Part shown: in pieces, positions 1-42,379 of the stretch
How the letters are laid out: the number at the start of each line of letters is the position of its first letter
How positions within the stretch are numbered: the first letter of the stretch is position 1
Position numbers and translations under genes: made by a program
The notes under the pieces: generated by a model
Seen by the model: only the letters and a program-made list of their open reading frames with translations
The model's database searches: none
Told to the model about the DNA's origin: nothing
Virus genome (UHGV): UHGV-1834803
Source: a virus
Direction: 5' to 3' (one strand)
DNA: 42,379 nt

Positions 1-58
1 TGTATTAATCTGAACCAGATCTGGCAGATATCTGTGCAATTTGCAGATAGCTGTCAGA

Positions 59-535
59 TCAAGCCATCGTAGGGATGTCTGTATCCACTTTGAACTCAGG
101 TACACCAACGAACTCTTTAACCTTCATCTGATAGCCGGTTCTGTCAGTCTTGATCGTTTCCTGCTTGCCCTCGATAAACTGCTCACGCCACTCGTCGCGA
201 CGGGAATCTGGCATAATCAGCAGAACGTTAGTCATGTCCGTGACCTTCCTCCAGTACTCGGCCCAAATATTCTGTTTCACCCATTCCAGATCGACTTTAT
301 CCAACCAACCTCGATTTAAACGCGAGCGATCTTCATCTGGTCGATGGTTTAGTCTCAGCAGGCGATTAATCATGTTGTGGCGTTCGTCGCCATAAACGAA
401 GTCGTGAACCTGATACATGAAGGCGATCTCTTTCTCGCACTCGGCCACAATTTCGTGGATGACGTTCATTTCCTGACGATAATCGATAGCAGTGTTTGAG
501 TTGGCATCGTCGATGATGGAAAGAGCTGTATTCAT
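59..535 (-). CDS. hypothetical protein (158 aa)
   Basis: Intact ORF in track; no motif recognised by eye. Confidence 0.4.
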   Translation of the reverse strand: MNTALSIIDDANSNTAIDYRQEMNVIHEIVAECEKEIAFMYQVHDFVYGDERHNMINRLLRLNHRPDEDRSRLNRGWLDKVDLEWVKQNIWAEYWRKVTDMTNVLLIMPDSRRDEWREQFIEGKQETIKTDRTGYQMKVKEFVGVPEFKVDTDIPTMA

Positions 536-536
536 A

Positions 537-576
537 ATTGCACCATTAAGAAAAGATTTGTTTAATGGTGCAATTA
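537..576. promoter_or_regulatory. 14-bp perfect inverted repeat AATTGCACCATTAA-N12-TTAATGGTGCAATT, operator-like
   Basis: Read directly; sits immediately upstream of the minus-strand start at 535; no T-run, so not a classic terminator. Confidence 0.35.
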
Positions 577-638
577 TTTCAAAAATGAAAAGGTGCTAAA
601 TAGAAATTAACAGGCAATCCTTTAAATAAAGGTATTTG

Positions 639-1253
639 CTAATCATACTTTGAGGTATTTATAACCAGGATTTTGTTTGTATAAATCTTCTTAATATCCC
701 ATGTGACATTACCGGAATACCATTGACCGTTATATACTTGGTTTCCAGTTGCACCGGTCATAGTTACATAGACAGGTCTGTCGTAATCGGTTCGTCTATA
801 GTTATAAACCCCAACCATAGCAGGCATTACCGCACACGGATACCCCACATCTATGGTAAATTGAGGGTCCGAAATAGTGATAAGTTTCGCATCAAGTGGC
901 ATCATCTCACCGTGATACACCATTGCGCCTGCGCTGTTATACATGGCAATGCCATAGCCAGAATGTGGTAACACCATATCAGAAAAAGCATAAACTGTTA
1001 TTGTTCCGGGGCTACCATTTACCTGATGCAATCTGAGAGCATTGTATCCGTTACTATGTTCATGAATAAACATCATGTTCGCCTTATTACTGCTTTTTAT
1101 GAAGAAAAAGCATGATTTGTTTGATGGGATTGATGTTTTAAAAACAGAACCTTTAGATGCAGACATTGTCCCTTTATTAATCAGATTTTGCGGAGTAAAT
1201 TCAGGACTCATCCACAAACTTCCATCTGATTGAGTAATTGACATCCCGAACAT
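639..1253 (-). CDS. hypothetical Gly/Tyr/Asn-rich protein
   Basis: ORF 639..1310; likely start at internal Met (MFGMSITQ) at 1253, preceded by GGGGA and lying 2 nt after the upstream gene's stop. Confidence 0.4.
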   Translation of the reverse strand: MFGMSITQSDGSLWMSPEFTPQNLINKGTMSASKGSVFKTSIPSNKSCFFFIKSSNKANMMFIHEHSNGYNALRLHQVNGSPGTITVYAFSDMVLPHSGYGIAMYNSAGAMVYHGEMMPLDAKLITISDPQFTIDVGYPCAVMPAMVGVYNYRRTDYDRPVYVTMTGATGNQVYNGQWYSGNVTWDIKKIYTNKILVINTSKYD

Positions 1254-1255
1254 AA

Positions 1256-1537
1256 TTATCCCCAGTATGTGTATATGTAAGAACCAAGCCCCGTATATAA
1301 ATTTGACCAACTAACCGTATTTCCATTAATAGTAACATTTGGAACAGGTAAATTGATGTAGTTGTCGTTGTTAAGAGGCATTAATGACCACACGGCATGT
1401 AGTGATTTACCCGGTGGCGGATTAGAGTACGTCTTAGAGCCTGATGACGCCGTAAATCGATCAAGAAAAAAAATAGGTGTAAGGAAGCCAGTAACGTTAA
1501 TTCCTTTATTGTTGTAAATCCCTGTACCGTATGCCAT
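1256..1537 (-). CDS. hypothetical protein (93 aa)
   Basis: Intact ORF abutting the next gene; Gly/Asn/Tyr-rich. Confidence 0.35.
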   Translation of the reverse strand: MAYGTGIYNNKGINVTGFLTPIFFLDRFTASSGSKTYSNPPPGKSLHAVWSLMPLNNDNYINLPVPNVTINGNTVSWSNLYTGLGSYIYTYWG

Positions 1538-1591
1538 TTTTCACCCTTGTTTTTATCAACACAATATGGCCGATCATGCGGCCATATCAGA

Positions 1592-2161
1592 TCAATTAGA
1601 GCTTTGAAAGACTTTGTGTGGTTGTGTTGCGAGGTTATGTCGATGGCTTAACTCACGCATCATGTCTTCAAGGCGACTCTTTGTGTCGTCGAGTTGGTCG
1701 GCCATTGCTCCCAAAAGCTGACGAACGGCCATCGGATCATCGCTGTTTAGTGATGGCATTTTATAACCTGCTTTAGAAGACATAAGGTTAATTGCAGACA
1801 TCAACATCGTTAGAGAGGATTTAAGCCCGGCAATTTCACGATTTTTGCTGGCAATAATCGCCTCACTCTTGTTAGTGTCATCAGTTCGTTGAGTCTCGCT
1901 CACCATATCCAAAGTCGCCTGCAACTTATCAGCGCGCTCTTTTTCAGCAAGATAATGAACACCGAAATGATGTGCTAAAGCTACAACCTGAGTTGGCTCT
2001 TCAAAGATGGACTCAAAATTAAGTGCTGTAACCACTCTCTCAAATATGGAAACGTCTTCTATTCCTCGAAGAATGGCTAACATTTTGACCAGTTCATTAG
2101 CATCCATTTCTTCGAATAAGGCGTTTTGTTCATCAGCTATCGCTTTGCATTTCTTGCACAT
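1592..2161 (-). CDS. hypothetical protein (189 aa)
   Basis: Intact ORF; start preceded by the conserved AGGAAAAACACATG context. Confidence 0.45.
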   Translation of the reverse strand: MCKKCKAIADEQNALFEEMDANELVKMLAILRGIEDVSIFERVVTALNFESIFEEPTQVVALAHHFGVHYLAEKERADKLQATLDMVSETQRTDDTNKSEAIIASKNREIAGLKSSLTMLMSAINLMSSKAGYKMPSLNSDDPMAVRQLLGAMADQLDDTKSRLEDMMRELSHRHNLATQPHKVFQSSN

Positions 2162-2179
2162 GTGTTTTTCCTAATGCTT

Positions 2180-2196
2180 AAACAAGTTGTTTTCTT
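2180..2196 (-). promoter_or_regulatory. conserved palindromic motif AAACAAGTTGTTT(TCTTA)
   Basis: One of five near-identical copies, each 15-40 bp upstream of a minus-strand start codon. Confidence 0.4.
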
Positions 2197-2458
2197 ATTG
2201 GCTTTATTGTGATGTGGCATAAAAGGGGAGCAAGCTAAACGTAAAGGTGCAAACTCTCTATTTCGGTCAACGAAACACAAGGGCCATTTGGCCCTTGTCA
2301 TTAACACGTTGCTTTACGGACTAGCGGATAAGCGAAGTAGATCGCCAGACCAATGAGGACGCCATCAGAAATGACAGACATCATCTTTCCCGTAAAATCC
2401 ACCAACACCGCCATCACCAGAAGAGCAATGACGGTCACAAGCCGGAATCTCTCAAGCA

Positions 2459-2884
2459 TTAGAGATAAGCATCCAGTGACAACTGAAGCGCCTGGGCGAT
2501 CTTTTTCAGCGCCTGCTCTTCTGGTTCATCAATGCCGTCTTGGTCGGCAATATCAAGGCACAGACACAGTACATCTACTGCATCATCAGTCCCGGCCACA
2601 TCCGCCAGCTCACGTAAAGCCTGGGCATTAGCACGGCGCGGTGAGGCTTCGTATTGAGCGCGGATATTGGCGCTCATCTGGGCAATCTCACCAGCAAAAG
2701 GAGAAAATGCAGGCAGAGCTGCAATTGTTTTCTCAAGAATGGAAATTTCTTTTGCATCGCATGTACCGTTGGCATAGGAGATCATGTACCCACCCCACAC
2801 GGTGGCTTCAACCGCATCACGGTTCTCCATTTTTTTGACTTCGATAACTGCTTTACGAGTTTTCTTTTTGAAGAAACCTAACAT
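2459..2884 (-). CDS. hypothetical protein, possibly TerB-like
   Basis: C-terminal acidic helical segment (DIADQDGIDEPEEQAL) weakly resembles TerB-like domains; by-eye only. Confidence 0.35.
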   Translation of the reverse strand: MLGFFKKKTRKAVIEVKKMENRDAVEATVWGGYMISYANGTCDAKEISILEKTIAALPAFSPFAGEIAQMSANIRAQYEASPRRANAQALRELADVAGTDDAVDVLCLCLDIADQDGIDEPEEQALKKIAQALQLSLDAYL

Positions 2885-2907
2885 GTGTTTTCCTTTTGCT
2901 ATTTGTC

Positions 2908-2925
2908 AAAACAAATTGTTTTCTA
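2908..2925 (-). promoter_or_regulatory. conserved palindromic motif AAACAAATTGTTTTCTA
   Basis: Second copy of the recurring motif, upstream of the start at 2884. Confidence 0.4.
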
Positions 2926-2977
2926 GTTACATAAATTGCTTACGCAACGACGGTCAATGCATATGCACTAACAAACG

Positions 2978-3175
2978 TCAGAAATAACCAAGTACCGAAC
3001 CGACTGGAAAAATAAAAATCCCAACTACACGAGCCAAGGTCATGCCAGCCTGAAACTGGAGATCGCCAGAGCAAACAAGTTTTATAATGTTCGATACCCA
3101 ACCGGCGGCCATGAGAGCTATGAAAGCCAGAATCGCCAGCCAACTTTTTCCAAAGTGATTTGAAAACCAGTTCAT
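2978..3175 (-). CDS. small membrane protein (65 aa)
   Basis: Two hydrophobic helices (WLAILAFIALMAAGW; VVGIFIFPVGSVLGY). Confidence 0.4.
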   Translation of the reverse strand: MNWFSNHFGKSWLAILAFIALMAAGWVSNIIKLVCSGDLQFQAGMTLARVVGIFIFPVGSVLGYF

Positions 3176-3423
3176 ACAACCGCCTTAGTCACAGCATGAT
3201 CCAGAGTAACTGGATGAACTTGAGGTATCGCATCCACCGTCATCCCATCCAGAATGACAGGACGCTCCACTGGAGTGGTGGTAATGGTCGTCGACGAAGG
3301 TGTGGTGATGGATAAATCCGGCATCAAAAGGCTCTGGCCGGCTGGAACGGCTACCGTCGCCAGTGAAACTATAATGAGAACGTAGGCCATTGGTTTCAGT
3401 CTCTTTCTTTGAAAATTTTCCAT
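3172..3423 (-). CDS. hypothetical small protein with N-terminal hydrophobic segment (83 aa)
   Basis: Overlaps 3185..3679 in another frame; signal/TM-like N-terminus; Thr/Pro-rich middle. Confidence 0.25.
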   Translation of the reverse strand: MENFQRKRLKPMAYVLIIVSLATVAVPAGQSLLMPDLSITTPSSTTITTTPVERPVILDGMTVDAIPQVHPVTLDHAVTKAVV

Positions 3424-3679
3424 CCGAACGATCCTTGTTGTTTTTCTCCTTCACTAAAGGCCGTGCATTTTTCGCCTCACGTGAAGAACCGGAGGTAACA
3501 ATCGCCCCCACGTTCGCAACAACTGACGCTTGCTCATCTAAACGTGCCTTAAGCAACAGAACGGTAGTCTCTAATTCATCAAGACGTGATAGAAGGCGAC
3601 CGCTAAATAATTCGGCCAAAATTTGACGTAAAGAACGAGGGCGTTTAGTTGCAGGAGTTAAAAAAAATTGACGTGCCAT
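3185..3679 (-). CDS. hypothetical protein (N-terminal coiled-coil-like, low-complexity C-terminus)
   Basis: N-terminal ~80 aa look protein-like; C-terminal Ser/His/Asp-rich part may be frame read-through. Confidence 0.3.
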   Translation of the reverse strand: MARQFFLTPATKRPRSLRQILAELFSGRLLSRLDELETTVLLLKARLDEQASVVANVGAIVTSGSSREAKNARPLVKEKNNKDRSDGKFSKKETETNGLRSHYSFTGDGSRSSRPEPFDAGFIHHHTFVDDHYHHSSGASCHSGWDDGGCDTSSSSSYSGSCCD

Positions 3680-3824
3680 TTGGACTCCATCCAGTGTCAG
3701 AAAGAGTTGCGGCTGGCGATTGCCAGCCGCCTTTCTCGTTCCATCCTGGAACTGTGTCTTACCGACACATTGTCATCCTGACGCCGATAAGATACATGAT
3801 TTAAAATTATAGGTAAACACTTAC

Positions 3825-4418
3825 TTACTGTTTGTTATAAACAAAACCAATATCTTTCTTGTGAGGCATATCTGCTGCGGAAAAAGCTGCGATCTTCGCG
3901 AGTCGATCACATATTTCATTTTCACGATGCCCGGCGTGGCCTTTAACCCACTTCCAGCGAACATTATGTCGACTTGCGGCCTCATCCAGACGCTTCCACA
4001 GATCAACATTCTTTACCGGTTTTTTGTCAGAAGTCATCCATCCATTGCGTTTCCACCATTTCATCCACTGTGTCATGCCGTTTTTCAGATACTGGCTATC
4101 AGAGTGCAAAATAACGTTGCATGGATATTTCAAACGCTCCAGCCCGATAAGTGCCCCCATCATCTCCATACGGTTATTGGTGGTGCTATGAAAACCATCT
4201 GAGAACTCGCGTTCCTCACCACGATACTGGAGAACTATACCGTAACCGCCCGGGCCACCCGGATTTTTAAGGCAAGAGCCATCACTGAAGATTTTCACGG
4301 TTTTAAGCTGGGGATTGAATTCTACGACAGGCGTTGTGGGATTGGTGCGGGGAGAATTTTTGTTTTTGTCTTTTTTGCGAGTTTTTGCTTGCGACCGGGC
4401 TGGTGTCTTCGACGTCAT
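3825..4418 (-). CDS. rnhA: ribonuclease HI with basic N-terminal extension
   Basis: [21 protein letters not shown]...[11 protein letters not shown]...HSDSQY...KPVKNVDLW...[12 protein letters not shown] closely matches E. coli RNase HI from memory. Confidence 0.85.
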
Positions 4419-4439
4419 ATAAACTCCTGAATCAAGCGC

Positions 4440-5001
4440 CGCGCCGATTTTTTTTCCTCGCGCGTGCGCACACGCGTGCGTGTAATAATTATTAAAATAA
4501 ACAAATTACTTCCCAGTACAGGTTTTTATAAACCTGAACTGAACGAACGAAGTGAGTGAAGTTCACCTCGAACGAAGTGAGAGGTTGTCTTTTCAGGTAA
4601 TACTCTCCCAGGGAGGTGAGTATAAAATTCCTCACCAACCTGGTCGTTTCATAACCTGAAAAGTTATGGTCTAAGTCTACTGCCAGCTTAGACTTGGGAA
4701 GTTATGGATGACAGCACCCCAGAACCGAGATCTTCCCACACTTTATGAAGGGGAGTACTGGATTCAACCTCTCGAAACACCCCAGACTCGACAATCATAA
4801 AGTGACCCTTGTCTCCGCTCACTTTGGTTCCCCCTTCCCCGACACCTAAACGGCACCGGTTCTACGCTGGTAGTGAGCTTTTTTAAACCTGACGCCAGTG
4901 ACGCTTACCCCCACCCATCAGGTCGAGTCTCCAGTCTACGACTGGAAACTATCAGATCTTAGCACTTACAATTCATCTTATGAATAGTTTGTACTTATCT
5001 A
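4440..5001. other. ~560-bp ORF-free, hairpin-rich region (candidate structured ncRNA or regulatory/origin region)
   Basis: No ORF >=60 aa on any frame; alternating GC tract, direct repeats GAACGAAGTGAG, several nested stem-loops. Confidence 0.3.
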
Positions 5002-5232
5002 TCATTTCGATTGATTATTTTCTCGACCATGTAGTTGAACATTCAAGGCAAACACCTCGTTGATCAACTCACCTAAAAGCTGTTCAACAAGTTCGCGATG
5101 CTCCCCAAGATGCAAGCACTTAATTGCCCATTCGTACAAGTTGAAAGCCTGCTCGCGATCTTTCATCATTTCACGAGCCTTAGCCAGAAAATCGCTCTCT
5201 ACGAGCGCAACAACATTGGTCGGGTATGGCAT
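5002..5232 (-). CDS. hypothetical protein (76 aa)
   Basis: Intact ORF with SD-like context. Confidence 0.4.
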   Translation of the reverse strand: MPYPTNVVALVESDFLAKAREMMKDREQAFNLYEWAIKCLHLGEHRELVEQLLGELINEVFALNVQLHGRENNQSK

Positions 5233-5418
5233 GTTAGTTTTCCTTAAAGTGGTTCATAAAATCGATTTTAAAGCGTCTGGGAAGGGGTTCTAGTGGATTC
5301 TGTAGTGGTGTTCAGGTCTGGAATCTCTGATACAAAACAGCCTGCTTCCGTATATTAATAATTAATATGTAGTTATTTATATATACAGAAGCAGGCTAAT
5401 TACAGACGCCAGAACAAA

Positions 5419-6012
5419 CTAAGCAGCCTTCTTTGATGGTCTTTTTTTCCTGACCACATTCGCAGGATCATACCCTCCCAGACTTTTCATGACGTCCAAA
5501 GGGATCTTGCTTATAGAGTGCCCAGCGTCCTGACAGAATCCTCGAAAAACAACGAGCATACTGCCACCGGGGTTGATGTTTACTTCTACCTGACCCAAAT
5601 TGACGTCAGGCTCGACAAACGCTACGCGGCCACCAGACAGAATAATCGTCTCATTCGCATACTCTGTTGCACGCTCATACCACTTTGTATCGAGGGATTG
5701 AGGAATTAGCATCACTGTTGTAACTCCGCGAGCCTGCTCACGTATAGCAGCATCAATCCAGGGGGAGATTTTGGAGTAGGGTGGATTGAGGAAGGCAATT
5801 GTACCTGGCTGTCCCCATTCAGATTTCAAAGCATCACGCTCAATGCCTATGAAATTAGGCAGCTTTGCGTTGTCCTTGTTGCAGGCAACGTCAACATCAA
5901 ATGTCACTCCAAGATAACGTTGAATGGCAGAAAACAGCCAATCAGGTGTTCTCCAGAGGTCACGAAGAGAGTTGTCGCGCTTTCGCTGTTTGATTTTTTC
6001 GGCTGCAATCAT
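5419..6012 (-). CDS. DNA N6-adenine methyltransferase (phage Dam family)
   Basis: NPPY-type motif (FLNPPYS) and overall layout typical of small phage Dam-like MTases. Confidence 0.65.
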   Translation of the reverse strand: MIAAEKIKQRKRDNSLRDLWRTPDWLFSAIQRYLGVTFDVDVACNKDNAKLPNFIGIERDALKSEWGQPGTIAFLNPPYSKISPWIDAAIREQARGVTTVMLIPQSLDTKWYERATEYANETIILSGGRVAFVEPDVNLGQVEVNINPGGSMLVVFRGFCQDAGHSISKIPLDVMKSLGGYDPANVVRKKRPSKKAA

Positions 6013-6076
6013 CTTCTTTCTCGATAGGTAAGTGATTACCTATTTTTGCATTTGATTTTATGTATGGCAATCAAAT

Positions 6077-6120
6077 AAAACGCGCCAGAAATGCGAACAA
6101 GAAGCTCTCTGGCGCGTTTT
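6077..6120 (-). terminator. intrinsic terminator hairpin (AAAACGCGCCAGA...TCTGGCGCGTTTT)
   Basis: 13-bp stem flanked by A- and T-runs, downstream of gene 6195..7004; a second perfect hairpin follows at 6125..6154. Confidence 0.45.
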
Positions 6121-6194
6121 TGTGGTGCTGGGTATGGGTTAGCTTACCCAGCACTATAAAGCTCTCTATGGGCTTTATTTTCAGTAGGGGAACG

Positions 6195-7004
6195 TCATCC
6201 AATAGTGTACTCCGCGACAAACTTCTTAACGATCGGTGATTCTTCGTTCAATGTTAGATTTCCACCGTCTCTAACAGCAATTCCTGTAGCTGGAAATACA
6301 GCCATCATTTGCCCAGCCTGAGTTGACGCAGTGTTAAGCGGATACGGTTTTTCTGGATTGCTCATTAAAGCAATCTTAATACTATTACTTGTAGCCTTCT
6401 TTTCTGTGAGAAGGTGTCTCATGGAAATTACCGTGTAAACACTAATATCTGGACCTCCGCTAAACCAATTAAGAAGGTTTAATATCTTATCCTTTGCTTT
6501 GACAGGCGCGTTTTCGTAAGCGTCTAAGAAAATATCTTTTTCTAAGCCTGCTTTATTGAAAAACAAATCATCTTTATCACTTAAAGTAAAACGAGGACCT
6601 CTTGCAGTACGAGCTTTTTTATTTGTATTGCTATCATTTGACTGTTGAACTTTTAATTCATCATTAACCTCAACACACTCTTCAACCTCAATAAATCCCA
6701 ATTGTTCTGGCTCGTTTTCGGCAGATTCAACACTTTCAGCCTTAATTACGTTTATAGGCTCATGAGCTAACTCCAACTCATTTAAAGCGGAGCTGAAATC
6801 ACCTGCTTTTTCTTCATTGAACAGTTCTTCGGCAACATCATCAGAACTCATGGCTACGCCAGCATCGAGGCCGAGAAGCAGATCGTCAATATCATCAGTA
6901 TTTTCAACCTGTGCAGCTTTTTTTACTGGTTCATCAAGTGATTGCAACATGGCTGTCAGCTCATCCAGATCATCATTTGTCATTACATTTTCAACCGAAC
7001 TCAT
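6195..7004 (-). CDS. hypothetical acidic protein (269 aa)
   Basis: Asp/Glu-rich N-terminal half; no motif recognised. Confidence 0.45.
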   Translation of the reverse strand: MSSVENVMTNDDLDELTAMLQSLDEPVKKAAQVENTDDIDDLLLGLDAGVAMSSDDVAEELFNEEKAGDFSSALNELELAHEPINVIKAESVESAENEPEQLGFIEVEECVEVNDELKVQQSNDSNTNKKARTARGPRFTLSDKDDLFFNKAGLEKDIFLDAYENAPVKAKDKILNLLNWFSGGPDISVYTVISMRHLLTEKKATSNSIKIALMSNPEKPYPLNTASTQAGQMMAVFPATGIAVRDGGNLTLNEESPIVKKFVAEYTIG

Positions 7005-7119
7005 GTAAGTCTCCTTCTGTTTAGTTGCATTTGCGTTTCGATGGCTACATTTTGACTAAACCTATCAGGCGGAAAAGTATTAAATACAGGCAGGAAATGA
7101 TTGAAAGGCGACTGTTCTT

Positions 7120-7160
7120 TAAAAGAAAGCCTGCTTCAAACTCTCTTTAAAGCAGGCTTT
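7120..7160 (-). terminator. intrinsic terminator hairpin (AAAGCCTGCTT...AAGCAGGCTTT)
   Basis: 10-bp stem with flanking T-run on the minus strand, directly after the stop at 7165. Confidence 0.45.
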
Positions 7161-7164
7161 TGTT

Positions 7165-7722
7165 TTACACAATTTCAGAGGGTAATTTAAAAAATCCGTA
7201 TTTATTACGTGCCTTAAAGAAGCATTGCATCATTAAGTTTGTGTCATATAAGGCACTATGTGCTTTGGCATGATCGTATATAAAGCCAAGAGAGAAGGCC
7301 AATTCTTCAAGGCGAGGACGTTTACCGTCTTCTGTGGCCCACAATCCCGATAACATAGTATCTATAACGGGAACGTCTGGCAGTCTTACTCCATACCCTG
7401 AAAACTCGTGTCGAATAAATGGTATATCAAACGCTTCGCCGTTATGAGCAATCCACGCACTACATGCCCCCATATAAGCGCCAATTTCGCTGGCATGATT
7501 TGACAACAAAGGTTCAGCTGCGAGCTGTTCTAATGAAATGCCATGAACGGCTTGAGCTTTCGGATCTATGTTTCTGCGAGGGTTAAAACGCATCTCCAGA
7601 CTATCAATATGTCTCTGTGTCTCCAGTTCATAGCGGGTAATTGCGATTTCAATAATTTTATGACCAGCAAGGAAATCCAGTCCCGTAGACTCGATATCGA
7701 TGCCTGCAACAATCGTTGTCAT
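7165..7722 (-). CDS. DnaQ-like 3'-5' exonuclease (DEDD family)
   Basis: Exo I motif GIDIESTG; later H..xxxD region (AHSALYD). Confidence 0.7.
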   Translation of the reverse strand: MTTIVAGIDIESTGLDFLAGHKIIEIAITRYELETQRHIDSLEMRFNPRRNIDPKAQAVHGISLEQLAAEPLLSNHASEIGAYMGACSAWIAHNGEAFDIPFIRHEFSGYGVRLPDVPVIDTMLSGLWATEDGKRPRLEELAFSLGFIYDHAKAHSALYDTNLMMQCFFKARNKYGFFKLPSEIV

Positions 7723-7731
7723 CAGAACTCC

Positions 7732-8151
7732 TTACAACTTCTTAGCGCCCTTAAGTAGTGCGCTACGTACAAATTGAGCCGCTTTTTTCAAAGTTTCTTC
7801 ACTGGTTTCACAGACAATCGGATCTTTCCACTTACCTGACGCAGTGTTGAGAATATTGATTTGGTTGCTATCCAGACAAACAGAGATATAAAGCACCGTG
7901 CCACCAGCCAGCATCAAATGCATAGGAAACAGAGGCTTTTTACTGTCTTCACTGAACTGAGACATGGCGATGTTAATGGCTTCACCTACTTGTGCGCCAA
8001 CAAGCCCCTGCGCAGTTTCGAATATGGCACGAATAGCCAGACGAGCCTCTCGATCGCTCATAAGCGACCGGGAATGTTCGTCCGCTACACGAATCAAAGC
8101 CTCTGTTGTTTTCCGATCTAGTTCATCTTCAAGCAACATTTCACTAAACAT
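7732..8151 (-). CDS. hypothetical protein (139 aa)
   Basis: Intact ORF tightly packed between neighbours. Confidence 0.4.
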   Translation of the reverse strand: MFSEMLLEDELDRKTTEALIRVADEHSRSLMSDREARLAIRAIFETAQGLVGAQVGEAINIAMSQFSEDSKKPLFPMHLMLAGGTVLYISVCLDSNQINILNTASGKWKDPIVCETSEETLKKAAQFVRSALLKGAKKL

Positions 8152-8212
8152 TTTTTATCCTTAACCCATTTTGAGAGTTTTATTGTCGCAATGTCGAAGA
8201 GGCGAACAATTT

Positions 8213-8857
8213 CTAATGAACGGTCACTCGGCCACAGAACCGGTTTTCTATCTTTTCTACAGCGTTATCTAGCATTCTCATCACTGATCTGGCTCTTGCT
8301 TCAACCGTGCGATATCGGTTGGAAACGACGAAGGTTTGCAGATCCCCCCTTTGCGGATGCAGGTGAATTTTTGTCAGTTCCCCGCACATCAACGCATCAA
8401 TACGTGCGACATACAGACGGTCTAATGATGCTCGTTGTGATCGCAAGTAATCTCGCTCTGAGAGAGCGACTCCCGGGCGTAGGCCAGCAATGGCGTTAAA
8501 GTTTGAAATAGCAGTTTTGTGGCAAAACTTTTCGATATCGAGGGCTAACTCAATACATCGATCTTCATTGGTATGGCCGACCAAATCCAACGTGTAGGCC
8601 ATAACATCAGCAGGTGTGCGATCGATAACAAAGCCTTCAACACCACGCGTAAGTAGCTCTATATGCTTTGCTATTTCCATTTGAATCTGAAGCCGCTCAT
8701 ATAGAGGCATAGACTCACCTACTCGAACACCGAGTCGGCTCATCAAACTTCCGACACCAGCATCCACGTAAGGGATTCCGTAATGTTTGTCGATATATTT
8801 TGCCAGGGTTGTTTTCCCACTGCCCTGAGCACCAGTGATCCCAATCCGGTAATCCAT
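8213..8857 (-). CDS. P-loop NTPase, putative (deoxy)nucleotide kinase
   Basis: Walker A GITGAQGSGKTT near N-terminus; sits in a nucleotide-metabolism cluster. Confidence 0.5.
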   Translation of the reverse strand: MDYRIGITGAQGSGKTTLAKYIDKHYGIPYVDAGVGSLMSRLGVRVGESMPLYERLQIQMEIAKHIELLTRGVEGFVIDRTPADVMAYTLDLVGHTNEDRCIELALDIEKFCHKTAISNFNAIAGLRPGVALSERDYLRSQRASLDRLYVARIDALMCGELTKIHLHPQRGDLQTFVVSNRYRTVEARARSVMRMLDNAVEKIENRFCGRVTVH

Positions 8858-9333
8858 TACGACCTTCTGTATACGATCTGCGAAAAGCCAGGCTCTTCCT
8901 CGCTGGCTCGTTGGGTAAAAACTGTTTCAACAGGCACAAAGCCTAAATTACGCATCATGCTTGCCGGGAAGAATGCATCGGCGTTTGGCACATCAACGCC
9001 GATGTGGGAGAGCCAAATCTCTTCAACATGCGGCATGAATAGCGAGTAAATTTGTTCCCCGCCAATCACCCACACAGGCTCTGGTAATCGCAACACATCA
9101 TCCACACCAGCAGGGTAGAATCCATTTGGTACAAAGCCATGAGAGCGCGTCAAAACGAGGTTATGACGCTCTGGAAGAGGGCGTTTGAGACTTTCCATCG
9201 TTTTACGCCCCATAACGACAGTGGCGTTTTTGGTGAGTCTCTTAAATAGCTTCAGATCGGTAGAACAACGCCAGGGCAGTTCGTTCGCTATGCCGATCTC
9301 ATAGTTACGGCCAACAGCAGCTATCATCTTCAT
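8857..9333 (-). CDS. folA: dihydrofolate reductase
   Basis: MKMIAAVGRNYEIGIANELPW...VVMGRKTMESL...PERHNLVLTRS matches the DHFR fold signature. Confidence 0.8.
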   Translation of the reverse strand: MKMIAAVGRNYEIGIANELPWRCSTDLKLFKRLTKNATVVMGRKTMESLKRPLPERHNLVLTRSHGFVPNGFYPAGVDDVLRLPEPVWVIGGEQIYSLFMPHVEEIWLSHIGVDVPNADAFFPASMMRNLGFVPVETVFTQRASEEEPGFSQIVYRRS

Positions 9334-9791
9334 TTGCTCACCTCATAGATGACCGGTCTATGATGAGAGTCAGCTAAAGCGGCACGGAGTCGAGGATCGT
9401 GCACCAGCGCAGCGATAAGCAGATCGCCTTTATGCTCCGCTAATGTGCGCTTAATATGCTTCTCATAACTGGTGCCATTCGGTACGAGATGAAGCCAGTC
9501 ATAATCAACGCCAAAATCTTTCAGCCATCGTTTAGTTGGCGCTTCAAGAGTTTCAGAGCGGCTACTGATAAGCACCACTTCAGCCCCTGAGCGAGCAAAA
9601 CCACGCAACATACGGCTGGTGGGGAAAATGAGTTCATCACCGGCAATGAGCTGGCCTGCATCCGCGTCAGATACTGATTTACGATGGCTGGCATTTGCCA
9701 GCACACCTTCAATTTCGCATAAGACATACATACCTCTTGCCATATCACACCGCCACTGGAACCTTGATCCACGATAGAGGGTCATAGCCAA
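9330..9791 (-). CDS. hypothetical protein (153 aa)
   Basis: ORF overlapping neighbours by a few codons; no convincing catalytic motif. Confidence 0.35.
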   Translation of the reverse strand: MAMTLYRGSRFQWRCDMARGMYVLCEIEGVLANASHRKSVSDADAGQLIAGDELIFPTSRMLRGFARSGAEVVLISSRSETLEAPTKRWLKDFGVDYDWLHLVPNGTSYEKHIKRTLAEHKGDLLIAALVHDPRLRAALADSHHRPVIYEVSK

Positions 9792-10875
9792 GAATTAAAA
9801 CCTCGTCCCATTTGAAATCATCCAACTCTGACCATTCATGAGGGAAAATAACGACCGGATCTGAATGCTCTGGAGCCTGTCGTTTCATTAGCTCACACAC
9901 ACCTTCCATGTGGTTGTTGTACAAATGCACGTCAAAGCCAAAATGCACAAATGCACCGGCCATGTGACCCGTAATCTTCGCGAGAAAATGAGTGAGAATG
10001 CCATAGCCAGCAATATTGAATGGCATACCAACAAAAGTGTCTACGCTACGCTGTACGAGGCAGGAGTTGAGGATGCGTTTGGGGATTCCAAGTTCATCCA
10101 GTTCAGCTTCAGTAACACTGCCGTCCATCTCCAGATCGTATAGCATCTTGGTGTAGATAGACTCGTAACCGAGGCGACTGTGTTGAAGACCAATGTCAGT
10201 TGCCATCGTTAAACGGGTTTCAAAATCCAGCTCACGACTCCACAAAGAGAAGACAAAGTGGCAAGGTGGCAGTTTCATATCCTCAAGCTCGCCTACGTTC
10301 CATGCGTTAAGCATGATGCGACGATCGGTAGGGTTCGTGCGCAGTGTATCGACAATACGCTGTAACTGATCGATTTCACGGGACAGCACTACGCGATCTT
10401 CACTGATACCCAGGTATCCCTCGACTTTGTACCCGCGTTCACGGAAAGTAGCGATCTTGCTCAGATATTCACTATGGCTCACGATGCGGGTATCTTCCCA
10501 TCGACGCCACTGCTTACCGTAAACCGGCCCCAAATCGCCATTCTCATCGGCCCATGCATCCCAAATCTTAACGCCGTTATCCTTGAGAAATTGGATGTTG
10601 CCCGTGCCTTTCAGATACCACTCAAGTTCGACAAGCAGTGGCTTAAGATTTACCGCCTTTCCAGAAATAAGCGGCACAGTCCCACCAGTAAGCATGTAGT
10701 AAGAGGGAACGTAGCAGGTGCTTAAAGTACCAGTGCCTGTGCGATCATCAGCCTGCACGCCGCTTTTAAGCACCGTCTCAATAACTTTTGCATACGATGC
10801 GTTTGTTACCTGACCGTTCGTATGCTCACGATTCAAAAGGAGTGACACAAAAACCTCACAAAGATAAGTAATCAC
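9745..10875 (-). CDS. thyA: thymidylate synthase (long form)
   Basis: DRTGTGTLS, GPVYGKQWRRW, RRIMLNAWNVGELEDMKLPPCH motifs; true start may lie downstream of the first Met. Confidence 0.8.
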   Translation of the reverse strand: MITYLCEVFVSLLLNREHTNGQVTNASYAKVIETVLKSGVQADDRTGTGTLSTCYVPSYYMLTGGTVPLISGKAVNLKPLLVELEWYLKGTGNIQFLKDNGVKIWDAWADENGDLGPVYGKQWRRWEDTRIVSHSEYLSKIATFRERGYKVEGYLGISEDRVVLSREIDQLQRIVDTLRTNPTDRRIMLNAWNVGELEDMKLPPCHFVFSLWSRELDFETRLTMATDIGLQHSRLGYESIYTKMLYDLEMDGSVTEAELDELGIPKRILNSCLVQRSVDTFVGMPFNIAGYGILTHFLAKITGHMAGAFVHFGFDVHLYNNHMEGVCELMKRQAPEHSDPVVIFPHEWSELDDFKWDEVLILGYDPLSWIKVPVAV

Positions 10876-10925
10876 TTATTCATTACGTGAGTTTACATTT
10901 ATTGAGGGAACAAGGCCAGATAGAT

Positions 10926-10955
10926 AAAAAAATGGTGGCCTATGGCCACCAAAAA
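10926..10955. terminator. bidirectional intrinsic terminator (A7-TGGTGGCC-TAT-GGCCACCA-A5)
   Basis: Perfect 8-bp GC-rich stem flanked by A/T runs on both sides. Confidence 0.5.
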
Positions 10956-11019
10956 CGAATAGTTGTTTCAGGAATTTAACGCGCCAACACAATATACATA
11001 GATAGATAACTACCTACAA

Positions 11020-11889
11020 TTATTTTTTGATCATTCCGTACATTGCTGAGGCTTTAGCTTGCTCAACAAAGGAGGATAAATCGACATCACTATAGGTTGG
11101 AGACTTCAGAATCTTTCCATCGGAAATTCGAAAACCGATCATCTTATCGGTACCATCAGCATGGCGAAATCCCAGGTCTGAAGAGTCGTATTTGCAGTTG
11201 GCCACAGCCTGGCGACGTTCCTCGACATCAGCAGGCCATAATTTTGTCATGTTAGACCGATGAATTTCGCCAACCAGCTCGACTACATTGATGCCGAGGA
11301 AATCAGCCAGTCGATAGGTCATCATGCACGCCACATAGATTTTGTTCATGACACGGCGCAGTTCCTGAATCAGCTCAGAATCCTTAACAGTCTTGTTCTC
11401 AAGTTTATCTGCCAGCTCTTCGAGCATACATGACGCCTCACGAGCTTCCTGAAATGGCATTGCCATATCATCGAAAACAGTGTTACCGGGCACAAAAATT
11501 GTCTGCATAAAGCGATCAATGCTCTGTTCCTGCGTGTAATAGGTCATGCCGGTAGAAATACCACCTTTGATGGCGACCATCGTACCAACACCAACGTATA
11601 AAAAGTCGGCCATTGCATCCAGCAGTTGCTCAATATCCCCATTCATTGCGGCTGGAATACCTTCCACTACAGCTTCTTCATGAATCAGGCTTGCACGGAG
11701 ACGAAGCAGCTCTGGTGTCGGCATAACGCGTCTCGGATGCTGGAAGAGTTCATGAAACTGATCGACCATCTTGTAAATACTTTCAGTAGCTACACCATGA
11801 CCTTCATGCAACTCATATGGTTCTGGCTTAAATCCAATGAGTCGATCGGTGGCAAGTTTCAGGTGGTCAGTCAGTTTGGTAAAGTTCAT
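11020..11889 (-). CDS. putative MazG-like nucleotide pyrophosphohydrolase
   Basis: EExxE...E..D-like helical motifs (LIHEEAVVEG...LLDAMADFLY) twice; by-eye only. Confidence 0.4.
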   Translation of the reverse strand: MNFTKLTDHLKLATDRLIGFKPEPYELHEGHGVATESIYKMVDQFHELFQHPRRVMPTPELLRLRASLIHEEAVVEGIPAAMNGDIEQLLDAMADFLYVGVGTMVAIKGGISTGMTYYTQEQSIDRFMQTIFVPGNTVFDDMAMPFQEAREASCMLEELADKLENKTVKDSELIQELRRVMNKIYVACMMTYRLADFLGINVVELVGEIHRSNMTKLWPADVEERRQAVANCKYDSSDLGFRHADGTDKMIGFRISDGKILKSPTYSDVDLSSFVEQAKASAMYGMIKK

Positions 11890-11966
11890 GCTAGTTTTGT
11901 TCCTTCTTAATTCTTGTGATCCATTGTGGCCCAGCGTTGCCAGGCCACATAATGCTTTGTATCGGT

Positions 11967-13109
11967 TTACAGGTCAGCAAACTGGCTTAGAGAAGCCTTA
12001 TCCACGGTAGAATCGATCTGACCTACCAGATATGTGCTTTGCTCTGCCTCTTGTGGTGCAATTTGCAGTGTGTCGGTTAACAACCACTTGTTCATCCAGA
12101 CCAGCGGATCGGTGGTAACCTCTGGAAATAAAGCCTTCAGGCCAAGACGATTCATAGCCAGATTGGTGCGGTATTTTACATAGGTTTTGAGAATATCCGC
12201 GTTTAAACCAATCATCGAACCGTCTTTGAAGAGATAGTCTGCCCAGTTCATTTCTTGTTCGGCGACTGATTTCATGGTGTCGTAAATGACGTTTTCTTCA
12301 TCAGCAGCAATCTCTTTCCACAATAAACCTTCGCGACCGGTACGCATGAAGCGGATCATGCGTTCAGTTCCTTCGCAATGCAGAGCTTCATCACGGGCAA
12401 TAAAGCGCATAATTTTGGTGTTACCCTCAAGCAACTTCCGTTCGCCAAAGGCAAACGTACATGCAAAACTTACATAGAAACGGATCGCCTCAAGCGCATT
12501 AATGGACACCAACGTGCGGAAAAGCTGACGGTGCAAAGGGTATGGCTCCCAGCCATATTCATTTACGTACAGACGTTCAAACTCCTTCTCACCTAACGAC
12601 TGGCGCTCGCAGGTCATCCCATAAAGCCTGTCATATTCAGCAGAGATACTGATCGCTCGGTTGATGATTTCTTCATCCGTAACAATACCGTCAAAAACAA
12701 TGCTCGGATCGTCCACCATGCCACGAATAATGTGGGTGTAGCTGCGGCTATGGATAGTCTCAGAGAAAGACCACGTTTCAACCCACGTTTCCAGTTCAGG
12801 AATAGAGATAAGCGGCAGCAGCGTTGCATTTGGACTACGTCCCTGAACTGAATCGAGTAACGTTTGATAACGGAGATTGCTCAGAAAAATGTGACGTTCG
12901 TGGTCCCGCAGCTTCGTGTTGAAGTCGATACGATCGCTCGAAATATCAACTTCTTCCGGCCGCCAGAAGAAAGACAATTGACGTTCAATCAACTTTTCAA
13001 AATCACGGTATTTTTGCTGATCGTAACGTGCCACGTTGACAGATTGTCCGAGGAACATAGGCTCTTTGGTTGCATCATTAGCACCCAAACGGAACGTTGA
13101 ATATGACAT
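11967..13109 (-). CDS. nrdB: ribonucleotide reductase class Ia beta subunit
   Basis: Diiron/tyrosyl-radical R2 motifs ([15 protein letters not shown]; FACTFAFGE; RDEALH). Confidence 0.9.
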
Positions 13110-13137
13110 GTGTTTTTCCTTTTTCTTTTTTGGTGCG

Positions 13138-13156
13138 TTTAAACAAGTTGTTATCT
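13138..13156 (-). promoter_or_regulatory. conserved palindromic motif TTTAAACAAGTTGTTATCTTA
   Basis: Third copy, ~30 bp upstream of the nrdB start. Confidence 0.4.
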
Positions 13157-13215
13157 TATGTGTTTAAACAAGGCTTACAAATCAAAGAGAAGGTGGGGAT
13201 ATCCCCCACCATATG

Positions 13216-15531
13216 TCAGATTTTGCAGGCTCCGTCGCACTCATCTTCTGGCTCGACGGCTACAGCTTGCGCCAGTGGATTCTGCGGTTCGTCGTCATCA
13301 CGCTTTCCTGCACCATCTCTGGTGTTGTGGTAGTAAAGCGTTTTAACTCCCATCTTGTAGGCGAGAAGCAAATCTGACAGTAGCGTCATCATTGGGACTT
13401 TATCGCCTTCAAAGCGAGAAGGGTCATAGTTGGTATTGGCCGAAATAGCCTGGTCAAAGAACTTCTGGATGATCGCCACCTTTGTCAGATAGCCGCGGTT
13501 GTCCGGCATATCCCACAGGTATTCATACTGTTCCTTCAGTTTTTCAAACTCAGGCACGACCATCTTGACGATGCCGTCCTTAGAAGATTTCACTGACACC
13601 GGGCCACGAGGCGGTTCGATGCCGTTGGTGGAATTAGTGATCTGGCTGGAAGTCTCGCATGGCATTTGTGCCGTCAGTGTGGAGTTGCGAAGGCCGTATT
13701 TTGCAATACGTTCACGCAGTTCTTCCCACGGCATCTTTAACTCAAAGTTGGTTTCGCCACTTTCGTCTAATGAAGAACGGTAATGGTCGATCGGCAACTG
13801 ACCAATTGCGTATTTGGTCTGCTCAAACCAGTCACACTCACCTTTTGCTTCAGCAAGTCGGCAGCTGGCATCAAGAAGGTAATACTGGATAGCTTCGAAC
13901 GTTTCATGCACCAGTTTATTGCCAGCGGTATCAGAATAACGAACGCCATTCTTTGCCAGGTAATAAGCAAAGTTGGTTACACCAATTCCCAAGCTACGAC
14001 GAGCTTTGGCAGGCACTTCGGCTGCCTCCATCGGATAGTCTTGATAATCCAGTAACGAATCCAGTGCAGCAACGGCATAGAACGCCACCTCTTTAAGAGA
14101 CTCCAGTGAACGGATGGCTCCGAGGTTAAAAGCGGATAAAGTGCATAGCGCGATCTCACCGTTCGGGTCGTCGGTAAATGCCAGTGGACGGGTGGGTAGG
14201 GTGATCTCCATACACAGGTTTGACTGGCGAACAGGTGCAAGAGCAGGAATGAAAGCGCCATGCTCATTAATATGATCGACGTTCGCAATATAAATTCGGC
14301 CCGTGGACGCTCGTTCCTGCATCAGAGATGAGAACAGCTCAATGGCAGGTACTGACTTCTTGCGAATTGAATCATCGGCTTCGTATTTATGGTACAGCTT
14401 TTCAAACAGCTCCTGGTCTGTGAAGAAGGCTTCGTACATATCAGGCACATCATGCGGGCTGAACAGAGTGATGTTCTCGCTTCTGACGAGTCGACGGTAC
14501 ATTAGACGGTTACTCATGACGCCGTAATCAAGATGGCGAACGCGGTTTTCATCAATACCACGGTTATTTTTCACCACCAGCAGACTTTCAACTTCAAGAT
14601 GCCAGATCGGGTAAAACGCTGTTGCTGCGCCACCACGAACACCACCTTGCGAACAAGATTTAACAGCCGTCTGGAAATGCTTCAGGAATGGAATAACTCC
14701 AGTATGGGTGGCTTCACCATTGCGGATCTCGCTGCCCAGCGCACGGATACGGCCAAAACCAATACCAATTCCAGCACGACGTGAAACGTAGTCGATAATT
14801 GCGGCTGAAGCTGCACTAATCCCTTTCAGACTATCGCCAGACTCAATCAGCACACAACTGGAGAACTGACGGGTTGGAGTACGGACGCCGGCCATGATTG
14901 GTGTGGGCAGAGACAGTTTGAACGTACTTGTAACGTCATAGAAACCTTTGACCATCTCCATACGTGTTTTGCCAGCGCAGTCGTCTTCCCAATTCTGGAA
15001 CAGACACATGCCTACCAGCATATAGATATGTTGCGGCCCCTCATGAATCTCACCAGTAACACGGTTTTGAACGAGGTATTTGCTTTGCAACTGCACCGTA
15101 GCTGCATAGCCAAAAAGATCGTCACGTTTCGGCTTAATGTAATTGCCGAGTTCTTCGATCTCTTCAAACGAATAATGTGTCAGCAAATCCTTGTCATAAA
15201 CGCCCTTGTTAACGTTCTTGACAATGTGTTGGTAGAAGTTCGGATAGTCGTAACGACCGAAGGCATCTTTGCGGATTTTAAAAATGTTCAGGCGGGCAGC
15301 CACCTGTGAGTAATTTGGTGCTTCTGGTGAGATCAAATCAGCGGCAGATTTAACCAAAGCCTCATGCAACTGGCTGGTGGTAATCCCATCAAAAATGCTG
15401 GCCGCAGCTCCCATTGCTACAGCGGATGCGCTTACACCACGAATGCCTTCTACGCCATACATTACGACGCGGTTGTATTTTTCTTCGGATAACGGCTCTG
15501 TTTGGCCGTTACGTTTTACGATGCTTATCAT
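13216..15531 (-). CDS. nrdA: ribonucleotide reductase class Ia alpha subunit
   Basis: ATP-cone N-terminus (IVKRNGQTEPL), NLCMEITLP active-site region, Cys/Tyr-rich C-terminal tail. Confidence 0.9.
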   Translation of the reverse strand: MISIVKRNGQTEPLSEEKYNRVVMYGVEGIRGVSASAVAMGAAASIFDGITTSQLHEALVKSAADLISPEAPNYSQVAARLNIFKIRKDAFGRYDYPNFYQHIVKNVNKGVYDKDLLTHYSFEEIEELGNYIKPKRDDLFGYAATVQLQSKYLVQNRVTGEIHEGPQHIYMLVGMCLFQNWEDDCAGKTRMEMVKGFYDVTSTFKLSLPTPIMAGVRTPTRQFSSCVLIESGDSLKGISAASAAIIDYVSRRAGIGIGFGRIRALGSEIRNGEATHTGVIPFLKHFQTAVKSCSQGGVRGGAATAFYPIWHLEVESLLVVKNNRGIDENRVRHLDYGVMSNRLMYRRLVRSENITLFSPHDVPDMYEAFFTDQELFEKLYHKYEADDSIRKKSVPAIELFSSLMQERASTGRIYIANVDHINEHGAFIPALAPVRQSNLCMEITLPTRPLAFTDDPNGEIALCTLSAFNLGAIRSLESLKEVAFYAVAALDSLLDYQDYPMEAAEVPAKARRSLGIGVTNFAYYLAKNGVRYSDTAGNKLVHETFEAIQYYLLDASCRLAEAKGECDWFEQTKYAIGQLPIDHYRSSLDESGETNFELKMPWEELRERIAKYGLRNSTLTAQMPCETSSQITNSTNGIEPPRGPVSVKSSKDGIVKMVVPEFEKLKEQYEYLWDMPDNRGYLTKVAIIQKFFDQAISANTNYDPSRFEGDKVPMMTLLSDLLLAYKMGVKTLYYHNTRDGAGKRDDDEPQNPLAQAVAVEPEDECDGACKI

Positions 15532-15604
15532 GTATCACCAAATAAAGAGGGCCACTAAATATAGTGGCCCATGTTAATAGATAAGCACTTACCTATCAAT
15601 GAGA

Positions 15605-16174
15605 TCAAATGAGAGACTTAAGAACATCGCGCACCTGGCGGAACTGATCTGTTTGCATACCGGTATGGATGGCAGCCACCGCATCAGCCAAATGTTCGTT
15701 TTTGTTCACGAGAACATCCTGTCCAGATTGCTTACGACGCAGCCACGGTGCTTTAGGGTGTTTTTTCGTAGCCCACTGGATAATCTCTTCTTTCGATGTA
15801 GTAAGTTTATTGCCGACAAAATGCTTGATTTCGTTTGGAGTAACCTGGATCAATGGCTTATCCACACACGCAAGTACACCGATACAAATACCGTAAGACG
15901 TCTGCGAACGAGAGTTTTGGCTCCCAACCGGTAGCTCACAAAAAACCATATTTGCCTTATCAATGATTGGCTTCGCAACACGCCATATTTCACTGGCTCG
16001 GCGCAGATCGTCACTGTTCACACGAACGGTCTTTTTGTTACTCCCCGCTTTAGTCTCAACAAGAGTAAGGCCGTGAATCTCAAGTTCGTCCGTCTCAAGG
16101 TCTAAAGTGCCCACAGCAAGCCCAAAGTTGCTCATTGAGGGATCAACACCAACTACGCTGATTTTTTTACTCAT
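15605..16174 (-). CDS. RuvC-like Holliday junction resolvase
   Basis: VVGVDPSMSNFGLAV N-terminus and C-terminal HLADAVAAIHTG resemble RuvC catalytic motifs. Confidence 0.55.
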   Translation of the reverse strand: MSKKISVVGVDPSMSNFGLAVGTLDLETDELEIHGLTLVETKAGSNKKTVRVNSDDLRRASEIWRVAKPIIDKANMVFCELPVGSQNSRSQTSYGICIGVLACVDKPLIQVTPNEIKHFVGNKLTTSKEEIIQWATKKHPKAPWLRRKQSGQDVLVNKNEHLADAVAAIHTGMQTDQFRQVRDVLKSLI

Positions 16175-16183
16175 ATAGTCTCC

Positions 16184-16926
16184 TTACCATGTTCCCCATA
16201 TAGGGTTTTCCAATAATCTCGCCTCCAACGAATTGGCTACTATTGCCGTTTGCAACGTTGGTTGGGGATAGTTTGCAAAGTCTGAATACTCATTTTCCTG
16301 CGTGACACGTTTATCTGCGGCATGTTTAACACCACTTGCTATGAAATGACGCATGATGCCCAACAGCCTCCGACTGTCTGCACTATCGTTTGCTAAAACA
16401 TGAGGGAGCTGAAGTTCGATTTCTACCATTTCTCCATACTTACCAACAAACTGTAGTTTGTCCGCACTGTACTTTTTATCCCTCCTTTGGATAAGGAAAC
16501 CAGTAAAAGCATCACCTGGCGATGCCAAACTATCCACCCGCTTATTGGCAAGTCGAATAAGGTTCGTGAAAGCCATACAGTGATGCGCACCCATTCCCCC
16601 AAAGAACCCTTCGCTATTAATGTTAAGATCTTCAGTTTCATGGGATGCAATAAACCCAGGCCCGACGTTGGGAAGATATCCCCCTCAACAAAAGGATTAA
16701 TCAGGATCGGCGCAATACATCCAGGTGGTAGTGATTTCAAACTTTGCATCAATGGCGTCTCGGATATTAGACCAAGCAACGCGGCGAATTGTACTCCGTC
16801 AATATTGTTGCTGCCCCACAGAATACGTGGAGCCGCACCATTGGAAGTATGCCCATTGATCAGTTTTATCGACTGCATCACTGCAAATACCTGCAAAAAC
16901 TGCGAGCGGCTTAATTTAAACGACAT
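16184..16926 (-). pseudogene. gene split across two frames (frameshift, or sequencing error at a homopolymer)
   Basis: ORFs 16423..16926 and 16184..16594 overlap out of frame; CCCCC runs at 16596..16600 and 16680..16684 lie near the frame junction. Confidence 0.3.
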
Positions 16927-18832
16927 AGCTGCGCCCCTCTTTAACTTCCAGCGTAATAGTTTCCCGGAACCATGACTTCATCTCTTTATGGGAGATAATC
17001 AGCACAGTACCTCGCTCGCGAGCTTTGGACTCCAGAATACCCATGAGGCGTTCAAGACCGGCTGTATCGAGTGCATCGTCAATTTCGTCGCCGATAAACA
17101 AATCGATGTTTTTACTCGCCCGGTTACTAACCAGATCCTGCAATGCCAAAGAACACGCAATGCGAACCTTCCGCTTCTCACCACCAGAGAGGGTCTGGAA
17201 CGACTTACTTGAACCTTTCTTCTGCACACTAATGTTGAATTTGTCGCGATACTCACCTTTTTTAGTGACATCCATCGTCGACCACTCAGCAGTAATATTC
17301 CCGTCAGACAACGTATTGAGATACTCGGCAGTGCGTGTATTCAGGAAAGGCGTAACAGACGTCAAAATATGAGAACGCACCCCGGCAGGAGAGTAGACCT
17401 GACGAGCTTTTTCCAATAGCAACGTTTGTTCCTGAATAGCCTTCAACTCATCTTTTAAGGACTTGAAGGTAGACTTACTGGATACCAAGTTATCTTCGTG
17501 TCTGGCGATAAGAGCAATAAACGGATTAATCTCTTTTGATATACGATCGACCTCAGTACGAGCACGAGTCACAAGAGACTCAATAGCAACAACCTCCTTC
17601 TCACGATGACGCAAAGATGAGAGTTGTTTCGTAAGCTCTTCAATCCGGGCAATGATAGCCGTTACATCAGGTGTCGTTTTAACAAGGGCAGACTCAATGC
17701 TTAACGCTTTCTCAAGATTCGTTTTGTGTTTAGCCATTGCCTCTGCAAGTGTCTTCGCCTGACCAATTTCCTGACGTGCTTGTTCAATGAAATTCTCCTT
17801 CACCGTTGATAGATCTTCTTCGCAGTAGGCTTTGCCACAAGTAGGGCATGGTGATCCCACTTTAGTACCAACCTCTTCTGCTTTGGTCTTAAAATTACGC
17901 GCGCGGTTCATTGCATCAGCCTGACTATTTTCTGTAGCTTTGATGCTTGCCCGAATATCAGTTATCGCACCACGAACTTTGAGCAACTTGGCGTCATGTT
18001 CTTCTTTTGAGGCTAACTTTTTGCGCTCACTTTCGATTGCCTTCTCGGTATCACGTATCTGTTCGGGAAGAGTGCGGATCTCAAGTTCAACTTCCGTTAA
18101 CTCAACTTCGGCACTGGCCAGCCCAGCCAGGGCATCGTCATAACGTTTAGAACGCTCTTGCTCCCATGATTCAGAGGAGGCTTTCGCTGACTCAATTTCT
18201 GACTGTGTTGCCTCAATGGTCGAGATTGTCGACTCCAATTTGGTTTTAACCACATCCATACGTGCGGCAGCTGCATTAGCTCGCTCACGAGCAATAGCGT
18301 AGGCGCGTGTCAGTCTGTCAACGCCAGCGGCTTCTTCTACGATGGTTTTGAGGTTTTTGTCGGACATTCCAGGTAAATCTGGCATAGCTTCTTGGCTCGC
18401 ATAGATGGAAGCCATGAAAACCTCTTTAGATGCACCGATCAGACGCTCGACGAACTCTTGCGTCAGCGCATCTTTGCCTTTCGTCATATCGCCGTCTTCA
18501 CCACGAACGATAAGCCGATTTTTGAACTCTTTGTGTTTACGGTGACGAATGATCGCATATCTCTTGCCTTCATCCTCGATGGTTACTGCAACACGACAGT
18601 TCTTTTCATGGTCGGTAGACAACACATCGTCACCCTTCACACCATGAGCTGTTTCGCCATAAAGACACCACATCAGGCTATTCATTAGCGTTGACTTTCC
18701 AGAGCCATTACTTGATGCGGAACTATCATCACTATTAACACCCTGAATGAGCACTAAACCACGCTGATCTAACTCGACCTCCGCGCTGGCGATAGCCATA
18801 AAATTCTCAACCTGGAGCTTTAAAAACTTCAT
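16916..18832 (-). CDS. SbcC/Rad50-like ATPase
   Basis: Walker A GSGKST, long coiled-coil with CPTCGK zinc hook, signature LSGGEKRK, Walker B DEIDDALD. Confidence 0.85.
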   Translation of the reverse strand: MKFLKLQVENFMAIASAEVELDQRGLVLIQGVNSDDSSASSNGSGKSTLMNSLMWCLYGETAHGVKGDDVLSTDHEKNCRVAVTIEDEGKRYAIIRHRKHKEFKNRLIVRGEDGDMTKGKDALTQEFVERLIGASKEVFMASIYASQEAMPDLPGMSDKNLKTIVEEAAGVDRLTRAYAIARERANAAAARMDVVKTKLESTISTIEATQSEIESAKASSESWEQERSKRYDDALAGLASAEVELTEVELEIRTLPEQIRDTEKAIESERKKLASKEEHDAKLLKVRGAITDIRASIKATENSQADAMNRARNFKTKAEEVGTKVGSPCPTCGKAYCEEDLSTVKENFIEQARQEIGQAKTLAEAMAKHKTNLEKALSIESALVKTTPDVTAIIARIEELTKQLSSLRHREKEVVAIESLVTRARTEVDRISKEINPFIALIARHEDNLVSSKSTFKSLKDELKAIQEQTLLLEKARQVYSPAGVRSHILTSVTPFLNTRTAEYLNTLSDGNITAEWSTMDVTKKGEYRDKFNISVQKKGSSKSFQTLSGGEKRKVRIACSLALQDLVSNRASKNIDLFIGDEIDDALDTAGLERLMGILESKARERGTVLIISHKEMKSWFRETITLEVKEGRSYVV

Positions 18833-19061
18833 ATAACACCTTTGATACCGTGTGTTAGCTTTTGACCTTCTTTCAATCTGAACTCCGTATGCGCCGGGAA
18901 GGATCTGCGCCTCAATACGCCTTTTCTGGTTAACCTTCCAAGATAAAACGCTACGGGATTTCCTTGTGGCGGGTAGGGCTTGTGAAACATCACCGTCTGG
19001 CCTCGTTCAAGTCTTTTCATCGTGATGGCAAAGTCTCGAAAGCTCCCATAACGACTTTGCC

Positions 19062-20147
19062 TCACACAGCCTCCGAACTCTCCGCTTCGGTGAGGATTTC
19101 CTGACACAAAATATCCAACTTGCTTAGATCAAATCCGCCGTCAGTATCGTGGACAATCTTGCAATAAGCAGATACCGACTCTCCCAAGCTATCGATTTTG
19201 CTGGTTTCCGTTGTGCTTGCTGTCCCTTCCATCATTGATGACTTACGGATGAAGTTGCACACGACACCTTTTGCACCCATTGTTTTGAGGATGTTCTGGT
19301 ACTTAATGCCTTCTTCATCGTTCTCAATTACGGCGCGGAAACGCACGTAGTTGCCGCGAATTTGGTCATCGGCAACATAATCTTCCAGGTTAATGAATTT
19401 AGGCGCACTGGTTTCGTAGTGACTGAAACTGCCGTCCGGGTTTACGATCATGTAACCAGCCAGAGATCCAACATCTCCCCAATTTTGATGGGTCAGCGCA
19501 CCGACACTGATAACTCCAGGAATGACCTCTTTGTGGTTGTGGTAATGCCCACTAAGCACGAGACGAAAGCCGATATCCTTTAACTCCTGCGCATCGATAC
19601 CGACGTCAGGCATTGTTGGAATGGCTTTGTTAATGGATGTATGGATAACAACGTCATGATTATCACCTTCTACGCTCTTACGTAATGCTTTCAGATCGCT
19701 GATAAGCTCTGCATGATTGTTACGCCAGCTAATCAGGTGGACAGTCACATCACCAATTTTTATTGAGTGTGGGCGTTTGCCACATACGATTACCACGCCG
19801 ATAGAACTCAGCGATGCTGCTGCGTTGGCGCTATATACTGAATCGTTGGTTTCAAGATCGTGATTACCGGCCAGCATTACTACTGTCAGATCAAGCTCGT
19901 TGATAATCCACTTGTACGTTTCAGTTACGTAATGCAAAACAGAAGGGGACACAGTTCCTCGGACGTGAAATGTATCACCGGCAACCAACATGTACTTACA
20001 ACCTGCCTTCTTCATGGCGATGGCTGCTTCTTTCGTTGCTTCCAACTGTATTTCAAGTCTGGAGTTAAGCCCCTCTGCGTTCGTCGTGGAGAACGCATCC
20101 CATTTGTGGTAGTGGCAGTCAGAAATGACGCCGTATGGCAAAGTCAT
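19062..20147 (-). CDS. SbcD/Mre11-like nuclease (calcineurin-like phosphoesterase)
   Basis: DCHYH, GDTFH, GNHD, GHYH metallophosphoesterase motifs; adjacent to the SbcC-like gene. Confidence 0.85.
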   Translation of the reverse strand: MTLPYGVISDCHYHKWDAFSTTNAEGLNSRLEIQLEATKEAAIAMKKAGCKYMLVAGDTFHVRGTVSPSVLHYVTETYKWIINELDLTVVMLAGNHDLETNDSVYSANAAASLSSIGVVIVCGKRPHSIKIGDVTVHLISWRNNHAELISDLKALRKSVEGDNHDVVIHTSINKAIPTMPDVGIDAQELKDIGFRLVLSGHYHNHKEVIPGVISVGALTHQNWGDVGSLAGYMIVNPDGSFSHYETSAPKFINLEDYVADDQIRGNYVRFRAVIENDEEGIKYQNILKTMGAKGVVCNFIRKSSMMEGTASTTETSKIDSLGESVSAYCKIVHDTDGGFDLSKLDILCQEILTEAESSEAV

Positions 20148-20401
20148 GTGTTTTTCCTTTGTGGTTATTTTGATACAAATTTTAAGAGCAATGAGAAGGT
20201 AAACAACTATGCATAACGGTATGTTAGGAATGAAACGAGCGTCTTAATATACAAAATTTATAAGTAAGTATATACCTATTTGTTGTGACGCAACTTTGCT
20301 TGTCTGTATGACTAAAAATAAGACAGGATCACTGTAGAACGCTATGAGAGCTATTTTGAGGAGGCGTAGATTCTATCTACGCCAATATACGATCTGGAGG
20401 G

Positions 20402-21046
20402 TTACAGCGCGTCAGTGGGCTTTTTACGCGCTGCGTTTATGCTTATGACGCCAGCTTTTGGACGTGGGTCAACAAGGTTAAGCTCTTCTTCGCTGTGGTA
20501 TTCGAGGTCGAACTCACGTTTTACATGTCTGATGTAGATTGCGGTGAGCAGGCTATCTTTGGTCAGAAAGTGTCCGTAGGATTTGCGGATCACTTCTTCT
20601 ACCTTCTCGATTTTCTCACCACCCATACAGAGATGATTAAACCGGCTGTGTTTCCGCAACATTTCGTCTACTGGGCCTGAGTAAACCTTGTCTACTTTCC
20701 CAAAACGGATGATTTTCCCTGTGTCTGCGGATACGAGGCAAATCAGCTTGTCTGGTGATAAACGATCTCGCCACGTCACACCTGAACGGAGTGTGTTGAA
20801 GTAGGGAGCATCCAATCCGATGATCGGTTTACGAAATGCGAGTAATGGAACGTACCTGATGCAACTGTTTAAATGAAAATTCACACCAGCCTTATCAAGT
20901 TTAATTCTGGTTTCGTAGATCGGGCACTTCGCCGCTATACCGCAGATGTCACAAAGCAACTTCTGCTTATTCAGGTTGGAATTTGATTCGATAGTGTAGG
21001 AGCCGTCTTCAAGACGACGAACCCAGCGCGTGCGTTTTAGATCCAT
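20402..21046 (-). CDS. hypothetical protein (214 aa)
   Basis: Intact ORF next to the origin region. Confidence 0.4.
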   Translation of the reverse strand: MDLKRTRWVRRLEDGSYTIESNSNLNKQKLLCDICGIAAKCPIYETRIKLDKAGVNFHLNSCIRYVPLLAFRKPIIGLDAPYFNTLRSGVTWRDRLSPDKLICLVSADTGKIIRFGKVDKVYSGPVDEMLRKHSRFNHLCMGGEKIEKVEEVIRKSYGHFLTKDSLLTAIYIRHVKREFDLEYHSEEELNLVDPRPKAGVISINAARKKPTDAL

Positions 21047-21133
21047 ATGTCATTTTTCTGTGATTGTTAGCCGAGGCAACGATAACCCACCAGGTGCGCC
21101 GAAGGTAGTAAATGCCTGTTTTAATTATTCACA

Positions 21134-21205
21134 TATCCACAGGATAGATCCTAATAAAGAGATCCATAGATAGATCCTTATATAGATCAAATAAGATCCC
21201 CGATC
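21134..21205. promoter_or_regulatory. DnaA-box-like site (TATCCACA) plus cluster of six GATC sites in 59 bp
   Basis: GATC at 21147, 21161, 21173, 21185, 21195, 21202, embedded in AGATCC repeats. Confidence 0.45.
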
Positions 21206-21245
21206 GCTGTAAGCCGCGCCACGACTGGTCTGAAGTCATGTTCAT

Positions 21246-21347
21246 GTATGCTGTCAGCGGTAATTGATAGTCTGTCAGCGGTTCACCGTATGCTGCCAAC
21301 TGTTTTTGGTATTCTGTCAGCGGCAAATCAAGTATGCTGTCAGCGGT
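21246..21347. repeat. upstream iteron cluster (about 5 copies of TATGCTGTCAGCGGT and variants)
   Basis: Direct repeats read at 21247, 21268, 21289, 21311, 21333. Confidence 0.6.
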
Positions 21348-21367
21348 TGAATGACAAAGGTGTCCAC

Positions 21368-22462
21368 ATGTCCACAAAAAATAAAAAAGGTAAAAATAAC
21401 AAAGAAGTAGAAGATAACATCGACAACTTTGAAGAAGGTTCCCTTGAATTGTACACAGGGGAACTTGTCCCTAATAGCAACAATACAGTCCAACCAATTG
21501 CGTTGATGCGACTGGGGTTGTTCGTCCCCACGCTTAAGGGAACAAAATACAGTAAACGTAACAAGCCAAATGAGATCGATGCTTCAAAGGAGCTTGTCCA
21601 GCTCGAAGTAGCCCGTTCTGAAGGCTATTCCGATATCAAGATAACCGGTCCTCGCCTGGACATGGATCATGATTTCAAAACGTGGGTGGGCGTTGTGCGT
21701 TCGCTGGCAGAATACGGCGAACCTAATGGTCGTGTCGAGTTAAGCATCACGAAATTTGCGAAGTTTTGTGGCTATCCATCGTCACAGATCCGCAAAACAC
21801 TCCGCGACCGGCTTACAAACAGTCTTTTGAAGATCATGCGTACAACTCTGTCTTTCCAGAGAACGTATGAAGAAAAGAACGTCGACGGCTCTAACAAGAT
21901 CTCGCTTCTGATGGTGCACCTCATCAATAGCGTGGACTACAACGAGCAGAAAGATACGGTGGTGTTCTATGCAGAACCGAAGCTGGCCGAACTATATCGC
22001 TTTGACCATAAGGTTCTTTTGCAGTTAAAGGTTATCAATAAGCTACCACGCAAAGAAACAGCACAGGCTCTGTACACCTTCATCGAAAGTCTTCCAACCA
22101 AGCCTGCGCCGGTATCGCTTGCTCGATTGCGTGCGCGACTCAATTTGAGTAGCAGGAATGTCAGCTCGCAGAATCAGACTATACGTAACGGCTTAAAAGC
22201 TCTCCAAGATTTGGGCTATCTCGAATACAGCGAGATTAAGCGTGGGCGGTCGATCTATATCCAGATTCACAGCCGCAATCCAAAACTCAAAGTCGCACCG
22301 CCAAAACCTGAAGACATCGAACCCAAAAAACCAGATGAGAAAGCCGGGGAAATTGATGCCAAACAGAACATTATCAATAAGATAACCGAACTTTCGCAGA
22401 ATTTGACGCCTGAAAATATCAAGATGATTGAGATCCTTTCCAATAGTCTCAAACTGCTTTGA
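21368..22462 (+). CDS. replication initiator protein (Rep, iteron-binding type)
   Basis: Only large plus-strand gene; flanked both sides by iterons; start taken at MSTKNKKGK (21368) rather than the track's 21248. Confidence 0.6.
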   Translation: MSTKNKKGKNNKEVEDNIDNFEEGSLELYTGELVPNSNNTVQPIALMRLGLFVPTLKGTKYSKRNKPNEIDASKELVQLEVARSEGYSDIKITGPRLDMDHDFKTWVGVVRSLAEYGEPNGRVELSITKFAKFCGYPSSQIRKTLRDRLTNSLLKIMRTTLSFQRTYEEKNVDGSNKISLLMVHLINSVDYNEQKDTVVFYAEPKLAELYRFDHKVLLQLKVINKLPRKETAQALYTFIESLPTKPAPVSLARLRARLNLSSRNVSSQNQTIRNGLKALQDLGYLEYSEIKRGRSIYIQIHSRNPKLKVAPPKPEDIEPKKPDEKAGEIDAKQNIINKITELSQNLTPENIKMIEILSNSLKLL

Positions 22463-22994
22463 TATGCTGTCAGCGGTGAAATGTATGCTATCAGCGGCTA
22501 TTTTTCTGAAAAGTATGCTGTGAACGGTTAAAGATATGCTACCAGCGGTATAGTGAGATAAACGTATGCTGTGAGCGGTAAATCATCTATCACCACTCAA
22601 TGCTCTTTTATACCTCCCCAGTGGTTACTAACCTCGAAGAGTGCATTCCATATAGGTTTGCGCTCACTAACATTCTATTCCCATTGCGCTGATTACTTGT
22701 AGTGAAAGGTATTTATTGCCTGCTGCTCCCTGATAGAACGTATGCTGTCAGCGGTGTTTTATTGAGGAATTTTTGTTTGGATATGCTATCAGCGGTAATT
22801 AATGGCATATGTCAGACCTTCGTATGCTGCCAGCGGTAATTTTGTTCTGGTTATACCCATACCGGTACACATTATTCATGCAATGTCTTAAGTATGCTGT
22901 CAGCGGTAAAAAATCGAGTAAAGTATGCTGTGAGCGGTGAGATAGACTCTCGATATGCTATCAGCGGCAGTTGATTGTGTATGCTGTCAGCGGT
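22463..22994. repeat. downstream iteron array (12 copies in two clusters)
   Basis: Copies at 22463, 22484, 22514, 22535, 22565, 22741, 22782, 22823, 22893, 22924, 22954, 22980; irregular spacing. Confidence 0.7.
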
Positions 22995-23041
22995 GACGAC
23001 TATGAAATATGACTGCGGAACGTGCCGCAGTCAGTTTGCAT

Positions 23042-23254
23042 TTAGTGTATTTTCTTCAACAGACCCCAAAGTGTTCCGGCTTTTGTAGTCAGTTTTCCTG
23101 TTTCTGGATCGTACATACGCCATTCACGCCGCTGGTGGACGATATACCCATCTTCACGTTCCAGACGCTCAAGAATGCCAGGCTGCTTGAAACCCTTAGC
23201 ACGCCAGTATCCGCTTGTTTTCTCGATTTCCAGACCTGCCAGTGTTAATGCCAT
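23042..23254 (-). CDS. hypothetical protein (70 aa)
   Basis: Intact ORF abutting the next gene. Confidence 0.35.
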   Translation of the reverse strand: MALTLAGLEIEKTSGYWRAKGFKQPGILERLEREDGYIVHQRREWRMYDPETGKLTTKAGTLWGLLKKIH

Positions 23255-23589
23255 TATCCAACCTCCTTGCAGTCATCGAAAAGGTAGCTTTGCTGAGAAG
23301 CGTGAACGCCATAGAAGCCCTTGTATTTGTTGTATACGAAGTGGTCTTCTCCGACGCCGGTTAATTTGCCATTACGATTTGTGAGATATGGGGATGACAA
23401 CACTCGATCGTCACGCACAACATAGAACTGGTCGCCGCTGTCTACGACCATCGCTCCATATGGTGCTTTTATGACGTCGGTAAGAGCGCCATTCTTAACG
23501 TCGGCTACAGACATTTCACACTGATAAACAGTGGTGTCGGCCACAACGATCGAAGAAAGGAACAACAGCGCGAATGGGATGGCCTTCAT
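23254..23589 (-). CDS. hypothetical secreted protein (111 aa)
   Basis: N-terminal signal-peptide-like segment MKAIPFALLFLSSIVVA. Confidence 0.45.
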   Translation of the reverse strand: MKAIPFALLFLSSIVVADTTVYQCEMSVADVKNGALTDVIKAPYGAMVVDSGDQFYVVRDDRVLSSPYLTNRNGKLTGVGEDHFVYNKYKGFYGVHASQQSYLFDDCKEVG

Positions 23590-23765
23590 GCTGCCACCTC
23601 TTTGATTACATCAAATGCTGAATTAAATACGAGCACGATAGCCAAAGCGTTTATGACTACGTCGTGCACCGGGGAAAAGACTTTACGAATGACACTAGTG
23701 AAAATGCAGTCGATGACAAAAGCTATTGAAACGATGAGTAACAAGTATTCAATAAAAATCTTCAT
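23586..23765 (-). CDS. small membrane protein (59 aa, below track cutoff)
   Basis: Hand-translated MKIFIEYLLLIVSIAFVIDCIF...; stop overlaps next start (ATGA). Confidence 0.3.
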   Translation of the reverse strand: MKIFIEYLLLIVSIAFVIDCIFTSVIRKVFSPVHDVVINALAIVLVFNSAFDVIKEVAA

Positions 23766-23804
23766 GATAGGTAGATACTAACTTATATAAATTTTACTGT
23801 AAAC

Positions 23805-24080
23805 TCACTCAAAAGTGCTGATGCTTAAAATACGCTCAAGATGTTCGGCATCTTCATCACTGATTTGTTGAGTCTCTTCTACGTACCAACAGTTGCCGTT
23901 ATGCCAACAAACACCATCATCATCAACCATCACTGAATCAGCGTCATGACCTGTATATTCAACAATAGTACGCTGGATCAGCGCGTCAGTTTCTTCGTCG
24001 TTAAGGCCATCGGCTTTGACCATAAAAAGCGGAAACACGTCATAGACAGTGCTGGTAACGATTCGAACTAAAACTCTCAT
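23805..24080 (-). CDS. hypothetical protein (91 aa)
   Basis: Intact ORF with conserved CATGTGTTTTTCC start context. Confidence 0.4.
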   Translation of the reverse strand: MRVLVRIVTSTVYDVFPLFMVKADGLNDEETDALIQRTIVEYTGHDADSVMVDDDGVCWHNGNCWYVEETQQISDEDAEHLERILSISTFE

Positions 24081-24135
24081 GTGTTTTTCCTTTTGTGGTT
24101 AGTGTTTACTTATTTTGTTAGTTATGAATAGGCGA

Positions 24136-24561
24136 TCAATCATCTTGTTTAGGGAAAAACTGTTCAATAACTCTGTCAACGGCTGTGTCTATATGGAGTA
24201 GATGCCACACAACCATATCTTTGCTCCCCATGCCTTGTGTGAATATCACGTCATACTTACGCCATGCGCAGTGGAACCAATATGCTGAGTCATCAATTGG
24301 TAAATCCTCTCCCGCCTCTTTGAAGTATTTCAGCAGCATTGCTTGCTCTGCCGTTGGCGTTGGACCTATTTCCTGAGCGTACATACGGATAAATCGCTGC
24401 CAGTCTGTCTCGTCGGTGGTCGGATCTGGTGGATTCATTTCGGCGATAGCGTTTCGTAGCTGATGCGCCCAATCAGGTTCAGGAAAGCCTTTTGATACTT
24501 CATCATCAATAACATCCAGAGCCGCGTTTGCGGCATCGTAGAGTTTCTTAATAGCTGTCAT
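24136..24561 (-). CDS. hypothetical protein (141 aa)
   Basis: Intact ORF; conserved palindromic motif upstream. Confidence 0.4.
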   Translation of the reverse strand: MTAIKKLYDAANAALDVIDDEVSKGFPEPDWAHQLRNAIAEMNPPDPTTDETDWQRFIRMYAQEIGPTPTAEQAMLLKYFKEAGEDLPIDDSAYWFHCAWRKYDVIFTQGMGSKDMVVWHLLHIDTAVDRVIEQFFPKQDD

Positions 24562-24574
24562 ATTTTCTTAACCC

Positions 24575-24595
24575 TTTAAACAAATTGTTTTCTTA
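24575..24595 (-). promoter_or_regulatory. conserved palindromic motif TTTAAACAAATTGTTTTCTTA
   Basis: Fourth copy, ~15 bp upstream of the start at 24561. Confidence 0.4.
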
Positions 24596-24610
24596 ATAAG
24601 ATAATTGCGA

Positions 24611-24636
24611 TAAAAAAGGCGTCCAACTGGACGCCT
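24611..24636 (-). terminator. intrinsic terminator (GGCGTCC-AACT-GGACGCC + T6 on minus strand)
   Basis: Perfect 7-bp stem with T-run, right after the stop of the SPFH gene. Confidence 0.55.
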
Positions 24637-24652
24637 GAACTTTTAAGGGGAG

Positions 24653-25483
24653 TTATTTCACTGTAATGAAAGGAGTGTTAGCCCCTTGAGTCATGTACTG
24701 CGGTAACTGGCCATTCCATTTATTGATGGCTTCCAGCTCCATAACGTTCGGGTTTTGACGCAGAGCTTCACCGCGCAGACGAATGGCGTCGGCTTCTGCT
24801 TGCGCACGAGCACGGATAGCATCAGCTTCACCATTAGCCTGTTCACGTAGCATATTCGCCTCAGCTTTACGCTGTTCAACTTCCTGCTGACGTTGCAGAG
24901 TACGCTGGTTAGCCGTTACTTTGGCGTTGATAGATTCAATGACGGTTTTTGGGTAATCAGGCTTTCCAACCCATGACAGGCTCAGTACCTCAATACCAAC
25001 CGGAGACATCTCTTTCTGAATATCTTTCAGTGCGTTGTCCAGCAATTGTGCCTTACCACCGTCGATAAATGAGTCAGTGGTCATACGGCTGGCCAAACGG
25101 TTTAGAGAGTCGGCAATTTTCTGACGCAGATCTGATTCGGTGATATCGTCTACGCCTTTGCGATAGGTCTGGAACACCGTCGTTACCTTGTCACGATTAA
25201 CCAGATACGCAACGCCAATTTTGTGACCAATAGCAGTACCGTCACTCATCTGGAATGTGAACGGCTCGTCGTAGGTCTTCATTTGTTTGAAGGTCGGGAA
25301 TACGTAAAGTTCGGTGTTAAGACCTGTCCATTGGCGACCAACGCCAACCACTTCACCAATCCCTTTGTCTTCACCTAATTTGTTTACTTTGATGCCAACG
25401 TATCCAGGCTCCACGCGATCACAGCCAGTAAGACCCGTTGTGCAAATAGCCGCCAGAGCAACTGCAAGTAAACCTTTCTGCAT
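24653..25483 (-). CDS. SPFH/band-7 (stomatin/prohibitin-like) lipoprotein
   Basis: Lipobox LTGC after signal peptide; band-7-like core; charged Ala/Glu/Arg-rich coiled-coil tail. Confidence 0.65.
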   Translation of the reverse strand: MQKGLLAVALAAICTTGLTGCDRVEPGYVGIKVNKLGEDKGIGEVVGVGRQWTGLNTELYVFPTFKQMKTYDEPFTFQMSDGTAIGHKIGVAYLVNRDKVTTVFQTYRKGVDDITESDLRQKIADSLNRLASRMTTDSFIDGGKAQLLDNALKDIQKEMSPVGIEVLSLSWVGKPDYPKTVIESINAKVTANQRTLQRQQEVEQRKAEANMLREQANGEADAIRARAQAEADAIRLRGEALRQNPNVMELEAINKWNGQLPQYMTQGANTPFITVK

Positions 25484-25486
25484 TAC

Positions 25487-25687
25487 TTATTTCCCCTTTG
25501 CTTTGATTAATGAGTTGATAAACTTACGACCAGCAATAAGACCGATTACAGGAGCACCAAAACCAACGATAACTCCAAACATGACGGCTAAATCACTCTT
25601 GGTAGAAATCAGCGACGGAACCAGTAAACCGTAGATGAGAGCCACTGAAAGGCCTGTGGCCACTGCCAATAGATAGATTTTGATCAT
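25487..25687 (-). CDS. small membrane protein (66 aa)
   Basis: Two hydrophobic helices; 4 nt upstream of the SPFH gene, probably co-transcribed. Confidence 0.45.
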   Translation of the reverse strand: MIKIYLLAVATGLSVALIYGLLVPSLISTKSDLAVMFGVIVGFGAPVIGLIAGRKFINSLIKAKGK

Positions 25688-25749
25688 GTGTTTTCCTATG
25701 TGGTTGTTATGTGAAAATAATAAGTAAGTACTTATATATTTTCAAGAGA

Positions 25750-25774
25750 TAAAAAAGGCGTCCTGTGGACGCCT
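25750..25774 (-). terminator. intrinsic terminator (GGCGTCC-TGT-GGACGCC + T6 on minus strand)
   Basis: Same stem sequence as the 24611 terminator; follows the RecA-like gene. Confidence 0.55.
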
Positions 25775-25779
25775 TGTGT

Positions 25780-26853
25780 TTACTCTTCTACTGACTCGGT
25801 GGGGTTGTCTTTTGCTCTTCGGTCGTCGATTGCCTGCAAAGCCGCAATGATTTCAGCCAGTGGCTTCTCCCGATACATCTCGACGATCTGCGATTTGGTG
25901 TATTTCTTGTCACCAATTTCAACTCGCCCGCTGGCGTTCTTTGGCAGGTATCCTTCTTCCAGCATGTACTCGACGAGCGATTCGATAACGTCGAGGCCAC
26001 GAGTAGGATCGAAGTAGAATTTCCAGGTGCATTTGCCATACGGTGGTGCAACTTTGTTTTTGATGCATTCTGCGCCTACGTCCTGGCCGATCTTCTCTTT
26101 ACCATCCTTCATCACCGATGCACCAAGACGGATACGTACAGAAGCGTAGAACTTCGGTGAATCTCCACCTGGCGACGTAGTAGGGTCGCCAAACATTACA
26201 CCGATTTTTGTGCGAACCTGATTCAAGAAGATGATGCAGGCGTTGTATTTGCGTGCCCACAAAGCCAGAGTAGGGAAGTTCGCACTCGTCGCACGAGCCA
26301 GTGCCGTATTGTCGTTCATGTTTAGCTGATCTTTGTCTTTGGCAGTGCCTTCAGCCATCTTTTCGAACTTCTCGGCTTTGGAGTTCGGAACCATAGACGC
26401 AAGAGAGTCAGCCACGATACAGATAGGTGCTGATTCGGGGATAAGCTCTTCATCACGAACCAATTTAAGTATTGTGCCGATCAACTCTACAGAGTCTTCG
26501 AAGGTATCTGGCTGCTTGTATACCCACTGACCGTCATCCTCATCTGCGTTCAGGCCATTGGCTACAGCCAGGCCAACGTCAAAACTGTTTTCATGATCGA
26601 GGAATACCGCCAGACCATCTTGTTTCTGTGTGGAGATCATTGCTGCTGTTGCAAGGAACGTTTTCCCTGCACTTGGAGGACCGAATACTTCGACGATACG
26701 ACCACATGGGAAGCCGCCATCGTAACGACCAGAAATAGCTTTGTTTAACGGTGGAAAGCCTGTATCAATCCAATGAGTTACTTTCTGAATTTCGTCGTTG
26801 CTACCGATTTTCTTTTTCAGAGCAAGTGCCAGTGCGGATTTTCCTTTTGCCAT
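25780..26853 (-). CDS. RecA-like recombinase
   Basis: Walker A GPPSAGKT and RecA-like core layout. Confidence 0.8.
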   Translation of the reverse strand: MAKGKSALALALKKKIGSNDEIQKVTHWIDTGFPPLNKAISGRYDGGFPCGRIVEVFGPPSAGKTFLATAAMISTQKQDGLAVFLDHENSFDVGLAVANGLNADEDDGQWVYKQPDTFEDSVELIGTILKLVRDEELIPESAPICIVADSLASMVPNSKAEKFEKMAEGTAKDKDQLNMNDNTALARATSANFPTLALWARKYNACIIFLNQVRTKIGVMFGDPTTSPGGDSPKFYASVRIRLGASVMKDGKEKIGQDVGAECIKNKVAPPYGKCTWKFYFDPTRGLDVIESLVEYMLEEGYLPKNASGRVEIGDKKYTKSQIVEMYREKPLAEIIAALQAIDDRRAKDNPTESVEE

Positions 26854-26855
26854 GA

Positions 26856-27128
26856 TCAGGCTCCTTTTGTTTCGTTGATTCGTTTTAAAGCGGCGGATTC
26901 ATCGAATACAATCGCATCGTGGTTAAGGAGTCTGGATACACGAGCGAGGATTTTTACGACCTGCTCGCTGACTAATCCAAACTCGCGATCTGTCGCTTTC
27001 ATTCCGGCAGCGCCTAGAATTGACGGCAGTGCGATGACAGCGTACTCACCGTGATAAAAGACAATCTCTTTTGCCAGTTGGGCAGGGGTGGTTGTAGCGC
27101 CATTGATAATCGATTTAAGCATTAGCAA
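26856..27128 (-). CDS. hypothetical protein (90 aa)
   Basis: Intact ORF tightly spaced between the recombinase and exonuclease genes. Confidence 0.35.
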   Translation of the reverse strand: MLMLKSIINGATTTPAQLAKEIVFYHGEYAVIALPSILGAAGMKATDREFGLVSEQVVKILARVSRLLNHDAIVFDESAALKRINETKGA

Positions 27129-28117
27129 TACCTTTCGAATGGAAGAACAAACACTTCAAGGTCTTCAAGGAACGAACGGAAATTCAGCTCGTAGCACAGT
27201 TGCTCGAATGCTTTCACGTCACGATTGCCTTTGATTGTTTCGATTTCGGTAGGCGGAAACTTCGTCTCAATCAGGTTCATTAGCGTGATGTTTCTCTTGA
27301 ACGCTTCGAGCATTCGACAGCCTGTTTTCTCGTTGAAGGCATTCTTCGCTAGTTTGTTGAAGGCGGTCTTATGACGCCCTTTATTAACCACGATTGAGCC
27401 GTCGTTGATGCCGCGTACCATCGTTGCGACACTTCCCCATTCATGCAGCAGCTCTTTCGCACCGCCAGCACCAATGCCACCAACACCGCTAATGTTGTCC
27501 GAGTTATCGCCTTGTAATGCTTTTGCTTCCAAAAATGCGCGAGGCGTGGCGAATCCTGTCAGCTCCGCAAATTGCTCAAAATTAACCTGCTTGTTTTTGG
27601 CGTCTTCACGCAGGCTTACCCAGCTTACGTTTTCACGAACTAACTGAAGCCAGTCGCTATCGCCTGTTAACAGATAGATGTGTTCAACGGTTGGCTGCGG
27701 TGCCATGCGGGATACCAGCAGCCCGGCCAGATCATCCGCTTCTGCATCTTTTGCAATGAGTTGGGTAACTCCAAGCGCGGTCATCATTTTGAGGATGTAT
27801 GGCTTCTGGATAGCAAAGCCTTCCTTCATCTTTTTCATATCAGGATCGTCGTCGCGATTTGCTTTGTAGTCCGGGTAAAAGTCGCGACGCTTGTCACTAA
27901 ATCCATCCCAAAGAATCATAGGTCGGGCATGGAGGATGGAGGCATAACGACGGACGTTTTTAACAAAGCCGAAAGCAGCCTGTACTTCCATTTCGCCGTT
28001 GTGCAATTTGTCAGATTGTTGGTGGTAATAACCCAGGCTATTGCCATCTACGAAGAGATAATTCACCGGTACATTCCTTCCAAAAAGTAAGGCGTCCGTA
28101 GACGCCTTACTGGTCAC
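27122..28117 (-). CDS. 5'-3' exonuclease / flap endonuclease
   Basis: LFVDGNSLGYY N-terminal motif and H3TH region GVGGIGAGGAKELL; real start probably an internal GTG near 28066, because the terminator hairpin overlaps the annotated 5' end. Confidence 0.8.
   Translation of the reverse strand: MTSKASTDALLFGRNVPVNYLFVDGNSLGYYHQQSDKLHNGEMEVQAAFGFVKNVRRYASILHARPMILWDGFSDKRRDFYPDYKANRDDDPDMKKMKEGFAIQKPYILKMMTALGVTQLIAKDAEADDLAGLLVSRMAPQPTVEHIYLLTGDSDWLQLVRENVSWVSLREDAKNKQVNFEQFAELTGFATPRAFLEAKALQGDNSDNISGVGGIGAGGAKELLHEWGSVATMVRGINDGSIVVNKGRHKTAFNKLAKNAFNEKTGCRMLEAFKRNITLMNLIETKFPPTEIETIKGNRDVKAFEQLCYELNFRSFLEDLEVFVLPFERYC
28081..28110 (-). terminator. intrinsic terminator (GTAAGGCGTC-CGTA-GACGCCTTAC + T5)
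   Basis: 10-bp stem with T-run on the minus strand, after the stop of the SSB-like gene. Confidence 0.5.
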
Positions 28118-28126
28118 GTAATGGGA

Positions 28127-29155
28127 TTACAGAGAGTCCAGCTCTCTCAGTAGGTCATCCAGACCTTCATCTTCCGTCGCAGATGCGGTTGCTACAGATG
28201 TCGCTGCGACTGCTTCAGACTCTTTGACTGATACGGCAACGGCAGCGGAACTTGCCTCTGGTTTAAATTCAGTTTCAACGGCACGGAGGATTTCTTCATC
28301 AACCAGACTGGTTGGTTCAGAAGCCGGTGTGTGCGCGGTTGCTACAGCCGTCGCTCCTTCTGTATGACCAGTGACAGAGCCAAATCCAGGTAGTGCCGCA
28401 GCCGATGTTTTCGCGGTAGAGGAAATTGCTGGTGCAGATGCAGAGGCAGTTGGTGCTGCGATGCCAATCAGACGACCCATAGTGCGAACTGTCGAGAGAA
28501 GACGAGTTTCATCAGCCTGATTTGCGTATGCGATCAGATCATGCTGGGTATTCCAGAATTTATCTTCGATATCGCCTTTGTAGACTTTACGCTTAGGCGA
28601 GACGTCATATTTGGTATCGCGACCAGAGCCAGTACGTTTAATCAGGAATGCGTAGCCTTCCTCTTTGCTCAGTGGATTGCCGATATCATCAGCGATGTCT
28701 TCGGTGATTGCTTTGCAGATATCATCGAATACAGTGGAAGGCAGTTCGATTAACTGGCATTTCTCTGCATCGGCGAAATCCTCACGAGCTGAAAGAATGC
28801 CGTTGACCAGGTAGCGAGGAGTGGCACGCATTTGACCGATGCGTTCTTCCATTGCTTTGTTACCCTTGTGACGAGCGCGACCTTCCATCACCATTTCGCA
28901 TAGCTGACAAGCGCGACCGTGAGTATGTTGCTCACAAATATAAGCGTTGGTTGCTTCTTTACCTTCCTCGTTCTGATACTTAACGTAGTGCATACCGAAA
29001 GTCTGGAAGAACTTACCGTTTGGGTCGTCTTTATTCGGGAAGATGCGGATATAGTTGACGCCGTCTTTTAAGCGAGTCAGATCAACGTTGTTACCACGTT
29101 TGGCGGCAATGTCTTCACGAGTTTTGTTAAGCAAATCAAGTAATGTCTTAGACAT
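28127..29155 (-). CDS. putative ssDNA-binding protein (gp32-like)
   Basis: His/Cys cluster (CEQHTHGRACQLCE) and acidic C-terminal tail (EDEGLDDLLRELDSL); by-eye resemblance only. Confidence 0.45.
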   Translation of the reverse strand: MSKTLLDLLNKTREDIAAKRGNNVDLTRLKDGVNYIRIFPNKDDPNGKFFQTFGMHYVKYQNEEGKEATNAYICEQHTHGRACQLCEMVMEGRARHKGNKAMEERIGQMRATPRYLVNGILSAREDFADAEKCQLIELPSTVFDDICKAITEDIADDIGNPLSKEEGYAFLIKRTGSGRDTKYDVSPKRKVYKGDIEDKFWNTQHDLIAYANQADETRLLSTVRTMGRLIGIAAPTASASAPAISSTAKTSAAALPGFGSVTGHTEGATAVATAHTPASEPTSLVDEEILRAVETEFKPEASSAAVAVSVKESEAVAATSVATASATEDEGLDDLLRELDSL

Positions 29156-29272
29156 GTGTTTCTCCTTGTTGTGATTTGGCCGATGGCGCTATGCGCGTTG
29201 GGCTTTCGTTCATTCGTGGCTCTTTCGAGCTGTTAAATGATAGATCAGTACTTACTTATTATCTATCAAAAA

Positions 29273-29728
29273 TCAACGGGGAGTAATAAAGCGTTCAGAG
29301 CCTAATCGCTCTAATTCAACGATGGCCATCTTTGACGCCTGAACGATCATGTCTCGGCGATGCGAAAAGGCGGCGACAGCATGTTTGTATATGTCTGCGA
29401 TGTGCCGTGCTTCATCCAACTTCTGCCGTTTAGACAGATACTGTGGGTTTGTTTTAACCTTAGCGTCCAGTACAGATTCGTTGAACTTAATACCGTTCAT
29501 ACTCAAGTTCTTACGCTCTGTGTCGTATAGCTTTGCTTCAACAGCTTCAAGGTTAAGTTTTGCCTCTGCGACACTTCTTTCTGCATGAGCGAGTTTTGAG
29601 CCATATTCCATCAACAGGCGGGGTTGTCTACGCCAGACTTCTTCCAGATTGTCTCGGTCAAACTCGAGATCAGACATTATTTTCTCGTAAATATCGGCGA
29701 TCATGCACATTTCCTTATCACTTATCAT
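29273..29728 (-). CDS. hypothetical protein (151 aa)
   Basis: Intact helical-looking ORF. Confidence 0.4.
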   Translation of the reverse strand: MISDKEMCMIADIYEKIMSDLEFDRDNLEEVWRRQPRLLMEYGSKLAHAERSVAEAKLNLEAVEAKLYDTERKNLSMNGIKFNESVLDAKVKTNPQYLSKRQKLDEARHIADIYKHAVAAFSHRRDMIVQASKMAIVELERLGSERFITPR

Positions 29729-39646: not shown

Positions 39647-40909
39647 ATGCCTTTTTTAATTTTCATTATTATACTACTGCTCACCGTGATTTTTTGGGAT
39701 TGGGTTGTTTTAAATGGTCAAATTGTTGGAACATTGGCTACAGCATTTGCTTTTATAGCAACAGCATGGAATGCCTACGAAGCGAGAAAAAGTGCAAAAG
39801 CAGCTTTTTCAGCCCTTCAATTAACAACAGAATCATTGTTCGAAATGCGAAAGAGTGCATTTAAACAATGGTTTGATTCCTTATTAAATCAACATGATGA
39901 GCTATGTCTTCTTGCAAAACAAATTATCGATAAACGCAAAATTAATTTAAACAGCGATGAGTTACATAGACTATATTACCCATTGGTAAAACAGCATGAG
40001 GTAATACAGTATGTGAAGCATATTATTAATATTTTTGAGTATGTGGATAGTTCATTTTATATTGATGGGGAATGTCTAAAGGAAAAAAGAGCGTATGTGT
40101 CACAATTAATTTTCAAAATCCCACCTCAGATGAAGTTGATCATTGCTATCTTTGGATTAAAGATCGATTATTGTGAACATATTAATTCGGGAAAACTGTG
40201 TTGTTTATTAAATAAATATGATTTTTTCAATGATGAAATATTTTTTGATGATGCTTATTCAGATATGCCTTATCTGGATGCATTCATAAACCTTAGATTC
40301 AACAAAATATTCAAATCTCGAATGATAAATTATTTTGATAATATCATTAAAAGTTATTATGTTCCATCGGACGTTAAAAGGGACTGGATGTTTCGAGACC
40401 CAAAGCTCGTACCGTCGGTTCTTATGAATTATAAAACTCCTTGTTCTCCTATAATTAATGATTACTTTGAGAAGTTGCCTTTACATGTAAGAAACTACTT
40501 TGAGGAACTACTTAAAACCGCGAATGATAGAGTTACTCATTTTGACGTTTACATCCCACGCCTTATTGGTTGTTCAATCGTGCAACATTACGAAGATGTG
40601 CCTTCCGAAAAAAACAGGTTAAATGACAGGAATGATGTAATAGCTATGGCTGAAGATTACATCGAGAAAAGAAAATCTAATCAACTAGATTACATACTTG
40701 AAGATATATACTTCAAGAGTGACGAAGATATAATCCCAGGCCACCATTTGATTGTGGCATTTGATGACTATGAATTTAAATTATCACTCATTAAGATAAA
40801 TGAGAATAAAGATAGCGATAATCTTTTAAATCGAATTTATACTGAATCCAGTAGCATGGTTAAAGAATATAAGCGCGAAATATTAAAACTGGGCGACTAT
40901 GTAAAGTAA
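39647..40909 (+). CDS. AT-rich membrane-anchored protein of unknown function
   Basis: N-terminal hydrophobic helices then ~370-aa soluble domain; AT-rich, Asn/Lys/Ile/Tyr-rich composition unlike neighbours. Confidence 0.5.
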   Translation: MPFLIFIIILLLTVIFWDWVVLNGQIVGTLATAFAFIATAWNAYEARKSAKAAFSALQLTTESLFEMRKSAFKQWFDSLLNQHDELCLLAKQIIDKRKINLNSDELHRLYYPLVKQHEVIQYVKHIINIFEYVDSSFYIDGECLKEKRAYVSQLIFKIPPQMKLIIAIFGLKIDYCEHINSGKLCCLLNKYDFFNDEIFFDDAYSDMPYLDAFINLRFNKIFKSRMINYFDNIIKSYYVPSDVKRDWMFRDPKLVPSVLMNYKTPCSPIINDYFEKLPLHVRNYFEELLKTANDRVTHFDVYIPRLIGCSIVQHYEDVPSEKNRLNDRNDVIAMAEDYIEKRKSNQLDYILEDIYFKSDEDIIPGHHLIVAFDDYEFKLSLIKINENKDSDNLLNRIYTESSSMVKEYKREILKLGDYVK

Positions 40910-40923
40910 ATTGCACTGTTCAA

Positions 40924-40954
40924 CAAAAAAGGGGCCGAAGCCCCTTTGAATTTT
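40924..40954 (+). terminator. intrinsic terminator (GGGGC-CGAA-GCCCC + T-run)
   Basis: Hairpin and T-run 15 bp after the stop at 40909. Confidence 0.6.
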
Positions 40955-41019
40955 GCGCTGAAAAAAGTGTTGCTAGGATGTTAGCAAGCTATGGTTAAGA
41001 ACGTCTGCCGTAATTATCT

Positions 41020-41100
41020 ATCACAGCGTTGAGCGGTCTGGTTTATGTTAGCGGAGTCTTAATCGAGTTGATTAAAAGGCCAAACCGCTCAACGCTGTGT
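41020..41100 (-). other. long-stem hairpin immediately 3' of tRNA-Ser
   Basis: ~20-bp near-perfect inverted repeat (CACAGCGTTGAGCGGTCTGG / CCAAACCGCTCAACGCTGTG) around a ~40-nt loop. Confidence 0.35.
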
Positions 41101-41101
41101 C

Positions 41102-41188
41102 TGGCGGAGAGTAATGGAATCGAACCATCATCGTTTGCACAATGGGACGGTTTTCAAGACCGCTTGAGCACCATGCTCCCTACTCTCC
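41102..41188 (-). tRNA. tRNA-Ser (anticodon UGA), type II, encoded CCA
   Basis: Hand-folded: acceptor GGAGAGT/ACTCTCC, anticodon loop CTTGAAA, long variable arm, T-loop TTCGATT. Confidence 0.7.
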
Positions 41189-41287
41189 AGCTATTGTGAT
41201 GGTCGGTGCTGAACTCCGACACAGGGTTGTAGCAAGCCCCGCAAAGCGCGCACTACTGTAGTTGCGGCACATCAGCCTGTGCATTCA

Positions 41288-41367
41288 TCACAATGGTAAG
41301 ATCACTACCTTTCGACCAGTCATTGTGCACATGAACGACGATTAACCGTAATGATATTATCGTTGTG
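41288..41367 (-). ncRNA. long-stem hairpin element A (candidate small stable RNA)
   Basis: ~16-bp stem (CACAATGGTAAGATCA / TGATATTATCGTTGTG, with wobbles); paralogous to element B. Confidence 0.3.
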
Positions 41368-41417
41368 TTGTGAAGCCAGATGCTTATCTTCTGGTTGCTT
41401 CAAAGAGCTGCACTTCC

Positions 41418-41507
41418 TCACAACGGTAAGAGCACTGGTCTGACTCTATCGATTTACGGCCTTGTGGGTCAGTATCGCCGATTCGCCCAATGCTCTTACC
41501 TGTTGTG
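41418..41507 (-). ncRNA. long-stem hairpin element B (candidate small stable RNA), abutting the tRNA-Thr 3' end
   Basis: ~16-bp stem (CACAACGGTAAGAGCA / TGCTCTTACCTGTTGTG) around a ~55-nt interior. Confidence 0.3.
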
Positions 41508-41508
41508 T

Positions 41509-41584
41509 TGGTGCCGGTTAACGGACTTGAACCGCTGGCCATTCGCTTACAAAACGACTGCTCTACCAACTGAGCTAAACCGGC
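41509..41584 (-). tRNA. tRNA-Thr (anticodon UGU), encoded CCA
   Basis: Hand-folded 76-nt cloverleaf: acceptor GCCGGTT/AACCGGC, anticodon loop TTTGTAA, T-loop TTCAAGT. Confidence 0.65.
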
Positions 41585-41588
41585 AATT

Positions 41589-41675
41589 TGGTGGGGAGTG
41601 ATGGAGTCGAACCACCCGAGTCGCCATGACAGTAGATTTACAGTCTACACCGCTACCTCTACGGACTAACTCCCC
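41589..41675 (-). tRNA. tRNA-Tyr (anticodon GUA), type II, encoded CCA
   Basis: Acceptor GGGGAGT/ACTCCCC, anticodon stem-loop GTAGA-CTGTAAA-TCTAC, long variable arm. Confidence 0.75.
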
Positions 41676-41680
41676 TAAAT

Positions 41681-41755
41681 TGGCGATGGTGGGTGGATTC
41701 GAACCACCGACCAGTTGGTTAACAGCCAACTGCTCTACCGCTGAGCTACACCATC
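41681..41755 (-). tRNA. tRNA-Asn (anticodon GUU), encoded CCA
   Basis: Acceptor GATGGTG/CACCATC, anticodon stem-loop GTTGG-CTGTTAA-CCAAC, T-loop TTCGAAT. Confidence 0.75.
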
Positions 41756-42072
41756 AATTCAGCACTGCCAGTATTTATTACTCAACAGTGCCAATCGCGA
41801 CGGTTTAGTTTCTGCCAGGAAACGCACCGCTACTTGCACTTTTCGTTAGTGCCAGACGCTTTCGACTTCGCTCAATAGTAGAAGGGGGAACCGCAGAATT
41901 CGGAAAAAATCGTACGCTAAGCTAACGGTGTTCTCGTGACAGCTCTTTGACTAGGCTTTCTAAGGCCATTCTGATAGCCCTGACTTCCTGAAAAGCCATG
42001 GCTAAAATTTGTGCGGCTAAAAGGGATAACCGATGGTAAAGTAAGTTATCCCTGTCGAGATACTGAAAAGCG

Positions 42073-42379
42073 TTATCCTCGTTTTTCCCAAAACTGTTTT
42101 GCCAGTTCGCTCAGAGCGCTAGTTAACTGAGCGACAGATTTCGCACTTTGCAAATTATTCTGCCCGGTCTGTACATTGGTATCAGCAGCATCGCGTATAT
42201 TGATAATACTGCGGTTTATGTCTTCACTTACTGCTCCCTGCTGCTCGACCGCAGTCGCTATTTGCGCGTTCATGTCGGTAATTTCGTTAACGCGTTGGCC
42301 AATTCCATCAAGAGCTGTAGCTGCGGCACTGTTGCAAATAGTCGGTGGTGATAAACTTATCATCCCCTTTTGCTGATGG
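42073..42379 (-). CDS. partial ORF with MCP signalling-domain-like C-terminus (N-terminus beyond window)
   Basis: VNEITDMNAQIATAVEQQGAVSEDINRSIINIRDAADTN resembles the conserved C-terminal part of methyl-accepting chemotaxis proteins. Confidence 0.4.
   Translation of the reverse strand, partial: HQQKGMISLSPPTICNSAAATALDGIGQRVNEITDMNAQIATAVEQQGAVSEDINRSIINIRDAADTNVQTGQNNLQSAKSVAQLTSALSELAKQFWEKRG

Follow-up and report, generated by a model that had tools for sequence, protein, structure and literature searches.

To our knowledge, few large structured non-coding RNAs (ncRNAs) have been described in bacteria, and most of those that lack an assigned function belong to organisms that are hard to work with. 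Phage RNAs of the GOLLD and ROOL type are typically associated with tRNA genes in prophages, and GOLLD is expressed during lysis; both GOLLD and ROOL form oligomers. On the plasmid ColE1, the transcript RNA II forms an R-loop and is cut by RNase H to yield the primer. The c4 RNA of P1 and P7, the CI RNA of P4 and the CA RNA of N15 are about 70-80 nt in length, are processed from an operon transcript, and have short complementary sites within that same transcript. In mycobacteriophages, extrachromosomal prophages that lack RepA carry RNA-based origins, which are thought to be RNA-primed (PMC7157519).

We analysed a stretch of viral DNA of 42,379 nucleotides (the window), which is 97-99% identical to phages CMS-2020a, PhiR41_1 and Cyrano, is related to SSU5 and, judged by these matches, is an SSU5-like phage-plasmid of Enterobacteriaceae. 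Adjoining its RNase HI gene (rnhA) is a gap of 560 bp, the minus strand of which probably holds a stand-alone gene for a structured ncRNA of about 460 nt that is shared by SSU5-like phage-plasmids. This degree of confidence is for the claim that the element is a structured ncRNA gene in its own right, on the minus strand, and does not extend to the mechanism; the transcribed strand, the precise start and stop of the RNA and its function are what we infer from the evidence below. A search of the whole window with Rfam 15 (4,227 covariance models) at gathering thresholds, one of the checks suggested in the first-pass annotation of this DNA, returned only three tRNA matches and no family over the gap. 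With relaxed filters over 4350-5100, the best match was an HCV stem-loop with 19.4 bits (its threshold is 56), accompanied by two miRNAs, all of which are noise. The Rfam collection includes GOLLD, ROOL, OLE, HEARO, RNase P, tmRNA, 6S, CsrB, C4-type antisense RNA and RNAI. Hammerhead-like strings (CUGAUG and GAAAC) are present in the RNA and were set aside, being without support from the Rfam models. RefSeq/PGAP leaves the spot without annotation in all listed records, and no description of the RNA was found in the literature.

In common with GOLLD, ROOL, OLE and raiA, the candidate RNA is several hundred nt long, has many helices with invariant loops and junctions, is located on a phage or mobile element in an ORF-free region that is better conserved than its neighbours, and has no obvious pairing target. 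It differs from all four in lacking a match to their Rfam models and in its host range, which is the phage-plasmids of Enterobacteriaceae rather than Lactobacillales, rumen bacteria or extremophiles. GOLLD, ROOL and OLE are all larger. Unlike GOLLD and ROOL, the candidate does not adjoin tRNA genes, the four in the window (41.1-41.8 kb) being about 36 kb away, and unlike GOLLD it is expressed in lysogeny. With c4, CI and CA it shares being an ncRNA of a lysogenic plasmid-prophage that is embedded in a same-direction operon, but its length is about 460 nt, it has its own predicted promoter, and no conserved complementary site was found for it.

Conservation and predicted fold of the element

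The first-pass annotation had described the gap as ORF-free and rich in hairpins, and had offered a structured ncRNA, a replication origin or a promoter cluster as readings of it. The absence of any ORF of 60 aa or more is borne out for 4419-5001 by an ORF listing down to 20 aa, the longest ORFs at the gap being of 53 aa (4334-4495, plus, overlapping the start of rnhA), 48 aa (4492-4638, minus) and 44 aa (4688-4822, minus). Also present as described are an alternating GC tract (CGCGCGTGCGCACACGCGTGCGTG, 4459-4482), direct repeats of CGAACGAAGTGAG (4544-4556 and 4569-4581) on either side of the palindrome GTGAAGTTCAC (4556-4566), and stem-loops, with 13 inverted-repeat pairs, many of them long-range. 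The features that had been singled out are nevertheless not the heart of the element. The GC tract is outside the RNA, in the leader of rnhA, which is kept in lineages with rnhA and absent in the divergent lineage D, where rnhA is missing; the direct repeats are located in the least well-resolved part, the 3′ domain.

Nucleotide conservation rises to a sharp peak over the element compared with the sequence on either side. When elements from E. coli, Salmonella and Klebsiella were compared in 100-nt windows, the core at 4518-4817 was 93-98% identical to SSU5 and to a Klebsiella phage-plasmid, versus 57-84% for the flanking coding sequence; the protein genes on either side are 65-80% identical among these elements. 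The nhmmer match runs from 4945 to 4488 on the minus strand, with a single copy per genome. The unit that is both conserved and structured has a length of about 430-460 nt. The element occurs in 687 plasmid records from at least seven genera and in 232 of 5,426 complete E. coli genomes (about 4%), its carriers being phage-plasmids, in their hundreds, of E. coli, Klebsiella, Enterobacter, Salmonella and relatives. All 74 IMG/VR loci that were fetched through the gene for the neighbouring 76-aa protein carry it. No copy was detectable in phage-plasmids of Moellerella, Providencia and Pectobacterium that have a homologue of the 76-aa protein, and because of this absence the RNA is dispensable for the wider phage-plasmid group. 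These same phage-plasmids keep the neighbouring replication genes. Yersinia plasmids of the pMT1 type gave no match to the RNA. A pattern with 25 specified bases, searched against genome and metagenome collections, found only Enterobacteriaceae elements, while two short degenerate patterns searched against IMG/VR returned mostly random matches.

Comparison with shuffled sequence and alignment with relatives, both suggested in the first-pass annotation, support a conserved fold. Over 4490-4960, the folding z-score is -5.0 for the plus strand and -5.4 for the minus strand, with none of 100 dinucleotide shuffles folding as well. Among 57 close sequences, 128 pairs are predicted, 8 of them with double changes, and with 12-16 lineage representatives the number of pairs with double changes is 29. 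In the curated 128-pair structure across 16 lineages, 95.4% of cells are paired, versus 36-49% when the partners are slid, and 26 pairs have double changes. Slid controls give 3-9 such pairs and shuffled ones 11.4 +/- 2.4, with none of 500 shuffles attaining 26. The number of independent covariation events is modest, because a few divergent lineages (D, L083, L067 and Klebsiella) supply most of the covariation and much of the core is near-invariant among close lineages. Many loop and junction segments are invariant in most lineages, and four short segments are so in 16/16. The predicted anatomy, helix by helix, is given in Table 1. The fold is tentative for the 3′ domain and for two long-range helices, where there are mutually exclusive alternatives, each with covariation. 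Within the 3′ domain, helix 17 has three double changes and helices 15 and 16 have none, while an alternative long-range helix (AGAGGUUG/CAACCUCU) has one.

Table 1. Features of the RNA locus and its surroundings, listed in the direction of the minus strand; helices and transcript ends are predicted.
Feature	Position	Strand	Remarks
Gene for 76-aa three-helix protein (phrog_5343)	5002..5232	-	Upstream neighbour; the RNA is present at all loci that were fetched by way of this gene
Degenerate copy TAGATAAGTACAAACTA of the genome-wide palindromic box ATAGGTAAGTnnTTACCTAT	4985..5001	.	Abuts the -35; directly after the stop codon of the 76-aa gene
-35 hexamer TTCATA	4979..4984	-	TTnAnA at the same distance in 11 lineages, with differing 17-bp spacer
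Extended -10 TGcTAAGAT (TGnTAnnAT)	4956..4964	-	In all lineages; TGcTAACAT in divergent lineage D
ncRNA gene, about 460 nt	4490..4950	-	5′ end predicted from promoter, 3′ end from U-rich tract; conservation, nhmmer, covariation, expression
P1, 5′-terminal hairpin	4926..4950	-	Variable sequence, kept structure: hairpin here in ten lineages of differing or unrelated sequence
P2, hairpin containing GGGUGGGGG	4886..4924	-	15 pairs, 5 changed on both sides; 97% of cells paired
P3	4817..4878 (arms 4873-4878 and 4817-4822)	-	Double changes in 3/6 pairs
P4, hairpin inside P3	arms 4852-4859 and 4839-4846	-	Loop rebuilt with GAAA tetraloop in lineage D
Invariant ACCAGCG and G-rich GGGGAAGGGGGAACCAAAG	inside P3 (4817..4878)	-	
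P5 (CACUUUAUGA/UCAUAAAGUG) enclosing P6 (GAGUCUGGG/UCCAGUACUC)	4739..4804	-	Compensatory changes in lineages D and L067
P7 (UGGGAAG/CUUCCCA) with invariant loop GAUCUCGGUUCU	4695..4738	-	100% of cells paired; double changes in 3/7 pairs
P7a, inner hairpin of P7	arms 4715-4719 and 4706-4710	-	100% of cells paired; double change in 1/5 pairs
P8, hairpin (GUCUAAGCUG/UAGACUUAGAC) with conserved loop GCAG; flanking CUG/UAG paired	4669..4693	-	100% of cells paired; double changes in 5/10 pairs
P9, long helix enclosing P10	4589..4663 (arms 4650-4663 and 4589-4602)	-	Competes with a local hairpin that also covaries
P10	arms 4631-4643 and 4608-4620	-	2 double-change pairs; 98% of cells paired
3′ domain: CAACCUCUC, two copies of CUCACUUCGUUCG (the direct repeats), palindrome, terminal hairpin	4506..4588 (terminal hairpin arms 4532-4542 and 4513-4523)	-	Partly supported fold
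U-rich tract (AAUUUGUUUAUUUUAAUA)	4488..4505	-	Probable termination zone, past the last helix
rnhA leader, outside the RNA core: 24-nt perfectly alternating purine/pyrimidine GC palindrome (4459-4482), A8 (4448-4455), GC-rich stretch, RBS AGGAG (4424-4428)	4419..4483	-	
rnhA (RNase HI)	3825..4418	-	Downstream neighbour in this lineage; Pfam RNase_H E = 1e-44

The first-pass annotation gave no strand for the element; the strand reported here is minus. This call rests on asymmetries rather than proof, because the plus strand also folds well: RNAalifold gives -143 kcal/mol and 128 pairs for the minus strand and -113 kcal/mol and 108 pairs, with few broken cells, for the plus strand. For the helices common to both strands, the minus-strand reading yields 15 G-U cells and 2 A-C cells. 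Series of G-C, G-U and A-U at the same pair are found in minus-strand helices only, as at the closing pair of P8 among lineages, and in lineage D about ten pairs gain G-U and not A-C when read on the minus strand. Such G-U intermediates favour the minus strand as the transcribed one. The flanking genes and the annotated gene CYRAN_81 of Cyrano are on the same strand as the proposed RNA.

A conserved sigma-70 promoter with an extended -10 (TTnAnA-17-TGnTAnnAT) is predicted to drive the RNA, placing the start of transcription at about 4949-4951, some 50 bp past the stop codon of the 76-aa gene. At the other end, the U-rich tract follows CUGGGAAGUA in nearly all lineages. The tract comes after a multi-branch helix, and a simple scan did not pick out a canonical intrinsic terminator on this strand. 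A simple scan also found one promoter-like site on the plus strand (4943-4972), which points away from the element. The palindromic box that abuts the -35 is an inverted repeat of 14 to 20 bp, directly followed by a TATnnT hexamer, that recurs ahead of many operons. There are 8 other sites in the window, versus 0 expected, and 13-19 in PhiR41_1, where they are mostly intergenic; copies are also found before dam and right after rnhA, and SSU5 and Enterobacter lineages have a perfect GGTAAGTACTTACC at the place of the degenerate copy. As a putative promoter/operator, the box marks out the transcription units in this family of phages. The late promoters of P1 consist of a -10 hexamer and an inverted repeat centred near -22, which is bound by the Lpa activator. 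The box resembles them in having an inverted repeat immediately 5′ of TATnnT that recurs before many operons of a phage-plasmid, but its sequence is another one, and at the RNA locus it overlaps the -35 of a separate sigma-70 promoter.

The promoter cluster that had been suggested for the gap is present to a small extent only, as one conserved sigma-70 promoter and one copy of the box at the upstream edge (4956-5001). The same edge features enter into a broader reading in which the element would function at the level of DNA only, as sites for protein binding, for packaging or for recombination, as a promoter cluster or as the product of recent recombinational spread, with an incidental transcript. 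The direct repeats and palindrome do look like iterons, and compensations from one Watson-Crick pair to another are strand-symmetric, so that they would equally keep cruciforms or hairpins of single-stranded DNA. However, compensation extends over ten or more helices, some of them long-range, a pattern that suits a single strand folded on itself rather than duplex sites; the G-U intermediates differ between strands; the repeats occur only twice, in the weakest-supported part; and expression has a discrete peak at the element. We regard an explanation confined to the DNA as very unlikely.

Expression in lysogens and the flanking genes

The discrete peak comes from published RNA-seq counts of a Cyrano lysogen, in which the interval annotated as CYRAN_81 falls inside the element (window 4688-4822, minus). 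The locus is at 78.4-79.1 kb of the Cyrano record OV696614.1, whose plus strand corresponds to the minus strand of the window, and the public reads from LF82/Cyrano are in GSE154648. In LB, CYRAN_81 reaches 117 fpkm, versus 8-10 fpkm for both neighbours, and in macrophages, where its level rises, log2(fpkm+5) is 10.3, versus about 5 for the flanks (PMC9928086). It is 12- to 40-fold above both flanks in 10/10 samples, as counted over a 135-bp annotated interval and with counts that may not be strand-specific (PMC9928086). Its profile parallels that of the putative repressor CYRAN_45, while rnhA, downstream, is at background (PMC9928086). The element is thus one of the few loci of these phage-plasmids that are transcribed in the lysogen. 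Among the readings that had been offered for the gap, the structured ncRNA has strong support from the peak of conservation, the compensatory changes in base pairs, a conserved promoter of its own and these published expression data.

The source of the counts lists CYRAN_81 as a moron whose expression is 12 times background (PMC9928086), and its 44-aa ORF, annotated in Cyrano, could in principle be a small protein gene whose coding constraint explains the conservation. The frame is intact in many close lineages, but in Klebsiella, L048, L067, L083 and lineage D it is shifted or broken by 1- and 2-nt indels at 4778-4781, and across lineages no ORF frame in the gap is kept. The ORF begins with GTG, with no RBS identified, neither small ORF has a Pfam match, and conservation reaches about 300 nt past the ORF on both sides. 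Moreover, substitutions are compensations within paired helices and are not concentrated at third codon positions. On the comparison of frames across 16 lineages and the Pfam scan of the ORFs, the small-protein reading was rejected as highly improbable.

Expression of the element beside a silent rnhA bears on a further reading, in which the transcript would be a long 5′ untranslated region of the following lytic unit (rnhA and beyond), controlling read-through by attenuation, antitermination or processing, and the lysogenic transcript would be the terminated 'off' product. The element is directly upstream of the following genes and in the same orientation, it accumulates in lysogens while rnhA stays at background, as a terminated leader would, and the box copies upstream, before dam and after rnhA would delimit a unit of RNA and rnhA. 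Furthermore, two pairs of mutually exclusive helices both covary, as in switching RNAs. Set against this, the element has its own predicted sigma-70 promoter, which is active while the downstream genes are silent, and is far better conserved than the gene that it would regulate. Its architecture is unchanged where an unrelated gene replaces the downstream one, and known attenuators and riboswitches are far smaller than an RNA of 460 nt that has at least ten helices. We consider a cis-acting leader unlikely.

The adjacency to rnhA that had been noted for the gap holds in this window and in most lineages, but it is not universal: in lineage D, the downstream gene is an unrelated one of 200 aa, and rnhA was accordingly rejected as an obligatory partner of the RNA. 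On the upstream side, the 76-aa protein was considered as a partner of the Rop type. Its model (pLDDT 80) has three helices, and sequence and fold searches of the PDB gave no significant match; this candidate was also rejected.

Replication context and pairing targets

The RNA is located in a replication and nucleotide-metabolism module, and the replication origin that had been proposed for the gap would in its most specific form be RNA-primed: the transcript would form a persistent R-loop at the downstream AT-rich stretch and GC palindrome and be cut to a primer by RNase H of the phage or the host. Similar to ColE1 RNA II and the RNA origins of mycobacteriophages, it would be a structured RNA of about 0.5 kb, untranslated and made from a constitutive promoter of its own on a replicon outside the chromosome, and it is expressed in lysogeny. 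RNase H, which is involved in ColE1 replication, is encoded next door in most lineages. The RNA has G-rich runs (GGGUGGGGG and GGGGAAGGGGG), and directly downstream are an AT-rich spacer and the 24-nt alternating palindrome, again as in ColE1 for the G-rich segments and the AT-rich stretch. In addition, the phage-plasmid encodes its own DnaE, primase, helicase and 5′-3′ exonuclease, for which a lytic origin is needed somewhere.

Several observations make this an unlikely reading nonetheless. Unlike the mycobacteriophage and ColE1 cases, RepA is present: the replicon of these plasmids is already of the RepA type (by IncFIB typing and an annotated 'DNA replication protein'). The lineage D keeps the RNA in the absence of rnhA and the downstream GC palindrome, and neither an antisense partner such as RNA I, on a simple promoter scan, nor a Rop-like protein was identified. 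Cumulative GC skew has no turn at 4.4-5.0 kb, and the Rfam search gave no match to RNAI-type or other families. Constitutive expression in the lysogen, at levels like those of a repressor, would be odd for the primer of a lytic origin. Because the RepA/IncFIB replicon is elsewhere, the GC skew does not turn, and relatives in Moellerella, Providencia and Pectobacterium have the same replication module without the RNA, an origin is a weaker reading than a structured ncRNA.

Base-pairing is the mechanism of the described RNAs of P1/P7, P4 and N15, and the element could likewise be an antisense RNA for immunity or for host targets, with its conserved single-stranded segments blocking translation or causing termination. 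This would be in line with lysogenic expression parallel to that of a putative repressor and with the precedent of the phage-plasmids P1 and N15, for which a passage in PMC3632133 cites processed RNAs in anti-immunity control. In SSU5, a gene of an antirepressor family is found about 1.5 kb downstream of the RNA in the same direction. The repeated CUCACUUCGUU could pair, over 11 nt, with the RBS region of a small gene that PhiR41_1 and SSU5 have. When the RNA was searched by blastn-short against the window and the 108-kb genome of PhiR41_1, though, no complementarity exceeded 12 nt and all matches were at chance level, with E values of at least about 0.9 in the window and at least 2.4 genome-wide. 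The CUCACUUCGUU target (the gene at PhiR41_1 32122) was rejected on the ground that the match, kept in SSU5, is lost in Klebsiella pJN2-26 although the motif in the RNA is invariant there. With about six times the length of c4 or CI, and no Rfam family at threshold, the RNA is improbable as a regulator of this type. Pairing through short seeds of 7-10 nt, with mRNAs of the phage or the host, is possible.

A possible role in the plasmid-prophage state

As to mechanism, our best guess, held tentatively, is that the RNA acts in trans and binds protein in the plasmid-prophage state. This reading is preferred because many loops and junctions are invariant in most lineages, no conserved pairing target was found, and expression tracks the putative repressor. 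In the proposed sequence of events, host sigma-70 polymerase would start the RNA after the 76-aa gene from the promoter with the extended -10, and the transcript would begin with a protective 5′ hairpin. At least ten helices, linked by invariant single-stranded segments, would then form, and the RNA would stop at the U-rich tract ahead of the rnhA leader. It may then act in trans through its folded shape while the phage is a plasmid-prophage, as a scaffold or decoy for at least one protein of the phage or the host. GGA motifs of the CsrA type, counted by eye, are not enriched in the RNA.

In a wider and equally tentative proposal, the RNA, made constitutively while the phage is dormant, would represent a new class of large, intricately folded ncRNA that acts by three-dimensional shape and not by base-pairing. 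It might do so as an RNA-protein machine or a decoy that controls plasmid-prophage maintenance, superinfection immunity or counter-defence.

The candidate RNA is carried by PhiR41_1, which infects E. coli K-12, by Cyrano of the adherent-invasive E. coli LF82, by SSU5 of Salmonella and by phage-plasmids of clinical Klebsiella. Its presence in these hosts puts genetics, pull-downs and structural studies within immediate reach. If the proposal of a new class acting by shape is true, this would be one of the few large RNAs without an assigned function in genetically tractable E. coli. Passages in the published literature describe SSU5-like phage-plasmids as carriers of antibiotic-resistance genes that are widespread in clinical isolates, and a conserved RNA linked to their dormancy could plausibly give access to phage-plasmid maintenance or host interactions.

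Genomic setting and coding potential

The window is part of an SSU5-like E. coli phage-plasmid; its segment 4300-5100 shares 97-99% identity with Escherichia phages CMS-2020a, PhiR41_1 and Cyrano (pLF82, from E. coli LF82) and 86-92% with Salmonella phage SSU5 and several Klebsiella phage-plasmids. The element, a proposed ~460-nt RNA gene, lies inside a co-directional replication and nucleotide-metabolism block (Dam methylase, DnaQ-like exonuclease, DHFR, ThyA, RNR), between rnhA and a 76-aa gene whose product is modeled as a three-helix protein and gave no informative match in a fold search. The first-pass annotation had described an ORF-free, hairpin-rich gap beside rnhA, and this description holds: 4419-5001 lacks any ORF of at least 60 aa, rnhA borders the gap, 13 inverted-repeat pairs occur, and the alternating GC tract, two direct copies of CGAACGAAGTGAG and the palindrome GTGAAGTTCAC are all present. 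In 100-nt windows of an alignment to SSU5 and one Klebsiella plasmid, 4518-4817 is 93-98% identical, compared with 57-84% for the flanking genes. Cyrano carries an annotated 44-aa ORF, CYRAN_81, inside the element, and a conserved small protein gene had been raised as the alternative to an RNA. This is highly improbable, as 1- or 2-nt indels shift or break the 44-aa frame in Klebsiella, in loci L048, L067 and L083, and in lineage D (divergent loci L079, L081 and L321), and the small ORFs of the element match no Pfam family. Elsewhere in the window, four clustered tRNA genes (Ser, Thr, Tyr, Asn) lie near 39500-41800, adjoining a stretch of low GC (29-35%) at 39.5-41 kb; PhiR41_1 also encodes a methionyl-tRNA synthetase.

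Fold, covariation and strand

The suggestion of a structured RNA gained support from folding energy, 4490-4960 being ~5 SD better than dinucleotide shuffles on both strands, and from covariation, while a scan of Rfam 15 gave no family match. RNAalifold on 57 distinct close copies predicts 128 pairs. Divergent lineages (L083, L124 and lineage D, the last about two-thirds identical as judged by eye) were found via distant 76-aa homologues and pattern scans, and with these added, 29 predicted pairs show pair-keeping changes on both sides. A curated 128-pair structure was scored on 16 lineage representatives, with controls in which the 3′ partners were slid by 1-3 columns and with 500 shuffles. 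Here, 95.4% of cells are paired, compared with 36-49% in the slid controls, and 26 pairs carry double changes (3-9 when slid; 11.4 +/- 2.4 when shuffled, with none of the 500 shuffles reaching 26). The element is a folded single strand, and a role purely at the level of DNA is very unlikely.

The 5′ hairpin folds in each of ten lineages despite unrelated sequences, and the loop of P4, the hairpin enclosed by P3, is rebuilt in lineage D with a GAAA tetraloop. Four segments, ACCAGCG, UUCUGGG, CUCUCACU and CGUUCGAG, are invariant in 16 of 16 lineages. The fold of the 3′ domain, which holds the direct repeats, and of the long-range closing helices is putative. CAACCUCUC has two possible pairing partners. 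P9 (within 4589-4663) competes with a local hairpin CAUAACU/AGGUUAUG, and AGAGGUUG can pair close by or else reach far away to CAACCUCU. Each option shows some covariation, and these two pairs of mutually exclusive helices may represent alternative conformations or a pseudoknot.

The evidence favors the minus strand. Its consensus fold is stronger (-143 vs -113 kcal/mol; 128 vs 108 pairs) with fewer broken cells, and in the helices that the two strands share, the minus strand has 15 G-U cells and 2 A-C cells. G-C/G-U/A-U series are found in the minus-strand helices, as is every double compensation specific to one strand, and about ten pairs in lineage D gain G-U, not A-C. The same strand carries the flanking genes and the Cyrano-annotated ORF. 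This evidence is good but short of proof, because the plus strand folds well too.

Coordinates of the element, its best-supported helices (5′ arm / 3′ arm) and associated features, in the window unless another genome is named
Feature	Position	Strand	Remark
76-aa gene	5002-5232	minus	no assigned function; one side of element
Palindromic box	4985-5001		degenerate ATAGGTAAGTnnTTACCTAT copy at RNA promoter, directly after 76-aa stop codon
TTnAnA hexamer	4979-4984	minus	next after box
Spacer		minus	17 bp, variable sequence
Extended -10, TGnTAnnAT	4956-4964	minus	
5′ hairpin	4926-4950		
P2	4909-4924 / 4886-4903	minus	
P3	4873-4878 / 4817-4822	minus	
P5	4795-4804 / 4739-4748	minus	
AGAGGUUG with CAACCUCU	4763-4776 / 4576-4585		alternative pairing
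P7	4732-4738 / 4695-4701	minus	
P7a	4715-4719 / 4706-4710	minus	
P8	4684-4693 / 4669-4679	minus	
P10	4631-4643 / 4608-4620	minus	
CGAACGAAGTGAG copies	4544-4556, 4569-4581		direct repeats
3′ hairpin	4532-4542 / 4513-4523	minus	
U-rich tract	4488-4505	minus	after last helix in most lineages
Alternating GC tract (the 24-nt GC palindrome)	4459-4482		
GC palindrome with A8 run	4448-4483		
rnhA	3825-4418	minus	Pfam RNase_H E = 1e-44; other side of element
Further ATAGGTAAGTnnTTACCTAT sites	3809-3828, 6024-6043, 15577-15596, 20260-20279, 23767-23786, 25720-25739, 29240-29259, 39516-39535		
11-nt match	32102-32112		PhiR41_1 (L361)
11-nt match	584-593		SSU5 (L364)

Promoter, ends and transcription in the lysogen

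The order of stop codon, palindromic box, TTnAnA, 17-bp spacer, TGnTAnnAT and hairpin, the last starting ~7 nt past the extended -10, is kept in eleven lineages, D included. We infer that the RNA ends near 4950 and 4490; a simple scan called no canonical terminator at its 3′ end. Past the U-rich tract come an AT-rich spacer, a 24-nt GC palindrome of perfectly alternating purines and pyrimidines, the A8 run and the rnhA ribosome-binding site. Only lineages with rnhA conserve this region; the alternating tract is kept in all of them and absent where rnhA is replaced. The spacer, palindrome and A8 stretch belong to the rnhA leader, outside the RNA, which itself appears to be independent of rnhA. 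The palindrome is Z-DNA- or cruciform-prone, and the simple scan scored it as a plus-strand terminator-like hairpin.

The box just upstream of the promoter is a member of a genome-wide family of 20-bp palindromes, ATAGGTAAGTnnTTACCTAT, with eight further sites in the window against none expected. In PhiR41_1, 13-19 sites occur; nearly all of them are intergenic and precede a start codon by 28-150 nt, and one site adjoins a repressor-like gene. The final TAT of ATAGGTAAGTnnTTACCTAT is the start of a -10-like hexamer, an architecture similar to that of P1 late promoters. ATAGGTAAGTnnTTACCTAT looks like an operator or activator site for a class of phage-specific promoters delimiting transcription units, and lytic transcription units are outlined by the copies ahead of dam, ahead of the RNA and directly after rnhA.

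Published RNA-seq points to a transcript of the kind for which the first-pass annotation had proposed looking. CYRAN_81, inside the element, stands at 117 fpkm in LB, compared with 9.5 for CYRAN_80 and 8.4 for CYRAN_82 (rnhA) on its flanks (PMC9928086). Over the ten samples of the S1 table, it ranges from 6.8 to 10.35 in log2(fpkm+5), peaking at 6 h inside macrophages, while CYRAN_80 ranges from 3.1 to 5.8 and CYRAN_82 from 2.6 to 5.0 (PMC9928086). Since CYRAN_81 exceeds both flanks, the data indicate that in the dormant state this locus gives a transcript of its own, with separate initiation and termination; strand-specific counting could not be confirmed from the paper's text. Its profile parallels that of the putative repressor CYRAN_45. 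That the RNA is instead a cis-acting leader of the lytic unit that follows it is unlikely. In the same data, CYRAN_43 (OV696614.1, 40268-40822, 'hypothetical protein') far exceeds all other genes of Cyrano, at ~7,000 fpkm and 723-fold over background, and might represent a further non-coding RNA or a locus of toxin-antitoxin type.

Distribution and possible function

Plasmid records with the element number 687 and come from Klebsiella, Escherichia, Enterobacter, Salmonella, Citrobacter, Cronobacter and Shigella. It is also present, at one copy per genome, in 57 metagenome contigs (many ~110 kb, several labelled human gut) and in all 74 IMG/VR loci fetched via the neighboring 76-aa gene. Among complete E. 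coli genomes, 232 of 5,426 carry it, 232 of the 234 places being on plasmids; those in the records listed are ~106-115 kb, with no feature annotated at the element. The Moellerella, Providencia and Pectobacterium phage-plasmids retain the exonuclease, Dam and 76-aa genes; the RNA is missing from this position, where different accessory genes are found. Yersinia pMT1-type plasmids (Y. pestis, e.g. NZ_CP009971.1, NZ_CP155633.1) have a 94% identical DnaE and no match to the RNA or the 76-aa gene, a segment that appears to have been lost or replaced. The RNA is therefore near-universal in the Enterobacteriaceae SSU5 clade and dispensable for the wider group. In some Enterobacter and Klebsiella phage-plasmids (records OW967015.1 and OW969594.1), the DnaE match falls in two pieces spread over ~4.2 kb and separated by an additional 'hypothetical protein', which may be an intein, intron or insertion.

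The RNA lies where the conserved replication module gives way to a variable accessory region. In lineage D, the gene downstream encodes an unrelated 200-aa protein, not RNase H. The next gene (L079:5605-5916) has a product of 103 aa carrying a Tad2-like (Thoeris anti-defence 2) domain (Pfam E = 2.5e-7), suggesting that the region following the RNA serves accessory or counter-defence purposes.

A base-pairing regulator is quite unlikely: no complementarity or similarity to the RNA longer than 12 nt occurs in the rest of the window or the complete 108-kb PhiR41_1 genome. The twice-repeated motif CUCACUUCGUU has 11-nt complementarity to the ribosome-binding region of a gene that encodes 73 aa in PhiR41_1 and SSU5, but the match is lost in Klebsiella pJN2-26 and is probably a coincidence. 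An RNA-primed origin has precedents in ColE1 and in mycobacteriophage non-RepA prophages (PMC7157519), and is unlikely here. The leading, tentative reading is a trans-acting RNA that would bind proteins through its shape while the phage exists as a plasmid-prophage; the unpaired segments that stay invariant, the lack of targets and an expression pattern like that of the repressor are in keeping with it. The element is conserved, folded and non-coding; its promoter is conserved as well, lysogens show a local transcript, and no description of the element was found in the literature searched. The finding is real, and the element is a new large structured RNA candidate, unannotated, widespread and experimentally accessible.

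Follow-up and report, generated by a model that had tools for sequence, protein, structure and literature searches.

An iteron replicon homologous to P1 oriR-repA-incA in viral DNA related to the pECOH89/p09EL50 phage-plasmids

We found that positions 21125-22994 of a viral DNA (UHGV-1834803; the whole 42,379-nucleotide stretch analysed is referred to below as the window) very probably form the replicon by which a phage-plasmid of the pECOH89/p09EL50 type, within the SSU5 supergroup, is maintained as a plasmid prophage. We read it as a homologue of the P1 oriR-repA-incA and RepFIB replicons that would work in the manner of P1, RepFIB and mini-F, and give this reading a probability of about 0.88. 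The segment has the anatomy of such a replicon and is homologous to them, and the replicon is distributed exclusively outside chromosomes.

Origin region

Read from left to right, the segment contains two tandem DnaA boxes, six GATC sites, a GC-rich spacer, five iterons, the rep gene and 12 more iterons. The 15-bp iteron TATGCTGTCAGCGGT was found 17 times at up to three mismatches, always on the plus strand and always within 21247-22994. The chance expectation is 1.0 and 100 shuffles reached four copies at most; this family is the dominant repeat of the whole 42 kb window. The initial annotation, made from the letters alone, had estimated about five copies upstream of rep and 12 downstream, and the search returned exactly this division.

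The left end of the origin is marked by tandem DnaA boxes on the plus strand (21125..21141), TTATTCACA at 21125-21133 and ATATCCACA at 21133-21141, with one base common to both; a single DnaA-box-like site had been noted here before. TTATTCACA is one of only three exact matches to TTWTNCACA in the window and ATATCCACA has one mismatch. Both align with the annotated P1 DnaA site TTATCCACATTATCCACT and are kept in Klebsiella pJN2-26 and in three further related loci (L007, L008 and L010). They are followed by an AT-rich block (21142..21205, 66% AT), in which GATC occurs mostly within (A)GATCC heptamer-like repeats with a 12-bp period, GATAGATCCATA. Its six GATC sites (21147, 21161, 21173, 21185, 21195 and 21202) span 59 bp, as previously counted, and the cluster is unique in the window: other 60-bp stretches hold two GATC at most, and the Poisson probability is 2.6e-7 per position, or about 0.01 window-wide. 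P1 oriR has five annotated Dam sites with which the block aligns, and by analogy with P1 it may serve as the DNA-unwinding region and as a target of Dam and SeqA. The element also encodes an adenine methyltransferase (5419..6012, minus strand; Pfam Dam PF05869, 5.4e-38; annotated in p09EL50 as phage N-6-adenine-methyltransferase), which lies outside the replicon proper and might act in trans on the cluster; its GATC specificity is putative.

Between the GATC block and the iterons lies a GC-rich spacer (21206..21246) containing GCCGCGCCACGACTGG. Its GCCGCGCCACG motif is shared without change by the window, Klebsiella pJN2-26 and P1, is present in L008 and has one change in L010. The five incC-like origin iterons (21247..21347, plus strand) start at 21247, 21268, 21289, 21310 and 21333, with a spacing of 21/21/21/23, roughly two turns of the helix, and lie as direct repeats just upstream of rep. 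The right end of the origin carries two plus-strand DnaA-box-like 9-mers, GTGTCCACA and ATGTCCACA (21360..21376), which overlap the rep ribosome-binding site and start codon. Each agrees with TTWTNCACA, as read from the sequence, at 7 of 9 positions, a weak match when taken alone; the corresponding TATCCACA spans the start codon in both pJN2-26 and L008, and P1 has TATCCACA to the right of incC. Two minus-strand ORFs in this region (21129-21377 and 21340-21564) were rejected as spurious, as they cross iterons and DnaA boxes and are unannotated in all related records.

Initiator protein

The rep gene (21368..22462, plus strand) encodes a protein of 364 aa, a predicted iteron-binding initiator belonging to the P1 RepA/RepFIB family (Rep_3, WH1-WH2), as assigned from Pfam, BLASTP and a structural model. 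The most likely start is the ATG at 21368, with AAGGTG 5 nt upstream, and many assemblies are rotated to begin at this codon; a longer reading of 404 aa begins at 21248, within iteron 1. Rep had been described as the only large plus-strand gene, which does not hold, since a 420-aa ORF with no Pfam match lies at 39647-40909. No sigma-70-like promoter was detected on the plus strand upstream of rep by a consensus scan at the scan threshold, and inspection by eye gave only weak candidates such as TTGATA-19-TATGCT at 21264-21294. The rep promoter is presumably embedded in the origin iterons (21247..21347). Since no promoter was detected, autoregulation is proposed by analogy only.

The earlier proposal that the gene product is a Rep-like plasmid initiator was borne out by an HMM search. 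The protein matched Pfam Rep3_N (WH1) at 3.9e-9 and 37.5 bits, above the curated cut-off of 22.4, while the match to Rep3_C (WH2) stayed under its cut-off (13 bits, E 0.13; cut-off 21.1). A BLASTP alignment of 278 aa with P1 RepA, reaching from residue 20 to residue 284 of the latter's 286, has 46% identity (E 3e-86), and tblastn gave matches to P1 and P7 RepA at about 1e-64. We collected 477 homologues, many of them named RepFIB or RepA, and Rep is about 50% identical to many of these. Sequence searches of NCBIfam and the PDB with Rep gave no match, so the homology is based on Pfam, on BLAST against P1 and on the fold search described below.

An AF2 model of Rep had a moderate overall pLDDT of 68.6, with values of about 72-91 in the core (residues 65-305) and below 50 for residues 1-45. 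The model contains two helix/strand modules and helices at 329-343 and 348-363. The N-terminal tail of about 30 aa is predicted to be disordered, and the additional C-terminal helical hairpin comprises about 55 aa. The best Foldseek matches were RctB domains 2-3 (E 2e-7), RepE in its DNA-bound and DNA-free forms, and a WH1 domain; they extended over 215-313 columns with probability 1.00 and E-values from 2e-7 to 3.5e-3, with low TM scores of 0.24-0.49 to the PDB matches. In this model Rep is a protein with two winged-helix domains (WH1 and WH2).

Relatives whose Rep is 85%, 78% or 61% identical all have five upstream iterons in the same register. Identity in the iteron columns was 92, 81 and 71%, respectively, against 54, 38 and 31% in the spacers, a contrast which at the sequence level is the signature of purifying selection on binding sites. 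The iteron itself drifts with Rep divergence, from TATGCTGTCAGCGGT to TATTCTGTAGGCGGT at 61% Rep identity and to AACCACTGTAGAGAGT in SSU5 (48%).

Iterons downstream of rep

The 12 downstream iterons, all on the plus strand, form a candidate incA-like array in two blocks. Block 1 (22463..22579) has five copies with a spacing of 21/30/21/30, the first directly after the TGA stop codon. After an iteron-free spacer of 161 bp (22580..22740), in which no Rfam family was matched, block 2 (22741..22994) has seven copies spaced 41/41/70/31/30/26, their number differing among relatives. The first downstream iteron also abuts the stop codon in P1 incA (copy 9), pJN2-26, PhiR41_1 and p09EL50. Against the 12 downstream copies here there are nine in PhiR41_1, which has lost three through an 87-bp deletion between iterons, eight or nine in Klebsiella relatives and at least four in a 34.7 kb plasmid. 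Sequence related to the 161-bp spacer sits after the last iteron in pJN2-26. We considered whether this spacer (22580-22740) holds a relic SSU5-type iteron, as would be left by in situ replicon replacement, and rejected the idea because the window contains no match at up to three mismatches. No structured RNA or antisense regulator was matched by Rfam in 20900-23300 at E up to 1. Between the array and the convergent minus-strand operon lies a GC-rich hairpin of nine pairs (23010..23033), terminator-like on both strands, which is likely to act as a terminator shielding the array against read-through transcription.

By analogy, the downstream array would serve in copy control and incompatibility. 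Its repeats have the sequence of the origin iterons, which implies that the same protein would bind both. For RepFIB, the downstream block is sufficient by itself to displace a resident FIB plasmid, which the upstream block does not do (PMC11983097). Alternatively, the array might function as a second origin or as a site for partition or pairing, or consist of drifting repeats kept by recombination. The differing copy number in close relatives (12, 9, 8 and at least 4), the uniformly direct orientation, unlike P1 incA, and the interruption by the 161-bp spacer would fit such a role, yet we consider it improbable. Besides the identity of the repeats with the origin iterons, the array is without DnaA boxes, a GATC cluster or an AT-rich block; its stop-abutting position is conserved from P1 to this element, the equivalent block has a controlling function in RepFIB and mini-F, and the spacings of about 21, 30 and 41 bp hold many copies on the same helical face.

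Relation to P1, RepFIB, Klebsiella and SSU5 replicons

The initial annotation had likened the layout to P1/F-type origins, and this likeness extends to the DNA. P1 has the same order of parts as annotated for oriR-repA-incA: tandem DnaA boxes, GATC cluster, GCCGCGCCACG spacer, iterons, right DnaA-like boxes, initiator and downstream array. P1 oriR aligns with the present origin element by element, so that the resemblance reflects homology and not only analogy. The differences are in detail. P1 has five GATC sites against six here, and its five upstream iterons are spaced 21/21/21/22 compared with 21/21/21/23. The P1 iteron GATGTGTGCTGGAGGGAAA and TATGCTGTCAGCGGT are alike only in the T(A/G)TGCTG half. 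The nine copies of P1 incA are three direct and six inverted, whereas the 12 copies here are all direct and in two blocks, so looping geometry may differ. P1 RepA has 286 aa, compared with 364 aa for the present Rep, which has extra N- and C-terminal segments, and parAB follows the array in P1 but is not adjacent here. P1 plasmid replication requires DnaA as well as Dam, with incA acting to limit copy number (work of Abeles, Austin, Brendler and Chattoraj). P1 and this element are both temperate phages kept as low-copy plasmids, although P1 is a myovirus with an unrelated phage backbone; members of the SSU5 supercommunity are predicted Siphoviridae (PMC7969092).

In the RepFIB replicons of F, P307 and pO157, rep likewise lies between origin iterons upstream and controlling iterons downstream, with a DnaA site (PMC11983097). 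RepFIB has another iteron sequence, hence presumably a different incompatibility specificity, and the present replicon, in contrast, is apparently the only one of a phage genome of about 110 kb. A variant with 81% DNA identity is found in an F-like multireplicon plasmid.

The Klebsiella IncpKPHS1/pJN2-26 replicon is closer, with Rep 85% identical, the same iteron consensus, five upstream copies spaced 21/21/21/23, DnaA boxes and GATC cluster. There rep is also flanked by the same two minus-strand genes, of 645 bp upstream and 213 bp downstream; its downstream iterons number eight or nine against 12 here and are arranged differently.

The resemblance to SSU5/pHCM2-like elements suggested initially proved correct. 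SSU5, pHCM2 and pLF82 (Cyrano) have a replicon at the syntenic locus with the same flanking genes, and RepA of SSU5 and Cyrano is 48% identical to the present Rep. SSU5 follows the P1-like plan, with a DnaA box, GATC repeats and iterons on both sides of repA; it differs in its iteron, AACCACTGTAGAGAGT, in the duplication of its origin block and in having downstream iterons in both orientations. SSU5-type replicons and the present one are probably mutually compatible. In the literature pECOH89 and p09EL50 are described as SSU5/pHCM2-like phage-like plasmids and grouped with SSU5, pHCM2 and pLF82.

Distribution and extrachromosomal state

More than 100 plasmids of E. coli and Shigella, about 110 kb in size (p09EL50- and pECOH89-like), and the phages PhiR41_1 and CMS-2020a have the replicon at about 99% DNA identity. 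For pECOH89, p09EL50, PhiR41_1 and CMS-2020a the identity is 98.8-99.7% in the replicon DNA and 99.7-100% in Rep. Four E. coli plasmids, p09EL50 among them, have exactly the same pattern of 5 + 12 iterons. Beyond the replicon, p09EL50 is 97-98% identical over window positions 55-39149, with 2.1 kb extra at 24567 and divergence beyond 39150. In PLSDB, p09EL50 is typed as rep_cluster_488 (MOB-suite) with a single replicon, whose region is 99.2% identical to ours, and no second Rep gene is annotated in its corresponding 43 kb. The PlasmidFinder name IncFIB(H89-PhagePlasmid) was provisionally assigned from the identical RepA in pECOH89 and p09EL50 and from use of the label in the literature.

Since a check for an extrachromosomal replicon had been suggested, we made it on relatives. 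The replicon was present in 120 of 5,426 complete E. coli genomes, and all 185 places were on plasmids, with none on chromosomes. In published work p09EL50 ran on PFGE as a plasmid band at about 110 kb, and pECOH89 was isolated as plasmid DNA, with tail, coat and terminase genes reported. PhiR41_1 was deposited as a phage with MG1655 as host. Related SSU5-like elements have been induced and packaged; the one E. coli element tried was not. These relatives agree with the phage-plasmid lifestyle suggested at the outset, and from those that are 97-99% identical we infer a plasmid state for the window's own element. The 'integrase' of the window, previously counted in favour of that lifestyle, is more likely to be a Cre-like resolvase or cyclisation recombinase in an element that does not integrate than a sign of integration.

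Only about 40% of the element lies within the window, namely its part for DNA metabolism and replication, and phage-type genes surround the replicon: nrdAB, thyA, a DHFR gene, the Dam methylase, a RecA-like gene, dnaE and an SbcCD-like pair. This setting raises the question of whether the module is the phage's lytic (vegetative) origin with its initiator, or has a dual role, rather than being a dedicated plasmid-maintenance replicon. The large block of phage-type genes would suit a lytic origin, as would the finding of neither another iteron-like repeat cluster nor a further candidate origin within the 42 kb; however, with the rest of the element lying outside the window, a lytic origin may sit elsewhere. 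The homologous P1 oriR/RepA and RepFIB are low-copy plasmid replicons, and the lytic origin of P1 is separate from its plasmid replicon. The same replicon type also occurs on non-phage plasmids, namely the F-like multireplicon plasmid and a Rosenbergiella plasmid, where it lies beside parAB, and runaway lytic replication calls for the reverse of a negative-control iteron array. We therefore regard a lytic origin as decidedly improbable and favour a plasmid-maintenance replicon.

It is highly improbable that the replicon has become an inactive relic in an element with another means of maintenance: F's own FIB replicon is weakly expressed and partly redundant (PMC11983097), and plasmid pCFSAN004176P_01 combines rep_cluster_488 with IncFIA (MOB-suite) and an annotated IncFII repA, but an intact Rep ORF is conserved at 98-100% in over 100 plasmids, the iterons are selectively conserved, and p09EL50 has this replicon as its only typed one. 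We had also considered pCFSAN004176P_01 (34.7 kb) as a natural mini-replicon proving sufficiency and set it aside because of its IncFIA and IncFII determinants.

Discussion

The mechanism that we propose for this plasmid-maintenance replicon is built from P1, RepFIB and mini-F. Rep monomers, each a winged-helix pair, would bind the five phased origin iterons while host DnaA occupies the flanking boxes, and together they would open the adjacent AT-rich GATC region. This region would need Dam methylation to fire, and SeqA would probably sequester its hemimethylated form. Host DnaB and Pol III would then be loaded, giving theta replication at low copy number. Origin-bound Rep would repress its own promoter, and the 12 downstream iterons would titrate Rep and pair with the origin iterons in cis or in trans ('handcuffing'), thereby limiting copy number and causing incompatibility. 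In P1, RepA monomers are activated by chaperones (PMC5043065). Our literature searches found no experiment on autonomous replication, Rep-iteron binding or copy-number effect for this replicon.

A more speculative idea, which we think doubtful, is that the enlarged, two-block, all-direct array is a fast-evolving copy-number rheostat specific to this phage-plasmid lineage, altered by inter-iteron recombination, and that the lineage-specific C-terminal hairpin of Rep (about 329-363) might provide a regulatory contact that P1 RepA lacks. If so, prophage copy number would be reset whenever iterons are gained or lost, and with it gene dosage, stability or the lysis-lysogeny balance.

The replicon belongs to a common, already sequenced family of E. 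coli phage-plasmids of about 110 kb; it is not new, and it adds nothing conceptually new to replication biology. Its interest is practical. It would maintain widespread phage-plasmids of E. coli, Shigella and Klebsiella, some of which carry CTX-M-15 and other resistance genes. Co-residence becomes predictable, as the pECOH89 and pKPHS1 types share one iteron while the SSU5/pHCM2 and P1 types differ, and the downstream iteron block would be a logical tool for curing cassettes, as in RepFIB. A precise map also helps replicon typing and annotation, because public records place the Rep start in an iteron or call the iterons att sites. The published description of the pJN2-26 type reports four iterons downstream of repA only and no known Rep domain (PMC6735626), so that the origin proper was missed there.

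Organisation of the replicon and its likeness to P1

We searched the window for the 15-mer TATGCTGTCAGCGGT, allowing up to three mismatches. The 17 copies found are all on the plus strand and all within 21247-22994, against a mean of 1.0 and a maximum of 4 in shuffled sequence, and they form the dominant repeat family across the 42 kb window. Five lie 5' of rep (21247, 21268, 21289, 21310 and 21333; spacing 21/21/21/23 bp). The remaining 12 lie downstream, as the initial annotation had described, and are all in direct orientation. The first downstream block holds five (22463, 22484, 22514, 22535 and 22565; spacing 21/30/21/30 bp) and begins at the very next base after the rep stop codon; beyond a 161-bp gap (22580-22740), the second holds seven (22741, 22782, 22823, 22893, 22924, 22954 and 22980; spacing 41/41/70/31/30/26 bp). 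Because the core is nearly always preceded by a purine, the functional repeat may span 16-17 bp.

Six GATC sites, also noted initially, are clustered at 21147-21205 in a region of 66% AT. Elsewhere, any 60 bp of the window contain two at most, and the window-wide expectation of such a cluster is about 0.01 (Poisson). The DnaA-box-like site proposed earlier proved to be a tandem pair, TTATTCACA (21125-21133), one of three exact matches to TTWTNCACA in the window, and ATATCCACA (21133-21141). Two more TGTCCACA motifs at 21360-21376 overlap the rep start codon.

The suggested P1/F-type origin with a downstream array was borne out by comparison with the P1 record. Read in the sense of repA, P1 has two tandem DnaA boxes, five Dam sites, five incC iterons with PrepA inside them, repA and nine incA iterons; the order of parts in the window is the same. 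The incC spacing is 21/21/21/22 bp, and the first incA iteron likewise abuts the stop codon, although the downstream iterons of P1, unlike those of the window, are not all direct. The two origins can be aligned at the nucleotide level through GGATAGATCC, the (A)GATCC repeats and GATCCC(C/T)GATCG, and the spacer GCCGCGCCACG is identical in both, which argues for descent and not convergence. Like P1, the element has a Dam-family methylase gene of its own (5419-6012; Pfam Dam, 5e-38), whose product is a possible partner of the origin.

The Rep protein and its start

The HMM search placed Rep among initiators as predicted, with Pfam Rep3_N (WH1) above threshold and a weak match to the WH2 model; NCBIfam and PDB sequence searches gave no match. 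By BLASTP, Rep was 46% identical to P1 RepA over 278 residues (E 3e-86), nearly all of the P1 protein. In tblastn against phage records, identity was 48% to the RepA of SSU5 and Cyrano and 43.5% to that of P1 and P7. Many of the 477 homologues in a large protein collection are named RepFIB/RepA at about 50% identity. The AlphaFold model, for which 30 homologues were used, was reasonably confident for core residues 65-305, with the N-terminal 45 residues predicted to be disordered and two extra C-terminal helices. Its best PDB matches (RctB domains 2-3, RepE with iteron, operator or ssDNA, and a WH1 domain) were iteron-type initiators in every case.

Rep most plausibly starts at ATG 21368 (364 aa), with AAGGTG 5 nt upstream. 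The RefSeq version, seen in a related record (L001 8249-9463), is a 404-aa ORF from ATG 21248, inside iteron 1, and turns all five origin iterons into coding sequence (21248-21367). The 364-aa start fits the layout of P1, where repA also begins downstream of the iterons, and the annotation of PhiR41_1, which has the short form. Klebsiella and a relative with 61% Rep identity retain the equivalent ATG in the same context, AAGG...CCACATG, and 21368 is the rotation point of many assemblies.

Conservation and exchange among relatives

We found 5 + 12 iterons in p09EL50 and three other E. coli plasmids (Rep identity 98-100%), 5 + 9 in PhiR41_1 (99.7%), 5 + 8 in Klebsiella pJN2-26 (85%; consensus and upstream spacing identical) and 5 + 9 in Klebsiella vB_KpnS_p4727 (86%). 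A Rosenbergiella plasmid with rep beside parAB (78%) has the same iteron type, with five in register upstream and at least four downstream. In the 61% relative, which is metagenomic with an SSU5-like backbone, the five upstream copies keep their register and the iteron has drifted to TATTCTGTAGGCGGT. Five origin iterons are present throughout, and the downstream number varies (12, 9, 8, at least 4). In PhiR41_1 an 87-bp deletion has removed three iterons (3909-4075 of its record, window 22893-22994), apparently by recombination between those at 22893 and 22980. In in-register alignments of the window with relatives of 85%, 78% and 61% Rep identity, iteron columns were 92%, 81% and 71% identical and spacer columns 54%, 38% and 31%, the signature of selection acting on sites where protein binds.

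SSU5 is laid out in the same way at the syntenic locus, though with another iteron, AACCACTGTAGAGAGT; diverged cassettes of a single replicon family are therefore carried on the conserved phage backbone. This reading fits the report that plasmid functions are the variable part of phage-plasmids (PMC7969092). The SSU5 origin block (DnaA box, GATC repeats and iterons) is present upstream of RepA in two tandem copies about 375 bp apart (1780-2000 and 2155-2410 of its record; 80% identity over a 44-nt repeat at the block starts), and its downstream iterons lie in both orientations.

The same replicon type also occurs outside phage-plasmids. On a 115 kb Rosenbergiella contig the 78%-identical Rep has a divergent P1-type parAB as its neighbour, and a replicon of 81% DNA identity is found on the 34.7 kb F-like E. 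coli plasmid pCFSAN004176P_01, next to ccdAB and a gene annotated as IncFII repA. Both replicons indicate exchange between F-like plasmids and phage-plasmids.

Distribution of the replicon

More than 100 E. coli and Shigella plasmids of about 110 kb share about 99% identity with a 2.1 kb region holding the replicon, and three deposited phage genomes share 98.8-99.7%. The replicon was present in 120 of 5,426 complete E. coli genomes, with all 185 matching places on plasmid records and none on chromosomes; for these relatives, the extrachromosomal state proposed initially holds. p09EL50, for which a plasmid band near 110 kb has been reported (PMC3486847), types with this replicon alone (rep_cluster_488) and is 97-98% identical to window 55-39149, except for one 2.1 kb indel: three hypothetical genes present in p09EL50 (24888-26971) and absent at window 24567. 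Its RepA is identical to that of pECOH89, which was obtained by plasmid purification and has been called an SSU5/pHCM2-like phage-like plasmid (PMC3999498). The resemblance to SSU5/pHCM2 elements suggested initially is now verified through these plasmids, and the element is a member of that supergroup with a replicon allele other than that of SSU5. SSU5-like elements have been induced and packaged, but the sole E. coli element tested was not (PMC9600943).

Both the element and its typed replicon were already known, and the P1-like map is a modest gain in annotation rather than a discovery. The accessible literature describes the replicon poorly: the IncpKPHS1 paper lists four iterons downstream and recognises no Rep domain (PMC6735626). 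Public annotation errors include the Rep start within an iteron and, in pJN2-26 (MZ779062.1), iterons labelled attL/attR. We rejected these att sites (1378-1397 and 2648-2667), as both are the iteron TGTATGCTGTCAGCGGTAAA, found once in the origin and once in the downstream array.

Proposed mode of operation

Beyond the anatomy, homology and extrachromosomal distribution observed here, we infer the working of the replicon from P1, RepFIB and mini-F. Rep monomers, which in P1 are activated by chaperones (reviewed in PMC5043065), would bind the five phased iterons, and DnaA the flanking boxes. The AT-rich, GATC-bearing region would then open, with methylation required, and after firing the hemimethylated sites would be sequestered. 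Rep at the origin iterons would shut down its own promoter; no rep promoter was found on the plus strand by a consensus scan. The downstream array would titrate Rep and pair with the origin (handcuffing), giving low copy number and incompatibility. In the homologous RepFIB, a resident plasmid is displaced by the downstream block on its own but not by the upstream one (PMC11983097); the literature searched held no experiment on the present allele. A downstream array with a role other than control, a lytic origin and a relic replicon are each unlikely, because the same replicon type is found on non-phage plasmids, the downstream array lacks origin features, and Rep and the iterons are strongly conserved.

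Other features of the window

Rep had been taken for the only large plus-strand gene, which was incorrect: a 420-aa ORF lies at 39647-40909, in a region differing from p09EL50. It had no Pfam match; in matching plasmids, this stretch is annotated with a hypothetical protein and a glutaredoxin of the GrxA family.

A lox-like site at 39115-39147 (13-bp inverted arms AATGATTCCATAC and GTATGGAATCATT, 7-bp core ATAGTAG) adjoins a minus-strand tyrosine recombinase gene (37913-39016). The p09EL50 site has the same arms and another core, CTAAAGA, and the two elements cease to be homologous right after it, at about 39150. The arrangement suggests a site of resolution or cyclisation of the Cre/lox type that doubles as a limit of cargo exchange. 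Resolution or cyclisation, rather than chromosomal integration, is probably the task of the 'integrase' (Pfam Phage_integrase, 2.9e-10).

The last 500 bp or so (41886-42379), adjoining a gene annotated 'ester cyclase', share 99% identity with over 5,000 plasmid records from many genera; at this end, therefore, the window has left the phage-plasmid backbone for widespread mobile or accessory DNA. A minus-strand cluster at 41102-41755 comprises four tRNA genes (Ser-tga, Thr-tgt, Tyr-gta and Asn-gtt); just two, Thr and Asn, were reported for pECOH89 (PMC3999498). By annotation of its p09EL50 homologue, a minus-strand gene at 8857-9333 encodes dihydrofolate reductase; the trimethoprim-resistance alleles dfrA50 and dfrA51 were recently reported in related SSU5-like and Klebsiella phage-plasmids (PMC12217456).

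Follow-up and report, generated by a model that had tools for sequence, protein, structure and literature searches.

The DNA analysed here (the window) is a stretch of 42,379 bp that belongs to an SSU5-group (SSU5 supergroup) phage-plasmid of E. coli. In its origin region it shares 99.4% identity with Escherichia phage PhiR41_1 (circular, 107,998 bp) and 99.6–99.8% with many ~110-kb plasmids of E. coli and Shigella, p09EL50 of the O104:H4 strain 2009EL-2050 being one of them. SSU5-group elements are widespread ~110-kb phage-plasmids in E. coli, Shigella, and Klebsiella, sometimes with resistance genes aboard, and plasmid-typing tools call their replication genes IncFIB. To the left of the origin lies a long minus-strand block with SbcCD-like, ribonucleotide reductase, thymidylate synthase, dihydrofolate reductase, Pol III epsilon, methyltransferase, and RNase H genes; to the right, repA is followed by RecA-like, Pol III alpha, and integrase genes. 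The RecA-like gene (25780–26853) encodes 357 aa and its PhiR41_1 counterpart is annotated as a 779-aa product, a size gap that suggests that one of the two carries an insertion, possibly an intein or a fusion.

The left edge of the origin is formed by two adjacent DnaA boxes on the plus strand (21125–21141, found by pattern search), which overlap by one base. They read TTATTCACA and ATATCCACA, with one mismatch each to TTATCCACA, and align with the tandem boxes of P1 oriR that are annotated as the DnaA binding site in the P1 record. The GATC core follows (21147–21205, not assigned to a strand), with six sites in phased (A/T)AGATCC-type repeats, and is presumed to be both the Dam-methylated core and the unwinding region. 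A G+C-rich spacer (21206–21245, likewise without a strand) that contains GCCGCGCCACG at 21213–21223 separates the GATC repeats from five direct iterons of the GTATGCTGTCAGCGGT type (TGCTGTCAGCGG) on the plus strand at 21246–21350, the counterpart of P1 incC. These iterons start at 21246, 21267, 21288, 21309, and 21332, i.e., with a spacing of 21, 21, 21, and 23 bp. Next to them, a right-hand DnaA-box-like repeat consisting of two copies of TGTCCACA (21361–21376, plus strand) overlaps the repA start codon; it is kept as GGT(A/G)TCCACATG in the clade, and the corresponding side of P1 reads ACTATCCACA.

The repA gene (21368–22462, plus strand) encodes a predicted iteron-binding initiator of 364 aa with a Rep3_N winged-helix domain (Pfam). 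Its start at 21368 is backed by the PhiR41_1 annotation, the alignment with P1, and a conserved AAAGG...ATG. In RefSeq the protein has 404 aa and begins at 21248, a reading that would extend across the iterons, and the 364-aa start was favoured. Directly downstream, an incA-like array of 12 iterons (22465–22993, plus strand) falls into a group of five copies (22465–22578) and a group of seven (22743–22993), which are separated by ~165 bp of non-repeat DNA and have the orientation of the origin iterons. A simple scan of 20950–21450, including the iterons, for sigma-70-like promoters and terminators detected nothing. With DnaA boxes, iterons, repA, and a downstream array all present, the locus bears out the original prediction of a putative origin.

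The RepA of the window is 46% identical to that of P1 over 278 aa (BLASTP, E 3e−86), and a five-way RepA alignment contained 80 invariant columns. The P1 oriR is alignable and colinear with the window origin in the same orientation, running from cTTATCCACATTATCCACtGGATAGATCCaATAA ... AGATCCCtGATCGtTGcAgGCCGCGCCACGtCTGG through five iterons and a DnaA box to repA. The P1 record annotates, in addition to the DnaA site, "Dam methylation sites 1-5 in the region of incC", RepA iterons 10–14, repA, and nine incA iterons, and the GATCs of the window align with these Dam methylation sites 1–5. All traits of the P1/RepFIB type that were tested at the sequence level were found, namely the initiator, the number and spacing of iterons, the DnaA boxes, the GATC core, and the downstream array. 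Judged by these alignments, the window origin and the P1 R replicon are homologous and not merely analogous or alike in appearance.

Density and conservation of the GATC cluster

Recounting placed the GATC starts at 21147, 21161, 21173, 21185, 21195, and 21202 (start-to-start spacing 14, 12, 12, 10, and 7 bp), in agreement with the six sites in 59 bp that had been reported; the cluster covers 21147–21205. The window as a whole contains 187 GATCs (175 expected from shuffles), which amounts to one per 227 bp over its 42,379 bp, and the next tightest run of six sites outside this cluster spans > 300 bp. When 187 sites were placed uniformly, six of them fell within a span of ≤ 59 bp in 0.1% of 20,000 simulations (P ~0.001), and the smallest six-site span obtained in first-order Markov simulations (n = 200) was 94 bp. 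The origin is also the only GATC cluster of this kind in the complete PhiR41_1 genome, where the next six-site span measures 325 bp. Genome-wide avoidance or enrichment of GATC was considered as well and proved unremarkable, the observed/expected ratio of 0.86 in PhiR41_1 being inside the range of other 4-bp palindromes. The GATC stretch (21147–21205) has an A+T content of 66% and contains the 40-bp duplex of lowest stability in the origin, with a nearest-neighbour dG of −41.6 kcal/mol (window mean −53.3 kcal/mol, 99th percentile towards low stability −42.9 kcal/mol).

Conservation among close relatives was examined in 76 viral contigs with RepA 78–100% identical, together with phage records, which amounted to 49 distinct upstream regions; one contig (L074) begins inside repA, so that its origin fell outside the sample. 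The cluster is kept in the 49 regions, with six GATCs at the same positions in nearly all close relatives and five in one. Elsewhere, P1 and P7 as well as the RepFIB-like replicon of RCS47 have five GATCs, Cronobacter phage JK004 has four, and SSU5 has three in 70 bp. In an alignment of 11 sequences, sites 1 and 5 are GATC in 11/11, and the AGATCCCnGATC block and the CCGCGCC spacer are conserved (also in P1 and RCS47), barring SSU5 and, in part, JK004. The iterons, on the other hand, differ fully in sequence between clades (TGCTGTCAGCGG, GTGTGCTGGAGGG, CACTATAGAGAG, and TTGACTGTGCGCGA), so that the GATC core is more conserved than the sites bound by the initiator.

SSU5 itself (L080, JQ965645) has a RepA only 48% identical to that of the window. 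In its origin the phasing of the repeats is retained and several GATCs now read AGAACC or AGACCC. This divergence of RepA and origin implies that replicon variants have been exchanged within the SSU5 supergroup, some of them without the full GATC set. The three GATCs left in SSU5 also mean that some sites are dispensable, and the repeat unit may count beyond its methylation.

For a wider comparison, RepA loci were scanned across species with one genome per species, which yielded 80 loci at 49–56% identity and one Klebsiella locus at 83%, from Pantoea, Kluyvera, Citrobacter, Klebsiella, Enterobacter, Xenorhabdus, Rahnella, Erwinia, and Yersinia pestis. A cluster of 4–7 GATCs, mostly five or six in 46–56 bp, was present in 77 of the 80 and sits 250–730 bp upstream of the conserved RepA core; the other three loci have < 410 bp of upstream sequence, too short to reach the position of the cluster. 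No second cluster of ≥ 5 GATCs was found in the 3-kb flanks of the cross-species loci. Among 71 distinct clusters, the start-to-start spacing peaks sharply at 11 bp (10–13 bp in 246/317) and a terminal 7-bp step is typical, while the flanks are biased to (T/G/A)A-GATC-C(C/A/T). The conjugative IncFIB/IncI plasmid pRM10466-1, for instance, has DnaA boxes and then five GATCs spaced 13, 11, 11, and 11 bp. Taken over the family, the survey confirms the methylated core as a strongly selected component that defines the P1/RepFIB origin type.

Two further observations were made during this survey. Eight Pantoea loci (L101, L102, L105, L113, L115, L117, L119, and L120) carry, besides the main cluster (about −600 to −690), an extra one of four GATCs that lies ~260–330 bp upstream of the RepA core, and the extra cluster may represent GATC-containing iterons or a duplicated core. 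Typical enterobacterial GATC origins also turned up in metagenome-assembled genomes labelled Paenochrobactrum, Rikenellaceae, and Geobacteraceae (L103, L108, and L156), which are most likely mis-binned enterobacterial plasmid contigs.

A local GATC excess that arose by chance, or as a functionless by-product of short tandem duplication, was weighed against these data. Two 18-bp units (21143–21160 and 21169–21186) are 89% identical, and a partial recent duplication is possible. Chance clustering is ruled out by the simulations and by conservation, as the position of the cluster and the number of its sites persist down to 41% RepA identity and in ~80 species, and we regard an origin of the cluster without function as extremely improbable. 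A seventh exact copy of AGATCCATA, the same sequence as at 21160–21168, lies ~100 bp to the left of the cluster (21039–21047) and overlaps the first codons of the divergent ORF 20402–21046; it may be a coincidence, as the sequence from there rightward to the DnaA boxes varies in relatives.

Another possibility is that the phased AGATCC repeats serve mainly as a sequence-specific element for unwinding or protein binding, e.g., of DnaA-ATP or of RepA on single strands, and that their methylation is dispensable. The conserved unit is indeed wider than GATC, as the flanking bias shows, SSU5 retains the periodic repeats with variants other than GATC, duplex stability in the origin is lowest in this region, and the 13-mers of oriC likewise carry GATC and bind DnaA-ATP. 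Against this reading, the tetranucleotide GATC itself is kept 5–6 times in the 71 clusters while flanks and iterons drift, and sites 1 and 5 are invariably GATC in the 11 aligned representatives. For the P1 origin, moreover, both a requirement for methylation and methylation-specific binding of SeqA have reportedly been found. We consider it improbable that methylation is dispensable, and an unwinding role overlaps with control by methylation more than it excludes it.

The encoded methyltransferase and its relation to the origin

The minus-strand gene at 5419–6012 encodes a predicted phage-type N6-adenine DNA methyltransferase of 197 aa (PF05869, TIGR01712, phrog_111). It matches the Pfam family PF05869 "Dam" with an E-value of 5e−38 (130.8 bits, cut-off 28.1) and the equivalog TIGR01712 (phage N-6-adenine-methyltransferase) with 6.5e−33 (113.6 bits, cut-off 97.05), and the catalytic (D/N)PPY motif is present as FLNPPYS (NPPY). 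With both matches above the curated cut-offs and the motif in place, the assignment of this gene to the Dam family, made earlier from the sequence, was sound. The enzyme is 39% identical to Dam-type enzymes of Stx phages (M.EcoVT2Dam type), 31% to HP2 dam, and 31–33% to enzymes of T1-like phages. M.EcoVT2Dam has been described as a Dam homologue, and the Dam enzymes of T1, VT2, and HP1 are specific for GATC. The same specificity is predicted for the enzyme at 5419–6012 from these 31–39% identical relatives. A search of solved structures by sequence gave no match to the methyltransferase. The non-specific adenine methylases Hia5 and Hin1523 were considered as relatives that would undermine the assignment to GATC and were set aside, as they have been tied to Dam, DpnM, and T4 Dam and are not described as PF05869-type.

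In the full PhiR41_1 genome this is the sole methyltransferase found. A possible second one, the "DNA modification methylase" of PhiR41_1 (43063–43731 of the record, 23663–24331 of L166, outside the window), has only a ParB_N domain and was rejected; its annotation is probably wrong. The upstream neighbour of that gene also has a ParB N-terminal domain only.

The original prediction had paired the GATC cluster with this enzyme. In its strict form, such a pairing means that the Dam encoded by the element, rather than that of the host, licenses or times the origin. Several observations are compatible with this: the element encodes a PF05869/TIGR01712 adenine methyltransferase that has no companion in the near-identical full genome, PhiR41_1 has no concentrated GATC target besides the origin (a pac-like GATC cluster, i.e., a P1-style packaging target for the enzyme, was sought across the 108-kb genome and none was found), and P1, with its homologous oriR, carries Dmt, a GATC methylase of an unrelated family (PF02086), which makes two such phage-plasmid lineages with an adenine methylase. 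The distribution of the two parts speaks against it. A RepA of this family is encoded in at least 5000 plasmid records, including 2862 conjugative ones, whereas a homologue of the enzyme occurs in only 785 plasmid records, of which 768 are non-mobilizable and phage-plasmid-sized; the enzyme therefore follows the SSU5 phage backbone and not the replicon. The core of DnaA boxes and five GATCs is also seen in a conjugative IncFIB plasmid, and PF05869 enzymes are encoded in 1981 phage records, the majority of which lack a plasmid origin. The methyltransferase gene is separated from the origin by 15 kb and belongs to a minus-strand operon for DNA metabolism that resembles a lytic DNA-replication/metabolism module, the known hosts are all Enterobacterales, in which a Dam of their own is the rule, and the GATC specificity of the enzyme is itself a prediction from its relatives. 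In P1, the dmt promoter carries an operator of the C1 repressor, and this, together with the unrelated families of Dmt, fits host Dam serving oriR in the lysogen. Control of initiation by the element's own enzyme is accordingly unlikely. The pairing proposed earlier was left unsupported by these comparisons, although they do not refute it, so that one half of the interpretation (methylation control like that of P1 oriR) stands on homology and the other (its link with the element's own enzyme) does not, the replicon occurring mostly without the enzyme.

A looser connection between the two can be envisaged. In lambda, ~50% of Dam sites are methylated, and phage DNA that is made fast can be undermethylated by host Dam, so a phage-borne Dam could matter for the methylation of an incoming origin. 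The phage methyltransferase might then be functionally tied to oriR through the competence of the incoming genome or through a shortened hemimethylated period, the methylases of P1 and the SSU5 group being convergent in that case; we think this improbable. If it were true, one route would be the full methylation of rapidly made or packaged DNA, after which an incoming oriR could fire at once. By the other route, a shorter hemimethylated period after induction would free oriR from SeqA and raise the copy number. The unrelated methylases of P1 (Dmt) and of the SSU5 group (PF05869) would then be a case of convergence driven by the origin.

Proposed control of initiation

Our preferred explanation, which we hold to be probable, is that the GATC cluster forms the core of a P1/RepFIB-type oriR that maintains the SSU5-group phage-plasmid as a low-copy plasmid under the control of Dam and SeqA. 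The homology, the anatomy, the conservation of the sites, their phasing, and the low stability of the duplex were all established computationally, and the requirement for methylation and the sequestration by SeqA are proposed for the window origin from experiments on P1 oriR. In the mechanism that we propose, RepA would bind the five iterons and host DnaA the flanking boxes, and the two proteins would jointly open the A+T-rich, easily melted phased AGATCC repeats. Methylation of the GATC adenines on both strands, by host Dam in the lysogen, would be needed for efficient opening. After passage of the fork, the hemimethylated GATCs, about one helical turn apart, would be bound by SeqA, and immediate re-initiation would be blocked until Dam remethylates them. 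The incA-like iterons downstream would titrate or handcuff RepA and in this way set the copy number. The PF05869 methyltransferase of the element most likely acts in lytic DNA synthesis, where host Dam would lag behind, and would be accessory to the control of the origin, not required for it.

Several elements of this scheme have precedents. SeqA binds pairs of hemimethylated sites and prefers sites on one face of the helix. A phasing of ~11 bp (one turn) places successive GATCs on one helix face, as SeqA needs for hemimethylated pairs. Opening of the P1 origin is begun by DnaA and greatly aided by RepA. That P1 oriR is controlled by Dam and SeqA has been known from the late 1980s and 1990s onward, origins of this type being inactive when unmethylated and sequestered when hemimethylated. 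The P1 origin reportedly requires methylation; Abeles, Brendler and Austin are said to have described a two-level control of P1 oriR by methylation in 1993, and Brendler, Abeles and Austin, in 1995, SeqA as a methylation-specific binder of the P1 origin core. A role for adenine methylation has reportedly also been found in the REPI replicon. The suggestion that initiation is controlled by methylation as in P1 oriR hence gains support, at the level of sequence, from the homology of RepA, the base-by-base alignment of the origins, and the annotation of Dam sites in P1. Counted against this explanation were the loss of several GATCs in SSU5 and the outcome of the simple scan, which gave no sigma-70-like promoter in the iterons for a P1-like autoregulation of repA. 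The papers searched contained no experiment on the origin of this SSU5-group clade, and nothing that links SSU5, pHCM2, or SSU5-type phage-plasmids with GATC or with methylation of the origin.

The cluster belongs to a known origin type and no new principle is involved, the control of P1 oriR by Dam and SeqA being long established. What the analysis adds is that the maintenance origin of SSU5-group phage-plasmids is placed in the P1/RepFIB family. This placement predicts that SSU5-group elements depend on host Dam and SeqA, and it should be useful for the construction of mini-replicons, for questions of IncFIB incompatibility, for copy-number mutants, and for the reading of 6mA data at the origin locus.

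Comparison with known replicons

The closest well-described counterparts are the oriR of P1 and P7. They share with the window origin the tandem DnaA boxes, the phased GATC repeats ending in AGATCCCnGATCG, and the GCCGCGCCACG spacer, followed in identical order by the iterons, a right-hand DnaA box, repA, and an iteron array downstream. As in P1, there are five iterons upstream of repA at 21-bp spacing (those of P1 are 19-bp iterons spaced 21, 21, 21, and 22 bp), and the element is a phage-plasmid that encodes an adenine methyltransferase. The differences concern the details of each part. Six GATCs are present here and five in P1, in which the second repeat reads GGTCC, and the iteron sequence is TGCTGTCAGCGG here but GTGTGCTGGAGGG in P1. 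The downstream array has 12 iterons in one orientation and two groups, whereas P1 and P7 have nine, which lie in two orientations in the P7 record, and the array is not followed by parAB as it is in P1. RepA is 78 aa longer than that of P1, chiefly by a C-terminal extension; a charged extension of ~55 aa (residues 310–364) is absent from P1 RepA. The methyltransferases belong to different families, PF05869 here and a PF02086/PF00145 fusion in P1 Dmt, and the phage backbone is SSU5-like, of the siphovirus type, and unrelated to that of P1.

The RepFIB/IncFIB replicons of F-type and other enterobacterial plasmids, including REPI of pColV-K30 and that of Y. pestis pMT1, have a RepA of the same family (~50% identity) and the same core of DnaA boxes and 5–6 GATCs phased at ~11 bp. 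Their iteron sequences vary, as does the distance from the GATC core to repA (250 to 730 bp), and they are found mostly on conjugative or large non-phage plasmids that lack the PF05869 enzyme.

The chromosomal origins E. coli oriC and Vibrio cholerae ori2 are not homologous to the window origin but resemble it in having dense GATCs at the region of unwinding or initiator binding and in the involvement of DnaA. In both, the hemimethylated origin is sequestered by SeqA, as is proposed for the window origin by homology to P1; for oriC, methylation is not strictly required. In ori2 the initiator-binding sites themselves contain the GATCs, and the binding of RctB needs their methylation, whereas the GATCs of the window are located outside the iterons, in the presumed unwinding region.

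Follow-up and report, generated by a model that had tools for sequence, protein, structure and literature searches.

Genes and Regulatory Features of the Locus

The window, i.e., the whole stretch of 42,379 nucleotides that was analyzed, carries on its minus strand a two-gene unit in which the gene of a small membrane protein is followed by that of an SPFH/Band 7 lipoprotein (Table 1). The stop codon of the small gene and the ATG of the SPFH gene lie 3 nt apart in the same reading frame (TAA GTA ATG), which leaves the two genes one substitution short of fusion. Terminator 1, which ends the preceding RecA-like gene, marks the upstream edge of the unit, and Terminator 2 its downstream edge.

A preliminary description of this DNA had reported that the pair is bracketed by two terminators with identical stems and had assigned it to a phage-like element, and both statements hold. 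[quoted passage not shown]

Table 1. Features of the SPFH cassette and its upstream neighbor (nucleotide positions refer to the window, residues to the SPFH protein)
Feature	Position	Strand	Description
Terminator 2	24609-24636	-	stem AGGCGTCC-AGTT-GGACGCCT, then TTTTTTATC; -15.5 kcal/mol, z -4.7
SPFH/Band 7 lipoprotein gene	24653-25483	-	276 aa; Pfam Band_7, PHROG 200
Small membrane subunit gene	25487-25687	-	66 aa; PHROG 1130
Shine-Dalgarno sequence	25694-25697		AGGA, 6 nt 5' of the small-gene ATG
Sigma-70-type promoter	25717-25745	-	TTGAAA-17 nt-TATTAT; promoter scan, 10/12 matches
Perfect 10-bp palindrome	25725-25734		TAAGTACTTA, in the promoter spacer
Terminator 1	25747-25775	-	stem AAGGCGTCC-ACA-GGACGCCTT, then TTTTTTATC; -15.6 kcal/mol, z -6.1
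RecA-like gene	25780-26853		ended by Terminator 1
SPFH domain	residues about 23-176		AF2 model
Long charged helix	residues 179-243		AF2 model
Short helix	residues 245-256		AF2 model

The palindrome in the promoter spacer is common to other promoters of the same element. Sites of its family, GTAAGYRCTTAC, are overrepresented in the window (17 observed, 3.7 expected), and all six of the six best are intergenic and positioned upstream of minus-strand genes.

The SPFH Lipoprotein

The domain search that the preliminary description had proposed as the means of refuting its band-7 assignment had the opposite outcome, as the 276-residue protein matches Pfam Band_7 (PF01145) with an E-value of 2.6e-30 and 106.2 bits (gathering cutoff 23.6) over residues 23-209, which span profile positions 2-176 of 176. 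The protein also matches PHROG 200 ("lipoprotein") with an E-value of 3.7e-107. The claim that it is a lipoprotein is borne out by its N-terminus, MQKGLLAVALAAICTTGLTG followed by CDR, where L-T-G-C21-D22 satisfies the pattern [LVI][ASTVI][GAS]C, forming a canonical lipobox (LTG before C21) with Asp22 at the +2 position. The Cys and the Asp are kept in at least 90% of 15 enterobacterial homologues, and a lipobox is found in 93 of 150 distant cluster representatives, among which the +2 residue is variable. With Asp at +2 the sequence conforms to the Lol-avoidance rule of E. coli, predicting that the lipoprotein is retained in the inner membrane.

The AF2 monomer model (pLDDT 79 overall and above 90 across most of the domain) consists of an SPFH alpha/beta domain from which a single helix, residues 179-243, extends, and it is this helix that had been described as a charged coiled-coil tail. 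The C-terminal tail of the protein is strongly conserved (LEAINKWNGxLPxYM...PF) and is disordered in the monomer model, which is compatible with a cap segment that would fold upon assembly. Searches with Foldseek placed HflK/HflC (7vhq, E 1e-13), erlin1/2, and prohibitin among the best matches, with full-length alignments, and assigned a probability of 1.0 to HflK/C, erlin, prohibitin, stomatin, flotillin, QmcA, and vault, while the matches from a fold search of BFVD were all viral Band 7 proteins with no name or a generic one. The lipoprotein has the domain plan of the cage-forming SPFH proteins, i.e., the SPFH domain, a wall helix of ~65 residues, and a conserved tail.

The Membrane Partner and Its Link to the SPFH Gene

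The small partner was correctly described earlier as a two-helix membrane protein: its 66 residues comprise two hydrophobic helices and a basic C-terminus, and they match PHROG 1130 ("membrane protein") with an E-value of 2.1e-25, with no matches in Pfam (E up to 0.1), NCBIfam (E up to 0.01), or PADLOC (E up to 0.1). Both termini are predicted to be cytoplasmic, and the turn that connects the helices has the signature G-x3-P-x-[LM]-[IV]-S-[AS]-x-[SD]-[TD] in 24 sequences.

In 80 of 82 related loci, the SPFH gene is immediately preceded by the small gene. Adjacency extends beyond these loci to at least eight further phage lineages, with the partner gene found in phiP27, P88, the N4-like S6, the rV5-like KpS8, Burkholderia phi1026b, jumbo PHA46, Vibrio CKB-S1, a P1-like element, and a Leptospirales phage. 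Natural fusions of the two proteins make up at least 17 of 150 divergent clusters (50% identity). The fused clusters are scattered over a rough tree, in which the nearest neighbor of about half of them is unfused. In the AF2 model of one fused relative (P0125), membrane helices at residues 2-27, 32-54, and 59-72, the first two joined by a turn at 28-31, precede the SPFH domain. Some divergent SPFH members, namely those of FelixO1-like (phiEa21-4), crAss-like, and LUZ24-like phages, have no partner gene. Judged by adjacency across genomes and by the natural fusions, the hairpin of two transmembrane (2-TM) helices and the SPFH protein appear to constitute a genuine two-subunit module.

A Mobile Cassette at a Variable Cargo Site

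The pair is inserted just behind the terminator of the RecA-like gene in an SSU5/pMT1-type phage-plasmid, and its presence varies among sister plasmids. In an Enterobacter sister plasmid the site is empty, with one terminator and no cassette where occupied sites have two terminators, and the sequence from the Terminator 2 hairpin onward aligns with that past the single terminator of the empty-site plasmid. The insertion is of the moron type, its edges being the two terminators with the common stem, and it duplicated the terminator of the RecA-like gene. The promoter and its palindrome are conserved in Yersinia pestis pMT1 and absent from the empty site, and pMT1 retains the Terminator 1 hairpin through a compensatory T>C / A>G change. 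Other sister plasmids carry different cargo at the same site: a Klebsiella plasmid encodes a 529-aa protein matching the candidate defense family HEC-07 of PADLOC over its full length (E 2.3e-30), and in E. coli pM160133_p3 a type I restriction-modification (R-M) system stands in place of most of the SPFH gene.

Expression could be followed in Cyrano, where RNA-seq places the pair (CYRAN_56/57) at background in the lysogen in LB. By 6 h inside macrophages, the two genes have risen from background values of 2.3 and 3-4.3 to 7.3-7.7 log2 units, with the flanking RecA and CYRAN_58 remaining at about 4. In Cyrano, 94% identical, the cassette forms its own transcription unit, which is off in broth and turned on in macrophages independently of its neighbors. 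Other Cyrano genes, including those of the capsid and of a tail protein, are also up at 6 h in macrophages, and the induction of the pair may therefore reflect partial derepression. The pair does not appear in the moron list of the Cyrano authors.

Altogether, the region is a self-contained and horizontally mobile two-gene cassette, made up of a promoter with an operator-like palindrome, two in-frame genes, and a terminator. It has the properties by which phage morons are recognized: a promoter and terminator of its own, insertion with respect to relatives, and transcription independent of its neighbors. It shares these, along with presence or absence among close relatives, with the morons of HK97/lambda-like phages, from which it differs in not being expressed constitutively in the LB-grown lysogen, in having a promoter that bears the operator-like palindrome of the element, and in that its genes are found within early operons of lytic phages as well.

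Distribution of the Family

The SPFH-partner pair was found in hundreds of phage, plasmid, and prophage records, and at least 377 sequenced phages carry the SPFH family. Their lifestyles differ widely, temperate as well as strictly lytic phages being represented, and environmental ones are included. About 14% of complete E. coli genomes contain the cassette family. A genome scan with a narrower family alignment returned only nine loci. Y. pestis pMT1 has the pair intact, as do plasmids and prophages of many clinical Enterobacterales. The SPFH copies of unrelated enterobacterial phages (including lambdoid, P2-like, N4-like, and jumbo ones) share 63-79% amino-acid identity, and in every phage type examined the cassette lies within early or replication-recombination/DNA-metabolism regions. 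Some cellular genomes, those of the CPR included, also carry family members, which adjoin housekeeping genes. Domain, fold, and partner conservation across hundreds of records rule out a chance open-reading-frame pattern or an artifact.

Homologues in GenBank are named "serine protease", "transposase fusion protein", or "RIIB lysis inhibitor". Since searches of Pfam, PHROG, and NCBIfam gave no match of the window proteins to protease, transposase, or rII families, these names were treated as legacy misannotations.

Relation to Known SPFH Systems

The closest structural relatives are HflK and HflC (7vhq, 7wi3, and 9cz2), which form a cage around FtsH and match the lipoprotein over its full length with E-values of about 1e-13. 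The plan is alike in both (a membrane anchor, the SPFH domain, a long wall helix, and a C-terminal cap segment), and HflK/HflC face the periplasm from the inner membrane, as the window protein is predicted to do. At the sequence level, however, identity is only 16-17%, with weak similarity (E 0.007 to 1e-5). The anchor is a lipid in the window protein and an N-terminal TM helix in HflK/HflC, and where HflK/HflC are two adjacent SPFH paralogues, the cassette has a single SPFH gene and a 2-TM hairpin. Strict membership in either family is rejected, with 30.2 bits against an equivalog cutoff of 134.4 for HflC (TIGR01932) and 18.7 bits against 159.4 for HflK (TIGR01933). Because the similarity is weak and the equivalog thresholds are missed widely, any transfer of an "FtsH modulator" role is an analogy rather than a matter of homology.

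A gene for a small membrane partner beside an SPFH gene is also the hallmark of the SPFH-NfeD operons, i.e., QmcA-YbbJ (8z5g), YqiK-YqiJ, and the archaeal stomatin-STOPP. In the solved QmcA-YbbJ complex the helices of the partner are located beneath the cage, and QmcA is the best PDB match of the window SPFH protein by sequence profile (E 2.3e-7). Assignment to this group is nevertheless rejected, as the 66-aa partner is nearly all two TM helices and has no NfeD/OB-fold domain; the predicted orientation also differs, being periplasmic for the window protein and cytoplasmic in the SPFH-NfeD systems. In the 2009 survey of Hinderhofer et al. (PMC2636767), prohibitin-like and HflK/C-like subfamilies had no NfeD partner, and the prokaryotic prohibitin-like proteins ("SPFH4") were proposed to face the periplasm and perhaps to replace HflK/C. 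These proteins resemble the window protein in length and predicted periplasmic orientation, and relatives at about 40-55% identity bear the NCBI name "prohibitin family protein". The SPFH4 description makes no mention of a lipoprotein anchor, a conserved 2-TM partner, fusions, or phage carriage (PMC2636767). In PHROGs, PHROG 200 and PHROG 1130 (moron/host-takeover category) are separate families with generic labels, between which no link is stated.

A further comparison, by description, is with PM0222 (OAZ06802.1), an "HflK/C-like" protein of a Pasteurella multocida prophage, which is found in outer-membrane vesicles and signals through TLR1/2, and whose deletion slowed growth and attenuated virulence in mice (PMC9872710). 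PM0222 is likened to the window protein in being prophage-encoded, HflK/C-like, of 25-35 kDa, and TLR1/2-active, the latter being typical of triacylated lipoproteins. The two differ in location, as PM0222 is in outer-membrane vesicles and the window protein is predicted to be in the inner membrane.

Proposed Architecture and Function

Full-text literature searches retrieved no experimental work on, or published function for, phage SPFH lipoproteins; what they retrieved was speculation, invoking lysogeny control via HflKC (PMC10269572, PMC4936722) or adsorption or entry (PMC13239085). In the model proposed here, the lipoprotein would remain on the periplasmic face of the inner membrane, a placement favored because of the Asp at +2 and the three alpha-helical membrane spans of the fused forms, whose place has to be the inner membrane. 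By analogy with HflK/C, prohibitin, and erlin, it would oligomerize into a ring or dome, with the hairpin subunits, at about 1:1, lying in the membrane under or around this ring and presumably contacting it via their conserved periplasmic turn. The cage would fence off a patch of the inner membrane and in that way control a conserved host inner-membrane client, which is the weakest step of the model. That the host target is a conserved one is suggested by the 63-79% identity between unrelated phages and by the cellular and CPR members that sit beside housekeeping genes.

HflK/C, prohibitin, and erlin, which are among the best structural matches, face away from the cytoplasm. As the solved outward-facing cages among these matches work with membrane proteolysis or degradation machinery, FtsH-type membrane-protein quality control would be the leading candidate for the client. 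The result may be that inner-membrane function is preserved or reshaped early in infection or in a stressed lysogen. The model of a periplasm-facing SPFH cage that controls a membrane client, possibly FtsH, is tentative, and we place it a little short of an even chance. A broader proposal, in which the cassette is an unrecognized phage tool, i.e., a portable two-subunit periplasm-facing SPFH cage whose 2-TM hairpin replaces NfeD or a second SPFH paralogue and with which phages of many families would wall off part of the host inner membrane, either to control FtsH-type proteolysis or to shut out competing phages, is possible but on balance doubtful.

The main rival to control of a host client is superinfection exclusion or inter-phage competition, in which the hairpin and the lipoprotein would form an inner-membrane barrier to the DNA entry or infection of other phages, early in the lytic cycle or in a stressed lysogen. 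Exclusion in known cases is often the work of lipoproteins or small inner-membrane proteins, e.g., Imm and Sp of T4, Ltp of TP-J34, and Llp of T5, and the exclusion genes of T-even phages are likewise in early or DNA-metabolism regions, as the cassette is in lytic phages. The cassette is accessory and mobile, to the extent of an empty Enterobacter site, and the defense genes found at the same site in sister SSU5-type plasmids (the HEC-07 match in Klebsiella and the type I R-M system of pM160133_p3) point toward this explanation. However, neither window protein matches any PADLOC-DB v2 model (E up to 0.1), which sets aside a known defense system, and the literature searched gave no phage-excluding SPFH protein. 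The background level of the pair in the Cyrano lysogen in LB means that no constitutive protection is provided there. Furthermore, copies from unrelated phages show strong sequence conservation and not diversification, and relatives occur in nonphage cellular contexts, including CPR genomes. We consider exclusion rather unlikely.

Another explanation is that the pair acts as a lysogenic-conversion or fitness factor for the bacterial host in animals, being switched on in the lysogen under host-imposed envelope stress to improve envelope robustness, and/or acting as a TLR2-active triacylated lipoprotein. The TLR1/2 signaling and virulence role of PM0222 (PMC9872710), likened to the window protein by description, and the presence of the intact pair on Y. 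pestis pMT1 and on clinical Enterobacterales plasmids and prophages speak for such a role. Strictly lytic phages, however, commonly carry the family and yet never form lysogens, and it occurs in environmental phages and cellular genomes as well. The parallel rise of the Cyrano capsid and tail genes leaves room for partial derepression. This explanation is distinctly unlikely.

Control of lysis timing, with the 66-aa protein as a holin- or antiholin-like pore former restrained or timed by the SPFH cage, is very improbable, since the formal resemblance of the small protein to class II holins (which have two TM helices, N-in/C-in topology, and a basic tail) and the enclosure of membrane proteins by SPFH cages in solved structures (QmcA-YbbJ, stomatin-aquaporin, and HflK/C-FtsH) are set against the position of the Cyrano holin, endolysin, and spanins (CYRAN_22-25) about 30 kb from the cassette, the early or replication-recombination location in every phage type examined, the fusion of the small protein to SPFH proteins in cellular genomes, and the lack of any holin family match in Pfam and PHROG, so that a class II holin identity was rejected on location and family searches.

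Implications

Few universal membrane proteins are as poorly understood as the SPFH proteins, for which only mild phenotypes have come from bacterial genetics. The cassette represents a compact, mobile version of the SPFH system; as phages usually keep only genes that pay, a strong and assayable effect on infection is to be expected of it. It is experimentally tractable, with a clear and conserved partner that is fused in many lineages, a clean boundary, and a natural empty site. Beyond the preliminary description, it is now seen to include a conserved and sometimes fused subunit, to have the edges of a mobile cassette at a variable cargo site, to occur in lytic phages and cellular genomes, to be a separate, macrophage-induced unit, and to be neither strictly HflK/HflC nor SPFH-NfeD. 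If exclusion should prove true, the cassette would represent a new defense mechanism; if the client is FtsH, a phage-borne gene would be tied back to the classic hfl (high frequency of lysogenization) phenotype.

The SPFH lipoprotein

The longer product of the cassette had been described from its sequence as a band-7 (SPFH) lipoprotein, and the domain search bears this out, since Pfam Band_7 is matched over its full profile (E 2.6e-30), alongside PHROG 200 'lipoprotein' (E 3.7e-107). The N-terminus of this 276-aa protein, MQKGLLAVALAAICTTGLTG followed by CDR, is a lipoprotein signal, with its Cys and its +2 Asp kept by at least 90% of the 15 enterobacterial homologues compared; an Asp in that position is the established inner-membrane retention signal of E. 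coli lipoproteins. The AlphaFold2 model (pLDDT 79) shows an SPFH alpha/beta domain, a single helix (179-243), a short helix and a C-terminal tail, which is disordered in the monomer model, yet highly conserved. The best fold matches in the PDB, with full-length alignments, are HflK and HflC (E ~1e-13), erlin1/2 and prohibitin, followed at lower rank by stomatin, flotillin, QmcA and the vault shell, all of them membrane-bound rings or cages. By sequence, QmcA, HflK, HflC and prohibitin are about equally weak relatives (E 2e-7 to 1e-3 with a 90-sequence profile), and the HflK and HflC equivalog cutoffs are missed by a wide margin, which on these profile comparisons makes the protein a distinct SPFH subfamily. 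Relatives at 40-55% identity carry the NCBI name 'prohibitin family protein', and misleading product names also occur on family members ('serine protease', 'transposase fusion protein', 'RIIB lysis inhibitor').

The small membrane partner

The 66-aa two-helix membrane protein that was said to precede the SPFH gene, a member of PHROG 1130 without a match in Pfam, NCBIfam or PADLOC, keeps this place well beyond the window: 80 of 82 related loci have a homologous small ORF immediately upstream, the exceptions being P88, whose partner ORF was missed by the search pattern and was read directly, and a locus ending 210 nt upstream. The pair is found in the lambdoid phage phiP27 and the P2-like P88, in the strictly lytic N4-like Erwinia phage S6, jumbo Salmonella phage PHA46 and rV5-like Klebsiella phage KpS8 (the last with one extra small ORF between the genes), and in Vibrio phage CKB-S1, Burkholderia phage phi1026b, a P1-like element and a Leptospirales phage contig. 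The partner ORF is without annotation in phiP27 (locus L002, 3304-3492) and in the 'Escherichia phage P1' record (locus L104, ~1290-1520); in many lambdoid and P1-like copies it shares 20 nt with the start of the SPFH gene, and a one-base variant shortens it. The partner is absent beside divergent members in FelixO1-like phiEa21-4, a crAss-like phage and LUZ24-like TL, and Caulobacter phage Magneto has a different multi-span protein in its place.

Common to 24 partner sequences is an inter-helix turn signature, G-x3-P-x-[LM]-[IV]-S-[AS]-x-[SD]-[TD]-x-[AL]-[VL]-x2-G. The strongest evidence for a real partnership is gene fusion: an exhaustive profile search of 1.84 billion cluster representatives gave 331 clusters at E <1e-30, and in at least 17 of the best 150 the two-helix module with its signature is fused N-terminally to the SPFH protein. 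The fusions are scattered on a rough tree, about half with an unfused nearest neighbour, which indicates that fusion or fission happened repeatedly; in the window both ORFs share a frame and are separated by TAA GTA, so that one substitution would fuse them. On these comparisons the 66-aa protein is a real partner of the SPFH protein. In the AlphaFold2 model of P0125, a natural fusion (pLDDT 88), helix 2-27, a four-residue turn, helix 32-54 and helix 59-72 precede the SPFH domain, and this order, with the basic tail inside, places the conserved turn and the SPFH domain on the periplasmic side, with the assembly tied to the inner membrane.

Distribution

Of 50,697 phage records, 377 matched the SPFH protein in a translated search. 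On the temperate side these include phiP27, Stx2a-converting phages, P1-like elements, P88 and phi1026b, and on the lytic side N4-like, LUZ24-like, rV5-like, FelixO1-like, jumbo, phiCbK-like, crAss-like and Lak phages. Those of the lytic phages that were examined have the gene among early or DNA-metabolism genes, away from lysis and structural genes. Protein identity between copies of unrelated enterobacterial phages is 63-79%, which implies both exchange of the gene between phages and strong purifying selection. Of 5,426 complete E. coli genomes, 738 carry the family, at 418 chromosomal and 415 plasmid places. The family is not confined to phages: two members lie beside ribosomal-protein, MurA and MreB genes in CPR-type genomes, and fused members occur both in a P22-like phage contig and in a plainly cellular neighbourhood.

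Locus organization and insertion site

The window is an SSU5-type phage-plasmid of E. coli. In Cyrano, a near relative in E. coli LF82, the pair is annotated 'membrane protein' (CYRAN_56) and 'Stomatin-like integral membrane protein' (CYRAN_57), and, within the replication/recombination region, has a RecA-like gene on one side and small hypothetical genes on the other.

Features of the cassette and its surroundings in the window
Feature	Position	Strand	Remarks
RecA-like gene	25780-26853	-	357 aa; first in - strand order
Terminator hairpin 1 with T-run	25755-25775	-	terminator scan, fold
Promoter TTGAAA-17-TATTAT	25745-25717	-	promoter scan
Small ORF	25687-25487	-	66 aa
Spacer between the two ORFs		-	3 nt
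SPFH ORF	25483-24653	-	276 aa
Terminator hairpin 2 with T-run	24636-24617	-	
DUF7238 gene	24561-24136	-	next after cassette; Pfam E 6e-38; PHROG 1451
Two small overlapping genes (= CYRAN_61, CYRAN_60)	23254-23589, 23586-23765	-	~1 kb downstream of cassette
GTAAGYRCTTAC sites, <=1 mismatch	25724-25735; 3813, 6028, 15581, 34828, 37488		11 weaker sites in addition

The bracketing of the pair by two terminators with identical stems, also part of the preliminary description, was recovered: both hairpins have the stem AGGCGTCC/GGACGCCT and the trailing TTTTTTATC, a pattern with these 2 sites in the window and 0 in 100 shuffles, and both fold at ~-15.5 kcal/mol (z -4.7 and -6.1). Sister plasmids vary at precisely this site. 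The cassette is present in Yersinia pestis pMT1 and absent from Enterobacter hormaechei pFJMB80149_2, where the RecA-like gene is followed by a single same-stem terminator and the next backbone gene (locus L106, 1411-1560). Occupied sites align with the empty one through hairpin 1, the promoter beginning after the T-run, and match it again from hairpin 2 onward; these junctions show that promoter, small gene, SPFH gene and terminator form a unit inserted behind the terminator of the RecA-like gene, with duplication of that terminator. The layout is that of a classic moron. Hairpin 1 of pMT1 reads GGCGCCC...GGGCGCC (locus L108, 2590-2730) vs GGCGTCC...GGACGCC in the window, and this paired T-to-C and A-to-G change, which retains the stem, supports a functional hairpin.

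At the same site, Klebsiella pneumoniae pKPLSN_1 encodes a 529-aa protein matching the PADLOC candidate defence family HEC-07 (E 2.3e-30; locus L105, 783-2372), and in E. coli pM160133_p3 a type I restriction-modification system replaces most of the SPFH gene, the small gene remaining (locus L107, 1-2780). Such differing contents mark the site behind the RecA-like gene's terminator as a variable cargo spot in SSU5-type phage-plasmids. Adjoining the cassette there is a further insertion polymorphism, an intein with a LAGLIDADG/Hint homing endonuclease in the RecA-like recombinase, which is absent in the window but present in Cyrano (recombinase gene of 2340 nt; locus L001, 7282-9621) and in many sister plasmids (matches H83-H85, H96, H98, H100, H107 and H109); pMT1-type relatives have a NinX/DUF2591 gene between the cassette and the DUF7238 gene.

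Promoter and expression

The cassette promoter is near consensus (10/12 positions) and holds within its spacer a perfect palindrome, TAAGTACTTA. The wider motif GTAAGYRCTTAC has 17 window sites at <=2 mismatches vs 3.7 expected (shuffle maximum 9), 10 of them within the non-coding DNA, which makes up 13% of the window, and all six sites with <=1 mismatch are located 16-208 nt upstream of - strand genes. The motif is probably the binding site of a phage-plasmid regulator, and its enrichment and positions make the cassette appear wired into a regulon of the element through a shared operator.

Published RNA-seq of LF82 (PMC9928086, S1 Table; log2(5+fpkm)) has the small gene at 2.32 / 2.32 and the SPFH gene at 4.3 / 3.0 in LB overnight, both background, and at 7.6-7.7 and 7.25-7.4, respectively, after 6 h in macrophages, while the flanking RecA (~3.1-3.6 in LB) and CYRAN_58 (~2.3-2.7) reach only ~4.1. 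The two genes thus make up a transcription unit of their own, silent in broth and active under intracellular conditions; its absence from the authors' list of Cyrano morons (PMC9928086) follows from a cutoff set in LB. It has to be noted that other Cyrano genes, including capsid and a tail gene, are also up at 6 h (PMC9928086), so that partial derepression is possible. The two small overlapping genes downstream, CYRAN_61 and CYRAN_60, whose counterparts in the window encode a 111-aa protein with a signal-peptide-like N-terminus and a 59-aa two-helix membrane protein, respectively, are at background in LB and reach 6-7 log2 units after 1 h and 8.3-8.8 after 6 h in macrophages, an earlier and stronger induction than that of the SPFH pair; the next gene, CYRAN_62 ('P1 Cra'), rises along with them.

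Possible function

Beyond the fold, lipobox, partner, fusions and their topology, cassette boundaries and separate transcription, which are firm, the lipoprotein and the helical hairpin are probably joined in a single complex at the periplasmic face of the inner membrane. The complex would be an oligomeric ring or dome, as are all full-length SPFH proteins of the same plan whose structures have been solved, and this cage may control an inner-membrane client. HflK/C, prohibitin and erlin are solved cages facing away from the cytoplasm, all of which partner membrane-protein degradation machinery, namely FtsH, the m-AAA protease and an E3 ligase, respectively. A 2009 survey proposed a periplasmic orientation for prokaryotic prohibitin-like proteins, which would take the place of HflK/C (PMC2636767). 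Were the client universally conserved, as FtsH is, this would account for the high conservation across unrelated phages and for the members in minimal cellular genomes. On these grounds, a cage controlling an inner-membrane client, with FtsH-type proteostasis as the leading candidate, is tentatively placed first, somewhat short of an even chance; the FtsH part, taken by itself, is unlikely.

The main rival, superinfection exclusion or defence, is supported by the neighbours at the cargo site in sister plasmids and by a general likeness to small membrane and lipoprotein exclusion factors, but the silence of the pair in the LB lysogen, sequences without diversification and the existence of cellular homologues make it rather doubtful. 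A role in host fitness or virulence, which fits the macrophage induction and the report on PM0222, a Pasteurella multocida prophage protein (OAZ06802.1) described as HflK/C-like (PMC9872710), would leave the lytic-phage copies unexplained and seems improbable. Lysis timing, which agrees with nothing beyond a formal resemblance of the small protein to holins, is the least probable of all.

Public records already list the gene under 'SPFH domain-containing protein' or 'lipoprotein', and genome papers have drawn attention to SPFH genes of phages, with no more than speculation on what they do. In the literature searched, no description was found of the conserved two-TM subunit with its signature, its repeated fusions to SPFH proteins, the moron-type boundaries and the naturally empty site, the shared operator-like motif, or the breadth of occurrence in temperate as well as lytic phages. 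The module would work in the manner of HflK/C or of SPFH-NfeD systems, but tested as a member of neither, and on present evidence it is not a categorically new system. The cassette offers a good experimental handle on the old question of what SPFH cages do.

Follow-up and report, generated by a model that had tools for sequence, protein, structure and literature searches.

The tRNA cluster of phage T4 encodes two stable RNAs, species 1 and species 2, which are highly structured and are not tRNAs, and Paddock et al. 1976 reported that species 1 is cleaved by RNase III. In the leader of the lambda N gene, a long stem (+81-96 paired with +187-202) lies between nutL and the N ribosome-binding site, and RNase III cuts it at about +88 and +197. 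Processing of this leader by RNase III is cited in PMC5371410 (ref. 19) and PMC9032294 (ref. 15), and the stem is attributed to Steege 1987 and Kameyama 1991. Among host genes, metY-nusA-infB gives rise to a transcript out of which RNase III frees a tRNA (Regnier and Grunberg-Manago 1989, as cited in PMC5371410), and this transcript and the rRNA stalks have in common that RNase III cuts a stem by or around a stable RNA and so frees it from a polycistronic transcript (references in PMC5371410 and PMC8708148). The enzyme accommodates a duplex of about 22 bp (PMC6212723). In the Qin prophage, an RNase III site in dicBF is attributed to Faubladier 1990 and Ragunathan 2023; a 190-nt DicF species is lost without RNase III, and its 5' end has been mapped (Ragunathan et al. 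2023, PMC10448788).

Here we compare with these systems a locus in the virus genome UHGV-1834803, analysed as one stretch of 42,379 nucleotides (the window). Judging by its sequence, the window is an SSU5/pHCM2-like phage-plasmid of E. coli: the tRNA region is 99.7% identical to E. coli phage-plasmids of roughly 110 kb, and 767 of the 781 places that match this region are on plasmids. A segment linked to IS26 sits in place of the native upstream operon, which makes expression in this window uncertain. At the right end of the window, lambda tL3 was ruled out, the sequence there being the end of IS26, and the 96-aa ORF at 42073-42363 is a chimera of an aer fragment and IS26 that has only its length in common with the 96-aa 'C-type natriuretic protein' of relatives. 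On a single minus-strand transcript, the elements of the tRNA region would follow one another in this order:

41681-41755, minus strand: tRNA-Asn (GTT), called by ARAGORN, Rfam tRNA model 75.5 bits, CCA encoded
41589-41675, minus strand: tRNA-Tyr (GTA), called by ARAGORN, Rfam tRNA model 41.6 bits, long variable arm, CCA encoded
41509-41584, minus strand: tRNA-Thr (TGT), called by ARAGORN, Rfam tRNA model 66.8 bits, CCA encoded
41419-41507, minus strand: hairpin A, inverted repeat I3, covariation in alignment A2, match to model R2
41363-41428, minus strand: module S, a three-way-junction RNA motif of 66 nt, model R1 84.1 bits, E = 7e-23
41289-41367, minus strand: hairpin B, a paralogue of A through direct repeat D2, match to model R2
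41193-41294, minus strand: module X, a closed multi-hairpin from minimum-free-energy folds, folding z = -2.05
41102-41188, minus strand: tRNA-Ser (TGA), called by ARAGORN, annotated as tRNA-Ser in RefSeq relatives, atypical D arm, CCA encoded
41022-41099, minus strand: hairpin C, inverted repeat I1, match to model R2
40928-40947, minus strand: intrinsic terminator ending the tRNA operon, the sole terminator-like site on either strand of 40700-42379

The terminator is kept in relatives and is placed to stop the convergent ORF 39647-40909 as well. Jointly with the RNase III explanation developed below, we consider it probable that an operon on the minus strand of an SSU5/pHCM2-like phage-plasmid has this region as its 3' end, which is non-coding.

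Genes for tRNAs were called with ARAGORN on the window and with the Rfam tRNA model (RF00005, gathering score 29). ARAGORN finds exactly four, all on the minus strand and each with an encoded CCA, in agreement with the Asn, Tyr, Thr and Ser genes of the original prediction. Under covariance models, the folds of the Asn, Tyr and Thr genes exceed the Rfam gathering score, whereas the Ser gene is not reported by the tRNA model and is classed as atypical because it reaches only 44.8 bits with the tRNA-Sec model (gathering score 47). In the D6 record, the amino acid of its counterpart was left uncalled by tRNAscan-SE. On the E. coli chromosome, the Asn gene is matched best by a tRNA-Lys (79%), and the other leading match is a tRNA-Thr (77%); among these chromosomal matches there is no host Asn or Tyr gene matching those of the window, just as had been proposed for these two genes. 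Together with the plasmid matches given above, this supports the proposal that all four tRNAs are element-encoded.

Hairpin A starts 1 nt past the CCA of tRNA-Thr and has a 6-bp base (CACAAC/GTTGTG) followed by a bulged A; its upper stem runs for 14 bp, the fourth pair from the top being U.G, and is capped by a 48-nt loop (folding z = -5.5). Hairpin C starts 2 nt past the CCA of tRNA-Ser, with a 20-bp stem (CACAGCGUUGAGCGGUUUGG/CCAGACCGCUCAACGCUGUG) and a 38-nt loop that holds the conserved GACUCCGC (folding z = -9.8); in the relative L007, one of its G-C pairs has become A-U through a compensatory change. Hairpin B has a 39-nt loop and 17 of 20 positions paired, compared with 19 of 20 in the relatives L004 and L068, and with a folding z of only -0.6 it is partly decayed in this window. 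The predicted third hairpin of about 20 bp right after tRNA-Ser is therefore present, and two hairpins do abut tRNA 3' ends; the paralogy proposed for the other two holds, but the stem of A, like that of C, measures about 20 bp, not 16. As background, each strand of a mononucleotide-shuffled window yields 4-9 hairpins of 15 pairs or more, and stems of at least 20 pairs with few G.U pairs, like those of A and C, are represented in the real window by C and an unrelated palindrome at 5335-5401.

Comparison with the tRNA regions of related phages revealed that these hairpins belong to a widespread, conserved family with covarying stems. Its members occur in P1, D6, SSU5-like plasmids, the siphovirus Sasha, the Qin prophage, and E. 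albertii, Klebsiella and Salmonella plasmids, and share a common design in which a 6-bp base, CACAAC/GUUGUG, lies under an upper stem that spans 14 bp and contains a conserved U.G pair, with stem lengths of 20-26 bp across the family. In the stem arms of 20 members (alignment A2), 94.3% of cells are paired, as opposed to 35-57% with the partners slid, a percentage inflated by the building of the alignment from sequences already recognised as hairpins; 13 of 18 pairs have changed on both sides, which was equalled in none of 500 shuffles. Furthermore, elements picked by their position just 5' of S, with pairing ignored, all form stems of about 20 bp from differing sequences. Read on the tRNA strand, the stems show 95 G.U pairs against 40 A.C mismatches, and for each hairpin of the window the minus-strand score under model R2 exceeds the plus-strand score by 20-30 bits (A, 65.9 versus 45.5 bits; B, 55.6 versus 26.8; C, 70 versus 40.6). 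On the evidence of these alignments and scores, the hairpin structure belongs to the tRNA strand; that is, it is conserved as RNA on the transcribed strand. Its placement also follows a rule: a hairpin of 17-27 bp comes 1-3 nt past the CCA of the tRNA that ends a run in 32 distinct contexts, and in 24 contexts a tRNA is directly followed by the next tRNA.

We hold, with moderate confidence, that the hairpins serve as processing stalks for RNase III, through which tRNA 3' ends are freed and the modules parted from one another. The 5' end of each tRNA would be cut by RNase P, and the 3' ends of tRNA-Asn and tRNA-Tyr would be freed by the RNase P cut at the next tRNA, 4-5 nt on, followed by exonuclease trimming. 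No tRNA lies downstream of tRNA-Thr or tRNA-Ser, and the stem of about 20 bp found 1-2 nt past the CCA instead would stop 3' exonucleases, yet has the size of an RNase III substrate. A cut in the lower third of this stem would leave at most about 10 nt of trailer to be trimmed off, and the same cut would detach the downstream modules, so that the stem-loop tops, S and X may persist as small RNAs. Set against a duplex of about 20-22 bp, the stems are of suitable size, with 6 + 14 bp and one bulge in A, 20 bp in C and 17 of 20 positions paired in B. We infer cleavage by RNase III from homology with the dicF-precursor site of Qin and from analogy with the lambda N leader, metY-nusA and the rRNA stalks, and the fate and function of the released pieces likewise. 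Covariation, spacing from the CCA, stem length and the Qin homologue thus favour, by inference, the earlier suggestion that the hairpins are processing signals.

The Qin member occupies positions 2671-2764 of the Qin locus L133 and, although excluded from the building of R2, reaches 23.5 bits with it (E about 7e-5), compared with 11.9 bits for the opposite strand, a modest score from a model whose E-values are rough. The covariance model was used for this comparison because BLAST of the Qin hairpin against the family left its short arms undetected and found only a neighbouring 33-nt segment. The site has the family design (6 + bulge + 13): a base CCAUAAC/GUUGUGG, a 1-nt bulge, a 13-bp upper stem and a U.G pair near its top. 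Counting 190 nt back from the dicF terminator leads to about L133 2746-2751, within the 3' arm of the hairpin, a position that comes from length arithmetic and a guessed transcription start rather than from the figure of the published study and is uncertain by about 5 nt. It is this location of a family member, where the DicF precursor has a 5' end that depends on RNase III, that makes RNase III stalks the best explanation. The RNase III link depends on this one homologue. Like the locus in the window, the Qin site is part of an extended non-coding tract in the early operon of a temperate phage, other segments of which also occur in P1 (a dicF-like region and the 33-nt match); unlike it, the site has no neighbouring tRNA, and its product is an sRNA precursor rather than a tRNA.

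The other systems are more distant. Lambda gave no match to R1 or to R2 (R2 at E <= 1) and has neither S nor the hairpin-family consensus, so the likeness of its N leader to the window hairpins is one of position and function, not of sequence. The metY-nusA-infB and rRNA stalks belong to host genes and are unrelated in sequence, and the rRNA stalks enclose their product, whereas the stems in the window come after the tRNA. Going by its general description, the T4 cluster resembles our locus in being a phage tRNA operon with structured non-tRNA RNAs; T4 is virulent, and its species 1 and 2 RNAs carry tRNA-like ends. Searches of the literature on P1 plp and upl, on phage-plasmid non-coding RNA and on the P1 transcriptome returned no RNA data for the element or for the P1 region.

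The hairpins might instead be passive structural spacers that keep 3' exonucleases, RNase E and Rho-dependent termination from acting on a tRNA transcript that is not translated, with no specific cleavage of the stems. More than 1 kb of RNA is untranslated here and would be exposed to Rho, the 801-nt region as a whole folds at z = -6.5 relative to shuffled sequence, the stems of A and C are stable by the z values given above, and the absence of a U-tract after the stems means that they are not terminators. An uncut, stable stem 1-3 nt past the CCA would, however, impede maturation of the tRNA 3' end, generic protection does not explain a fixed stem of about 20-22 bp with a conserved base and U.G pair, and the Qin homologue sits at an RNase III-dependent end. 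We therefore regard passive spacers as unlikely.

The space between the hairpins is more than spacer, as it contains two structured modules, S and X, that were missed in the original prediction. S is the sole match to R1 in the window. The family is defined (R1) by a three-way junction of helices P1, P2 and P3 with J1/2 GAAKUGCA and a P3 loop AAGAYMAGCRY, a definition under which the window copy falls with helix P1 GUUGUGAGG/CUUCACAAC, J1/2 AAGUGCA, helix P2 GCU/AGC with loop CUUUGA, and helix P3 CCAG/CUGG with loop AAGAUAAGCAU. The 5' strand of helix P1 doubles as the 3' strand of the hairpin A base, GUUGUG being common to both. In alignment A1, 92.5% of cells are paired and 9 pairs are altered on both sides, a result reached in none of 500 shuffles; across 67 distinct variants, the stems covary and the core and loops are nearly invariant. 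S also occurs in the N-gene leaders of lambdoid phages (in P22, gene 24), where it lies within a 15-18-bp stem between nutL and the N ribosome-binding site, which in P22-like and other lambdoid phages is the place of the lambda N-leader stem. Few genomes have been studied as thoroughly as those of P1, P22 and the lambdoid phages. BLAST found only six E. coli genomes with the lambdoid S leader, the conserved core being too short for BLAST at that database size. The copies in the window, P1, Sasha and two N leaders match no Rfam family, and the string CCAGAAGATAAGC is absent from the literature searched. A coding role for S was ruled out because inserts of 10 or 12 nt in P2 break the frame, and a copy of boxA was rejected too: GCUCUUUGAAGC looks like boxA by eye in P1-type copies, but P2 covaries and other variants lose the likeness.

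Tentatively, and with low confidence, we propose that S represents a new functional RNA class of enterobacterial temperate phages, an autonomous processing or regulatory module such as a switch. In the switch form, helix P1 of S would compete with the base of hairpin A and so decide whether the full 20-bp RNase III substrate forms; alternatively, S could be a host-factor binding site or a self-cleaving element. If this reading of S is true, phages use the module both in N-gene leaders, from nutL to the ribosome-binding site, and in tRNA operons.

In module X, a closing stem (AUUGUGAUG/CAUCACAAU) surrounds four small hairpins; its start overlaps the base of hairpin B and its end lies 4 nt ahead of tRNA-Ser. 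According to minimum-free-energy folds, the closing stem is kept in three divergent versions (GUGAUG/CAUCAC versus GUGGUGG/CCACCAC), as are the first hairpin (GCACA/UGUGC, UCGCA/UGCGA and GCGCA/UGCGC) and the last (GUCGG/CCGAC versus GCCGG/CCGGC). A C/D box or K-turn was considered for GUGAUGA...CUGA and rejected, the snoRNA matches being weak and at chance level. The dicF-dicB spacer and the P1 segment downstream of the fourth P1 hairpin score 33-34 bits with STnc100 (RF02076), below its gathering score of 47, and open with a GUGGUGAAUGC...GCUGA motif, as does X; X itself gave no match to STnc100 at E <= 10.

Conserved sequence within modules raises the further question of whether the hairpins, S and X encode small RNAs that act in trans, such as DicF-like regulators or decoys against host defences, and that are expressed and processed through the tRNA operon. 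Pieces of hairpin loops are conserved, namely GACUCCGC in type C, a canonical and perfect T-arm (GGGTTCGAATCCC) in P1 hairpin H2 and UAACGGGNUCAUAUCCCAAUCUAC in P1 hairpins H3 and H4, and a pure cutting site does not explain them. The near-invariant core of S points the same way, as do the dicF-like region within the same P1 operon and related Salmonella elements in which a tRNA-Thr scaffold carries an insert of about 60 nt in place of the anticodon arm, resembling a tRNA-scaffolded RNA. Against this, there are no known targets, the loops of orthologous hairpins diverge widely while the stems stay, and modules are gained and lost freely as whole units between close relatives. We think such a role rather improbable, and it would in any case be compatible with release by RNase III rather than an alternative to it.

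The same whole-unit presence and absence could suggest that the inverted repeats act as DNA, being either mobile elements of the MITE type or sites for recombination, perhaps like attC, at which tRNA cassettes are shuffled. A and S are jointly absent from the relatives L005 and L008, in an indel with the direct repeat CAACACAAC at its borders, members of the family are found in phage backbones that are unrelated, and a tyrosine recombinase gene lies 2.4 kb from the region. The direct repeat, however, is merely the repeated stem base, so ordinary recombination accounts for the indels, and the preference for G.U pairs on the transcribed strand speaks for RNA. MITE- or IS-derived repeats were rejected, as the arms covary and differ through compensatory changes instead of being copies of a single terminal repeat, and the stem-base motif is the sole flanking repeat. 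Integron attC sites were rejected as well: ACACAAC and GTTGTGA violate RYYYAAC and the core GTTRRRY, the Qin, Sasha and N-leader copies have no integron context, and those of Qin and Sasha lack a nearby integrase of that kind. Action as DNA is thus very unlikely.

Equally hard to sustain is the view that the hairpins are decayed, functionless pseudo-tRNAs. It could draw on the T-arm in the P1 H2 loop and on remnants of the tRNA-Thr acceptor end (AACCGGCAC) that precede the Sasha and P1 H3 copies, but ARAGORN and Rfam find no tRNA within the hairpins, a 20-bp closing stem is foreign to tRNAs, and compensatory changes indicate that the stems are under selection. Small proteins encoded on the opposite strand are scarcely credible: the P1 record does annotate two products, Upl of 63 aa and Plp of 125 aa, on the strand opposite the segment, where the four P1 hairpin copies lie, but plp overlaps tRNA-Thr, with an annotated translation that starts with L rather than M, no corresponding ORF exists in the window, D6 or RefSeq relatives, and whole-module indels disrupt any reading frame.

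Known RNA classes did not account for the elements. Rfam models including C4, DicF, STnc100, GOLLD, ROOL and self-cleaving ribozymes gave nothing relevant in 40800-42100 at E <= 10 or in the whole window at gathering score, and a search of the window, P1, Qin, Sasha and two N-leader loci, at gathering score and at E <= 10, was limited in its yield to tRNAs, DicF, the cIII thermometer of lambda and weak matches to STnc100, none of which fell on the hairpins or S. Intrinsic terminators were rejected for A, B and C, which have no U-tract, and Y RNA (YrlA) was rejected as its order of T-arm and long stem does not fit and its sole matches are tRNA T-arms.

A shared, modular set of structured RNAs across the early-operon leaders and tRNA operons of P1, P22 and lambdoid phages appears to be undescribed, and the P1 ORFs upl and plp are probably mis-annotations of structured RNA. 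If the stalk reading is right, the tRNA arrays of phages bring their own 3'-end processing signals, which would replace the RNase E route of the host; this would account for how tRNA cassettes can move between phages and yet mature correctly, and would couple the supply of phage tRNAs to the activity of RNase III in the host. The region also offers a defined, testable set of substrates for the rules of RNase III cleavage.

ARAGORN, run over the whole window, returned exactly four tRNA genes, all on the minus strand, with an encoded CCA and inside the interval of the original prediction, and folding confirmed the three long-stem hairpins proposed between and after them, here called A, B and C. 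The claim that hairpins abut tRNA 3' ends also stands: A begins 1 nt past the CCA of tRNA-Thr and C 2 nt past that of tRNA-Ser. Missed at that stage was motif S, a conserved three-way junction of 66 nt between A and B. Module X lies 5' of tRNA-Ser.

Features of the tRNA and hairpin region
41681-41755, minus strand: tRNA-Asn (ARAGORN, confirmed by Rfam), encoded CCA
41589-41675, minus strand: tRNA-Tyr (ARAGORN, confirmed by Rfam), encoded CCA
41509-41584, minus strand: tRNA-Thr (ARAGORN, confirmed by Rfam), encoded CCA
41419-41507, minus strand: hairpin A, 6-bp base CACAAC/GUUGUG, bulged A, 14-bp upper stem, 48-nt loop; z = -5.5
41363-41428, minus strand: motif S, P1 helix of at least 9 bp; J1/2 GAAKUGCA; P2 of 3-4 bp with CNNNGA loop; P3 CCAG/CUGG with loop AAGAYMAGCRY
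41289-41367, minus strand: hairpin B, paralogue of A, three pairs lost in the window; z = -0.6
41193-41294, minus strand: module X, closing stem AUUGUGAUG/CAUCACAAU, ending 4 nt before tRNA-Ser
41102-41188, minus strand: tRNA-Ser (TGA) (ARAGORN), encoded CCA
41022-41099, minus strand: hairpin C, 20 bp, 38-nt loop; z = -9.8

A, B and C share a design that marks one widespread hairpin family, and a homologue in the E. coli K-12 prophage Qin points to what they may do. The hairpin at L133 2671-2764, in a non-coding stretch of the Qin dicBF operon, is built like the family, down to base, bulge, upper stem and U.G pair; R2, the covariance model of the family, from whose building this hairpin was excluded, scores it at 23.5 bits (E ~7e-5), and its other strand at 11.9 bits. 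A 190-nt DicF species, its 5' end mapped by primer extension, is lost without RNase III (Ragunathan et al. 2023, PMC10448788). Measured 190 nt back from the dicF terminator, this end would lie at about L133 2746-2751; measured 813 nt from the transcription start, itself a guess from promoter sequence, it would lie at about 2751. Both positions fall in the 3' arm of the Qin hairpin, near the junction of upper stem and base. RNase III holds ~22 bp of duplex (PMC6212723). Precedents are known from the metY-nusA-infB transcript, out of which the enzyme frees a tRNA, from the rRNA processing stalks and from the lambda N leader. By homology with Qin, RNase III would cut A, B and C in the lower third of the stem, so that the trailers left on tRNA-Thr and tRNA-Ser would measure ~10 nt or less. 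Of the earlier proposal of processing signals or small stable RNAs, the processing part, specifically by RNase III, is the best-supported mechanism, with cleavage predicted from the Qin homology, and we consider it moderately likely that A, B and C are RNase III processing hairpins. The loops, S and X could possibly be trans-acting small RNAs, which is compatible with release by RNase III. Were the hairpins passive protective spacers, their fixed length, conserved base and the Qin data would be left without explanation.

Covariation argues that the stems of the family are maintained as RNA. When the stem arms of 20 members, sequences already chosen as hairpins, are aligned, 94.3% of cells are paired versus 35-57% with slid partners, 13 of 18 pairs have changed on both sides (0 of 500 shuffles as high), and the commonest state fourth from the stem top is a U.G pair. 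Because of this preselection, a second set was picked by position alone, directly 5' of motif S; its stems are again ~20 bp, with different sequences. On the tRNA strand, family stems contain 95 G.U pairs against 40 A.C mismatches, and R2 gives each of A, B and C a minus-strand score that exceeds the plus-strand score by 20-30 bits. Some copies have embedded tRNA fragments, as pseudo-tRNAs might, but selection on the stems contradicts that origin, and both the covariation and the G.U bias contradict inverted repeats acting at the DNA level. R2 finds no family copies in the window besides A, B and C, and hairpin B is intact in relatives. Unrelated to this family is a hairpin between ORFs at window 5335-5401, a near-perfect palindrome of 20 bp whose 25-nt loop is AT-rich.

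Placement relative to tRNAs is regular. Among all fetched loci, a 17-27-bp hairpin stands 1-3 nt past the CCA of the last tRNA of a run in 32 distinct contexts, and the next tRNA comes directly after a tRNA in 24. The exceptions are a separate tRNA-Met/Ile2 gene, unrelated phages and one Salmonella-type relative (L007), in which tRNA-Ser precedes a coding sequence and tRNA-Asn a scaffold derived from tRNA-Thr. Close relatives gain or lose entire modules; two (L005 and L008) lack A and S, and the edges of this indel are the repeated stem-base motif CAACACAAC. Further members occur in D6 and in plasmids of E. albertii, Klebsiella and Salmonella. The siphovirus Sasha (L009) has a family hairpin without a tRNA, in a 415-nt non-coding gap of its structural operon; a second hairpin of 25 bp, G.U-rich (minus strand 2670-2749), shares this gap between gp37 and gp38 with it and a copy of S. 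Phage P1 carries four members on the tRNA strand of its ban operon, beneath the annotated ORFs upl and plp (L001 1376-1945, plus strand of the locus), which are also antisense to its motif S, plp overlapping tRNA-Thr. Proteins encoded by these antisense ORFs would be a rival reading of the segment, but the ORFs are not conserved; upl and plp have no counterparts in D6, the window or RefSeq plasmids and are therefore probably not genes.

Motif S has a distribution of its own. Two pattern scans of viral contigs gathered at least 67 distinct variants; in an alignment of 28 of them, 92.5% of cells are paired versus 29-54% for slid partners, both members of nine pairs have changed, and the observed covariation score is not reached in any of 500 shuffles. 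The 10- or 12-nt inserts in P2 rule out a coding role, and no Rfam family matches. R1, the covariance model of S, matches the window once (84.1 bits, E = 7e-23), matches P1, D6, Sasha and several plasmids once each, and matches neither lambda nor Qin; 13 of 14 confirmed copies in species-representative genomes are in Enterobacterales. Among the matches listed, no tRNA lies near about half of the viral copies; many of these occupy lambdoid pL leaders (including P22 gene 24), where S lies inside a 15-18-bp stem with nutL boxA/boxB on one side and the Shine-Dalgarno sequence for an N-like gene on the other. Lambda has a long stem at that place, the site at which RNase III processes the N leader. 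With the P1/SSU5 arrangement, GUUGUG serves both as the base closure of the preceding hairpin and as the 5' strand of the S P1 helix, so only one of the two helices can form at a time. Several of the S-bearing loci outside both tRNA arrays and N leaders have in common an element ACCACCG(C/G)GCCTGATGTGGTTAAAAG(C/A)CAGGC, ~150-250 nt upstream of S (L013, L018 and L077); this could be a further conserved leader RNA, conceivably a put-like one.

The closing stem and the first and last hairpins of X are kept through compensatory changes in three divergent versions. At its 5' end X is similar to the beginning of the Qin dicF-dicB spacer (L133 2933-3142), which is closed by a ~20-bp stem (GTGAATTTTGTGATGTGGTG / CACTGCATCACAAAATTCAT) and has homologues in P1 (L001 1218-1337) and D6, in the segment that comes next to their last hairpin on its far side. 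The spacer and the P1 segment each match Rfam STnc100 weakly, at ~34 bits, below the gathering score.

The tRNA region is 99.7% identical to ~110 kb E. coli plasmids such as p22AR0322A, and of the 781 places that match it in E. coli assemblies, 767 are plasmid-borne. The annotation of p22AR0322A (RepB, nrdAB, thymidylate synthase, DfrA51, DNA polymerase III alpha, ligase, primase and a DnaB-like helicase) is an SSU5/pHCM2-type phage-plasmid set; parts of the region are common to P1, P7 and D6 at 82-97% identity. Similarity to SSU5-like relatives ends at 41885. Beyond it, 42060-42323 is 100% identical to an 'aer' aerotaxis-receptor fragment adjoining IS26 in phage SJ46 and one P1-like record, and an IS26 end occupies 42324-42379, so the native upstream part is missing; a 96-aa ORF (42073-42363; MCPsignal domain, E = 0.001) is a chimera of the two. 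Upstream of tRNA-Asn, relatives have ~460 extra nt absent from the window (L002, p22AR0322A, 3857-4634, with a matching stretch in L004, L005 and L008) that hold two further long-stem hairpins, GTAACAGAATGGGCGGTTGGT...ACTGACCGCCCATCCTGTTAC and GTTGTGAAGACGGG...CCTGTTTTCACAAC, which an IS26-linked rearrangement removed here. We found no sigma-70-like promoter on the minus strand upstream of tRNA-Asn in the window, and 40700-42379 contains a single terminator-like site, at 40928-40947, minus strand. The relatives have the array after a minus-strand operon that includes a ligase gene, and in P1 it sits within the C1-controlled ban operon.

The closest host-chromosome relatives of the tRNAs are one tRNA-Lys (79%) and one tRNA-Thr (77%), a distance indicating that the array belongs to the element, as had been suggested. 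tRNA-Ser is atypical, with an odd D arm, and scores higher on the Rfam tRNA-Sec model (44.8 bits; gathering score 47) than on the tRNA model; ~89% identical copies occur in rV5-like phages, records labelled Campylobacter phage and many other phages. The first array tRNA of L014, L015 and L040 is identical to tRNA-Asn of the window in acceptor and T arms, with an anticodon arm that is either Asn (GTT) or Arg (TCT) and a differing D loop; these sequences look like the outcome of an exchange of anticodon arms inside one scaffold. In Salmonella-type relatives (L007 minus strand 862-994, also L055), a 133-nt derivative of tRNA-Thr retains the acceptor, D and T arms and carries ~60 nt with three small hairpins in place of the anticodon arm. 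It looks like a natural tRNA-scaffolded RNA, and ARAGORN yields only a forced 'Val with a 42-nt intron'. A 13-bp hairpin (41760-41799, minus strand; GATTGGCACTGTTG...TGGCAGTGCTGAAT) stops ~5 nt short of where tRNA-Asn begins and is kept in relatives.

RNase III hairpins in phage operons are of an already known kind; what appears to be new, relative to Rfam and the paper library searched, is the recognition of this hairpin family and of its link with tRNA 3' ends, as well as motif S.
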